DNA of 63,654 bases, counting the filler, from Pelomyxa schiedti (taxonomy: Eukaryota > Protista > Evosea): NCBI GenBank assembly GCA_020536535.1. It is 10 parts of 10 records of this genome, joined end to end, with 100 filler letters (N's around TTAATTAATTAA, not from the genome) between each part and the next. Parts side by side here need not be neighbours in the genome. Positions count along the whole stretch, not along the records: positions 55,990 to 63,654 come from JAHLWZ010001345.1; 9 more parts are not named here. One strand, written 5' to 3'. The notes under the pieces were generated by a model. It worked only from the letters and a program-made list of their open reading frames with translations, was not told where the DNA came from and did no database searches. Shown here piece by piece: positions 1-63,654 of the stretch; position 1 is the first letter of the stretch, and each line of letters begins with the position of its first letter. The translations under genes were made by a program, and so were the position numbers.

Positions 1-1799
1 CTCACAAGGAGGTGATAATTCCATGTGGAATCACACCTTCCATGGTGACCAGAGTGGATAAGAACCACAGAGGAGTAATGGGCTATGATGCTCGGGAATG
101 GATAAGAAGTATTCCTACGCATGCACCACAGTTCGTATCAAGGAGGAAGACAAGGGGAGCATCAGACCTGATGTCGATGAGGCGAGTGTGCAGGAGGCTG
201 CATGACCTGATGGGAACTGTTCCGTTCTGGATCGAGATGTGCAGGCACAGGTACGGATTCTTCGAGGTGAGGAACGAGATGACACCGGAGGAGGTGGCTG
301 CGTTGGAGGAGGAGAAGGCGGCGGCGAGGGAGAAGGCACAACTGGAGGCAAAAGCAATCGAAGAAGAGAAAGAGAGAAGGAAGGTGCTGAGGGAGAGACA
401 AGAACTTCGTGCCAAAACGAGAGCTGAGAGGGAGCTCGAAAAAAGGGCTGCTAAGGAGAAAGCCAAAGTAGAGAAACAAGCTGCTGCTGTGGCCGCAGCG
501 GAACTGGCACAGAATTTTTCAGTGAGTGCAGAACCGGAAATTAATCCCAAGGACTCTTGTGATTATGATGTTTGTGAAGACGAAGACTCTAATGTTAGTG
601 AATACTCGGATGCAGATGAAGCTGCAATTCCCTCCAAAATTGAAGCGGTTATTGCATATTCACACAGCAGAATCGTTCTGCCCACTGGTTGCAATGATGC
701 CTCTTGGTGGGAGAAAATATTCTTCGATGTTTCTCACACGTAAAATTCCTTCTCACTCCCCAGCAAGCCTTTGTCACTTGACAAAACAAACTAAAAACAG
801 AGGGTGTGATCACTGCAAAGCGTTTCCAATGGAAGTTTTCTTCAAGTGCCTCCACTGCAATGATGTTTATTTGTGTGAAAAATGCGAGTCCTTCCATCCA
901 CGGTTTGTCTCTTCCCAGGACAAATCTATTCCCCAACTGTTTTGACACAGGACACACCTCATGGCGAAAGTATCCACACCATTTCATTGGTCACAACCGA
1001 ATATCAGGCTTGCACCGAGACAGGCAATTCACACCGGAATTTGCAGTGTTTGTGCCTCTTCCTTTGGTGAAGTCCTTTATCAGGTTTCTTTCTTTCCCTC
1101 TCCACACTCTCCCAAATCCAACAGTGAATCTCACTCATTCTCTCTCTTTCAACAGTGCTCCGAATGTGACAATTACAAAATATGTCCCAGCTGTCACCAA
1201 TCCGGATCTGTCGAACACGAACACACCAAATTCTGGGAGGTTGTTGTTCCTGACAATGAACTGTACGATGCTAAACAACGTGGAAACAACCCGCGGTGGG
1301 CCTCATGTGATGGGAAAGGTTCCAAATGCATTAGGAGGTGTACTGGAATCAACTGGATGTGCTTGGTGCGTGTACCCTCCCTCCACCCACATTGATCAAA
1401 CAAAAAAACCAACGGAATCAAACGCAAAAAAAAGGTGTGCGATAACTATGACTTGTGTGAAGCCTGTGAGAGGAGCCGTGAATTCTCTTGCCGTAGTTAC
1501 AGTGGCAATGTATGTTCATGATTAAACTGCCACATCACACCTGACCCCGTTCACAGCGAAACACACATGACATGACACACCCTTTGTTGAAAATTCTGGA
1601 TTCCAAGTGTGTTGTGTTCTCTCGTTTCAATTTTTATTCTCACAGAAACACAGATATGACACGTCCAAGTGGGTATTGTCATTCACTGAGTGCCACTTCT
1701 GAGTTGCCCTTCCATGTCCCCATCACAAATTTGTTATTGTTAGTTCCCCGTCTGATCGTAGGATACCCCACATCAACCCTACACCGAACCAGGTTTTGA
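1..1799 (+). CDS. F-box-like/coiled-coil/triple ZZ-type zinc-finger protein, copy 1 (type alpha, 5'-truncated)
   Basis: Spliced reading across short GT-AG introns: ASDLMSMRRVCRRLHDL (F-box C-half), an E/K/R coiled coil, then three Cys clusters (CDHC..CLHCNDVYLCEKCESFH; CSVC..CSECDNYKICPSCH; CDG..CL|VCDNYDLCEAC..H) matching the ZZ-finger pattern. The 3' end is approximate. Confidence 0.75.
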
Positions 1800-3299
1800 T
1801 GAACGCCGCCGTGGGGCCGCGGCTCGTTGATCTCCCCGACAGCGTCATCGTAGCCATCGCATCCTACGTCTCGGCCGACACCACCCCCCTGTCGCAACAG
1901 CCCTGCACCCAAACGCATCAGCATACCTGGTGTCCCACCTTGCAACCAGCCGCCTCACCCAAATGCATCATCGGATCCGAAGAACCGCCGCCGGAGTCGG
2001 AGGACGAGCCTGCTGCTGCGTCGCGATTGCACCACGTGGTGGCGGTGCCCAGTGGAATCACACCGTCGATGGTGAAGAGACTGGAAGGGGCCCAGCCGGG
2101 CAAGAAGACCCTCGATGACGAGTGGGAAGAGCAGGAAAGGATCAGAGGTCTGGCGGCGGACATCGCACCACAGTTCGTGTCGAGGAGGAAGACGAGGGGG
2201 GCATCGGACCTGATGTCGATGAGGCGAGTGTGCAGGAGGCTGCATGACCTGATGGGAACGGTTCCGTTCTGGATCGAGATGTGCAGGCACAGGTACGGAT
2301 TCTTCGAGGTGAGGAACGAGATGACACCGGAGGAGGTGGCTGCGTTGGAGGAGGAGAAGGCGGTGGCGAGGGAGAAGGCACAACTGGAGGCAAAAGCAAT
2401 CGAAGAAGAGAAGGAGAGAAGGAAGGTGCTGAGGGAGAGACAGGAACTTCGTGCCAAAAGGAGAGAACTCCAAAGAAGGGCAGTGGCTGAGGAGCAAGCT
2501 GAAAGAGAGAAACAAGCTGCCTCAACAGCACCGGAAATGACACAAAATCAATCACAGAGTGGAGAGCAAGATTCACAACCTTCTGTTGATACCACCGCCA
2601 CAACAACCACAACAACCCCAACAACCCCAACAACACCTGAAACACCCAGTGGTTCAACTGGACCACCGAGGATTGATCCCAATGACCCAGCGTTTCCTGA
2701 TGCCCTCGTTCCCACAATCTCTGTTCCTGAACCACCTGACCCTGATGATGATGACGAGGAGGAGGATGCGGCAGTCGACGCAGATGAATCTGCCATTCCC
2801 TCCAAAATGGAAGCGGTTGTTGCATATTCGCACAGCAGGATCGTTCTCCCCACCGGTTGCAATGATGCCTCTTGGTGGGAGAAAATATTCTTCGATGTTT
2901 CGCACATGTCAAGCGTCTTCTCACTCTCATTCAAACACGCCTTTTCACTTTTCCCCTCTCCAAAAAACGAACAGAGGATGTGACCACTGCAAAGCGTTTC
3001 CAATGGAAGTGTTCTTCAAGTGCCTCCACTGCAACGATGTTTATTTGTGTGAAAAATGTGAGTCCTTCCACCCGAGGTTTGTTTCCCTTCGTACGTAAAT
3101 CTCCTCCTCCACCAAACGGGATTTTTGACACAGGACACACCTCATGGCGAAAGTATCCACACCATTCCACTGGTCACAACCGAACATCACGCTTGCACCA
3201 GCACATGCAATTCACACCGGAATTTGCAGTGTTTGTGCCTCTTCCTTTGGTGAAGTCATTTATCAGGTTTCTTTCTTTCCCTCGTTCGCACTCTCCCAA
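1799..3299 (+). CDS. F-box-like/ZZ-finger protein, copy 2 (type beta; runs into the gap)
   Basis: ORF 1796-2983 has LVDLPDSVIVAIASYV ... DLMSMRRVCRRL and the same ZZ exons as copy 1. Confidence 0.75.
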
Positions 3300-3399
3300 N
3301 NNNNNNNNNNNNNNNNNNNNNNNNNNNNNNNNNNNNNNNNNNNNNNNNNNNNNNNNNNNNNNNNNNNNNNNNNNNNNNNNNNNNNNNNNNNNNNNNNNN

Positions 3400-4984
3400 G
3401 ACCTGATGGGAACGGTTCCGTTCTGGATCGAGATGTGCAGGCACAGGTACGGATTCTTCGAGGTGAGGAACGAGATGACACCGGAGGAGGTGGCTGCGTT
3501 GGAGGAGGAGAAGGCGGCGGAGAGGGAGAAGGCACAACTGGAGGCAAAAGCAATCGAAGAAGAGAAGGAGAGAAGGAAGGTGCTGAGGGAGAGACAAGAA
3601 CTTCGTGCCAAAAGGAGAGCTGAGAGGGAGCGCGAAAAAAGGGCTGCTAAGGAGAAAGCCAAAGTAGAGAAACAAGCTGCTGCTGTGGCCGCAGCGGAAT
3701 GGGCACAGAATTTTTCAGCGAGTACAGAACCGGAAATTGATCCCAAGGACTCTTGTGATTCTGATGTTAGTGAAGACCAAGACTCTGATGTTAGTGAATA
3801 CTCGGATGCAGATGAAGCTGCCATTCCCTGCAAAATTGAAGCGGTTGTTGCATATTCACACAGCAGAATCGTTCTGCCCACCGGTTGCAATGATGCCTCT
3901 TGGTGGGAGAAAATATTCTTCGATGTTTCTCACATGTAAAATTCCTTCTCACTCCCCAGTAAGCCTTTGTGACTTGACCAACAAAACAAACCAAAAACAG
4001 AGGGTGTGATCACTGCAAAGCGTTTCCGATGGAAGTTTTCTTCAAGTGCCTCCACTGCAATGATGTTTATTTGTGTGAAAAATGTGAGTCCTTCCACCCA
4101 AGGTTTGTCTCTTCCCAGGACAAATCTATTCCCCAACTGTTTTGACGCAGGACACACCTCATGGCGAAAGTATCCACACCATTCCACTGGTCACAACCGA
4201 ATATCAGGCTTGCACCGAGACAGGCAATTCACACCGGAATTTGCAGTGTTTGTGCCTCTTCCTTTGGTGAAGTCATTTATCAGGCTTCTTTCTTTCCCTC
4301 TCCACACTCTCCCAAATTGCACAGTGAATCTCATTCTCTCTCTCTTCAACAGTGCTCCGACTGTGACAATTACAAAATATGTCCCGGCTGTCACAAATCC
4401 AGATCTGTCGAACACGAACACTCCAAATTCTGGGAGGTTGTTGTTCCTGACAATGAATTGTACGATGCCAAACAACGTGGAAACAACCCGCGGTGGGCCT
4501 CATGTGATGGGAAAGGTTCCAAGTGCATGAGGAGGTGCACTGGAATCAACTGGATGTGCTTGGTGTGTGTGCCCTCCCTCCATCAAACAAAAAAACCAAC
4601 AGCATCAAACACAAAAAAAAGGTGTGCGATAACTATGACTTGTGCGAAGCCTGTGAGAGGAGCCGCGAATTCTGTTGCCGTAGTTACAGTGGCAATGTAT
4701 GTTCATGATTCAACTGCCACATAACACCTGACCCCGTTCACAGCGAAACACACATGACATGACACACCCTTTGTTGAAAATTCTGGATTCCAAGTGTGTT
4801 CTCTCGTTTCAATTTTTATTCTCACAGAAACACAGATATGACACGTCCAAGTGGGTATTGTCATTCACTGCGTGCCACTTCTGAGTTGCCCTTCCATCAC
4901 AAATTTGTTTCAAAAAAAATGAAGGAAAGTACCTCTGCCGTCGAGCCGCGACCCAATGGATATCTTAATGTGATTTTTGTTTGA
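3400..4984 (+). CDS. F-box-like/ZZ-finger protein, copy 3 (type alpha; 5' end in the gap)
   Basis: Near-identical to copy 1 with the same intron positions. Confidence 0.72.
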
Positions 4985-5057
4985 TCACTGTGATTGTTTG
5001 TTCCCCGTTTGATCGTAGGATACCCAACAAATCAACCCTACACCGAACGGGGTGTTG

Positions 5058-6744
5058 ATGAACGCGCCCGATAGCAGGGTGGGGCCACCCCCCGGGACAA
5101 CCGCCGCCGTGGGGCCGCGGCTCGTGGATCTCCCGGACAGCATCATCGTAGCCATCGCGTACTACGTCGCGGCCGACCCCAGGCCCCAGTCGACCCAAAA
5201 GCATCATCATATCTGGTGTCCCACCTCACCAGCCGCCGCACCCAAAGGCATCATCGGATCCGAAGAAACTCAGCCAGCGTCGGAGGACGAGCCTGCTGCT
5301 GCGTCGCGATTGCACCACGTGGTGGCGGTGCCCAGTGGAATCACACCGTCGATGGTGAAGAGACTGGAAGGGGCCCAGCCGGGCAATAAGATCCTCGATG
5401 ACGAGTGGGAAGAGCAGGAAAGGATCAGAAGTCTGGCGGCGGACATCGCACCACAGTTCGTGTCGAGGAGGAAGACGAGGGGGGCGTCGGACCTGATGTC
5501 GATTAGGCGAGTGTGCAGGAGGCTGCATGACCTGATGGGAACTGTTCCGTTCTGGATCGAGATGTGCAGGCACAGGTACGGATTCTTCGAGGTGAGGAAC
5601 GAGATGACACAGGAGGAGGTGGCTGCGTTGGAGGAGGAGAAGGCGGCGGAGAGGGAGAAGGCACAACTGGAGGCAAAAGCAATCGAAGAAGAGAAGGAGA
5701 GAAGGAAGGTGCTGATGGAGAGACAGGAACTTCGTGCCAAAAGGAGAGAACTCCAAAGAAGGGCAGTGGCTGAGGAGCAAGCCGAAAGAGAGAAACAAGC
5801 TGCCTCAACAGCACCGGAAATGACACAAAATCAATCACAGACAACCTTCTGTTGATACCACCGCCACAACAACCACAACAACCCCAACAACACCTGAAAC
5901 ACCCAGTGGTTCAACTGGACCACCGAGGATTGATCCCAATGACCCAGCGTTTCTTGATGCCCTCGTTCCCACAATCTCTGTTCCTGAACCACCTGAGCCT
6001 GATGATGATGACGAGGAGGAGGATGCGGCAGTCGACGCAGATGAATCTGGCATTCCCTCCAAAATGGAAGCGGTTGTTGCATATTCGCACAGCAGGATCG
6101 TTCTGCCCACCGGTTGCAATGATGCCTCTTGGTGGGAGAAAATATTCTTCGATGTTTCGCACATGTAAAGCGTCTTCTCACTCTCATTCAACACGCCTTT
6201 TCACTTGTCCCCTCTCCAAAAAACGAACAGAGGATGTGACCACTGCAAAGCGTTTCCAATGGAAGTTTTCTTCAAGTGCCTCCACTGCAATGATGTTTAT
6301 TTGTGTGAAAAATGTGAGTCCTTCCACCCGAGGTTTGTCTCTTCTTCCCTTCTCGTGGTAAATCTCCTCCTCCACCTCCAACGGGATTTTTGACACAGGA
6401 CACACCTCATGGCGAAAGTATCCACACCATTTCATTGGTCACAACCGAACATCACGCTTGCACCAGCACATGCAATTCACACTGGAATTTGCAGTGTTTG
6501 TGCCTCTTCCTTTGGTGAAGTCATTTATCAGGTTTCTTTCTTTCCCTCCTTTGCACTCTCCCAATATTTCGAGTTGGGTGAGTCTCACTCTCTCTCTCAT
6601 TCTCTCTCTTTCAACAGTGCTCTGAATGCGACAATTACAAAATATGTCCCGGCTGTCACGAAGCGGGATCGGTGGAACACGAACACTCCAAATTCTGGGA
6701 GGTTGTTGTTCCTGACAATGAACTGTATGATGCAGAACAACGCG
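5058..6744 (+). pseudogene. F-box-like/ZZ-finger protein, copy 4 (type beta), frameshifted
   Basis: Near-identical to copy 2 but lacks the 17 nt GTGGAGAGCAAGATTCA at ~5840, giving a stop at 5853-5855. Truncated by the contig end. Confidence 0.7.
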
Positions 6745-8569
6745 NNNNNNNNNNNNNNNNNNNNNNNNNNNNNNNNNNNNNNNNNNNNTTAATTAATTAA
6801 NNNNNNNNNNNNNNNNNNNNNNNNNNNNNNNNNNNNNNNNNNNNGTTTTAATTGATATCCAGAGCTCTCGGTGTTGGTTTTCCTGTTGCAAACTGAGTCG
6901 TTTATCGACGACGAACCTCTTACCTTTTCATCCTCTGGACTTTTACTGGTTTGATTTGTATAGTAGGATGAACCATATCTGCCCCAGTGGGGAGAGTCAT
7001 CATTTTTATCCTCGATGTAACTTTCTTTGGCACCTCTGGATTACCAAGTTGCTCAAGAAATACTTTTTGGAGAAACCCACCACTGCTTTATCAACGCTCA
7101 CTCCCCACCAATCACACATGAACGTAGCGTTTGAAGAAGGGGAAGACACCTTATCCAGAGAGTTTGGGGGCTCTCGCTTCATCCCAGTAAGTCAGTATTG
7201 CCAATACACTGGACGCTGTAGCACTAAAGGGTATCTATATGTGTTACTTGGATTTCATTTTGCTAAAAGGGTTCCAGTTCCTCATACCAATGTGCATCAA
7301 TTCTTTTTTTTTTTTTTTTTTTTTTTGACCTGAGAAGATCTTATGTATGGCAGTTTTTGTATTTGTGAATCAGATTGTAGGTTTGTTCACTTCGATTCGT
7401 ATTTCTTCTGAGTAGACACGTAGTTTATCGAAGAATGAATGGGGTAGTGCCCTGTGTATTCATGGCGAAGGCTACAACTTCAACACTGAACTAAAAACCT
7501 CGGAAGGTATAACGAACACTCAGAAGATCGAATGTAGTTTTGATGATGTTTTCTCACTACCTATAAGGAAGAATCTCGAAAAAAACTAAACTACCAATGA
7601 CTGCTTGCTTTATCTTCGCCGTCGGGAGGGAACACCGCTTCCCGCAAAGCACTTCTTTCTCCAATACAAATTATTAGTGGCAAACAACTGGGTTCACTTC
7701 TTCTCACAATATTCAGTTCGACTTGTGTCGGGTGGGCACATTAATATGTATTCCCATTTTAAAAAAAACCCATGCAAATCTTCTTGCTAGGAGCTGCTTT
7801 CATGTTCCTCACTTTCGTCACGGATAACATTAATATAGGGCACAACTGGAAACAATCCTAGGACTTGTCCCTCTCCTTAACCTGACAGGACAGCAATAAT
7901 TGTTTGGATGATGTTAAAACTCTGGGGTAGATGCACCAAGCGGTATAATCAGCTCCCAAGTCAGATTCTGATGCCAAAACATAATAGCCACGCCCTTGAG
8001 GTTGGACACCTTCCTTCCCAGTGCCACTCACTGTTCACTCCCTTGCACCCAACCAACAGATGAACAGGTGTGGCGAGGTGACTTCGCGTCGCTGTAGTTC
8101 TACTAAGTACAAACTACCCGCGAATATGTTGGGACCCTGAGGGAGATTCAGGCGACACCTAGGAGTGATTCTAGTGCCTTTATAAGGCGGGAACAACACC
8201 ATTGTAGGTTGCTCAAGCAAGCCAAAGTAAAAGTAACAGGGGAAAAGTTCTTCATTTTTAGTGGGGTTTTCAAAAATCATCATCATCAACGAAGTGAGGT
8301 GAGGCTCTGGCCGGCAATCAGGAGCGAGACGAGGCAACACGAGTGACTGTCAGGTGCCATGTGCCACGGAAGGACATTGTGAGAATGAGAGCCCCAGAGA
8401 CCCAGTCCTGCACCTCCACAACCATGCCGTCTTCAACATGTATCAGAGTGCCGGCTTCAGCAAACATTTNNNNNNNNNNNNNNNNNNNNNNNNNNNNNNN
8501 NNNNNNNNNNNNNTTAATTAATTAANNNNNNNNNNNNNNNNNNNNNNNNNNNNNNNNNNNNNNNNNNNN

Positions 8570-9121
8570 GCGGCCTGCTTCTCCCCGTGATGCTGACCAA
8601 TTCCAGCGGAGTCAAGCGCACCGACTTTGGCTACCTCGGCGCCGGCCTCTACTTTGGAGACACCTGTGCCGCCAGCGCCAAATACGCCATTAAAAAACCA
8701 TCAACAACAACCACCAAATCCACGAAACCCAAATCCGCCACGACCAAGAATAAGTCCACATCCCCCATCAACAACAACAACCACAACCACCACACCAAAA
8801 TCATCCTCATCATCATCATCATCATCATCATCCACAACAACAGCATCAACAACAGTGGCACAGACATGGCTTATGCTTGTGTTCCGGGTGTATGTTGGCC
8901 GCCCTCATGACTACACCCACGTGTGCCCCACGCTCACGGCTCCGCCTAATGGTTGCGATTCGTGCCGTGGCGTTGCCGCTACCGCTACATCGCCCTCTGA
9001 CTTTGTTGACAACGAGTGGGTTGTGTACGACCTCGCTCAGCAGCAACTGGAAAACATAGTGGAGTTCAAACTGTGCTGTTGTTGTTGCGTTCCAGTGTCT
9101 TCGGTACTATTCTGTTCCTGA
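8570..9121 (+). pseudogene. PARP catalytic-domain fragment (PARP4/vault-PARP-like), frameshifted
   Basis: RTDFGYLGAGLYFGD..SAKYA lies in one frame. LMLVFRVYVG..PPNGCDSCRGV..SDFVDNEWVVYD..Q lies in another. The frame switch falls in an ACA/TCA low-complexity tract and no GT-AG intron I could find restores the frame. Confidence 0.7.
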
Positions 9122-9337
9122 TTTCTGTATCGCTTCACCTCATCAATCAATTCACTCAGGGATGGAGACACACGAGGGTCGATGTTGGTGTTGTGGTTGT
9201 TGTAGATAAGACGAATTCCACGTTGTACATACCCCCTACGTCGTACACCACGTACCTCTGCGACGGCGTTCCCATAAGTTCCACCGACGGCACGGCGTGC
9301 GTGGCCGGCAAAGCGACCAGCGTGACCACGTACGCAA

Positions 9338-11045
9338 TTGGCGCAATTGGCGCTTTCGGCACTCGTTCAGTCCGAAACTCGTGACGACTACGCCTATCGA
9401 CCAGGGTATTACTTCGACTCCACCGGCTGCGTGAAATCAAAGTCCGTGTTCGACTGCGTGAAACGAGGCACTACCGTCGACCTCTACTCCGAATTCAGCG
9501 GATTCAATCCCATAATGCTGAACTCGGGGGCCTCTTACTCGCTCTCAAACGCGGCCGTGAATGACGTCACCTCGGCCGATGGAAAAGACACGTGCGATTT
9601 CAGCGGGCTCGGGGCTGGAATTGCTGTATATGGCGGGACGAAGCTATCTATCACTGACACCAGCGTGATTGTGAGGGGTGTGGCTAAGCCAGCACTGTAT
9701 GTGGATTCTGAGAGCATTGTTACTGTACAGAATTGTAAGCTTACTAGCTATGGAGGCACCTTGTACAGTGACTATGAGAATACGATTTCAGAATCATACA
9801 TGGTTTCGAGTCCCTGGGCTCTAGGTTTAATATCATCCAATAGAACTTACAATTTAGCTAAAATTTAGAAAGTAAGTTGATTTACCTTTTGTTTAAGGCC
9901 TTATGGGGACAAGTAGAACTCTTCTTGCGCTCGGGGACCACCCAACAGTGCATGTCATCGAATCAGAGGTCACCGCGGCGCAGTGGGGAGTTCTGTCACT
10001 CGATATTCCTGCGGGTCCTGCTGCATTGAATGTTGTCAACAGTAAGATAACACTTTTGGGTGCAGACTACCTCCTTCAACAGCCCAATTCAGACGGAACA
10101 ATCTTATACCAAACCGCAAATCCATATACAAATCGTTCTGGCTATGGTACCTACGTAATTGGAGTTGACACAGCGTTTGAGTATGGCGTTACTGTAACTG
10201 TGGGCACCTACATAGCGGTATTGTCCGGTGGTCAGGCCACATTCACGAGTCTTGTTGAAGGTGAAACATACACCCTTTATGATTCATATGGCTCTATTTC
10301 GAAGACATACACTGCAACAGAAAGCAAAGTCAGCACACTTGTTTCAGATACTTTTGGATTCATGGCCTGTGAATTCAACTGAACATTGCGTATAGAGGAG
10401 GGACCGTTGTCACCTCTGGTTGTTTGGCTTCGTTCTATATATCATCTGGCTCTGTTATCTCCCCTGGAAATGGTATTCTCCTGCAGGTTGTACCTCTTTT
10501 TCCACGCTCAATTTCTCACAATGGTGGCAAGGTAATGGACGACAATGATCTTACAACAGGAAAGAGCGATTCAGAGAACGTAATCTTTTTCCACCTTCCA
10601 TTCTGAGGAAGCCGGCTGGCCAACCCCCACATCTACCGGTTCTATGAACAAAACCTCGCTCACTCTTGACGAAGTCACTGTCACTGGGGATATCTACAAC
10701 GGTGCCAGTTACTATGGGCAGAGTGCACCATCACTGGAAGTTAAACTAACCAACAGAGCTACCTTAAATGCCGCAATCGCGGCAACTGCAACAATCCACA
10801 TGACATAGGAAGGCAATCTAGCAATCAAAAGTGCCCAGGTACCGTGCACCCAAGCCATGAAACTCCCTCACTAATTCATTCATAATAAGGTAAAAGCAAG
10901 TGAAGAGTGGATTTCGTTCCAGAACACCTACTTCACCATCAGTGAATACTTTGATATCAGGCAAGTTGCCAACAAGGTGTTCTACAATGGGCACAATGAC
11001 ATATCAGTTACAGTAGGTGCCGGCTGCACGTGGGTGGTCACAGCT
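9338..11045 (+). pseudogene. Bacterial-like beta-helix/autotransporter-passenger-like protein with introns, degenerate
   Basis: S/T/G/N/V-rich beta-strand repeats (SPWALGL|MGTSRT, QWGVLSLD, SGYGTYVIG, GNGILLQ|VMDDND, TGDIYNG, FYNGHNDISVTV..WVVT), short GT-AG introns and an in-frame TAG at 10806-10808. Confidence 0.55.
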
Positions 11046-11319
11046 CAGCCTCATTTATTCTGTTTGTTGTTTGTTTTGATTTGTGGGGATTAGGTTGCGA
11101 TTCTAAGTACCCCCAACAATTTATCTAATGATCTTTCCCCACCCAAATAGGGGGACTTCCTCCTGAGGAATTACCATTCATTAATCAAGGCATGGCTGTG
11201 AGTCATCCATCATCATCATCATCATTATTGTCACCAGTGTGGACTGTTGCACACCTTTCGTTCAACATCCTTAGTTTGGTGTTGTGTGGCATCGTGCACC
11301 CCAAAACTATGGATGTCAC

Positions 11320-11545
11320 ACAAAATTGCACGATGTTGCCAACAACAAACGGAGTTAATTGCACAATTTTGCCAACGACAAACGGAGTTAATCGCGTTAT
11401 GTGCACTACATCGCTGACAACAAACAGTGTTAATCACATTATGTGTGCGCCTTTCGTTACGCACCAATGGTTTTCATGCACCTTTCATTGCAACATCCAT
11501 TGCACCATCATTGGTTTTCATGCACCTTTCGTTGCAACATCCTTG
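11320..11545. repeat. Imperfect tandem repeats (33-bp and 44-bp periods)
   Basis: TTGCCAAC(A/G)ACAAACGGAGTTAAT at 11336 and 11369; TGGTTTTCATGCACCTTTC..TGCAACATCC at 11468 and 11512. Confidence 0.8.
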
Positions 11546-11596
11546 TTTTCTGTAAAAGTCACTTCACCTCATACAATTTTATTTTACTGTATGTAT

Positions 11597-11854
11597 TGTA
11601 TTCTTTTTGAAGTTGTTCCCCCCCACACCACCAAAAGCACTGTTTTGGTGGTTACCCTTGTTGGAAAGAAGAAATTGTGGTGTTCCCACTTTTACGGTGT
11701 CTTTGTGTTTGGGTAATCTTATTTGCCTGCTTTATGTATTACTAAAGGAAATAGATGATGGGTGCACAGAAACCAATGGATGTCACAATGAAATCATCAT
11801 AAGCTTTTGCACTGTTTTGGTGGTGTGGGGGGGAACAACTTCAAAAAGAATACA
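11597..11854. repeat. Perfect 40-bp inverted repeat bounding 258 bp (MITE-like)
   Basis: 11597-11636 TGTATTCTTTTTGAAGTTGTTCCCCCCCACACCACCAAAA is the exact reverse complement of 11815-11854. Confidence 0.75.
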
Positions 11855-11922
11855 TCATACTGTTGCCCCTTTTTAAGAGGTTGTACTTTCCATTCTCCAT
11901 AAGAACCAGCTTACATTATAAG

Positions 11923-13898
11923 TTATTGGAAACAATGAGCAAGTTCCAAATGCAATGTGACTGTACAGTCACAGATACCTCTGTCACACCCCACAAACCC
12001 AACAGGAAGGAGAGTGTTGGAGCTGCAAATAACAAAATACAAGTTGTGGAGAGAGCTCCCACAGGAACAAGTTTTTACCACATTGTTCAGTACACTGTGG
12101 CCCTGGTCCATACACAATCCAATGGCACCATTGGTCATCAAACAGTTCACTGTCCTGTTTCACTCTGTTCTCAAAATCAGGTAACAGAAGATGTAGTAAA
12201 TGGATGTTGTAAATAGTGATAAATCTAAAATGTTTTGACAATTGACACCAGGAGCTCTGGATTCTCATAGGCAACAAGTGACACACAGTCTTGTGACACA
12301 AACTGGGCTCCTGTGAGGAAGCAATGTGGGTAGTGCAGTGTTTCCACAAGCCGAACTTCCTGCTTCCAGTAAATCGGACTGAACAATGCCTCCTTTTAGA
12401 GAGGATACATACAGTTGGGAAGTTGGCCAAACTCCACACAAGTGCAAATGAGTCCTCTGATGCCGTAATAACCTATTGTTTCTTGGGTAGCAGTAGGAAA
12501 AGAGTTTATATTGTTTGCTTACCACTGGGAGTGATGGGTGGGCAGCAACCGCTGTAATGCAATGGGAATGGGCAGTGATTTCAACTTGCTTGGCTTTGGC
12601 ATGAAGGTTATAAACTCTCATGTGCCCTGAAAATACACAGACTAAAATCGCGGGAGTGCAGAAGGTGACACCTGTGCAAGGATTCCTGGTATAAATTGAG
12701 ATTGTAAAGGGCCAAACAAACAAACAAAGGAAACTCACCCAGTAGGTGGGAAAGAAACAACGGGATCAAACCCCAACCACAGTGAAATTGCCCCAGCTTC
12801 ATCAACACATACCCATTGCTTTTTTGTATTGCTATGGGCCATAGCACTTATGGCTGTGCATGGTGTCTGAGAATCACTCTCAGGTTTGGTTTGATTATCC
12901 TGAAGGGTGTTGATATGCTGAAAACTCTGCACATCTGTCACAAGGAACACAAACACAGAACCTGTCACAGAACCTGCAACGATTATGCAAGAAATGTGGA
13001 TTAAAAAATAACTTACCAACTAAGATGTGGTAGAGGTTATTCACAACTGTCACAGCAATCCCTCTTGCACATTGTCTCCTTCCAGGAGATGCTGTATGCA
13101 ACACAAAAAAGATGGGAGGGAGAAAAACAACAGGTCACCCATCTTTAAAATGTGAACACTCAAATTATAAGTAAGTTGAGAATGTATTTCCGCACCTGAT
13201 CGAAGGAATTGGGAAGTTAAAATTGCAAATAAATTGCCCACTTGCCTTGTCTTGGATACAAAACTATCACACACCAAGTCAGAATGATAAGCAGGGACTT
13301 TATTTTTAAATTTAAGCCAAACCAACAAAAACTAAAACAGCCAAAAAAAAAAAAAAAGAAAAACAAAAAGAACCGTTTACGTACTCCGATTTCCCCACAT
13401 GTGCAGTAGACCAGGGCCACGTGAGGCACGCACACCAGCTGCATACAGTACACCCCCTCCCTACCACTAGTGCTCCCCCTTGTATTAGTAGTCCCACCGC
13501 CACCCCCACCCCCAGGCACATCAGCCACAACAGGCAGCAGTTCGCCACACCACTAGTGCTGGTGCCCGTGCCCGTGCCCGTGCCCGTGCCCCGCGGTGAC
13601 ACAGACGCCGACCCCGACGTCGCCCGCTGGTGCTGCGGGAACCTGCGGAACAACCGAAGACACTGCTGCGCAGGTCGTCGTGGTGGTGGCGGAGGAGGAG
13701 GAGGAGGAGGAGGAGGAGGAGGAGGAGGAGGAGGAGGAGGAGGCAGGATCGGCCGCGTCGGCCGACGGAGGGGGCGACGGCGGCCAGCCGGGGTGCGGGA
13801 CGGCGGACAGGTTGTTGAGCACGAAGAAGGGGGTGGCGTCGAGCACCCCGCGAAGCCGATGGGGTAGCCGTAGTAGCGGCGCTGCTGTCCCCGTTCAT
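11923..13898 (-). CDS. WD40-repeat protein, WDR54-like (multi-exon; the ATG is out of frame with exon 1, so possibly a pseudogene)
   Basis: Motifs VLNNLSAV, CARGIAV..IVAGSVTGSVFVF, EITAHSHCITAVAAHP and VITASEDSFALVWSL occur in WDR54 order. Boundaries are approximate. Confidence 0.6.
13691..13742. repeat. (GGA)17 microsatellite encoding poly-Ser on the minus strand
   Basis: Read directly from the sequence. Confidence 0.95.
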
Positions 13899-14076
13899 TG
13901 TCGTGGATGTAGCCCCCTTTTTAAGTCTCGTGGTTACCGCCGCACTACTAGACGGTGGGCCCACCACCCCGGGTGTGGAATAAGGTTTACTGCTCCGCCC
14001 TCGACACTCAACGTGCTCTTCTCCTCCCCCAATCGGGAGTGATGATCTCATATCTATTGCGTTCCTGTCACTATCG

Positions 14077-14350
14077 ATGAGCACAAGGGGATACAAGCGG
14101 GGCGGGAGCAACAGCAGCAGCAGCAGCAGGGGGGCCACAGCAACAACAGGGAGGAGCGCGGACACGGCCACCGTCGCCACCACGATGCCAACTGGTACTG
14201 CTGCTACTAGTTCTGCATCGGCGTCGTCGTCGTCGACCGGCACCACGACGGACAATGTTGTTGTGCCGGGGAAGGTGGTTGGGAGCGGGGATGAGTACAC
14301 GGCAGGGGAGGGGACGTACATCAGGCGTGGTGTGATATACTCTGGATCCG
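14077..14350 (+). pseudogene. Exosome cap subunit (Csl4/Rrp4-type) N-terminal fragment
   Basis: VVVPGKVVGSGDEYTAGEGTYIRRGVIYS matches the exosome N-terminal domain pattern. No S1 domain follows. Confidence 0.55.
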
Positions 14351-14727
14351 GAGGCGAGACCCTTACCCTCTTTCGCGGCCTGCGCGTGCGTTGTTTGACA
14401 TCAAAACATCAGCACAGCACACCCGACGCACACAACGTGCGCCCCCCCGGCGGGGGGGTGGTGGTGGAGACGCGGTGTGGGGCTCGACAGCTGCCACACG
14501 ACGTGGACCACGACAGGCTGCCCGACACGTCGTACTCGTGCTGGTTGTGGCTGTTGGTGTACCCGCGCTGTCGTTCGTTTCTTTCGAAAGAAGAGAAGAG
14601 ATCTCCGTAACAAACTTCACATTCACAGAACAGTGATTCACAAACATTGGTGTTGTTGCGAACAACCAAGGCATAAATTATGGTGAACCTGGTGCAAGAC
14701 AAAAAAGGTGATTGGTTTAGGGGTGGG

Positions 14728-14945
14728 TTAGTGAGCAGCAGAGTCAGGGCGCATGAGCCACCACAGGGCAGTGAGCCACCTTGTGTCATCGTCGTCGGTG
14801 TCAGGAACCATGTCGTCCATCGTTAGTCCCTCGACGGCACTGACTGTGGCTTGTATGTGAAGCGGTGAGCTCATGGCAAGGTCCATCAGGCTCTCCTGGA
14901 CAAATTGGGGTGTCAAGTCCTCAGCAAACACACGAAGTAGCATCT
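14728..14945 (-). CDS. C-terminal end of an ankyrin-like lineage-specific family member
   Basis: LLRVFAEDLT..SPLHIQATV..GLTMDDM is paralogous to LLRVYPEMT..TPLHIETTM..GVTVQDV at 25673-25987. Confidence 0.6.
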
Positions 14946-15318
14946 NNNNNNNNNNNNNNNNNNNNNNNNNNNNNNNNNNNNNNNNNNNNTTAATTAATTA
15001 ANNNNNNNNNNNNNNNNNNNNNNNNNNNNNNNNNNNNNNNNNNNNGTGGCCACGAAACGCCTCATATAGCGACCGACGCCAAAAAATACACATTGCTTTT
15101 GAATATAAGAAGCAATTCCACAGCACAAAAACGATGCCCATGCAGTGGTCTGTAGGCAGGATTGGTGGAATCACTTTTGGAAGTGTTTGTAGGCAATTTG
15201 GACTCTCAGGCACCTCAGAGCCATCATCGATTTGATCAAATCTCTTATTTTTTTCCTCTTTTAATAAAAATTGAATGGGTAATTTTTTTCTCTTTTAAAA
15301 AAAATGACAGAAAAAAAG

Positions 15319-15409
15319 CTGGAGTAGTCTGTGGGAGTTGATCCCACGACCCCTGGTCGCCAGTGATATCGTCTGTAGCCAATAGTAATACCACTGCACC
15401 ACATCCTCG
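15319..15409 (-). ncRNA. Degenerate tRNA-like/SINE-like Pol III element
   Basis: A-box-like TGGTGCAGTGG, a T-arm GTGGG-ATCAACT-CCCAC and a downstream T-run. The acceptor stem does not pair. Confidence 0.4.
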
Positions 15410-15611
15410 ACAGCCACAACAAATGGGTCAGCATCCCACACAACATGGAGCCGGCTCCATGTTGTGTGGTTGCCTTTTTCTTTGTTGCGTCAGGGGTAAA
15501 AATAGACGCCGATCTTCGGTGCTTTTGATAAATTGAACGGAACAGTAAAAGGGGAAAAGAGCAACAATTGTAGGAATCAACAGCTTAGTGTTGTGGTAGT
15601 GCCGTAGCGCA

Positions 15612-17704
15612 ATGCAAATGAAGCCAGAGCGACGACGTCAGGAAAAGTACCGAGAGGGAAACCAAGGCTATGGAAATAATAATAGCCACCGCACGGCGCC
15701 TACATCCTCCGCGTCGTCGCACACAGATCTCCACCAAGATCTAAGCAGACAGGCTCTATGTGTTACTGGTACTGCTGCCAAAGGCGTCTCCCCCGTGCCT
15801 ACTACGTCCGTGTTGTCAAACTTCGAGTGCGAAACTCCGGCACCACCTCCCCCACAACCAATTTCTTTTCCGCTGTTAGGAGCCGTCCCTACGTGCTGCA
15901 GCACCGACGCTTCGTCTGGCGTGCCTCTCGGCGTGGTACAAAGCCAAGGAGCTTTGTTGGCACCTGCGATGCAATTGCAATTGCAAATGCAAATGCCGCA
16001 ACAGTCTATTCTGCTTCCTCAAGACAGAGACGTTCCCGACCAAACAGTGAAACCCACCAGAGGGAGGATTACTTTCGCACCTGAGTCTATTCTTCTTCAA
16101 TCAGCTTCTTTGCTACAGACTTACATTCCACAGGTGCGACTCCCCTTGATGTCTTGGAGATATGGCATTATCAGATAAGAAGCCTCTGGTGTCTAGCTGC
16201 ACCTTGCCAATACCATGGGCAAAAAGCACTTGCACCTCTGATGGATGGCAACACAAAAGATGCCCCTGCCAATCAAAAATTGTGAAGTAAAACAAGCACT
16301 TGTTTATCTGGGATTTTCTAAACAAGCATCAGGTAACTTGGACAACAGCCCTGACTGTGCGGAGGTCCTGAAGAAGGAAGTGTGATGTATTCTCTGTTGT
16401 GACAACCGGCTTTTTGTTTTTTTTTTTGCGTTTCTACGAAAGGTATCTCGACCTTCGTTATGTCGTCGGCTGCAGCTTGTACTCCGACGTTCTCGCGATT
16501 GGAACAATTGGCGTCGCTTATAGCGGCTGCGTGTGACGAAGAATGTGATGCGGCGCTGGCGCGTGACGANNNNNNNNNNNNNNNNNNNNNNNNNNNNNNN
16601 NNNNNNNNNNNNNNNNNNNNNNNNNNNNNNNNNNNNNNNNNNNNNNNNNNNNNNNNNNNNNNNNNNNNNAATTTCTTTTCCGCTGTTAGGAGCCGTCCCT
16701 ACGTGCTGCAGCACCGACGCTTCGTCTGGCGTGCCTCTCGGCGTGGTACAAAGCCAAGGAGCTTTGTTGGCACCTGCGATGCAATTGCAAATGCAAATGC
16801 CGCAACAGTCTATTCTGCTTCCTCAAGACAGAGACGTTCCCATACCCACACTACCGGCTGCACAGTTGACGTACCCGGTAAATCACTTCGTTCCTGCACC
16901 ACCAATCACAGATAGTTTTACCCGTCACGAGGTGTGTTTCTACCCAACAGTTGACTTTTACGCCAACACAGTATAGGTACCATGGAACATGCCGTTGGAT
17001 ACTCAAATCCAAGGACTGCAGGAGGATCCTTCAAGGGAAGATGTGGTGGCCTGTAATGGTCACTCGCGGCGAAAAAGAAGGAAGCAAGCTCCTCCCTCTG
17101 AACAGGATCAGTACCACAGACATTTACAAATGCAATTACTTCAACAGCAACAGTTGCTACTGCAACAACAAAAGAAACATCAAAAGCAATTGCAGGAGCA
17201 GTATCTCCGTCAGCAATTGCAACTTCAACAGCAACCACAACACCAAATCCCTTCAATCCAACAACCACCCACACAAGAGCAGAATGATATTCAGGATGCT
17301 GAAGTGACCTGTCATCAACGTTCAAAACCAATAAACATTCCTCAAACTTGTGAAGCATCCACTACACATGACTGTTACAGTGACTCAGATGGCCACACTT
17401 CTGGAACTGATTCTTTTTCTGACAGCCCAGAAGAAAGTAAGTGCTTTTTTACATTGACTTTGTATTGTGCATTGCAGAGCTTGTTAAAACCTTGGCCATA
17501 ACATTCCACAGGACAGTGGTTTCCTACTGGACATTCTGCGAGCACGGCTTCCTCACAACATACTCACCGAAAATATTCACAAGGAAACACCCTCAGCACA
17601 AGGCGGTCATTAAGACACACCTTTGATGCACAATCTTCCCTGCCTTCCTGGTGTGGTCAGGAAAACGTAAAACGTCAACTTGAAGACTATGTGAAGGTGA
17701 TCGG
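15612..17704 (+). CDS. Gln/Pro-rich hypothetical protein (transcription-regulator-like), interrupted by a gap and a duplication
   Basis: Poly-Q ORFs at 15612-16178 and 16989-17501, a basic RRKRRK motif and GT-AG introns. 15860-16037 is repeated at 16670-16841. Confidence 0.45.
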
Positions 17705-17804
17705 NNNNNNNNNNNNNNNNNNNNNNNNNNNNNNNNNNNNNNNNNNNNTTAATTAATTAANNNNNNNNNNNNNNNNNNNNNNNNNNNNNNNNNNNNNNNN
17801 NNNN

Positions 17805-19642
17805 AACTCCATTTCAGTGTACAACTCCCACAGAATTAATCCAAGAGAGTATCTGGAAAAAGGTGAAGGGAGGAAGAATTAAAGGAGGTCTCACATATCG
17901 TACGCTTTTGAAACAAGTGCGGAGCTGTAATTTTCCGGGGGCATGTATTGCCCTAAGAGATAGTTTGCATTATTGCTCAAAGGAGAAAGAGTGAGCCGAG
18001 ACAAACATGTTCCAATGTTGGGGTTCGATGCCACAGGACCATTGGCCAAGCTGCATGAACAACCCCAGTCAGAAACCTGTTTTTTTTGTTTGTTAAATCG
18101 ATTAAAAGGTAAAAAACCTTGACATTCCCTTTCCTATCGAGAAGAATATTAGCCGGTTTTAAATCTCTGATGAGAGTTGTTTAATTTCATGAAATGCCCA
18201 ATGATATGTTATATAAACCTCTGAACAATATCTCTCCTGTGAGTGTGATCAAGGCCAGATACCTGTGGTGAAATGGGTAAATGAAGAGGAAAGAAGGAGG
18301 GTCCATACCACTTGAAGAGCAATATCAAGTTTTCTGCAGAGTAGCATGCTCCCTCGCATCTCCTCTGGGACGCTCCAGGGCTGGTGGATTAAAAGGTCCA
18401 GGTTTGTATCCATGCACTCCATAACAAGAAGTGCATGGCCATCTCCACTGACTGAGCAGCCTGTTTTGAGGTTAACTTCGTGTCAATGACGAAGATGGGT
18501 ACCCATCAGTAACACAATATTGGGGTGACGCAACATTCTAGAATTGAGTCAACTAAATGATGAAGGGAATTACACGGGAAGTGCCTTAAAATACTGATTT
18601 CTTGTATGAAGCCGGCCACTTCTTTGTGCTCTTTGACTGCCACATTTGTTACTCCAAGCGATTCTAAAAAAGAATAAGGAGCCATGATCTTAAGTCACAC
18701 TTTGTACTCACCAGTATACACTGTAGAATATGCACCCGCCCCTAAGAAACCTCTGCCATGGGGATTAGGTAGTGACTCTGGTTGTATCCACAAGTCTCGG
18801 TACAAATCCTGAAGCTGTTGGGATAGATTTTGTGGTTGCACTTGCATTTGAATTTGCTGCTGTTGTCCTTGTATATTCTGATCTCTTTGGTGTTGTTGGG
18901 TTTGCATTTGCTTCTGCAGTGGTTGTGGTTGTGGTTGCAGTGCCGGTGGCGGTAGCTGGGCTGTTGGTTGCTGTTGTGGTCCAAGGGTTGTTTTGGGCAC
19001 CTTTGAACCAATTTTACTTGGTGTTTGCTGTTTGCATTTTGGCTTCAACCACATTGTGTAGGTTTTTCCATCTTTGTCTCTTATAGTCAATGGGTGCCCA
19101 GTAACACTTGCAACAGCAACAGACCCCGCTTTGTGGAACTGTAGGTACCTCTTACCCTTCTTGACAGACATAGTACATGTGTTCCTTAAGATTAATTGGA
19201 GTTACAAAAAGGGAACAAGTTTCAGAATATAATAATAACAACAACATAAAACAGTAAAACACAGGTACATTCTGCGTGGTTTTTTTCCCATCCTCTGTGT
19301 GAGTGCCTTCCATATCACCTTGCACTCCACCTCCTTCGGTACACCCATGATTCTGAATTCCAGGGTCCCCTCCTCCTCATTTGATGGTGACGGCGGAGTT
19401 GTAGTTGTTGTGCACGTTGTCGTTGCAGTTGCGTTTGCGTTTGCGTTTGCGTTTGCGTTTGCGTTTGCGTTTGCGTTTGCGTTTGCGTATGCGGTTGGCG
19501 GTGGAACAGGCCGCGTGCTTTGGGTGTTGCCGGTAAACAGCTGGGGCACGTGCTGGTCCTCAGGCGATGATAACGACGACCAAGACGAACCCTCCACGCA
19601 CCGTCTGTCCATCACCCCCGGTATTTGTTTCGTTACAGACAA
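17805..19642 (-). CDS. TKL-like protein kinase, multi-exon, 3'-truncated
   Basis: LGAGAYSTVY, VAVK, LRHPNIVLL, LVMECM, IVQRDLKPANILL and VKVSDWGL across GT-AG introns. The N-terminus has an (AN)n repeat and a Q-rich linker. Confidence 0.85.
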
Positions 19643-21098
19643 AACTGGGGTTTGAGGTCAAACTCACCCTACACCACTAACGCATAGGTCAAAAAACCGC
19701 CACAAAACGTGTCATATTTGGCACATCTATTCGTTCGCTCTACGTAACCAACAACCAAACAAACCACAGCTCTGAAAAAAAATTTTGCATCACAAGTAAA
19801 AGCATCACAGCCGCTTTCCCAGGTCATGAGTGGATCAAGCTGCAAGAGAAGAAGAGTCCCCGTTGAACTTGTTGTTGGTTGTTGAGTGGTTGTTGACCCC
19901 TGATGCATGCATGCATGAATGATGATGATGATCCCAACCAAGCAAGAAGCTAGCTCGCTGTGCTGTGTTGCCTCCCAATAGCGCCGCTGTCAGCCGGTCC
20001 TGTGGAGAAAGGGCACAATACAGCCACGGTTTGGCTTTTTACACCAAACCGCAGCAATCTAGGCCCTTCGCCAACTCCATAATATAGCAAGCAGCCTGCC
20101 TAGCCCCCCAATAGAGTATAGTAATAGCGCCAGAAGTCTCAGCGTTGCAGCAGTGGGGGGTGGGTATCTGAGAGTGGTGTGGTTAGAAAGAGCATTCAAT
20201 TCGTAAAAGGGTGGAAATAAACTGCGAGTTGTGAACGCGTGTATTGTTTTGGGGAGATGTGGATGGATAAAAACTGTACGGAAAAAAACGACAACCTTGT
20301 GGTTATGACAGTGCACTTGTCACGGTAGATCTGCCGTGTCTCTGTTTGTTTAAAAAAATGAAAGTTGGTTAATTATGAATTGTTAAAAAGCCATGAAATT
20401 TCGTGGGGAGAATGCAACTGCACTTATGCGGTAGTTATCTGGCGCTATGACCGAGGAACTACAGTGAGCCAGTGTTGTAGTTGCAGATCTCAGAGTCACC
20501 AAGTGTAAGATCTACAAGGTCCAAATGTCAGATCCAGATGCAAACACGATGATGCCAGGAGAAGTGCGCGGAAAAATTTCGTTTGGATGTTGGTGGGCCG
20601 TGATGCAGTCGCGGTGCCACGTACTGGGGGGCACATCCCACAAGTCGTGGGCTTTTCGGTGCCACTGGATTATGCTGTTATGGGTGTTTGCATTTTTCTG
20701 AATTGGTTGATCCTTGTTGTTTGTCCACTGTGTCGGACGACTGCCTTGCCATGGTGGCAAGAATCAATCAGAACCAAGGAACCAACACACACGGCTGTTG
20801 GTGTGATAACTCACTCAACACATCGCTGTCTCGCCGTACTTATGGGTAATGCCACATTAATGTACACCAAAAAAAAGTGACGAGGAGACCAGCCGCTGTC
20901 CTGGTTGGTTTTTTCGTTGGAACGGTTTCTCATCAATTTCAGAGACAAGTTGGGAGTCCCAACTTCCATCCGATCAGTCTCGTTCCAAGGCCCTGGGTAC
21001 ATCGATGTTAACACAGCATCGTTCTGTGACTTCTTTAGTAAATCACTTTCAAGAGTTTGTTGCCACTGTATTTCTCTTTCTCCTTTGAGTTGACCCAC

Positions 21099-22134
21099 AT
21101 GTCAACACCAACAATGCCGCGGGCTCATGGGACACTTCGAGCCATCGACCAATTTGTTGCCCTGTGCTTTGTGTCTCACCCAAGGTGCGGTTGGTCCCGG
21201 TCTTCCACGAGCTCGTCATCGTCCCACAATCAAATCCCATCCCATCATCGCCCTCAGAGGCAATAAATGCAGTGAGGTTGGTGTGGGAGTTGGTCGCGGA
21301 CACTCGCCGACTGTTTGCCGTCGGGCCTTATAGCCTCCCGCAATACTGGCTGATCAAGTTCGAGGTGTCACCACTCGTTATGGGAATCATTGGTGATCCC
21401 GTGAGCGGATTTGAGACCGATTTATGGGAAGAGAAGATGCTGGGGGTGTCAATTGGGAGGCTGGCGGACAGGGATCCTGGTGCCACCTCTGTTGTTGTCA
21501 GGCTTGGTTACTCTGCTGTGACTCACGAAGTGGATTGGGTTCTATTCGACAAGTCGGCAGTGAATGAGGTTGTTGCCGTGGTGAGGAATCGCTGGGAAGA
21601 TGAGAAACATGTGTTTGTGGTGATTGATGTTGAGAAGTCATTCTGTTCCCAGTCATTGTGTGTGTTGAGTGAAACGAGCGTGGAGTTGGAAGAAAGGGAA
21701 CTCTGGAGCATTTTGATGTACAGAAAAGCCGGTTGCAGGTGTTTCATTGGGAGAGCGACAGCCATGCTGGGGACAACACCTTATTGTGTTAAGTTTTCGG
21801 AAGACGACCCCGAGGTGATAGTTCTGCCACAGACACAGAACGTGAAGACAGTCTCCCAATTGAGTTCACATCTGTTTGCTGTTGTGACAACACCACAAAT
21901 TGGCTGTGTGACATCTGGGACTGCAACGAATTGACGGGGCCCCTTGTGAGAGTTCAGAAACCCAGTGGGCACATCAGTGTCCACACAGAAGCCGAGGCTG
22001 GGTTGGTGTTTTCACTTGGGGATGACGAATTGATTGTGGTGGAACCACTCACAGGCCGCACTGTTCTCAGTGTCACTCTCTCTTCTTCTAAAGGGCACCC
22101 CTATGAACTTGCTCATCCTTTCTGTTTTCCTTGA
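21099..22134 (+). pseudogene. HxRCG-family gene, tandem copy 1 (two frameshifts, internal deletion)
   Basis: RAIDQFVALCFVSHPRCG ... DIWDCN ... EAEAGLVF..VVEPLTG; aligns with copies 2 and 3. Confidence 0.7.
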
Positions 22135-22395
22135 TTCCCTTTTACTTTTCGAATGAGGGTAATTTTTTTGAAACTATTCTAAAACTCCTTTCCACATCCC
22201 TTCAGTCACACCACCAACTTGATTCTCCTAACTCTGATCATACAACCGGGTTCGGAGAAACATTCCAACAGAACCTGTCAGATAAGCGCTTGTCCCCCAT
22301 TTGGAGCACACCCCCCTCGAATTTCCTTTCTTCTGTAAGGCAGGGGCCATTTTTTTTTTTTTTTTGATGTACAGTTTTCTCATAAGTCCACGACG

Positions 22396-23449
22396 ATGAC
22401 GACCCCGAACGAACCAATGCCATGGGCTCATGGGACACTCCGAGCCATCGACCAATTTGTTTCGCTGTGCTTTGTGTCGCACCCAAGGTGCGGTTGGTCT
22501 CGTTCCTCCTCCTCCCACAATCAACTCGCGTCGTCGTCATCATCATCGTCAGAGGCAATAAACGCGGTGAGGTTGGTGTGGGAGCTGGTCAAGCAAACTC
22601 GCCGACAGTTCGCCGTCGGGCCTTCTTGCATTCCTTCACGTTATCTTTACTTGCTGCTCAAGTTCGATGTGTCACCACTTGTTCTGGGAATCCTCGGTGA
22701 TCCCGCCCTCACAACTGATGCCTGGGCATCGCAGCGTTGGAGAAATGCGCGTGCATCAGAGTGGGTTGACAACAGGAGGCGCCTGCTGCCCCGCTATGAG
22801 CTCCATGACTTGGTCACTGGCGAAGAGGTGGCAGTCTTTCCGAGGAGCATCATGCCGTCGGAACACGTTCTTGTGCACGCGGTGAATCGCGAGTGGTTTG
22901 TGGCGAGTGGACATGAAAGCGATGAGTGGGAAGGAAACAGGCTGAGAGTCTCAATTGGGAGGCTGGCTGACAGGAAGCCTGGTGTCACATCTGTTGCTGT
23001 TAAGGATTGGTTACTCTGCCAGCGGTAACAAAGTAGATGCGATCTTCTTCAACAACAGGTGTTTCATTGGGATAGCCAGGCTGGGGACAACACCTTATTG
23101 TGTCCAGTTCTCAGAAGATAACCCCAAAGTGATATTTCTGCCACAAACAAAGAATGTGAATACAGTCTCCCGACTGAGTTCACATCTGTTTGCTGTTGTG
23201 ACCGACACCAGAAATTGGCTGTGCGACATCTGGGACTGCAACGAATGGACGGGGCCCCTCGTGAGAGTCCAAAACCCCAGTGGGCACATCAGTGTCCACA
23301 CAGAAGCCGAGGCTGGGTTGGTGTTTTCGCTTGGTGGTGACGAACTGATGGTGGTGGAACCACTCACAGGCTGCAATGTGCTCAGTGTCACTCTCCCTTC
23401 TTCTGAAGGGCGCCGCTATGAACTTGCTCATCCTTTCTGTTTTCCTTGA
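22396..23449 (+). pseudogene. HxRCG-family gene, tandem copy 2 (frameshift at ~23003, internal deletion)
   Basis: Same N- and C-terminal motifs split between ORFs 22396-23028 and 22955-23449. Confidence 0.7.
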
Positions 23450-23514
23450 TTCCCTAAGTAACGATGTACTTTCCTTCGCGGAACTGGTTCCAACAACACC
23501 GAACCAGTTTGGTG

Positions 23515-24733
23515 ATGGCTTCGACGAAAGACAGACCGTCACCAACAGCTCATGGGACACTTCGAGCCATCGATCAATTTCTTTCGCTGTGCGTTGTGTC
23601 GCACCCAAGGTGCGGTTGGTCCTCGTCTTCATCGTCCCACAATCAAAGCGCACCACCATCGTCGTCCGAGGCTATAAATGCAGTGAGGTTGGTGTGGGAG
23701 TTTGTCATGGACACTCACTGACGGTTTGCAGTCGGGCCGTATTGCCTTACCGAGGGTATTTACTGGCTGATCAAGTTTGATGTGTCACCGCTTGTTATGG
23801 GAATCATCGGCGATGGTCCGGTGGTCACATTTGACGACTGGAGGGCAAAGCATTGGAGAGAGGGGTGTGCATCAGAGTGGGTCGACGACCGGCGGCGCAT
23901 GCTCCCGCTTTGCATGTTGCATGACTTGGCAACTGGCGACGAGCTGTCACTCCTGCCAAGGGTTCTGGGCCCGCAAAAAAGCAATCCTGTGCACGCGGTG
24001 AATCACGTGTGGTTTGTGGCGAGTGGATTTGGAAGCGATTTCGAGGAAGGAAAGATGCTGGGGGTGTCAATTGGGAGGCTGGCGGACAGGGATTCTGGTG
24101 CCACCTCTGTTGTTGTCAGGCTTGGTTACCCTGCCGTGACTCACGAAGTGGATGGGGTATTCTTCAATCGGTCGGCGGTGAATGAGGTTGTTGCTGTGGT
24201 GAAGAATCGGAATTCACAGGGGAAATGTGTGTTTGTGGTGATTGATGTTGAGAGGTCATTCAGTTCCCAGTCACTGTGTGTGTTGAGTGAAACAAGTGTC
24301 GAGTTGGATAGAGGGGGTTACATCCTGAGCTATTCCGTTATTCTGCTGTATGGAGCCTGTTCAAGGAGTTTCTTTGCCAAGGCGGTGATCAGTTACGGGT
24401 TTCACTGCATCCAGTTTTCAGAGAGTTGTGGTTCTGCCGCAAACTCCCAGGTGGTGGTTCTGCCGCAAACAATGAACGCAAAGAGAGTGTCACCATTGAC
24501 TTCACATCTGTTTGCTGTTACGCATTTTCTAAGAGGCACAAACTTTCTGTGTGACATCTGGGACTGCAACATATTGACAGGGCCACTTGCCAGAGTTCAA
24601 CAACCACTTCACCACATCGAAGTGGATTCAGGGCTTTTGTTTTCCCTTTACGGCAATGAAGTGATGGTGATGGAACCACTCACAGGGTTCATTGTGTTCC
24701 GTGTCACTCTCCCATCGACACCATGCAATGAGC
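23515..24733 (+). pseudogene. HxRCG-family gene, tandem copy 3 (in-frame TGA at 23719-23721)
   Basis: RAIDQFLSLCVVSHPRCG ... DTH*RFAVGP, then ORF 23782-24733 with DIWDCN. The start is approximate. Confidence 0.7.
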
Positions 24734-24893
24734 NNNNNNNNNNNNNNNNNNNNNNNNNNNNNNNNNNNNNNNNNNNNTTAATTAATTAANNNNNNNNNNN
24801 NNNNNNNNNNNNNNNNNNNNNNNNNNNNNNNNNGTTTTTTTTTTTTTTTTTTTTTGTTTACCTGAGTGAACAATATTGTTTTTTTCCCTGAAT

Positions 24894-25628
24894 AGGAATT
24901 CTTGGAAGAAACGGGATTGAAAAGAATGTTTCCCAATCTGTCTGGATACATCGGTGTCGGCAACATATCTTCTTCCACTTCAAGCAGCACTAGCACAAGG
25001 GCAAGTGACAGTAGCACCACCATGAACAACGTTTTTTGTATGTTGGAACCACCTTGCATCCATCCTTCTAACTCTAATTATCTTTCCTCCCCTCTTGGTT
25101 CCTTGGTAGACTACTTACGGTGGTTTACGAAGTTGAACAAAGTTATGACATTGGCGAAACAGCTGCATGATGACTGCCTCTCTGGCCTACAGTCTCATCA
25201 GCCGTATTTCGAGCAGCAGATTGGTCTTTTGTATGTACGTATTACCTCTTTCTGTCTTTGTTTTACATCTTAATCCCAGAAAGCTCTGACAAGTATCCGA
25301 AAACCATCACAAGAGACTGTTTCTCTGTATGATGAAATTTCCAACAAACTTTATGACATGCAGCACCCAAGGCTTCCCTGGGATGCTGCAGACACAAAAT
25401 GGTTTTGCATTCCCACACACTGCACATCGTAACACACTAATCATGGAACAAAGGTTGAAGGAGATAACTGCAGAAGTCATGGAACTTGTTGGAAATTCTA
25501 TGGAACTCCTCCCTCCATCATCTGATGTATCTCAACACCGCAGCCACAAACACACACCCCAAAAAACAACAATATCCAGTGACCAAACCTCCATAACAAA
25601 TGTTGTGGAGTGGATGCTCTCAGAATAA
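24894..25628 (+). CDS. Hypothetical helical protein, 3' exons
   Basis: Spliceable ORFs (LNKVMTLAKQLHDD..QQIGLLY|KALTSI). No family was recognised. Confidence 0.45.
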
Positions 25629-25672
25629 TAAAACTGTTGCGTTTCAAGTTTTATCTTTCTTCCTGTTTTCCC

Positions 25673-28204
25673 TTACAAGCATCCAGAGCGGTTTGTAGAA
25701 TCAAATGACGAGGCTATGGAAGGGAGTGCGGAGCAGGCCCAGAGGCAGCAAGTCTCCGAAATCGACCACACATCGTCCCTCTGGAAATACTCGGCAACAT
25801 CCTGGACGGTGACTCCCAACAGCTTCATTGTCGTCTCAATGTGGAGCGGCGTCACTGTCGCGATTGCCATGAAGTGCTGCCTGACGAGATCTGCTGTCAT
25901 TTCGGGGTACACCCTCAGAAGCATCTTCCAGGTTCCCAAGTTGGTCCGCATTTCCGGCTCAATCACTTTACACCTGGAGTCCACCATTTTCGCAACCTTT
26001 GTTTTATTTTTTTGTGTTGTGTGGTTTTGGTTAGTAAAATCGTGATAGGTACCAGTCTACCTCAGATAATGTGATGTTGAATTGGGTGATAAGCCATTCA
26101 GCACACTTCTTCTTGCCAGTGTGAATCAAAGTGAACAAAAGATAGTTGTCACTCAGTTTGACATCCTGCTCAGTCATGTTCAGTTGCTGGATCAACCATT
26201 TCACAGCTTTTCCAGACTGAACTCGGTACAGGCGATCCTCCGCAAGACTGGTGACCACAGAAGCAGAGCCCAGGCCTTTGAGCCATGGGAACAACTTCTT
26301 CACATCTGAGAGGCCATGATAGCGAATGGCATGCCTCAAGGCCTTGTGGCACCTGCTGGGGTGTGGTTTTACATTGTTGCCGAAAATTTTGGCAATGAGC
26401 AGTGCCAAGTCAAGGTTGTAGTGCAGAGAAGTATCAATTGCCTCAGCTACTGAACTCTCACCGAGGTTTCTCAGTGATACACGTGAGAAGAACCACTCCA
26501 CACCACGGAGGCACCTTTGGTCAAACCACAGTTCTTTGCCGACGATGGATAGTAGCATTTCTTCTGTGAGAGCTGGATTGGAATTAACGGTGTCCATAAC
26601 GTGAAAAGTATCTTCCAACCAATCAGCAACTGCAGTGTTGTTGTGTACCAGGGCTTCAGCAAGGCAGTCAACTTTGTTGGTTGGATCGTTACCGGTTTTT
26701 CCCAGATGGGGTGAGGCCAAAATGAGGGATTTAAGCACCTCAACACTGTCCTTCTTGTTTCCACAGGCTTTTGCAAATGAATCACCTCCAATTGGTCCAA
26801 TTGAAGAGCTGAACGTGCTAACCAGCCATTGAATTGATTCCACATCGGCACACTCTTGGCAAACCAAATCCAGAGTACCTTTTGTTGGCTCAATAGAAAA
26901 CGCTGCCGTGATCCATTGTAAGGCTTCTGTGCATTCAATGTGCCCAAGGAGGTCTTCCACTACACATGGTTTTTCATCCATCCTGTTCTTTATCCACTCC
27001 AAACTTTCACGCAGTTGAGGTCCCTTCACATTTGTGCCGTTTGCAAAGTCCACAAGGTATGGCATGCCAAATGAAAAACCGTTTTGGTTGAACAAATCGT
27101 TCCAGAGAGCCACAACTTCCACGTTCCCACTTTGGAAAGCATTAAAGCCAAGCCGTGGTGGGCGACGTACCTTTGCAACCGTCTTCAGTTTTCTGTACAA
27201 TTCCACCACGTCGGTGTGTTGTACCATCCACCTAAGGATGTCTATGTGGCCCTCCACTAATGTCGCACTGAAAGGCCTTACAAATTCCCACCCACTCGTC
27301 ACTCCAAACTGAGAAGTAAGCCACTTCACACACTCGAGGTTCCCTCCAAGGCACGCCTCAGTCAACAGGTTCCGCATCATCATCCTATCAGGACGGTAAC
27401 TCCCTGATGGCCACATGAGCCTAACTCCTCTCCCTCCTGGTGGTGATGGTTGTTGTGTGCTGTCCTCCCCACTCCTTACCATTTGTTGTGCCATTTCCAA
27501 GTGACCACCTTTTAGTGTTTGTTACAAAATGAAAATAATGAAACACATAAAACAACAACCCGTCAGGCACCCATAATTATTACACACCTCGGCACAGTCC
27601 ACCCAGCACAGCGAGGCACTCTTTTTCGATGTTCTTTCCGCCACCCCTCCTTCCCATAATCCAGTCCACGCACCTGCCGCTCCCTGCCTCGGCCGCGCAT
27701 CCCAGCCAAAAGTACCGCGACGTGTGGCACTTGGTCTGGCGGTACATCTTGTCTTGGTACACTCCCCCGTCGCCGTCGGGCCCAGCGGTCCTGGCGCACA
27801 CCAGCGCGACCAGCGGGAAAAGCGCGTCGGCGAGGCCCATGAGGAACACGATTGTGGGTCTGTCTAGCGCGCCGCGCGTGCGCCTGCACCCGCTCATGAA
27901 AAACGGCACCACGACCATCTCCCACACCACACGCGACGTTTCCACGATCCTCTGGATCTCACGGCTCTTGTCTGTTGCCATAAGTCTGTTCAGAGCAGCA
28001 ATTCTCCTAAACCCCTATCTCAGGTTTTCCCACAAGGTGTTGTGGTGGGGAGGAAATTGATGGGGGATTCACCAAAGGCAATGACAATGAACACAACTGA
28101 ACAAGTGCTTGTGCTTGCAGACGGTGCAACTGGTGCGAAGCTGGCAACAGTTCTTCTGCTGATGGATAATTAATTGTCTGAGTGGGTGAATGGTTTGTCT
28201 CCAA
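25673..28204 (-). CDS. Ankyrin-repeat-like lineage-specific protein
   Basis: A 489-aa exon with ACLGGNLECVKWL, ALVHNNTAVADWL and KKKCAEWLI helical repeats. The N-terminal exon RVVWEMVV..LFPLVALVC resembles the HxRCG-family N-region. The start is uncertain. Confidence 0.65.
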
Positions 28205-28427
28205 GAAGGTCTTCTTGTGCAGTCTGTCAGATGGGGGCTTCAGTGAATTACCCGAGATTGTTTAATTTTGATGGAGAAGCGAGTGAGACTTTGGACAGTA
28301 CATTGACAGAGCTCATTAGAACGCAGCGCCTTGGTGGGAGAGGTTGATCGGAGGAATCTTATGAGAGGCCGAGATTCGTGCAGTTCCCGTTTGGGAACTA
28401 CACAAAACACTTGTCGAATACGGAGAA

Positions 28428-29537
28428 ATGGGTTGCATTCCGTTACCATCATTTCACCGGGACCCTCCCAGGGGTCGGTTTTTTCCCCCCTGCTATGTGT
28501 CCTTTTGCCCAGCGTGTTTTGTTGTACCCCCTCTTTTTTTTCTCTTTTTTATTCGTACTTTTCTGCACTCCTTACATCGAGTCTCCACTAGTGAAACTAC
28601 CAGAGCAATCTATTAAATTGGTGCTTGTTGGTGTTGCAAGTGCTGGAAAAACTGCATTGGTGCAACGCCTAGTTCACGATTCGTTCACTGTATCATCAAG
28701 CACTGTGGGGTTGTTTATTGTTAATTTTTTTTCATTTATTTCTTATTACCTATTTATTATTATCCCGCGACTCAAAGTCGCTTTCTACCTTGCAGTAATT
28801 TATTGTTGCACAGGGCATCATATGAAACTGTAAATTTGGTTGTGGATGAACACAGTATCTTTTTAGAAGTAAGCCTTTCTTTGTTTTTTTTTTTTTTCCC
28901 CTTCGTGTTTTTTGGCATTCACCAACCACGCTATTTGAGATATGGGACACAGCAGGAGCCGGTTTTTTTCCCTTATTATTCCACTTCGTTCCCAACTACA
29001 CCTTAGAGAGATACCGCTCCTTAGTTCCAACCTATTACCGAGGTATTTACAACATCCTTCAAACTTTGAACAAAACAGCGTAATTTTTAGATGCTTCAGC
29101 TGCAATAGTTGGTTGATTTTCTTTCCTCCTGAATAAAGCCTAACAGTACCCACTGTATTTCCACCGTACTACAGTGTTCGATGTCTCATCCAGAGTATGG
29201 ACACATCTCGCGCTATAATTCACGTAACCAACAACAGGACTCCTTTACTGGAATGAAGCAGTGGATAGATGAACTACTTTCTTTTGCTCCCCGGCACATT
29301 TCCTTAGCACTGGTTGGAGCTAAGTGTGACCTCATTGCCGAAGACCCCAACAAAAGAGCCACACCCAGCGACGTGGTCGCGGACTATGCATTAAGCATAC
29401 CGGCACTGTGCATTGCCTATACAGAGACCAGTGCCAAGACCGGTGAGAATGTAGAGAAGCTATTCGAGGATGTATGCAGAGCTGTTATGGAACGAAGGGC
29501 TCGAAATAAACCAGCCACTCTTGCTTCACACTTTTGA
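28428..29537 (+). CDS. Atypical Rab-family small GTPase (Rab5/21/24-like), N-terminal MGC, no C-terminal Cys
   Basis: Spliced: MGCIPLPSFHRDPPR|VKLPEQSIKLVLVGVASAGKT..|IWDTAGA|ERYRSLVPTYYR|DASAAIV|VFDVSSR|DSF..VGAKCDL..ETSAKTG..LASHF*. Confidence 0.85.
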
Positions 29538-29638
29538 CTGTAAATATGTTCTGAATAGTAACCCTTTGTACAAAAAAAGAAGCCAAACCAGGGTTTCCTT
29601 CCTTTTTTCCAGCTTTTGGAAAAAGGGAACTTTTTGTT

Positions 29639-32600
29639 TTAATTTATTGACCCCAATGCTGGTACATTAGAGGGTGGAGGTGTGGGTAGTGGTTTCTTTG
29701 GGGGTGAATGTGTCAGTTGCTTGGAGTGGGGATTGCTTCTGGGCAGCATTATGGCCGCTGGAGAATCACGGCTGTGGGCCTGGTGTGCTTCTTGCAGAAC
29801 TGTTTGCATCCTGGTTTCGACTTCTTGGAACGCTTTGATGGTGGTAAGTAACTACGGGAAATGAGAAAGAGCGAGTGCCGTACTGGGTCTTTGTAGAGGA
29901 TCCTGTGCCCAGCAGTCTGCTATAAGTGACGCCAAATCACTTGGGCATGTTTCGGGAATTGGTCTCCGCTGGAATGGGAGTGAGTGGTTAGGAGTTGTTT
30001 AGAAAAGAGACCTGTCCAGTAAGGATAAACTGGGTAACAGCTGAAAAGGGTTTTTCTTGAGTGGTTATTCAGATGGCATGGAAGTACCAAAAAAGCTTTT
30101 AAATTCGGTATTTGGGTAGGGTTCCTTTTCAATATACAACTCATATAGAAGTACAGCATAACTTGGTAGGTATTAAAAAAAACTGCATTTGTGGAGACTA
30201 TTCACCTGAAAATGTCACAGCTGGGGCTATACATTTGGTTTTCTATTAGTTCTGGTGCTTGATAAAGCACAGTTCCAACACCAAGTGTGTATCTTGAGAA
30301 ATGTAAACTGGCAAGTTGTTGACAGAACTGACATGGTAAACCTGTTTTTGGACTCCATGACATTTATTTCTCTCGTAGTGCCAAAATCTAATTGTTTTTC
30401 CCCTCATAAGAGGATTTAATCAAAAGCAGATAATTACCTGTTATTTTACAATTGACGGTGGTGTCTAATGACAAGGAGGTGACCAACAAGTTGTCTGGAC
30501 CACAACTAATAAGACAAATGTTCACCAAGAAAAGCAGTTCAAATACCTGGCTTTAAGTCCCTGTGAATAATGCCATTACTGTGAAGGTATTGCATTCCTA
30601 GGAGTTTGGAGAAGATTTTTTTCCCCCACAAAGAAAGTATTACCTCTGGCGGCATCACTTGCCATCTTCATTCGCAGGCAGTATGCCAACTTGTATTCTC
30701 TCATTACTTTGGATAGACTTCCAAAAGCACAAAATTCCTGTAGTTGGTATTAGTGCTTGCTATCGATTCTCTGCGAGGACAAACTGTAACAATACAGTAT
30801 TTCCCAGGTACTGTAACGGCTCCTATGACAAATTGGAAGTTGCAACACTGCAAAAAAAAAAGTACCAATAAAATTTACACAGTAATTAGATCGAATAGCC
30901 TCCATCATAAGAATTTCTCGTTTGAATTCAGCAAATGAGTCTGCATCTAGATTCTGGTACCTCAGTACCTATAGTGACGCAAATTACTTCATTGCCCATA
31001 GTCACCCGCGCAACCTTAATTGCCACGTCATTGCCTCTCCATGTTCCTTGAAGAAATAAGCAAGAGTTGCAGCAAGACTATTTCTTGACACACCAGCATA
31101 AACAATCCCATAAGATCCATCCCCAATAGCTGGTACTTTTAAAATCAGTTCTTCATAATCGAGTCTCGTTGAGAGGGTGCTATCAATGCGTCCTGAGAGA
31201 TATCCAATACTATCTCCCGTAGAACCTGCACAGGGGAAAATCGGTAAACATTTTATCATTTATTAACTCTTACTATGTGTATTAACAGATATCTTGATCT
31301 CAGCCCTTGTTGTACAATGAAATGTAACCGCGATTTTAAGAGTCGTCGTGCCACCCTTTTCGGGACTATCAGTATTGGTTAAGTCAGTAAGAGAACATAC
31401 AGCGGAAAGGGTTCCAGTTCTGGGGGACACAGTTACTGTGTGCTGGTCCCGATTCTCATATGTAATAGAAAACAAAACCTTTCCTGGCGATTGGTTCGTC
31501 ATCAGCACTTCCTCCGACAATGGTTGTTCAACTGGAGCATTATTAGTGTGCAGCCCAAGCGTAATTTTATCCACAGAAAAGGTAAGTGGAAACGGAACTG
31601 AGTGAACACCCCTTATTCGACGCCTGTAAACAATGAGAAAAGCTTAATTGGCACATAATTGAAATACGAGATTGAAGATGTGATTGGAGTATATTCCTCC
31701 CCTCTCGGACGACTGCTAGATTTTCTCCTGTTTTTCATTGTCAGAGGAAAAAGTAAAACAAAATATGTAAGAAAGGAACTACCAAATAATTACAACAAGA
31801 AAGGCACATAAACCAAGAAATATTAACCCTCCAATGCACCCGCATACCAGTTCAATAATGAAAGTCGTATCTATAAAGTTGTGATTAGAATGTATCCTTA
31901 TCCTTCTTCTAACTGACAGGGAAATATAACTGTCGACAGTGGAATCGCTAGAAATCTCTGTACCTAAGAGAAGTAAGGAGAATTCGTGCATTCAAAATCG
32001 TGGACCCACAATAACGAAGAAAAGTCAAAGCAATAAACGGATGCGGCTCCGTTGCCACAAATGTGGATTCCCCTGTAAGTACATTGACAGTTCTCAATTG
32101 AGATGTTGAATCTGACGTGTATGCAGCCAGGAAGAGTGTATTGTTGTCACAAATATCGAAATGAAGGGATTGTGCATCTTGGGTTGTGTATCCCAATTTG
32201 CCGACTGCCCCACAACTCCAGTTGTAAATATGGCATTTCCAAAGAGTGCTTTCCTCTGTGTTAATCGTATAGGCAAAGTAGGACACATCAACTGCCAAAG
32301 CACTTGCCGACGAGAAGGGAAGTGAAGTTTTCTTTGTTGCAAACCCCGAGTCGAGAGCAACAGTGTAGATATTACTTGAACCGATTGTGGGAACCTCCAC
32401 TATGTACATTTGACCTGTTTCGCTGGAGTATGACATCCCAGTTATTTGCCCACTGGTCCCAGTGATCCCTACCACAGAGCTGGTGCAATTCGAAAGATGA
32501 AGTGAATACAGAAGGTTATCTGTTCCAGATGCTGCAATATAGTACATAATGTCCCCAACGTAGGGTGCCGATATTGGTATTTCCCCACTCTGGGGTGCAT

Positions 32601-33824
32601 GTTGAAAAAGGCAAACCCCAATCCAAGTGCTATCCAGAGGTGGACCAGTGAAAGAGACCAACTGGTTCAAGGTTGAATCGATTGCGTAAGACACTTTTTT
32701 TTGTCAAAACAGTGGAAAATAGAAAGAAAAACGCACTTATGTCGGATGAACTAGAGTTGGAGGAGCTGCCTAAAAGGGATGTTAAAAAAGCGTAACTAGA
32801 GGGAAAACTACTATTGCAGTAATTCAAAAAAGACAAAGAATTGAAGGGATCTGGCTCGCTGGAAACTAAAGTGGATGCTCCAGTGTCTGCATTTACAACT
32901 CGCATCTCTCCACACTTACAACTGGGATTATACGCCGCAAGATAAAGCACCCCTCTCAGGTCAGAAGTATTGCTTCCATTATCAGCACTGCAAACGTCAA
33001 AGTGTAGGCTCGCTTGTGTGTCAACGTCATAACCAATAGGGCCAATCTTTTCAACCCATGTTGCATTTGGGGCAACTTTATACAGTGCATCTTCATCCAC
33101 ACTTAGTGTATAAAGGGCCTGACCCACAGCATCATAGGCCAATCCCAGGCAAGGCCCAAAATCTGGAAGGAGACCGATTTTGCTAGATTTGCCAGAAGAA
33201 ATATCAATAGTGTATAGGAAATTCCCAAGTAAGCCCCTAGCAATAGCAAAAAGCGTGTTGTACGGCTTTGATGCCCAAGTTAAAGCTGCTATCTTCATTA
33301 TCCCAGTGGATCCGATTTGAGTTGTTGTACAATCCTCAAGAGACATTGAAACAAGAGAATTTGTCCTGTGTGCGTCAGAAAACATAAGATAACACCCATA
33401 GGACTCGTACCAGTCGTCAATAATATAAAAGTTACCAGTTCCAGGTACAATGTCACCTAAGGTACCGTAACTTGGAGAACTACACAGAGGCCTCCACATT
33501 GGGTTCAAAGGTGGGCCGTCGAATGCAACCAATTCATTTAATCGCGTATCAATGGCATACGCAACTACACAATGCTTAGTATACAGAAACTACTAATATT
33601 CAATAGCATGAAGTAGATCCCGTCTATAATCTAGCACGGTATTGTAGCACGTGTGTTATTTTTATAATATGTAAAATAAACACGTAGAAAGACGGGCAAC
33701 TTGTCTGGGACGCAGGGGAATTCAACCAAGGGCCTCGAAACTCGACGCATGATACAATACATATAGAACAAAGAACCGCGTTGATACACAAAAGGTGCAC
33801 CGTCTCCGAACGCCAAAAGCGCAT
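29639..33824 (-). CDS. Transmembrane receptor kinase (Entamoeba TMK-like cytoplasmic part) with a duplicated beta-propeller-like ectodomain
   Basis: Signal-like N-terminus; two repeats beginning YAID..LN.LV.F.GPPL; TM segment VCGCIGGLIFLGLCAFLVVIIW; then STRLDYEEL, IGDGSYGIVY, HRDLKP, DFG and CWAQDPLQRP. Confidence 0.85.
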
Positions 33825-34180
33825 TTCACTGTAAAATTGGTTTCAACTCTGATTGATTAGTCCTCACTGACCACCTCACTGGGGGGGCAGAGTGCACCAA
33901 GGTGCTCCTTGATTGGGAGAGTACGGTGTCCGGCACTTCGGGCGCTGAGCTCGGAATGATCATCTGGGGATTCCATCAATCTTTCAGGATTAACGAAAAC
34001 AGAACGGGGAAAACTATGCGAACTTGAAAAGAAATCCAAAGAAGAAAAGAAGAGATGCCTTCCATCAAGTTCTACGGCCATTCACAAGAAAAAACAAAAA
34101 AAAACATGCTAGAGGTGTAACAACAACGGCCTACGAACCAACCAGCAAACAGAACGCACGAAAAAACAAAAAAAAAAAAA

Positions 34181-35037
34181 ATGACAGCACCCCTTCGCTA
34201 CTTGTATAATTTGGTGGCAGTTCGCTCAGACGACAAATCGAAAACTGCCGCTGCTTCTGTAAGGTAAACCCATAATTCCTTGTCCCTTTCAATGAGAGTT
34301 TATTTGTTGTTAGCGCTAGCAAGCGGACTGGGTTGTTAAAACCTCAGTCTCGTAAGAGGAAGACTCTCGTACTTGACTTGGACGAGACTTTGATAAGGAC
34401 TTCCTACGAGGTCAGTCGTATGCCTTTTTTGAAAGCTAAAAAAACTAACTTTTTTGTAGCCAATTCCAAATCCAGATTTTGTTGTAAAGGTGGAGGGTCA
34501 GAGGGCTTATGTAAAGAAGCGGCCTGGAGTTGACCGTTTCTTGAATACTCTCAAAGACAAATACGAGCTTGTGTTGTTCACGGCAAGTGCCAGAGAGGTA
34601 GATGATACAATAGTCCCTCTGTACATTTCTAATTTGTTCAATACAGTACGCAGAACCGGTTTTGAACTTCCTCGATGTTAATAGAGTATTCTCTGCTCGC
34701 CTGTATCGTGATTCGTGCTCTTTAGTTGGGGGAATGTTTGTCAAGGTTTCTTCCATAGTTATCAAAAATTCCAAAACTGACTCTCATGAAGGATCTAAGC
34801 CGGTTAGGAAGAGACTTGAATCAAGTTATTCTCGTTGACAACTCCCCAGTGTCGTACAGCTTGCAGCCTCAAAACGGGCTCCCTATATCTAGTTTCGTAG
34901 GAGATAGTGAGGATAATGAGCTCTTCACGCTCCTCCCATTCCTGAACACGGCTGCAAATAGCCCCATCCCCGTACCTGTGCTTCTGCATGGTTTTTTGAA
35001 CAAGAGAGTAGTCTGCATCAAGACTAGAGAGAACTGA
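34181..35037 (+). CDS. NIF/SCP-family HAD phosphatase (CTD small phosphatase-like)
   Basis: KTLVLDLDETL, YVKKRPGVDRFL, ELVLFTAS, RLYRDSC and KDLSRLGRDLNQVILVDNSP. Confidence 0.92.
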
Positions 35038-35157
35038 TACCCACCAAGAGGGTAGGCTACAATCACACTTGCAAATACACACTCATACACTGTATTTATG
35101 AAAAACACTGCCATGTATTTGCCCCCTCTCTTAGTTGATTGTGGGGATGAGAACAAA

Positions 35158-36137
35158 TTAATTGCAATGTTTTTCCCAAAAACATTGGTTACATAAACTC
35201 AAAGAAGCTTTTGTGTTTGTTGTCGCATTGGGAGGAACTTGGACAATAATCGCCAGATGAGTGCAGGAAGATTCACTCGCTTTTTCTTTCCGGCAGCCTC
35301 GGCTATTGTGGAAGTGGGTTAATTCCTGGTAATATCTATAAGAATTATTAAAAGTTGTTTACACACCAGGATGGTCAAATGGTAAAGATGACTCGTTTGC
35401 GGAAAGAGAGACTGTAAACATAGAATTGACTTAGTAATAGGAAAAAGAAAGGTAAGTTCCACACCGAAAAACCAAAATGGGACTAGCCACACACAGAGTA
35501 AGAAAATTCCAAACATATCTCCATATGAGTACCAATTCAGAAGGAAATACCGGAACCACAAAGCGTGATTGCCGATAGCAAACACTAAATAAGAGGTATC
35601 ACACAATATTAGTCGCAATAACAGCAGAGGAAAATAACATACTTGTGGATAGAATGAACCACAAATCAGTGAGTTCTACGACAGGGAACTGTATAAGAAG
35701 CATGGAGTAAACAAGGTGGGCAGCAACGCCCACAGAGAGTTCCAACCATGGTAGTTCCTCCAAGAAAAACAGAAGAGCATGTGCAATTAAAACTCCCTGT
35801 TGTTTATTTTTGTTTGGTATTGGAATCACTTGTAAGGGAGCAAATTACGATTATGCAGTATCTAATGATTCTTTTTGCGAGCACCACATGTTCTTCCACC
35901 ATGTCAGCAATGAAATATAGACCCTGCGCTTACATTCAACATTGGTTATCGTTACAACAACACACACACAAAAAAAGTGTAACGACACCATGTGCATTGG
36001 AAGGGAAAAAAACCTACGAAGCAAACAGACAACAACAAATGAAAAAAAATCAAACATCTCCAACCTAGACAAACGAAGCCAAACGCTATCGACACTCCAA
36101 TCGCGCTGTACGTTAATCCGGCGATTACGAAAGGCAT
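35158..36137 (-). CDS. TEX261: TEX261/Svp26-family ER-Golgi membrane protein
   Basis: GLYFIADMVEEHVVLAKRII, AAHLVYSMLLIQFP, NHALWFRYF and FLLCVWLVPFWFF. Confidence 0.8.
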
Positions 36138-36383
36138 TCACTTATGCAGCGTCACCTTCCCCTTCAACGTTTGTTTTTTAATTTTTTTTTGTTTTTTTGT
36201 TTGTGTGAGCTTTTTTTTTCTGAGATTGTGCACAAACAACACCATCTAATCCTTGCGGTGCTGTTCAGACACTAGAGGGCGAGATCGCGTGTTACAACCT
36301 CAGCATGAGTTTTAAAAATATTTTTTTTACCAAACAGCAGCTGAGGTAAGGTAATTTAGAATGACCACGGAAGTATCGACCGA

Positions 36384-37190
36384 TTAGACAAGGAGTCCTG
36401 TTGGGGATTCAGAGGAGGGTTTTTGTGATGCAGATTGTTGCTGCTGTTGCATTTGTTGCTGCAGCTGTGCCATCTCCGCTTCGTTCAGAAACCTGATTTT
36501 GTGCTTGACAATGAGGTCAGATATTTCATTGGTTTTCAGTGCAAGCTGCTTCTGCAAAGTCTGTATGGCTTTTGTGATCTGTGTGAAGAACATTACACAA
36601 AGTGATACTTTTGTGAAATTGTTGAAGTGGCATGGTGGCATTCCGTCATTAGTGATTAATATGTGAATGTTGTGTAGTTTATAGACCATGGGTATAGTGT
36701 AGGTACACAATGATAGTACGTAATATATAAAGCAACAATACGAAGCAACAAACGTTTTGGGCGTTCTCTTCCACAGCCGGGAGGACTTCACCAGCAGTTC
36801 TCTGAATTAGTACCCCACCAACAAGCCTGTATGCCGTCCTCGTTGGCTCCACCTTACGCATGGCTGCTGCAACAACACGGTGTTCATTCAGCTGCAATTC
36901 CAACTCCCCTAGTTATTATTGGTTGGATTTTTCTTGTTTGGTTTTGGGATTGTAATGTGTATGTGTTGTGCTTATGTAATTGCATACAGTGTGCACTGCA
37001 CACCAATATAAATACGAGGGTGATTGCAAAAGCAAAAGGTAATAAATGGAGCAGTATTGTTTAGCATGCCTATTTTCGATTCGATTTTGGTGTGCTCCAT
37101 CCGCAGTTGCTTTAACTGATTTACAACATGACGAGGATCTACCGCCGCCCCACTGGCATCACTCCCCTGCACCGCCGGCGTCGTCGACAT
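36384..37190 (-). CDS. PFDN2: Prefoldin subunit 2
   Basis: IESKIG..ELQLNEHRVV..RTAYRLVGGVLIQRTAGEVLPAV..KHKIR across three exons. Confidence 0.88.
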
Positions 37191-37749
37191 AGCTTTGTCA
37201 AATTGGAAAGTTGTGATCTGTTAGTCTTCCATTTAAGATGCAACTAGGAAGAGGAGGACCAATGATTCCCCTGAAGAACATTTCTTTAAGTCAGGACTGC
37301 ACACACCAGAACAAAAGACGACAATCCTCCGCTAGCCCGACCTCCATCAAACACTGGAATTTAATTCGGCGGAACTAACGTTTCGTTTTACCAAACGGCA
37401 CTGAAGGGCGATGCTTTCGGTATTGTCCCGATCGCTGAGCAAGTCAGTCTCATCTGGTTCCGTTTATGGGACGGACGCGATCATCAGGTCCGACGTGGTC
37501 CGGCTCAATTTGAGCAGGCTCGCCGCGGTCGTCGTAGTGTCACTCGTCAAGAGGTCCGCCCAATTGTGCAACTTGTCAGTCCTAGTATGCCTTTTTTTGG
37601 ATGGAAAACATACATTCATTTGAATGACCCGTTCGTTGTTACGGTGCCTGCTTGGGGGGATTTGCTTTTGAGTTTACTATTAGGGGAGATGTTTACTGTT
37701 CACATTGTCAACCAACAACCCAATAAATACCGTTTATGTGAAAGACTGT

Positions 37750-39102
37750 AATTGATGACACTCTTGCTTCAAGGGAGTTCGGTGACAATCAGGACGAGTG
37801 TGTATCTGCACTACAACAGTTGGACATTGCAATTCAGCCAGCTAATTTTCCGGCAATGCACAACAATCAGTTTGATGCGCTTCCTGCTTTCCTTGTTCCT
37901 ATACTGGCCAAAAACGCGAGGGCAACTTCTCAAGCTTCTTACGAAAGCACTCACGTGCAACACTTTATAACAATGTGCAGCACAATCCCGCACTGCAAAT
38001 ACCTCCGGCTCTTCCTGGATAATATATATGACAATACACCGTTTTTCCTGTTTCTTTCAGCCAAATGCATGACACCCGAAATTGCTACAATGCTGTTTGA
38101 AACTCCCCAGTTGAGAATTGGACAACAAGAAAGGTGGAATGTAGTTGGAGACATGCTCTATAAGAACCAATTCAGTGAGGAATCATTTCCACAACTACTG
38201 CCATTCCTGGAGCCTCCATCTCACTTTCAATTAAATCTCTTAGTTCACAATACCAGTATCAAACTATCAATGCTGCTAAAACTTCTTGCAGTTGTTGAAC
38301 ATTGCAAAGAGTTGCCCCTGGATTATTTTAAAGATAAGCCTGTTGCTAAGGCTTCGATGGGGGATCCAGAGAGACTCCGAACAGTATTATCTCTGGGATC
38401 GCCAATGGAGTCAAAAGAGTGCATGAAAGTAGCTTTTTCAGATGAGTTCCAACTTGTCTATCAAAAGCTTTCACGTGAAGGAGTTCAAGAGTGTGTCAAC
38501 ATTCTGTTATCCCACGGGGCAAATCCTGGTATCTTCCTCTTCATATATATTTCCTTTTTAATAGCTTTTCTTCAGAACACATTCTGGAGTCTCTCAGGCC
38601 GGAACCATACGGCACAATGTTTACACAAGGTCTCAATATTGCACTCAAACATGGTGCTGTTCTCACATCTGCACATGTTCACGCATGGTTCCCACCTCCA
38701 TGGACACTTGAAAGCCCAAACTACTTATATGACTTCAAACAACTTACCAAAACTGCCTATGAGTTGATTACTGTATGGCGTGAGGACTTGGCACTGCTTT
38801 GCTTTGATGCCACGGCCAAGGTGATCAGAGGAAGTGACTCTTTTGGCATCTATTCATTGATCAAGGTTGACAAAACAAAATTGCAGTCAATTTAACCAAC
38901 CTACAAAACAAAGCAAGTGAGAAAGAAAAGAGCAATGGTGCTACTTTCAGGTCACAACAGAGGGTGTGGGAGAGACAGTTCACTAAACAGTTTGTCACCA
39001 GGAGCCATTAGGGACCTTGCAAACTTCATTGCATTTTCCCCGTTTTCTTATGCAATTCACCCAAATTACCTGGCCAATGTATTTCCAGGTGTCAGACATT
39101 GA
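37750..39102 (+). CDS. Hypothetical protein ending in an HxRCG-like motif
   Basis: A long exon at 37820-38530 and a last exon RAMVLLSGHNRGCGRDSSLNSLSPGAIRDL. The start is uncertain. Confidence 0.55.
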
Positions 39103-39215
39103 CACAGTTGGTTTTTCGTGGTTTGAATAGAAACAAAAAAAAAACGGTTTTCTTTTGATTTTCGCGTTTCTTGTCTGTTTGCCCTACGGCAAACATACAT
39201 TTGGGAAAAAAAATA

Positions 39216-40531
39216 TTAGGGGCTTTGGTGCATGAGTATGTTGTTTACAAGTGTGGCACACTCATAGTGCAACAAATGGCCTGCACCTTTGGCTGGAATC
39301 AAACAACAGCCGGGCACAAGAGATGCCAAATGATTCACCCGGTCCCATGTCACAATGGAGTCTGCAGTGCCTCCAACGATGATTACCTTGGCCCACAATT
39401 GTGAGTGGCGTGCGGCCTGGGTGAGCCTTGCCCCGGTAATTACATCGTGAGACCTGACGGCGTTGGTGTGGCCCTGTATCCCCCTCTGTATCTGTTCTGC
39501 CTTTTCAGTCCCGATGGGGCATTCTCCTAATCCAAGGCTCTTGATCCTCCTCAGTCTCTCAGCAACAACTTCGATTCCTCCATGTGATTCTATTCCATCC
39601 TCAGAGACCAACATACGGGCCACTTGTGATAAGTCCTCGTTGATGTACCGCGGTGGTGGTTTGATACTAGAATTGGCACTAGAAGGTGGTGTATCTTTGT
39701 TAATGATGGTGCTATCGGTGCTACTTGTTGAGTTTGATGTTGGGAGTGCTTCTGGTTTTGAACGATGCGGAATTGACGGACACAGTTGGGGTTGTTGTGG
39801 TCTTCCTGCATGTGAGGCCAGAATAGTAAGTGAAGCAAACCGCGAAGGATCCAAAATGAACAGCTCCTATCATTTGCGAGTGAAATTAATGGCTTGATAC
39901 CATATCATCTCAGCTAAATATTATTGATTTACTTTAATTACGAGTCCATTCCACATCACTATGTAATTTACCTGGGCTATCATCCCACCCAGTGATATTC
40001 CAGCAATGTGCGTTGATTTTGGTGACATCCACCATCCACAGTGGCGGAGGACCGCCGCCGAATCACGTGCGAGAAGTTGTATGGTGTAGGACTCTGGCCG
40101 AGTCGTGCAACAACATGACATCCCTGTTCCGCGGTTGTCCATACACAGCACCGAATAGTCATTCCCATGGTCAACACCCAATGCCTGAATTTGCTACAAA
40201 AGGGAGCAGAATCAATATTAACAGTTCAATGACAAAATACTTATAAGAACAAGAAGCAATAGGCAAAGTATTCAAGAAAAAGATGTGTTGTATATAAATG
40301 TAAAACCCTATCCTGCAAATCTGTATGCTACGAACATACATACTTCCTCCCATCCATGATGAGAAATTCCGTGCCCCTCCAGCAACATGACGCGATTCCC
40401 ACCTCGTCCGTAGATCCAATAGTGAATCCTGCACTACAACCCACGCCAAGACCCCACAGTTGTGAGTGTCAACTACAACAAACATAACACAGCTTGATTC
40501 GAGTTGTAGTGTGTCCACACGCCATGTCCAT
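39216..40531 (-). CDS. Alpha/beta-fold hydrolase
   Basis: IHYWIYG, CMDNRGTGMS, nucleophile elbow HIAGISLGGMIAQ, GTADSIV and GAGHLL. The start is approximate. Confidence 0.88.
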
Positions 40532-40678
40532 ACACGAATGTCTACGTCGCCTTCGTCGTCCTCGATCTCCACGCACCCATGTACGGCCACCCTCTCGACC
40601 TCGGCCCAGTTCATTGTTGTGTTGGTTCCACGGAGAAAGCGAAGAAGATTACAGATATCGGATATTGGCTCGACGTGG

Positions 40679-43227
40679 ATGAGCGACGGCGATGCGGACG
40701 AGGAGCTGCAGCAGGCCATATTGCTGTCGTTGTCGGCTGCGCAGGGTGACGACGTAGAGGCGCGCGACTGCTCGGCGGCGACGGCCTCGGCGGCTGCGGT
40801 GGCTGCTGCTGCTTCTGCGACGCCGCGGCGCAGCGGCGAGGGCGGGATGCCCGAGTCGGAGCGGCACGAGCTGTCGCTGGACCTCAGCGAGTCGGTGCTG
40901 TGCGAGCTGCAGCGGGAGACGGAGGAGCTGCTCGTGGTGGAGGGCGGCGGCGCGGGGGCTCGCGGAGGCGGAGGCGGAGGCGGAGGCGGGGCGGGCGGTG
41001 GGCACGGGGCAGTGGTCGTGATAAGCGACGACGACGACGACACTGAGGAAGACGACGAGGCTGTGCAGGTAGTAAGCGCGTCGGCGGCGGCGAAGAGATC
41101 GACGGACAGGAGATCGCCGCGTGATCCCATAATGGCGGAGAGGATGGGAGGGAGTGGTGGTGGGGCTGCGGACGGAAGCGCGAAACCTGTGGGCGGAGCC
41201 ATAACGACGGGAAGGAGTGGCGGAGGTACTGCTAATATTGCTGTTGATGTAGGGACCGATGTGTACGATGAAGACGAAGCTATGAGAGAGGCTATCAAAC
41301 AATCAATGGCGTTGTATGTTACACTTTCACTCTGGCTTTTTACTCTTTTTCCTTTTGCTTTTGCTTTTGTTTTTGCTTTTTCTTCCCTCTTCTTCCTAAA
41401 AAAAGCGCGTGTGCCCTACTTATTCCAGTCTAAAAGGTTTCAATTGGAAAGGGAGCATGCTCAGACTACAACCTCAGTGCCTCCTCCATCAGCAACTGTA
41501 GTTTCCAATAAACCTTCCACAAATCCCAAGTCGTGGTTCACTGGGGATTCCATGTATCCAAATTACATCCCTGGTATAAATTCTATCGCTTCCATTTTTT
41601 TGGTAACTTGTTTATTCTATTTTTTAGTGTTGAAGGCGCAAGGAAATGTTGATGCAGTATCGTGGAAGGATATTATCAAGGCTGGTAGAACATTTCTGGC
41701 TCTTTTGAGTAGTTGACATCTCTCACAGATCGCAAGCCACCACAAGCAGCTCTCCTCACTGGCATTTATTCTATACTTTACTTTTCTGGAATACTGATAC
41801 CAAACATGAAATGAATTCTTCCAGCATATGATGTTGATGTGAAATGGGTAACAACAGAACTGCCATACACGGAACTGATAATTATACGGTGTGGTACGGT
41901 TTTAATCATCTTTCCATGCTTACCAACTCATTAGGCACTATAATCCCACAGTTGATCCTGCAGGTGTATTCAAAATTAAGCCAACTTTGACAATCATTCA
42001 CCCACCCCTTGCTACTGGGCAAAAATTTCATGCCAAAGTGATGCTTTTACTGTTTTCTGACCGCCTGCGGGTAGTTATTTCTTCAGCCAACCTTTCTGGT
42101 TTGCCTCGTTTCTATTACTGAATCCCTTACATTGTGGTAGAGCCAGATTGGTTTCAAGTTGGACAAGCAGTTTGGATTCAAGATTTTCCACGTGAGACAC
42201 CAGTGATTTTCCTGTGTCTCCTTTCTCATCTCTAGGAAGATTGTGGAGCAACACCATCTTCTCCATTCACCGATTCACTGAAGCAGTTTTTTGACGCATT
42301 TCATGTTGATATAGACCTTTTCTTGTATGGATTTGACACAAGAGTGGCAAAGGCTCAATTCGTTGCCTCAGTACCAGGTTATTACCCAGCACCCAAATGC
42401 CCCTTCGGTTTGGGAAGACTTGCTACAATCACATCTGTGAGTTTTCTTTCTCTATTGGACACTTTCTCAAAAAATGATCTATCGCAGAGCTTCCCCGCAA
42501 ATAAGCTGGATAGTGATCTTCATATAGTAACATCCTCCCTTGGGTTACTCCACTTACAATGGGTGACACAATTCAATAATGCTGCAAATCCTTCCCGAAT
42601 AACTAAGGGAAGGAGATCAGGTATCGGGAGCAAGACAATGCTAAACTAACTAAAAAAGAAAGTAATGTGCATGTGCTGTATCCCACAGAGGGTTATGTTA
42701 CTAGTTCTACAAAAAAAGGATTCAATGGTGCCGCACTTGTACGTCGTGCCATGTAAATGCCTTCATGTTCATCTACATTCAGATTTTCTTACCTCGAAAG
42801 TTGTGGTCTGCTGATTCCTTTTGTCGAGGAATTTTGAGGTGCCCTTTTAGTTAACACATCTCTTTTCTCATACAGCACAGACAAGTTCAATGGGCAAATC
42901 CGCACCGTGAACCCTTACTCTCACATGTCAAAGCCATACTCTGGACCAGTCCAGAGCACCCTGATGTAGCCCACACAATCTATATAGGGAGCCATAACTT
43001 TTCTATGAGTGCCTGGGGATCTTTCAAGCAACGGGATACCGTTTTAGGTTCCTCCAGTAGTAGTAAAACTACAATACATTTACTCTCACACAGAAATCAA
43101 GAACTATGAGTGCGGCGTCATATTCCCGTGTGAAGGCCAAGGGGATATCCACAACACAACTTTCAGAATTCCGGCAATACCCTATTCTGATACCGACGAA
43201 CCATGGATGGGTGCAGAATTCATGTGA
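40679..43227 (+). CDS. Tyrosyl-DNA phosphodiesterase 1-like (PLD superfamily) with N-terminal UIM-like motifs
   Basis: Two HxK..N motifs (FHAKVMLL..RVVISSANL; SHVKAIL..IGSHNFSMSAWG), plus KNYECGV and DEPW. UIM-like DEELQQAILLSL and DEAMREAIKQSM. Confidence 0.85.
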
Positions 43228-43399
43228 ACATCATGGTGGCTCTACATCACAACACTAAGCACCAGCCTTATTTTTTACTTGAAGAAAAAACTTTTTCATC
43301 AACAAAAATCTCTTCTTTTCATTCAGTTTTTCGCAATGTCAAAATACTAACAAAATATACACATACAACAAGGAATCGGGACCCTCGTAATTACGAGGA

Positions 43400-44600
43400 T
43401 TCCAATGATCAATAATGATCTCGATGACCTCAGCTCAGGAAGTGGCCTGCAATGTGACTACACTGCAAGAGGTTGGAGGGCGATTCCAATCTCTTGGGCT
43501 GAAGCTATCTAGGAGGGAGGACTGAAGGGGCAGAGTTGGTGTGAGGGTCTTGATGTTGAGCTTTGTTGGTAGTGGGTGGGTGGCTAAAAGCGGATTGGAA
43601 TTCACAGTAACTGGTGTTGTTGCACTGGTGTTGATGTTTACGGAATAAGTACGGGGTGGAGGGGTATTGTAGAAATGTGGCTCATTTGTTTGGTGTGTCC
43701 GTATCTGAAGAGGCTGTTGTGTGATAGGTGGGGGAATCAGCAGCGGTGAAGGTGAGAGAGCCGTGGGGTGGGGGCATTGGTGCAGAGCACCGGAATGAAG
43801 GGATGGGTGGACTTGGGGTTCAGGGATGCCCCAGGACTCCGCAGTTGGACGATGGGTGTCTGAAAGAATGCCTTTCCGAGAGTGGACTGGTAGTGAGTCT
43901 AAATGTACACGGCCTTGTGTGGCATTTGTTTTCGACGTAGAGGTAAAAACTTTCTTTATGGTATCATTTCTTGGAAAAAGTCAGTTGCAGAAATAGTGCT
44001 GGTATACATACGGAAACCACACATAACGGGGAGTGCCGCATTCAGTTCTTTCAATATGAGAGAAGGTCAATTTAAAATCCGGATGTGAAGGGTTGCTGTG
44101 CCCATTGAGTAAATACGGATTTTCAAGGTATACATACGTCGGGTGCCTGTGAGGGGAAGAACAACAAGAGTTCTTCTTCCTTGCACAACAGCAATCCCAT
44201 TCAAAGTATGGTCCATCAGTACTTTCCTTTCTGAGGTAGAAGCCACGATGAGTGTGTTTCATGTCAAGCTCTATAGGATCTGGACAGGCTCTATCACTGT
44301 GGAAACACGGGAAAATCTAACATAGTGTAAAAATCCAAGTGTGAGCCAAAAAATAACTAAATTTCCTCGAAAAGTACCTGCTCTATGGCAGACATCGAGC
44401 CAGTTCCGCGATTGAAGGCTGGAGGAGGATGCAAAGTTCTTCCCGGAAAAGAATGCTCCGAGCGTAATCCACCATTTACAGTAAGGAAAGAAGAGTGTTC
44501 TCTGCCGCATGGCAGTCCTTCCGTGAGTGATTTAAGTGGGAGCAATCTGGGCTTGGTCTACGTTGTAGTAGTAGTTAGAATTGAAAGGGGAACAAAAAAA
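43400..44600 (-). CDS. Hypothetical protein with a Cys/His-rich segment and Pro/Thr-rich tail
   Basis: HTHRGFY..WDCCCARKKNSCCSSPHRHP in spliceable exons. Boundaries are uncertain. Confidence 0.35.
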
Positions 44601-45076
44601 ACTTCAACGTTCTATCGTCTTTGTAATGTTATATCTAATTGGTTGGTGGAATGTTTGCTTGCATACCAAGTCAATGGGGTTACGTAGGTGATCAATCATT
44701 TTCAAACGACTACACTATTTACACCTACAACAAACAGACGTTACTCGGCCAGCTCAACAGACTCGGTTGTTGTTTGTGTACTATGTGTTTTTGTTATTGT
44801 TTCCTGTTTGTTGTGGTGAGTGTTCAGTACTCGAATTTGTTTTTTTTTTTCCTAACTGATCTCTACGTGTGTTTTTCGCACACGAAAGTTGAACAGATGA
44901 ACATCAAAAGAACGACGAGGTTGATAATTGATTTAAACGGAAGCGACGTCAGATCCGACGGTTGAAGGTTCAATCATTTCCGGGTGCATCGCACCCGTTC
45001 GTTTCCAAAAAGGAAGGTTCTGGCTAGAAGACTTGCACTTTGTTAGCTACTGCCATTCAATTCCTCGCGGCGTAAC

Positions 45077-46235
45077 TTAGTGTCGCGAAACTTTACTCCT
45101 TCTGGGGTGCCGGGATTGTCGAAGTGCCGCAATGGAAATCAATCCAGCAACGAGAATTATGGCTGTGAGAACCACCTTGCCTGGTGGCGGTGCGCGGTCT
45201 CCAAAGATAGTCCTCCAGATAGTGCGTAGTATTCGCCAGCAGGGCCGGAGAATGCTTTTCTTGACGGTTCGGAGCATTGTGGTGGGGTGTGTAGTGACGG
45301 TTGTGGTTGTGGTTGTTGCTGTTGTGCTGGTGGAAGTTGTGACTGCAGTTGGTGATGGGGTGGTGGTGGTTGTTGTTACCGCTCGCGGTTTGGTTGCGAT
45401 TGGTGTTTCTGGTGAGGTTATCTCGTGTTGGGTTGGAGGTGACAGTGTGGGTATAACCTCATTTGAGACAAGCTTTTCCTCGGCATGAGATATTACTGTA
45501 AGCAATGCCTAGACACATTAGCATATGCAGATTGAATGAGTGAAATGGTATTACTGCTCTCTTCTCGGATGTAATAAAGCCACTATCGTGAGCTCGCTGA
45601 AGTAATGCTCGGGCGTCTTCCCACATGCATTGAGGGATATACACATCAGTTACCATCAGATTCACTGCCCATTCACGTTCTATGCATGTGTCAAAAAAAT
45701 GTGGTAGTTAAGGGGGAAAAAGAAAGTTAATAATTACCTTGCACGGAATCGCGCGAGAGTACTTCGTTGAGATAAAGCGTTGCTTTAGGATATGCATGGC
45801 AAGCCAATGCGTAGCATGCACTTATAGGGTAATTAAGAAACAACCACCAGTCTTAATATATATAAGAAAACAAGCGTGGAGAGTTTTAAGAAAAAGAAAA
45901 GAAAAGAGGAAAGGAGCACACCAGACCGATAGTGTTGTGTGCGGAACATCTCCCATACTTCCGTAAAATGAGGTAAGTTTCGTGTGGAGCTCGTCGCAAG
46001 GACACTTCATCTGCACCATAATTTGAATTGACATCTCCTTGAGTTGTTGCTCCAGAACGTCAAGTGACACTTGTTGCTGGCTTCCACCATCGCCCTGGTC
46101 GACCAAGATCTCTCCTCCGCTGGCACCCGCACTCGGCGACGTCTGTTGCCGTTTTACGTACCGCAATCTCTCTTCGCACAACTCCAACGCCTCCTCGTGG
46201 CGCTGCATGTAGAACAGGTCGCTGATCTCCTGCAT
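45077..46235 (-). CDS. Tail-anchored helical protein, PEX26/APEM9-like peroxin candidate
   Basis: ALELCEE..IQIMVQM..LTSFYGSMGDVPHTTL..W; a C-terminal TM segment VVLTAIILVAGLISIAAL followed by the basic tail RQSRHPRRSKVSRH*. Confidence 0.5.
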
Positions 46236-46462
46236 TACAACAGATCTGAGAACCGGCAAATTGCCAGGTACATGTAAATCCAGCCATAATTTTTCTTTGG
46301 TTACTATGCCACCATACCATACCATGTGGAGGTGCGTATTAGAACAGTGAATCCTTCCCAAAAAAAACTATCTGGTCCAAAGAGCATAGGATGTTTACAT
46401 TACTTTTGGTGTTGGTGTTGGTGTTGGCCTTGCCACGTGGGTGTCGCCAGGACTTCTGCCCG

Positions 46463-46739
46463 CCTTGTCCGCTCCCGCAGGCAGGCGGCCAGACTCGCCT
46501 CTTGGGCCGCTGCCGCGCTGTGGCCTGCGGCCTGCCCCTTTCGTCGGCCTCCTTGCTGTCGCCCATGGCTTTTTCCTTTCCGCTCACTCCGGCATCCCGG
46601 CCCCTCGGCTTCCCGTGACCCGGCGCCCTGCGCGGGCTCGCCCGGCCCCTTGTCCGCTCCCGCAGGCAGGCGGCCAGACTCGCCTCTTGGGCCGCTGCCG
46701 CGCTGTGGCCTGCGGCCTGCCCCTTTCGTCGGCCTCCTT
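46463..46739. repeat. GC-rich direct repeat, 185-bp period, at the contig end
   Basis: 92 bp starting CCTTGTCCGCTCCCGCAGG occurs at 46463 and again at 46648. Confidence 0.85.
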
Positions 46740-46848
46740 NNNNNNNNNNNNNNNNNNNNNNNNNNNNNNNNNNNNNNNNNNNNTTAATTAATTAANNNNN
46801 NNNNNNNNNNNNNNNNNNNNNNNNNNNNNNNNNNNNNNNCGTTTCGTC

Positions 46849-48627
46849 ATGTCATCAAAGGGCACGTCTCGAGGGTCCGGCTCCAAGCGCCAACAGAGGC
46901 GACGCCTTACTACAGCCCAACGTAACACCCTCCACAGCAACAACACCCAACAACCGCCGCAACCACCTCTGCCAACACAAACACCAACGCAACCGCAACC
47001 AGCACCACCCCCCCAACAACGCAATCAGCATCAGCATCAGCAGCAAGTACCGCAACCAACACTAACACCAGCCCAACGGAAACTACTGGAACGAAACCCA
47101 TTCGAGGGTATGCCAGAATTCGAGGGTATCCCGCCACCAACGGTAGATGACCTCATGGCGATCTACACGATGCTCCAAGCCGGAGGCGCCAATCTGCCGC
47201 CACTATTTCCAAGTTCGACTCCAGGTGAATCGACGGGTGGAAGCAAGCGCGCGAAGGCGTCGGTTCACATCGACGCGCGTCGCCAGTACGTCGCGCTGGC
47301 CACTGCTTGTAACCCACGCTGCGGGTCTCGAAGCGGAGCGAGGCTTATGTCGACCATAACAGGCCACCTGTTCCAGCAATTGTGGTTCGACTGGATCAGG
47401 GGCACAGAGCTGGCGCTATTTGCGTCCGTGTGGAAGATCCCAGAGGCCGAGGCCGACGAGATTTCACGCATACCACCATCCAGAAGGGCAGCCATTAAGC
47501 CCCAAGAAAGTTACATGGCCGACGCGGCCTGCTTCGGCGTGTCCCTGCTGACCCTCGGCATCACCACCCACGCAATCGAACTCATGGACGACGGCATCAT
47601 GAAGGCCGACCTCAACCGCAGCGTGGTGCTCCAGAAGCAGCCCACCCTCGAGCTCTGGGACGCCGGCCGGGCCAAGGGCCCCAGGGAGATGGCCATCTGC
47701 GACGCCTCCTCCATGACCCAGGTCACCCACTTCGCGGCCAACGACGAGTGGGTGCTGTTCGCGGGCGCCGGCACCCGCCGGCAGGTCCCCCCGGTCCGCG
47801 GCTACTCCGCGGGATACGAGGCCATCGGCATAGTGGACATAGACCAGGGGAGGCTGGAGCCGCGCTGGGCCGCCAGGCACGTGCACCCCGTTCTGGTCCC
47901 GGTCCCCGGCCGCCTGGGCAGGTCCGCCGTGCTGCGGCTCGACTTCTTCCTCGGGGAGCCCATGGTCACGTTCTTTGAGGACGCGGGGGACGGCAGCGGC
48001 GACGTGATTTTCTGGTGCTCAGCGTTCGCGCCGATCGAGTCGTGCCAGTCTGGCATGCTCGTGTCTGACCACTCGTCGTGCTTTGGGCTGCCTCGCGGGT
48101 GCTCCCTGGAGACGGTGGCGAGGCTGAGGAAGAGGGACGGCGAGTGCATCTTGATTGTGGGAACCAACAGGCCTGTGGGTACCCACGACAGGTTCATTGA
48201 GGTTCCGGAGGGTCACTGTTTCCCAAGGAGCAACAGTATAAGGAATCTCGGCACAATGGGCACTGACTTGGTCACGATCAGTGACTCCCTGTTTGGGCTA
48301 TACTCGCCTGGTTGCTCGCCAATCTCGCACTTGTTTGAAGTGTGGGATTGCAACGACACATCCAAGCCACTCAAAGTGATACAGCTGCCCACGCAGTTTG
48401 TTCTGCCAAGCCTTGGTGCACCTCCAAGTGCCGCAGCAGCGGCAGTGAAGAAGAACCTGAGGAGGAAGGTTGAGGCGCTTTATGGATTTTTGTTTCACTG
48501 GGTGGACAACAAGTTGCATGTGATTGATGCAAGATCCGAACTCACTGTTATCACTCTCGATTTGCCCAGGTATTGCACCCAAGACCAACCCTATTTACCA
48601 CAATTCACAAACCATTCCCAGGGGTGA
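46849..48627 (+). CDS. Intact intronless HxRCG-family protein (592 aa)
   Basis: ARRQYVALATACNPRCGSRS ... FEVWDCNDTSKPL ... EALYGFLF..LHVIDARS. Confidence 0.8.
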   Translation: MSSKGTSRGSGSKRQQRRRLTTAQRNTLHSNNTQQPPQPPLPTQTPTQPQPAPPPQQRNQHQHQQQVPQPTLTPAQRKLLERNPFEGMPEFEGIPPPTVDDLMAIYTMLQAGGANLPPLFPSSTPGESTGGSKRAKASVHIDARRQYVALATACNPRCGSRSGARLMSTITGHLFQQLWFDWIRGTELALFASVWKIPEAEADEISRIPPSRRAAIKPQESYMADAACFGVSLLTLGITTHAIELMDDGIMKADLNRSVVLQKQPTLELWDAGRAKGPREMAICDASSMTQVTHFAANDEWVLFAGAGTRRQVPPVRGYSAGYEAIGIVDIDQGRLEPRWAARHVHPVLVPVPGRLGRSAVLRLDFFLGEPMVTFFEDAGDGSGDVIFWCSAFAPIESCQSGMLVSDHSSCFGLPRGCSLETVARLRKRDGECILIVGTNRPVGTHDRFIEVPEGHCFPRSNSIRNLGTMGTDLVTISDSLFGLYSPGCSPISHLFEVWDCNDTSKPLKVIQLPTQFVLPSLGAPPSAAAAAVKKNLRRKVEALYGFLFHWVDNKLHVIDARSELTVITLDLPRYCTQDQPYLPQFTNHSQG

Positions 48628-48629
48628 TG

Positions 48630-49004
48630 ATTCTTCAGCAGCCTGGGTTCCTGGACTTCATGTGTGGTGTCCTTACCCTCTCCATAGGCGCATCACCCCC
48701 GATCATGTTTCTAAGAAAAAAGAAAAAAAATAACGAAGAAACGCAATGGCAACCACACATCGTGTTCAGGGAACAGATTTTGGCATTGATGACTCGGTGT
48801 GGCGCGAGCAGCCCGGCGTCCTACCTCACGTCCCATAATCAGCCCCTCGTGAGGCTCTTGGTTGACAAATGGTCCCGCGACCAACGGCAGCACACAGACA
48901 CCAAAGACTTTGTAAGTGGTGACATCGATGATGATGATACGCGCACGGGACCAACTGCGCGCACTGAAACGTGTTTATTCTTTAGTATGAGATATTTCTG
49001 GTAA
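48630..49004 (+). pseudogene. HxRCG-family fragment
   Basis: PHIVFREQILALMTRCGASSPASYLTSHNQPLVRLL, close to the sequence at 52670-52790. Confidence 0.6.
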
Positions 49005-49055
49005 TTGTTTGGGTTGAAACTTCTTTTATTAATCAACTTTCAGCACTGCAAATCA

Positions 49056-50745
49056 CTACAACTTGAGGGCATAAACTTTGACACTTGCAATGAAAGAGTT
49101 GATATCCATGGATCCCAAAACAGCAGACAGTTCAGCTGATCGTGATCCTTCCATAGAGTCAGAGAAAAGGGTTGTGTGTTGATAGAGAGATGTACCTTGG
49201 TCAGGAGTGATTGGGATTGCCGCGTTGCTGCTGCAGCCTCCTCCACCACAACAAGAGAACAATCCTCCACTTGTAGCTCCTGTGGGTGATAGTGTTGCTG
49301 TGGGTGCTGATGGTTTTGTGCAAGTGGGACTGCTTCCACAGCAAGAGAATAATCCGCCACTCGTGGCTCCTCCTCCGCAGGATGATGATGCTGTGGGGGT
49401 CACACTGCCGGTGCTGCCACAGCAAGAGATTCCACTGCTGCTGCCTCCTCCACCACAGGTGGTTGTGGTGGGTGTTGTCGATGATGATGAACAGCCGCAT
49501 GGGCTCCCCTGGCCCTGAAACGCCTTCTTCCAGACATTCAAGTCAGCCTATGTGTATTTGTGAAAAATGAGTGTGTTGAAGGGGAATGGTATACAGCACA
49601 TACTCCGGAATCAACCACCATGGAATTGGTGAATCCGCTGGCGTTGAGCTTGGCAAGATAATCATCAATGAGCATGGCACTGCCAACGCACGAGGCGATC
49701 ACTGCCAGATCTCCCCTCAGGCACTCTGGGAGTGGTTGCTTGAGTGCAACGTCGCTGATTGACAACCTCCCGCCTGGCTTCAGGATCCTGAATATTTCAC
49801 TCATGGCCTGTGGGTGGGTTGTAAGGCTGGATGGAATGTAATCGAGATTCTTATATATATATTATTATTTCTGATCGATAAGTACTATGCTGTGTTGAAT
49901 TTAAAATATTCTCTTTTTTTATAATATTCCAAATTTAAAAAGGCATTCAAATTGGCCGGGTCCGCACCCACATACCTTGAGTTTGTTCGGAACAAGGTTT
50001 ATCACACAGTTGCTGATCACAACATCCACAGAGTTGGACTCAATCGGCATGTTCTCGATTTCACCGAGCCTGAACTCAACGTTGGAAATCCCTTGTTGGA
50101 CAGCGTTGTTTTTCGCAAGCTCCACCATCGCCGCTGTGATATGATTATGATGATGCGTTATGGTACAATGGGGGTGAGTTCAACCAATTGGGTCAAAATG
50201 AGAAAAGGAAGAACAAGTGTGTTGGTTTGTTTGTCGGAAGAAATACATACGGGTCATGTCCAGGCCAATCACACGGCCAGTTGGTCCAACTTTCTTTGCC
50301 GCAAGGAAACAGTCAATTCCACCACCTGATCCCAAGTCCACAACAACTGAAGCACGAGGTTAGGTGATGCATGTGCAACTTATTTGTTTTATATTCTCAT
50401 GTTCAGTAAGTAACTTCTTAATCAAGAAGAATATTGGGCCATTTGCATACCTTCACCGGGCTTGATGTTTGCCACTGATGTTGGATTCCCACACGATGCA
50501 CCGAGATTTGCACCCCTTGGAATCGACTCAAGCTCCTCTACACTGTATCCAAATGCACGTGCGAGGCGTTCCCTGTCAGCTGCAGTTGCACGCAGTGACG
50601 TGGAAAGTGACAGGGATGACGTGGCAACCGGTGTGGCTGCGTCTCCACTGATGGCAGCACTTCCCTGCAGTGCCACTTGGGAGTAGGACTCCCGGACGTA
50701 TGCCTTGATGGTCTCAGCCTCCTCGCTGTTATTGCTGCTGCTCAT
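49056..50745 (-). CDS. arsM: Arsenite methyltransferase (ArsM/AS3MT family)
   Basis: [70 protein letters not shown] and ASVKVYALK across GT-AG introns. Confidence 0.92.
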
Positions 50746-51552
50746 TTGTTTTGTTTGGTGTTTCGTCTTTGTGTTTTTCTTTTATTCTCTATTACTGGGT
50801 TGTTTTGTTCATACGGGTTTAACTCATGGGAAGTTGTAATTATTGCGCAATAAGGCGTTGTTTTTACGTGCGACGGTTCACCATAAAAATTACCCGGTAA
50901 ATTTGACAAATCATGATGATCTGATCTGTTTCCTCTGGGGGAACACGAACTGGAGTCAATGGGGGGAGCTGTTGCGTGACGGCCACAGCACCACAAAAAT
51001 CGCTTCTCTTGTAGCAAGTGAACCGTCTCACCAGAGCCCAATGATTATGCAGTTCCGGTCCTTTGATTATTTATTTCAAAATTATTCCTTTTTCTTTGGA
51101 AGCGGTGCTGTCGTTCACAAGCTGCCCGCCCCCGGCGCGGGTACCAGGCCAACCACCACAACGACGAGCACAGCTCCACCGCCGCCACCCAGTGAGTAAG
51201 GATGGGGACGTGGACGTCGACTGCGTCGTGGTCGGGTCGCGCCGGGGCTGGTGATGGCGGCGCTGGTGGCGACGGGGCCGAGCCCGGCGACAACGAGGCG
51301 GCCGTGTGGCGGCGCTGGTGGCGGCGGCGCCCTGACGGTGCACCAGACCGATCTATGGTAATACACCGGCACCATGGGGAGAGGATGGGACCATTAGAAA
51401 CTGATGGCCCAGAGAGGTTTGGTTTGGTTTGGTTTGCTCGTGTGCTTGTTTTACCGGATTTTTTGTGTTTGGCCTTTACTTTTTTGCTTGTTTTTTTTTC
51501 GTACATACATGCTACTTTTCCTGTTATGTACCCGTCTAAATTATAGCAGGAA

Positions 51553-52791
51553 GATGGCCCTACTTGTGTATTCTACTTTGAGTGAGGATTTATTTGAAAT
51601 TCCTCTTTCCAGTTTGTTGAGAAACCCTTCTGATCCAAGCCAGCCTACTTTCCTTCTGGCTGACTGCACTGGCTTCAATCCTTCTGAGGAGGTGACAACA
51701 GGCAAGAAAGTTCACACAATGGACGCCCTCCATTTTGGATTTGCTGTGTGTCAATTCCTTTTTTTTTTTCACCCTCAAAACAAAGTTATGTGCATTTAAA
51801 TTGCTCAAATTTGACCTCACAAATGCCTTGGCAGACCTATTCTCTCATATTTGGGAGGCCTCTCATTCACAGAGTTCACCGTGAAAACACTGCAGGATTA
51901 TCATCAAATACAGGTTGAGGCTGAACTTCCCATCCCCAAAGTGACAGAAATAAATCGCCCATGCAACTCCGCAAATGGCACACACAATCACACAATTCAG
52001 CCTCCTTCATACTCCTCATTTACTCCTTGACACAGTACAAATGATGCTTGACACCTGGATGCGAACAAAAAACTGGGCACCAATCCAGGTGATACAACTT
52101 GCACGGTCCATAATGGAACAGAGACCAAGACTGTATTATTGGTTGCATGAAATCGCTGTTGCTCAATGATCAACACAACAGAATTGGATAGGGTCATTCC
52201 GCGGCTGAGAGAAAAGATTCAGCTTGATGTTGCAGCGGGTTTGCCACGCCTTCACAGCCAATCACCACCTGCTGTGCACAATGGTGTTCACCCAGGTTCC
52301 TTCTCTTCTTGTGAAATGAAGTCTCATTTTTTGAAAACCAGGTGGGATCCTTGTTTTCTCGTTGGATGAATCAGATCCCGGCCTGGTGGGAAAAGTTTTT
52401 CACCAACAAACCTTTTGTTGTAGCCTAACAAAAATGGATGTAAGTCTCTCTGAAAATACCAAGAACTTTGTCCTTGGAACAACAGGAATCCTGATGTGAG
52501 TTTCCACGCACCTGAGGTTCTCTGCAAGCGGATCAAGGCGCGGTCCTTCTTCAATCCTGGTGCTTTGGAGTCGTGATTCAGAAACATCAAAATTATGTTT
52601 CGCCCACCCCGAGTGGTTCATCAACCAAGCAACGTTGGGAGTGACCGACCCAATGTTTGGACCATCGAACCGCACACTGTTTTTAAGGAACAAATGTTGG
52701 CGTTTATGATGTCGTCGCACGCTCGGTGTGGCGCGAGCAGCGCGGCGTCTGCCCTCACATCCCACAATGCGCCCCTCGCGAGGTTGTGGGT
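51553..52791 (+). pseudogene. Degenerate gene with an unknown N-terminal domain followed by the HxRCG motif
   Basis: Several in-frame TGA stops and frameshifts, ending FKEQMLAFMMSSHARCGASS at the contig edge. Confidence 0.5.
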
Positions 52792-52924
52792 NNNNNNNNN
52801 NNNNNNNNNNNNNNNNNNNNNNNNNNNNNNNNNNNTTAATTAATTAANNNNNNNNNNNNNNNNNNNNNNNNNNNNNNNNNNNNNNNNNNNNGCCTATATC
52901 ATTATTGTGATATAGTGTTGAGAA

Positions 52925-54295
52925 TTAACAACTCCACACAGGTTCCAGGGTGAGATGACGACAGAGTGGAAATTTGAGAGTGAGGACACAGAACCCAGTG
53001 AATGGCTCAACAACCCTGAGGTGTGATCCATCTGTGCACAACAGGAACCCTGACTGTGCCCTCACTGTCAATGACTGATGCATCTGGTTATTGTTGTTGC
53101 CAGATTGGTGGTTCAGTGCTTCATCTGAACAATTGGAGTTGGTAATGATGACATTTGAGGGGTTGGTTGGGTCATTGCAATCACAAATCAACAAGTTGTT
53201 GCATGTTGCATCCCTGATGAGGAACACAGAGTCACTCACAGGGTCGAACCAAGCGTGTGGGGCAAGCGGTGTGACGCAGCCAGTCGTTTCTTCAACTGCA
53301 ACACCAGACAGTTTTCTTCCAGTGTTTGTGGCGATGTATTCTGAGCAGATGAAACAACGGGCACCACTTTTCTTCCTCATCACAAAGGTGGGTGTGAGAC
53401 CAAATAACAAGGGGATTGACCATGAGGTGATGCTGAGAACACACAGTGCACCATTTGAGTGGGTCTGCTCCACGTCGATTGCAATCACCCTGGTTGACAA
53501 CCTTGCGAACCTTGCTGTTCTGAGTACAAGAATCAACTCATCAAGCCTTTGCCCATCGAACCTGAGGGATGCACCTTCCAGTGTGTCACCATCAGCCATG
53601 ATGTCCAGTTGAACTTCACTGATCTTGTTCCTGGAATCACCAAAACGATGAACAAGAAGCACTTGCCCACCACCCAGTCCATAACCAAACAGCACCATCC
53701 ACTTTGAGTTGACTTCTCCACACAGCTTTCTGAACCACTCAGGCTCCTCACAAACGACCACGCCATCCTCCAGCCTCTGCTTCCAGTCTGATCCAGCACT
53801 ACACAGTCTCCACCTCTTCACCACCCTTGCTGGCGGTGGCCAGCTAACAGTAGGGGCACTCTCAACCTCCTCCACATCGTCAAATGTGCGCTCCAGGTAC
53901 CTCGTGTCATCCACCCACAAGTAACTGAGCACTGGTTCCCTGTCCTGTATCTCCCCCACGATGCTGAGCAGCAGAGGTGACACCCTCACGCACAAGCACC
54001 TCTCTGCAGTATCACCACATAAGTTCTCCCCATCAGCCACCTTAAACACAAAGCACCTGGCCGTCGACACCACCAGTTCCCACACCAACTTCGCCAAAAC
54101 GTGGCACTCTGTACCAAGTGTGGTGGTTTTTTCAGCTGTTGCATTTGCCAGCGGCGTCGTCACTGTGACGTCATCACCGCCACCACCTCCAACAAAACGA
54201 CTGGTGGTGGATGCCGACGCCAATGAGCCAACTTGGTCTCGGGCACGCAGGCCGTCGATTACAAAAAACTCCATCACTGTTGTTTCAAGTAACAA
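52925..54295 (-). CDS. HxRCG-family-related protein, intronless
   Basis: RARDQVGSLA..KLVWELVV..VSPLLLSI..ICDCND..RAQSGFL..LRVVEPFTG. A C-terminal remnant of another copy (ISVIEPLSG) lies upstream at 54394-54593. Confidence 0.75.
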   Translation of the reverse strand: MLLETTVMEFFVIDGLRARDQVGSLASASTTSRFVGGGGGDDVTVTTPLANATAEKTTTLGTECHVLAKLVWELVVSTARCFVFKVADGENLCGDTAERCLCVRVSPLLLSIVGEIQDREPVLSYLWVDDTRYLERTFDDVEEVESAPTVSWPPPARVVKRWRLCSAGSDWKQRLEDGVVVCEEPEWFRKLCGEVNSKWMVLFGYGLGGGQVLLVHRFGDSRNKISEVQLDIMADGDTLEGASLRFDGQRLDELILVLRTARFARLSTRVIAIDVEQTHSNGALCVLSITSWSIPLLFGLTPTFVMRKKSGARCFICSEYIATNTGRKLSGVAVEETTGCVTPLAPHAWFDPVSDSVFLIRDATCNNLLICDCNDPTNPSNVIITNSNCSDEALNHQSGNNNNQMHQSLTVRAQSGFLLCTDGSHLRVVEPFTGFCVLTLKFPLCRHLTLEPVWSC

Positions 54296-54693
54296 AAAAC
54301 ACTCACTTGTTGTTTGTTGTGGCCGTCGTAGTGCTACTTTTTAAAAAATTGATGATGGTTTCAACGCATTTGATTTGTAAATTGGTTTGGGTCTCATTCA
54401 GAAAACACTGGTGTCACAAGCACCTGCTCACAGAGTGGAAATTCAAGGGTGAGAACTTGGAACCCACTGAGCGGTTCAATCACTGAAATGTGTGACTGAC
54501 CACAACAGAAAAGAAACCCACACTGGGGTGACACTCGTGACCACACTTGCTCACATGGAAGCCTCTTGCTGGTGAGTTGCATTTTGGATGATGNNNNNNN
54601 NNNNNNNNNNNNNNNNNNNNNNNNNNNNNNNNNNNNNTTAATTAATTAANNNNNNNNNNNNNNNNNNNNNNNNNNNNNNNNNNNNNNNNNNNN

Positions 54694-55302
54694 AATGAGA
54701 ACCAGGTACTACTTAGTCTCTTTGAACCTTTGATTATTGTACTGGTGGACCTTGTTCAAACATGTGCATCAAACCACTTGGCGATTTTGAGCACAACTGT
54801 TCCTAAATTGGGGTATATGATCTATTACCCTCCAGCACATCGTGCTCGTTATTCTGTGTTGACCAAAAGTAATGGAACTCGGTCATTTGTCACTTCCACA
54901 TGGTTAACTTTGCTTACAATTGAGGAAGGAACTGGAGAGGTGCAACAACAACCTGAGGAAATTAGGGACCTGATTTCTCTCCAGGCAACAAATATTTATG
55001 CTGTTTCACAGCTGAACTCCTCTGTGTTCTGTACCTTTGGGCCACACAGTGACTCCTATGATGTACTGGATATAAACAAGAGGTCTCCACCACTGGGCAC
55101 GAGACCACTACTCCCTGGGTGCACTCCCGAGCATGCCTTTGTTGAAGGTGGCCTTCTGTTCCAAACGAGTGCATCCAACACAGAAATACACGTGACAGAA
55201 GAGTCCTCTGGTGTACACGTAGTCACCTTTCGGTTGTTCAAGCCCCTCCGAAGAGTTGCCCAGCATTTCTCTTATTCACTCAACACCCAACAACAGTACT
55301 AG
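54694..55302 (+). CDS. C-terminal part of an HxRCG-family-related protein
   Basis: VSQLNSSVFC..AFVEGGLLF..IHVTEESSGVHVVTF. Confidence 0.65.
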   Translation, partial: NENQVLLSLFEPLIIVLVDLVQTCASNHLAILSTTVPKLGYMIYYPPAHRARYSVLTKSNGTRSFVTSTWLTLLTIEEGTGEVQQQPEEIRDLISLQATNIYAVSQLNSSVFCTFGPHSDSYDVLDINKRSPPLGTRPLLPGCTPEHAFVEGGLLFQTSASNTEIHVTEESSGVHVVTFRLFKPLRRVAQHFSYSLNTQQQY

Positions 55303-55989
55303 ACTTTTCATCACCACCTTTCGTTCGCCTAACGGTTTGAACTGTGTGTGACAGTTTCGAAAAAACCGAACGGAACGAGAACGATGTCATCGGCCACGGC
55401 GGCAGCAACGGACTTGTGGGTTGGGTCGTGGGTTAATCAATGTGTTGTTGGGTGAGTATAACGTGTGACACAGCGACTATTTCATCAGAATTCGTATGGC
55501 GGGCACTACCGGCGTGGGAAAGAGTTGAGTACTCACTCGCCTCAATCTTTGGTTATTTTGTTTTGTTTTTTTTCCCCTTTTCTTTGTGGGACTGACTGGA
55601 GTGTGTGTGTCACATAGCGTCATTGCTTCTCCGGTTTGTAGTATGTGAGGCAAACTTGTTTATTATTACACTTACACTTTGAAGGAGGACGATTTCACCA
55701 CGACCCCCGTACAGTCTGGGTTGGATTTTGTGTGTATATTCTATCTACAAGAGCTCTTTTAGTGCAATTAATCAATTGCCCTCACAGCACTAATATTTAA
55801 AAAAACAAAAAGAAAGTCAGAACAGTGCAAGTGGAATCAAAGATAATTAAAACACAAATTGTGTGCCTTTCCCCTCTTTATTGTCTTCCNNNNNNNNNNN
55901 NNNNNNNNNNNNNNNNNNNNNNNNNNNNNNNNNTTAATTAATTAANNNNNNNNNNNNNNNNNNNNNNNNNNNNNNNNNNNNNNNNNNNN

Positions 55990-56255
55990 GACAGGCCTGA
56001 CTTTGACATTCTCACTGATGACACAGAGTGCCTGGACATATTTTTGAGCTGTGCCACACACGCTATGTGGCGGTAGCACCCTCGGCACATGATGTGCCCG
56101 CACGACGACGATGTTGTTGATGATGTGAAAGAGGAAGTGGCAACGTCTCCGAGAGATGACGACGACGTTGAATGTGGGATGTCATCATGATCGGAAGGAA
56201 ACAACACGGGGTCGGAAATGGGACACCCACACACGCTGCATGATGGGGTCGTCAT
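55990..56255 (-). CDS. RING-finger protein, N-terminal fragment
   Basis: CSVC...CGHIMCRGC (C3HC4-like, with a Ser-rich insert). Confidence 0.65.
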
Positions 56256-56354
56256 TCACTGAATTGATAGGGGAAGATTCTAATCAACAATTAAGCGCTT
56301 GCCAACCCAGTCAGGCCTTTGCCTGAAAACCAGGCTTTTCCAAAGGTTAAAATC

Positions 56355-59300
56355 TCAGGTTTTTCTCCCTTTCTTAGTGGTTTTTTGGGCTTTCTTTGAT
56401 GTGGCACTGACTTTTGGAGGGGCATTGTTCCGCTTTCTTTTTGGTGGTACTGGGGCATCATCAGTGTTTTCTTGTGACTTGTGTGTTCTTTTCTGCCCTG
56501 TTTCTTGTACTTCAGCACCTGGATGGTCCCTGCCACTCTCCTCTTCCCCATCGGAATCACTTACAGTGGGTGGAGATGCTTCCAAGGATTGTGAATTACC
56601 ACCTGTACATTTTGTTAACATAAGCTAAGAGTACCAACACAGATACTTGTTACAGTCTCATTGGCGGTCTCCAGTAGGTTACCAACACTGCTTTGTGGCA
56701 CTGGTGGGGGTGGCCCTTGTTGGAGTATGGGGGGTCTCTCCTTCCATGAAAGCAGAAGTACTAGTTGACAACGATCTGATAAGACAAGGTATTTGTTGTT
56801 GTTCAGTTATTGTTGGAAGTAATTGAGGTATAATGGGTTCTGGTGGTGGTAGTAACAGAGGGATGTTTGTTCAATCTGTGTTGATATTGATGTTTGGAGT
56901 GGAGGAGATGTTGGCAGAGAAGCTGTGGGTACATGTGCATCAAGTTCCTCTATCTGAATGCCACCTCCAGCAGTCAGCAGAGGTGGAGGTGGTACGGTTA
57001 CCCTGTAAGGAACCAGAGAGTTGGCTGTAGATGTTGGAGAGGTAAAATCTAGAACTCCTGACAGAAGTGTTTCATGTTGAACCCTCCTCATCTCAATTCA
57101 CTGCTCTGTCCGAAGTTGAGAGCAATTATGGAGAGCTGTTTCCCTGTCATGCATGGAGATTGTGCGATAAGAACTCGTCATCTTAAACCAACTGCTGTGG
57201 GAATGAAGATACCTGCCCCAACAGTGAAGGTGAACCTGCCTGATGTTAATCTTAAGCACAATTAAACCATAAAATACCTCGTGTGTCAGGGTCACTTTCA
57301 AGAACTGCCTCATGTTTGCATTCAAGGAAGTGTCAATACCCAAGTAGTACATATTGTCTCGAAGGGAAAGGGCACAAAGATTGAAACCAGAATCAAAACC
57401 GATCTGCAGCAGGTGGTGTGGCTTGTCCCCAACAATACTGTACAAACAGTGAATTATCTCAATGAATGAGTCCACAGAGAGACCAAGCATTGGTTCAATA
57501 TGAGAAGCGGCTGGAAGATATTGGATGAGCCTCTCATCAATATTCACTCTCATAGTGTTCCCCTTGAAGGCGTCATGGATGCCAGTGAAATGCTGTTGCA
57601 GACCATCACGGCAGTAGAACTGCATTAAGGCAACCAATGTACCCTTCTTCTTCCCTGGGCCAACAAAGGGGACTTTGATGCACTGTGGAGCCAGCAACAC
57701 AACATTTTGCTGCAAAAGGCATAACCCTGCAGCCGCTGTTCTGTGCAATTTAGGCCATTCTTCTTGTGTAGAAATCATCACAAACAGACCTGAATTGAAA
57801 TCAGAAAGAAATCAAAGGAATAGGCTCAAGCCATACATCCATTTGCGGTTAGCTGCTCCAACAGCCCACTTGATGTGAAGTTCTGTCCATGAAGAGAAGG
57901 TGACAGAAAACAAATATCAGCAGTCCATTTTTCCTTCTGTGCTGCCTCGACCAACTTCATTGTGTGGCATTCCTCCAATGTAAACACACATTGACTCAAA
58001 AATGTTTCTAAGGAAACAAGACCATCAGCATAATGCCGCTGGATTAAAACAAGTTAGAGCATAGTATGGAAATTGAGTGCATAGATACTTCTCCATAAAC
58101 CATGGCATTATAGTTCCAGGGAATATTCCTTTGCCAGTCTTCATTGTCTTTTGCCTGGTGAAGAAGTGAGACAAAAAAAGAGGCTGTGAGGAGAGGGAGT
58201 ACATCTTTAACTTCTTTTATGAGTGGGACAATTTTCGATTTATCTGTCACTGCACCATCCAAAACAGCAAACCCCACAATACCAAGCTGCCGATGTGTTG
58301 GTAACCCAGTGATACCACGTACATCCCCATCAAGTAAGCCAGCATCTATGACCTCCTTCAGCACTAACTCCTCAGATTGACTTGTCAAGTGTTTCGCTTC
58401 ACTAATACGAGAGTGCAGAGCTTCTATATTTGCAGAAGCTTGTGCAGTAGACATTTTCCCAGCATTGCTGCAGATTGAGCTGATACCAAGTGAATAATAT
58501 CAGGGAGATTGTGGGAGCAAACTCTAGATATGTGCGAATAAGCTCCCAAGGAAGCTGCCAGACTCTCATGTGGAAGTAAGTTTCATGTGTAAAGTTGTGC
58601 AAAGATTTTGTTGTATCAGCTCTGGTAGTGTGGTACCAAGACTGAAGTTGTTCAGTCATTCCCTCAGAGTGTTGTCGCCGTAAAATAGGAATGACATGAC
58701 GAATATTATTGGCCTTCCACCACTCATCAGTAGAAAGCTGGAGAAGGAGTGAATAGTGAATGGTTGAAGGCTACAGACCATTATAGCCTCGAGTTCTGCT
58801 GTAAGGGTTTCCACAGTCCACACCCCTTTCACATGTCCATGTTTTGGAGCAAAAAAATCTGGTGCCATGGAATTAATCATCACCAAACATTCCAGATTCC
58901 ATTCTGGGAATGAGCAGCTTAGTAGCTTCCGTGTGACAGTTTGTTTGAAGTGTGCAATATTGTAGTCATCTGTTGCAGTGTGATCTGATTTCAAAGTGGA
59001 ATAAGGCAGAGCTTCTACAACAACAAACTCAGGAATTGTTCTAAGGTAAATGAGATGAATGGGTAATAAAGAAGTTAATAACGCACTGCAGTGGGTCTGT
59101 CTCTGTGAATGGTTTGGCTTTCCTGTCTTCTTCTTCAATCTGAGCTTTGAGTGACTGTAGTGCAAATGTCTTCCGGCTCTCAATGGCTAGTGGGGGAGCC
59201 TGCACAAGGGATTGCAAAGCCGCCACACCTGAATTGGGTGGAAGAGGTTGCGATGGAGATGAACTTGTTGTTGTGGTAGTGCAGGTAGTTGAGGACCACT

Positions 59301-60320
59301 GGTTTCTCCTGCCCTGTATAACATGAACAAGTGCTTGCTCTGCAGTAGAGAGACGCTCAGGAAATGCTAGTCTCAGGTTGGCTATGTTGAAAAGTGAGGA
59401 TCTTACATATAAACCCAGATTTAAGCCCCCTTTTCTTCATACTTCTCTGGCCGGCGCCGGCCAACCAAAAACACCATTTATACAGGTGAAATTATAAAAA
59501 CAACAGGCACTCAACCATGGCAGTTCCAGCCGGCGCCGGCCGAAACATTTTTTGTTTTTCCCCCCCAAGTCGAAATTTAATGACAGAAAAGTGCGAACAC
59601 ACCTCCAGCATGGCACCTAGAGATCCTGTCATAGAAACCAGCAATGTCACTAGCCTTAAGAGTGATCAGATTTCTTCGCTCCACACTGTCTTGCCACTGC
59701 TGCACACTGATTCCCTGGAGGCATGCGCTCTCCGCACACAGTTTGACCCAGATCGAGGAGTCACTATGCCAGCCAAACTTCCGAATGTCTGCCTCACGAT
59801 CGGCAACTCGGCCGGCATCCAGATCCCGATCGTAATTACGAAAAACTAGTATTGATTGATGGTGTTATTGGCGATGCGGGTGCTCATTTTCACATCGAAG
59901 CACCATTATTTTTTGTTTTACCACCCACGGCACATGCATGTGGGGGATGCGCTTTGAGCTTTTGTGTTTTGTTTTCGGTTGTGCAGTGAGTTATGTGTTT
60001 GTTTTGAGGAGGAAACAAGCCTTGACACGTTTCCAAAATGCGGATTTTTGCAGTGAACACACATGACCCAATTGAGTTCAGCTCTGTTGGTGTGGCGCTG
60101 TGGAAGTATCGGTCTACAGTCACCCTCATCTGTTCGGTTTGTTGTGTTTCTACTTTTTGTTTCAGGGTTTCCTTCATTGTTTGCACAGCACTTTTTGTTG
60201 CCTCGGTACTGTGGAGAAATTAGTTCACAATGATGCGGAAACCAAAGATACATACAGGTTTGCCTTTTCCTTGTCTGTGCGTTTTTCCTTCTCTCTCTTT
60301 TGTGGGGTCCGCACATCACT
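56355..60320 (-). CDS. Transposon cargo gene (multi-exon) with a ParB-like N-region, a SAM-MTase-like segment and an NLS; one in-frame TGA
   Basis: Exons join in frame over GT-AG introns (e.g. 59602-59382). Motifs RDLDAGRVADREADIRKFGW..SIWV, LLQIGFDSG..YLGID and PPKRKR. The stop lies 10 bp inside the left TIR. TGA at 57098-57100. The start is uncertain. Confidence 0.65.
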
Positions 60321-60610
60321 ATCTAAGCGGCCTCACTCTTGTTTTTGGTTTCATCTTTCGTTTATGCTCCTTGCTTCTTGTTTTGTTTTTTTTTTTTTTG
60401 TTTCTTTTGTGTGCTGTTTTAGATTCTTGTCTGTTTCTTTGATGTTAACGCATTACCATAACTTTATTTGATAATGAAAAGTTGTACATTTCTACTGAAA
60501 TGGCCACATAAACTCTGTGGCATTTTCATGATAAAGACATCTTTACTGTGAATCGAGTTTTGATATTCCATTTCATTCATAACACTTTTTAAGTTTGCAT
60601 TCATTGAACA

Positions 60611-63050
60611 ATGGCAGCAACGCAAGGGACATCACCATCTTCACCCAAGTTTTGCTGTGCCCATAGTTGTGTTGCGGCATTCAGTTTACAACAAATCTGC
60701 CACGCAAGGGAGAAAGTACATTCAAAACTGAAGCTAGAGCAAGATATGTACTTTGTTAACAAATTGCAGCATTTCAGTGCACATAGTTATCAGTTTAAAG
60801 GTTTCAACCACTTTTCCTACTTGTTTATCTACTTTCATGTTTTTTTTAATTTTCGTATTGCAATTGTACAATAAATGCCAAACCAATCTTGACCAGTCTT
60901 CTAGGCAAGAATGTGTGCAGGTCTGCCTTTTGTTGGATATATGGAATTGGACATGAGCGCCTCAGCCACTTGCAGGCATTTGTGGCTGGATCCAGGTTTG
61001 TGTTTGTTTACATTCTTGTCACACCAAACTGAAGGTAAAGAGATGCAACTGACTACCGATGCTACAATTTTTCTTCTGAGGCTGCCAAACGCCAGACTGT
61101 CATTGAGTGGATTTCTTTGCATGTTGTTGAATCTCATTTGTGTGAGCCAATGGTTGGGGAGAAAGCTCTTGATCACGATGGGAATCAAAGGATTATATTG
61201 CCCGCATCAGAGACACTTTCTGATCTGTATACAAGACTTATTGATGACCTCCTTGCAGAGAACTCCCCGGCAGAGAGAGTATACATAAGCCTCTCCATTT
61301 TTTAGTTACTAAAGTGCACTCAGATTCCAAGCATGCGAACTTTCTACCGAGTTTTACAGAAGCAGTTTCCTTTTGTTGTTCATGAACGGATTACCACACA
61401 AACTCTGTGCTCCATTTGTGATCAGTTGAGGCGTACCAGGGCTGAAGCACTACGGGAGAGTGATTCTGAGCAGCTTGTTTCAATACAAAAAACTATTGAG
61501 GAGCATACCAAGCTTCACCTAGCAGAACGCCATTACCAGGAGAGACAATATGCCAAGTCTCACAACTATCCAACCCAGTTGGGTGCTGTATGTATGGATG
61601 CTAAACAACACCTTGTGCTTCCTCATTTTCGGAGAGGAACTGCAGCCTCACAAGGGTGTACCAAATATGCTTTACACATTATGGGCATCCAAGATCTGGC
61701 AAACAAGGACAGAGCAATATATTTGTACCTGGGAGAAACAACTCCAATGTTATTCTTTCCATTCTGCACCAAAATCTAACACGAATGTTCCTTCCTGTGC
61801 CACATGGTTTGCAGACAGGCACTGCCAAGAACCACTTCCGATACAAAAAGCTCTACCTTACCTTTGACAACGCTCCTGTGAACAAATGCCTGACTTCTTT
61901 ATTGTACTGTGGAATGCTGGTTGCCAAACGCTGGGTGCAGTCTGTTGAAGTTGGTTTTTTGCTTCCAGGACATGGGCATGGCCTGCAGGATCAACTATTC
62001 AGCTCTTTGCATTATCCCCTTCACACACAGGATGCCCTTACAGTACCAGCTTTTCTTGAGCTATGCCATTATGCTTACCAGCATAAGCCAGTCACTCTGT
62101 TTGTAATGGATATTGTATGGGATTGGCAGGGCTACTTTTCTCCATTCTTGTCAGGGTCTAAATGGAAGCACCTGGAGGACTGCTTTGGGTTCAAGATCTC
62201 AATTGGTGTTCCATCAGATTCCTCACATGATTCTGTTGTTGTCCAGTCAAGGAGATTTAATTCACAAGAACCGTGGTCAGAGTACAGGGCTGACTTGTAT
62301 CCTCATGGTCTCCCAACAGGTGTTCCATACACTGTGCCTGCTGATTTCTCGGTCTTCAAGTCCAGTGAAATTGATGCAATTTTGAAGGTGCTTCCTCCTT
62401 CACAGGCTGCTTTTACTTGGTGGAAATCTTTACGCACAGTACCTTCTGCTGTGTTCCCAGCATTTGATTCTAGCTGCTCATTAGTGTGTCTTGTCCTCAT
62501 TTATTTAACCATTTGTCTATAAGTGGTTGTAGTGCAATTTTGGCTGATTCTTAAGTGTGCTCCTTACTGTATCTTAGTGGAATGTGGAGAACTTCTGGAG
62601 CACTAATGGCTTTCTTCCTGCAAATGAAAGAGTGACAGTTCCACCACTGACTCCCCGGGCCTCAGCCATTCTGAAGAACCTTCAGCAAGTGCAGTCATGT
62701 TTTGGATCCCAACAGACCCACAAAGTACATATTTTCCATCCCTCTGCAACCACCATTGAGCACTGATTTTTCTCTCAGACCTTGGGGAATCTTCCTTTTA
62801 TTGTGTGGAGCCTCTTGTCTATTATTATGTGGCAACCAAGTGAGTTTTATTTTTTTTTCTTCTGGTGTTAAATGGTGAGAATCTCACCTTCTTTTAGGTA
62901 TGTCCTTTGGCGTGGCACAAAATCAGACACCTTCACAAAAACTCTAAAGCTAAAGCAAGTTCCTCGTAACAATATTAGCCGGTGCTGTTGTCACTTGATA
63001 CCACCAGTACCACGGTATGAAGAAAACCAGTGGCCACACTGCCTTTAACA
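60611..63050 (+). CDS. Sola-like DDD transposase (multi-exon; frameshift at ~61730)
   Basis: CCAHSC..F, VCRSAFCWIYGI, CSIC; candidate triad CMD(61597)AK, TFD(61866)NA..NK and FLLPGHGHGLQD(61989)QLFS. The 3' end is approximate. Confidence 0.82.
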
Positions 63051-63313
63051 CACCTCTTTTATGGTTTTAATGTTACATTTCAATAACAATTTCTTGTGGA
63101 TTTGAAGGAAGCACTTTCATTTTTACAATACACCGCACCAAGAGGCACACATGGATGCTCATTTTCACCTTGTCAAGGGGTGAAAATTTTCGAGTTTGGA
63201 GAAGCCTGGTTTTCTGGCAAAAGCCTGACTGGGTTGGCAAGCGCTTAATTCGTTGGTTACCCGAAATCGTCAGTAGTAGAACAAAAAACAAGGGAAAGCA
63301 CCCTCGTCGTTTC

Positions 63314-63654
63314 ATGTCGGCCGGTGACCCCAAGAGGGAAGACTGGGTTCGATTGATACGGTGCAACTACGCAAGCGATCAATTCATAGCTCTCGCCGTA
63401 GCTGCGTGGGCCTCGCAACCCAAAACCACCAACACGAGTTCTGCTCAAACACCCCTCGTGCGCGATGCGGAACCACCATCACAGTCAGGAGGCGTACGAC
63501 AGCCACCATCGTCACCATCATCATCACCACCACCACCACCACCAGCAGCAGCAGCGGCGAGTATGCTTCCCATGTACTTGATGGAATACATCGGGAGGGA
63601 GTGGGTGACGCCGACGGCTGTGTACGTGTGCAGGGTGTCACCAATTTATGCGAG
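63314..63654 (+). CDS. HxRCG-family-related gene, 5' part (open to the window end; absent from the ORF track)
   Basis: MSAGDPKREDWVRLIRCNYASDQFIALAV...MLPMYLMEYIGREWV with no stop. Confidence 0.65.
   Translation, partial: MSAGDPKREDWVRLIRCNYASDQFIALAVAAWASQPKTTNTSSAQTPLVRDAEPPSQSGGVRQPPSSPSSSPPPPPPAAAAASMLPMYLMEYIGREWVTPTAVYVCRVSPIYA

Follow-up and report, generated by a model that had tools for sequence, protein, structure and literature searches.

The window analysed here, a stretch of 63,654 nucleotides (filler included) from Pelomyxa schiedti, correctly given as an anaerobic amoeba in the initial annotation, contains a DNA transposon of 6,954 bp on contig JAHLWZ010001345.1. The unit is bounded by terminal inverted repeats (TIRs) of 52 bp, identical at 49 positions, which occupy positions 56293..56344 (left, + strand, starting with AAG) and 63195..63246 (right, - strand); the pair makes up the longest inverted repeat of this piece (65 nt at 89%). 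Strandless AATT target site duplications (TSDs) flank the unit at 56289..56292 and 63247..63250. Two CAGGC(C/T)TT sub-repeats in the left TIR, 19 bp apart (at 56312 and 56331), are candidate transposase-binding sites.

The sequence at both element ends is AATT-AA-GCG, and the initial annotation had read it as a TTAA duplication with GCG termini; inverted repeats do lie at the ends it gave, matching at 47 of 50 positions in that register. Among related copies, A-H-H-T followed by AAG was found at 10 out of 10 ends, and a strict AWWT target at 6 of them. Two comparisons of filled and empty sites revealed that the A's preceding the G are element-derived. Because the ten ends and the two empty-site comparisons fix the register, we conclude that the TSD is AATT, the termini are AAG, and the TIRs are 52 bp long; the TSD length of 4 is taken from one two-ended copy, whose site is palindromic, and ten single ends.

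The right part of the element is taken up by a DDD transposase gene on the + strand (60611..63048, start uncertain), with exons at ca. 60611-60800, 60905-60995, 61041-61278, 61324-62483, from 62578 (end uncertain) and 62898-63048. Its product matches Pfam PF25273/DUF7869 with an E value of 2.5e-17. A CxxC motif is encoded at 61408, and the catalytic Asp codons lie at 61597, 61866 and 61989, the third within the GH..D motif expected from the initial annotation; each of the three was found in related copies too. The copy in the window is broken, by a 7-bp deletion (61730..61736, + strand) that shifts the frame between the first and second Asp, and by a second deletion of ca. 125 bp after ca. 62698. 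Searches of viral contigs, plasmids and PDB with the transposase, and of metagenomes with the TIR pattern, produced no match.

Sola1 DNA transposons were reportedly described by Bao et al. 2009, and the termini of Sola3 elements are typically GAG. By eye, with no score computed, the motifs around the three Asp residues match those of Sola1-1_AP, listed as the Sola1 reference (cluster E.10) in PMC3985635, and mismatch those of Sola2-1_HM and Sola3-1_HM. An AWWT/AWDT target has been named as a Sola1 hallmark (PMC3845634). The DDD triad, GH..D motif, TIRs and 4-bp TSD thus uphold the earlier assignment to Sola, while its Sola3/TTAA framing gives way to a Sola1-like one, given an AWWT-like target, AAG termini and catalytic motifs of the Sola1 type. 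A TTAA-specific element of Sola3, Kolobok or piggyBac type with GCG termini is extremely improbable: TTAA is present at both ends of the window copy and at 7 out of 10 ends overall, but the remaining three read CTAA or ATAA, all ten fit A-H-H-T followed by AAG, the empty sites assign the A's to the element, and the catalytic motifs fit neither Sola2 nor Sola3. Taken singly, Sola3 membership is rejected on TSD register, termini and catalytic motifs, piggyBac falls together with the TTAA/GCG register, and for Kolobok both the TTAA TSD and the DDE transposase with its C/DxxH signature are absent. We are highly confident that the element is of Sola type, Sola1-like, and equipped with a dedicated second gene.

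This second, accessory gene runs divergently from the transposase gene on the - strand (56355..60354; NCBI partial model Pelo_17435), and consists of ca. 12 exons with roughly 1,000 codons; the divergent orientation and the introns reported earlier were confirmed for both genes. Between its ATG at 60354 and its stop at 56355-56357 it spans 4.0 kb, and exactly 10 bp (56345-56354) separate the stop from the left TIR, as had been claimed; the spacing is similar in L005. Exon 1 (60256..60354) is K/R-rich and, compared with L011, frameshifted by +1, and exon 2 (60021..60208) has a GC donor in place of the GT seen in L001. Exon 3 (59603..59845), which has kept its CpG dinucleotides, appears ParB/Srx-like by eye only. 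Exons 4-8 (58089..59381, i.e., 59381-59087, 59040-58779, 58737-58523, 58479-58203 and 58154-58089) match no family, and exons 9-10 (57278..58038, i.e., 58038-57837 and 57789-57278) resemble, by eye only, a degenerate beta-class amino-methyltransferase. Exon 11, starting at 57235, contains a premature TGA (57098..57100) at a codon that is sense in L010. The last exon (56355..56602) is acidic and then K/R-rich, with a tail that may serve as a nuclear localization signal (NLS); the low-complexity tail of the window copy carries indels. The element is therefore complete, as originally stated, with respect to its ends, but not its genes: frameshifts in both and the nonsense codon in the second contradict the implied functionality of this copy. 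In NCBI, remnants of the element are listed as ordinary Pelomyxa hypothetical genes.

The accessory and transposase genes were found together, in the same layout, in L001, L004, L006, L009 and L011, and the accessory stop adjoins the left TIR in L005 and L009. The position and orientation of the accessory gene are the same in three subfamilies separated by a dS of 0.7-2. A comparison of the window copy with the other subfamilies revealed dN/dS ratios of 0.16-0.31 for the accessory gene (0.19 versus L011, CI 0.13-0.26; 0.29 versus L005, CI 0.22-0.38), in filtered alignments, since spurious alignments of non-homologous loci give ratios near 1. Between subfamilies the ratio for the transposase was 0.13-0.20; among sibling copies it was ca. 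1 in both genes. In every accessory exon, from 1 to 11a, pN was well below pS, and the signal was lost in shifted reading frames. The accessory gene is thus under purifying selection between subfamilies, though not among sibling copies. It is also transcribed and spliced, as judged by transcript L007, which stems from RNA sequencing of P. schiedti. The subfamily grouping ((window,C),B) is recovered with each gene and with the TIRs, and dS is similar for the two genes; with three lineages only, this is weak evidence of co-phylogeny.

The initial annotation had proposed a co-evolved component rather than a random capture. The data bear this out, since the gene accompanies the transposase in divergent subfamilies, has a dN/dS well below 1 between them and a dS similar to that of the transposase, and lacks any host donor among the homologues found. 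Most probably, the element has in it a helper gene of its own. A passively captured host gene or fragment (Pack-type cargo), or an unrelated nested element, would account for an intron richness like that of host genes and for a gene unknown in other Sola elements. This origin is very unlikely, and largely refuted, given purifying selection over a dS of 1-2 in element-borne copies, constant position and orientation in all subfamilies, a lack of separate TIRs or TSD around the gene, and homologues that all lie in element remnants or at contig ends, with no intact host gene.

No accessory homologue was found outside P. schiedti by a word-based search, which detects proteins of similar length only, or by HMMER, where the full scan covered the C-terminal third; two weak non-Pelomyxa matches were repeat proteins and were set aside. 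Nothing significant was obtained from Pfam, NCBIfam, PHROG or PDB sequences with queries that were single exons or, for greater length, database proteins; Rfam produced no match, and no Myb/SANT or other known DNA-binding domain was detected. Readings of accessory motifs by eye as MULE/SWIM, DOT1 or DExH had no support in Pfam and were dropped. Two AlphaFold models (pLDDT 34 and 30) were unusable.

By eye, the order of motifs, ParB-like in exon 3 and then III/IV-like, V-like and X-I-II-like in exons 9-10, is that of phage fusions of ParB with a beta-class methyltransferase (PF02195 + PF01555 type). The gene may conceivably descend from such a fusion with an N6A/N4C DNA methyltransferase, its product being either a divergent active enzyme that marks element DNA or a dead DNA-binding scaffold; we consider this rather unlikely. 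Loci encoding ParB-methyltransferases and eukaryotic elements carrying methyltransferases do exist (PMC4738411). The best alignments to E. coli YhdJ (BLASTP, E 0.14) and in hhalign (E 0.32) fall on the predicted methyltransferase motifs, both non-significant, and several SAM methyltransferases were among the top Foldseek rows, obtained with a poor model and all with non-significant E above 0.1. Against it, the hmmsearch score was -0.4, a value equalled or bettered by 368 of 2000 shuffles, an ordered-block test of the motifs gave a z of 1.3, and in hhalign 27/100 and 76/100 shuffles did as well against beta-methyltransferase profiles; even these values are optimistic, the family having been picked by eye. 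For exon 3 versus ParB in hhalign, 6 of 150 shuffles were as good, over 9 columns of a low-diversity template, and Pfam, PHROG and PDB contained no ParB/Srx match to this exon. The catalytic and SAM-binding motifs are degenerate, with SPSL/TPSL/SPSI in place of (D/N/S)PP(Y/F) and QIGFDSG in place of FxGxG, and, unlike the phage fusions, the Pelomyxa protein has ca. 300 extra residues between its two parts; the resemblance lacks statistical support. Such a descent is compatible with the explanation we prefer, below, and would supply its biochemistry.

CpG dinucleotides are depleted in the gene bodies (observed/expected ratio 0.23-0.26, versus 0.9-1.0 in the flanks), and in sibling copies transitions affected 23% of CpG positions versus 0.6% elsewhere. 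These mutation spectra suggest transposon-targeted CpG methylation in P. schiedti. CpG is retained in a 5' zone (59382..60610) that comprises the first three exons and the third intron of the accessory gene, as well as the divergent intergenic spacer of ca. 250 bp, where the ratio is ca. 0.8-0.9 in all three subfamilies. In dead sibling copies, CpG decay in this zone was not significantly lower than elsewhere (19% versus 24%, p=0.41), so that any protection in trans is invisible today. Intron 3 contains a pair of palindromes: copy 1 (59527..59542) pairs at 7 of 8 positions, and copy 2 (59448..59463) is a perfect 16-bp palindrome, of which 0.18 are expected per element. Copy 2 has a compensatory variant, seen twice, in subfamily C, and a different palindrome takes its place in subfamily B. 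As RNA, the two copies form a hairpin as well (z from -2.7 to -8.0), and they could act at that level rather than as a DNA site.

Sola transposases act by binding to the TIRs and cutting the unit out, after which they integrate it, with a 4-nt stagger, at tetranucleotides rich in AT. Our best overall explanation, to which we give about an even chance, is that the locus is a decayed full-length, two-gene, cut-and-paste transposon of Sola1 type with a proposed anti-silencing helper. A helper that binds its own element is suggested by the CpG-retaining 5' zone and the conserved palindrome pair. The accessory product would be a nuclear protein acting in trans on the element's own DNA, most likely by binding a subfamily-specific site such as the palindromes in its third intron; it would hold off host CpG methylation from the divergent promoter zone that the two genes share, and thereby keep both of them expressed. 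Action on element DNA seems somewhat favoured, and a specifically anti-silencing function is tentative and less likely than not. No special protein is required for a promoter zone to be rich in CpG. The fullest version, an orphan possibly composed of ParB-like and dead methyltransferase folds that binds palindromes co-evolving in its own intron and shields the promoter from CpG methylation in the first accessory-bearing Sola lineage, is doubtful.

The strongest competitor, a real though minority possibility, is a direct transposition cofactor comparable to Harbinger Myb/SANT ORF1 or CACTA TnpA, which would bind the termini or internal sites and recruit or bridge the transposase, with no anti-silencing role. 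PIF/Harbinger elements combine a transposase with a Myb/SANT protein, and CACTA elements TnpD with TnpA; in both, as here, a transposase is accompanied by a dedicated second nuclear protein, but the transposases are unrelated, TSD length and termini differ, and Myb/SANT is absent from the Pelomyxa protein. A selection pattern the same as that of the transposase, the NLS-like tail, and conserved palindromes that could be binding sites all suit a cofactor, as does the commonness of two-gene cut-and-paste systems, among them Kolobok with KolX and other accessory proteins (PMC9587614). Kolobok also resembles the Pelomyxa element in being a two-gene TIR element with a 4-bp TSD, purine-starting termini and protist occurrence, and differs in its TTAA-specific TSD and DDE transposase; no match of the Pelomyxa protein to KolX or other Kolobok accessory proteins was detected. 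Against a cofactor stand the lack of a detectable known DNA-binding domain and the description of Sola1 elements with one transposase ORF (PMC3845634), a chemistry that needs no partner.

Anti-silencing has a precedent in the VANC proteins of VANDAL (Mutator-like) elements (PMC5735166). A VANC-like factor would bind its cognate element in a sequence-specific manner and demethylate it; the signs of this in Pelomyxa are indirect. The possible functional analogy comprises an element-specific accessory gene, host DNA methylation, and lineage-specific short non-coding motifs, including intronic ones; the superfamily is another one, no sequence similarity was detected, and Pelomyxa has one palindrome pair rather than tandem motif arrays, so that the helper would be analogous to VANC without homology. 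Sola1 elements share with ours the DDD motif layout including GH..D (by eye), short TIRs and a 4-bp AWWT-like TSD. The Pelomyxa element differs in its large, selected, divergently oriented second gene, its size (7 kb and intron-rich, versus 2-3 kb in insect examples), its AAG termini, and its tolerance of C in the target (AACT, ACTT). A literature search for two-gene Sola1 elements found none.

Sola has been known as a transposase-only superfamily, and the Pelomyxa lineage adds it to those with accessory genes. The orphan partner of ca. 1,000 codons, selected across saturating synonymous divergence, constitutes a new protein family to characterise, and the mutations in the element copies are evidence suggestive of CpG methylation targeted at transposons in an archamoeba. 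Should the accessory protein indeed counteract silencing through a 16-bp target, VANC would have a counterpart outside plants, and an anaerobic amoeba would harbour an independently evolved, sequence-specific anti-silencing system.

The element occupies positions 56293-63246 of the window, within a piece that comprises the entire contig JAHLWZ010001345.1 (7,665 bp) from the Pelomyxa schiedti genome (GCA_020536535.1). Its terminal inverted repeats (TIRs) are 52 bp long (49/52 matching), form the longest inverted repeat within that piece, and are flanked by an AATT target site duplication. The TIRs lie where the initial annotation had placed them (47/50 in its register); the TTAA duplication and GCG termini proposed there are in the wrong register. 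Since both ends read AATT-AA-GCG, the window copy alone fits either TTAA with GCG or AATT with AAG. A-H-H-T followed by AAG was found in all ten element ends collected (target 4-mers AATT four times, AACT and ACTT twice each, AAAT and ATTT once each), and a TTAA register would mismatch three of the ten. Empty-site comparison was possible at two junctions: a right end at locus L009 is joined to the interior of a transposase gene (filled AACT-AAG versus AACT-AC in other copies), and one at L011 lies within a local host repeat (filled ATT-AAG versus ATT-CC in the empty paralogue). These comparisons establish that the adenines preceding the G are element sequence.

An AWWT/AWDT target is a described hallmark of Sola1 (PMC3845634), and the transposase motifs, compared by eye, agree with the reference row for Sola1-1_AP but with neither the Sola2 nor the Sola3 row (PMC3985635 supplement). 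Target and motifs point to Sola1, and the earlier Sola3 framing is abandoned; on these sequence characters, the element is Sola1-like. All Sola1 features examined were present save the customary single-ORF layout. Divergent host ORFs flank the element, one RING-like with Cys/His residues at 55990-56255 (minus strand) and the other of low complexity at 63314-63654 (plus strand); the insertion site would be a ca. 100-bp intergenic spacer, and CpG O/E in the flanks is near 1.

Between the TIRs lie two multi-exon genes in divergent orientation, as originally described. That on the plus strand has a match to Pfam PF25273/DUF7869 (E 2.5e-17) and encodes a DDD triad with the GH..D motif (Asp codons at 61597, 61866 and 61989). 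Its last exon (62898-63045, plus strand) ends in a conserved Cys/His/Trp-rich peptide, kept in L003, L004, L009 and L011 and possibly a small metal-binding domain. The minus-strand accessory gene, 4.0 kb long, runs from an ATG at 60354 to a stop at 56355-56357, which does lie 10 bp from the left TIR. Non-canonical GC splice donors were seen in accessory exon 2 (60021, minus strand) and in a tail intron of L005 (ca. 1946).

Nine further genomic loci of this assembly were reached through protein searches. Their identity to the window copy is 65-80%, and they fall into subfamilies B (L001, L003) and C (L002, L004, L005, L006, L009, L010, L011). The accessory gene accompanies the transposase in the same divergent layout in L001, L004, L006, L009 and L011, and its stop adjoins a left TIR in L005 and L009; L002 and L003 begin at contig edges, before the gene could appear. 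Calculated from codon counts exon by exon, dN/dS between the window copy and other subfamilies was 0.16-0.31 for the accessory gene (0.19, CI 0.13-0.26, against L011; 0.29, 0.22-0.38, against L005; 0.24, 0.15-0.34, against L001) and 0.13-0.20 for the transposase. The signal vanished in shifted frames. Values of dS were alike in both genes (about 0.7-1.2 for window-C, 1.3-1.5 for window-B, about 2 for B-C). Sibling copies compared with one another gave a dN/dS of ca. 1 for either gene, the intervals being broad. The pattern is as expected for genes selected in an active element lineage and decaying once inserted.

The window copy, which had been called complete, is so only at its ends and is dead, with lesions in both genes. 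Compared with L001, L002 and L004, its transposase gene has lost 7 bp near 61731, in the interval that separates the first two Asp codons, and compared with L011 ca. 125 bp are absent after ca. 62698. In the accessory gene, exon 1 contains a +1 frameshift, an in-frame TGA stands at 57098-57100 (a sense codon in L010), and the low-complexity tail has indels. Damage was heavier in every other copy seen. Besides CpG transitions, copies in L001-L011 contain numerous 5-100-bp deletions, which suggests a strong deletion bias in the genome. NCBI annotates element remnants as hypothetical host genes.

Several copies are rearranged. At L009:100-7430 a right end is fused to the interior of a transposase gene at AACT and half the element is inverted, which looks like self-insertion or intramolecular transposition; L009:722-3499 is an extra ca. 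2.8-kb insertion in the transposase 5' part, with internal inverted repeats of 106 and 239 bp. A separate ca. 400-bp repeat, an unclassified non-autonomous element, lies in and beside the element as two inverted copies 97% alike (L009:5217-5618 and 5851-6250), with related ends at L006:9815-9900. L002:1636-1730 is a rearranged remnant, an inverted right-TIR segment without its outer bases fused to transposase sequence, and the accessory-gene fragment at L010:10043-10728, which has an inverted duplication of 276 bp where the contig ends, could be a chimera produced by amplification.

Spliced accessory mRNA, confirming four introns, was present in a contig from the P. schiedti transcriptome run SRR23919876 (PMC10579272). 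This transcript, L007, stems from a defective subfamily-C copy (splice-junction frameshift, a TGA, 47-nt gap); dead copies are therefore still transcribed.

Neither an accessory homologue outside P. schiedti nor a TIR-free host donor was found with the C-terminal third against 1.84 billion representatives, in word-based searches, or in viral, metagenome and phage collections, and no library searched named the protein. N-terminal and middle exons were searched by less sensitive methods only; queries were single exons, and longer queries were database proteins rather than a joined exon model. By eye, exon 3 is ParB/Srx-like, and exons 9-10 look like a beta-class amino-DNA methyltransferase whose motifs have degenerated; phages are known to carry this architecture (PMC4738411). 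With profiles built from fetched homologues, hmmsearch gave -0.4 bits (368 of 2000 shuffles equally good), an ordered-block test z 1.3, and hhalign probabilities <2%, and the best weak alignments coincide with the predicted motifs. Foldseek gave nothing firm, since the two AlphaFold models lacked sufficient alignment depth. Such an identity is a rather doubtful lead, not a result.

CpG O/E is 0.23-0.26 in gene bodies versus 0.9-1.0 in flanks, and transitions between sibling copies affect 23% of CpG positions versus 0.6% elsewhere; we infer from this signature that the host places 5mCpG on these elements. In each of the three subfamilies, the zone of accessory exon 3 and intron 3 retains a CpG O/E near 0.8-0.9; from there to the transposase start the value is 0.65 in the window copy. 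A 16-bp GC-rich palindrome is present in intron 3 as two copies ca. 80 bp apart (59448-59463 and 59527-59542; chance expectation ca. 0.18 perfect 16-bp palindromes per element). In subfamily C the two copies both show a compensatory variant, whereas subfamily B has another palindrome in that position; the motif was not found elsewhere in the fetched loci. The pair could also fold as an RNA hairpin.

What the data show directly is the unit with its target, the two genes, selection, expression, CpG decay and the conservation of the palindromes. As is known for this transposon family, the DDD transposase would move the element by cut-and-paste at the TIRs. The accessory protein would be a helper that works in the nucleus on the element's DNA. 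It would most likely bind the subfamily-specific palindromes and so maintain activity of the common divergent promoter despite methylation. Against present-day protection speaks that, among dead C copies, CpG decay in the zone (19%) does not differ significantly from the higher value elsewhere (24%; p=0.41). The main rival has the protein assisting transposition directly, as a cofactor like those of Harbinger or CACTA. Passive capture is highly improbable: the same layout across subfamilies, dN/dS below 1 and similar dS mark the gene as a co-evolved, dedicated component, as first suggested. The model for the proposed anti-silencing helper is VANC, which plays such a role for VANDAL (PMC5735166). 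No second gene in any Sola was found in the open literature searched. This two-gene Sola lineage is likely undescribed, and its mode of working resembles that of other two-gene TIR transposons.
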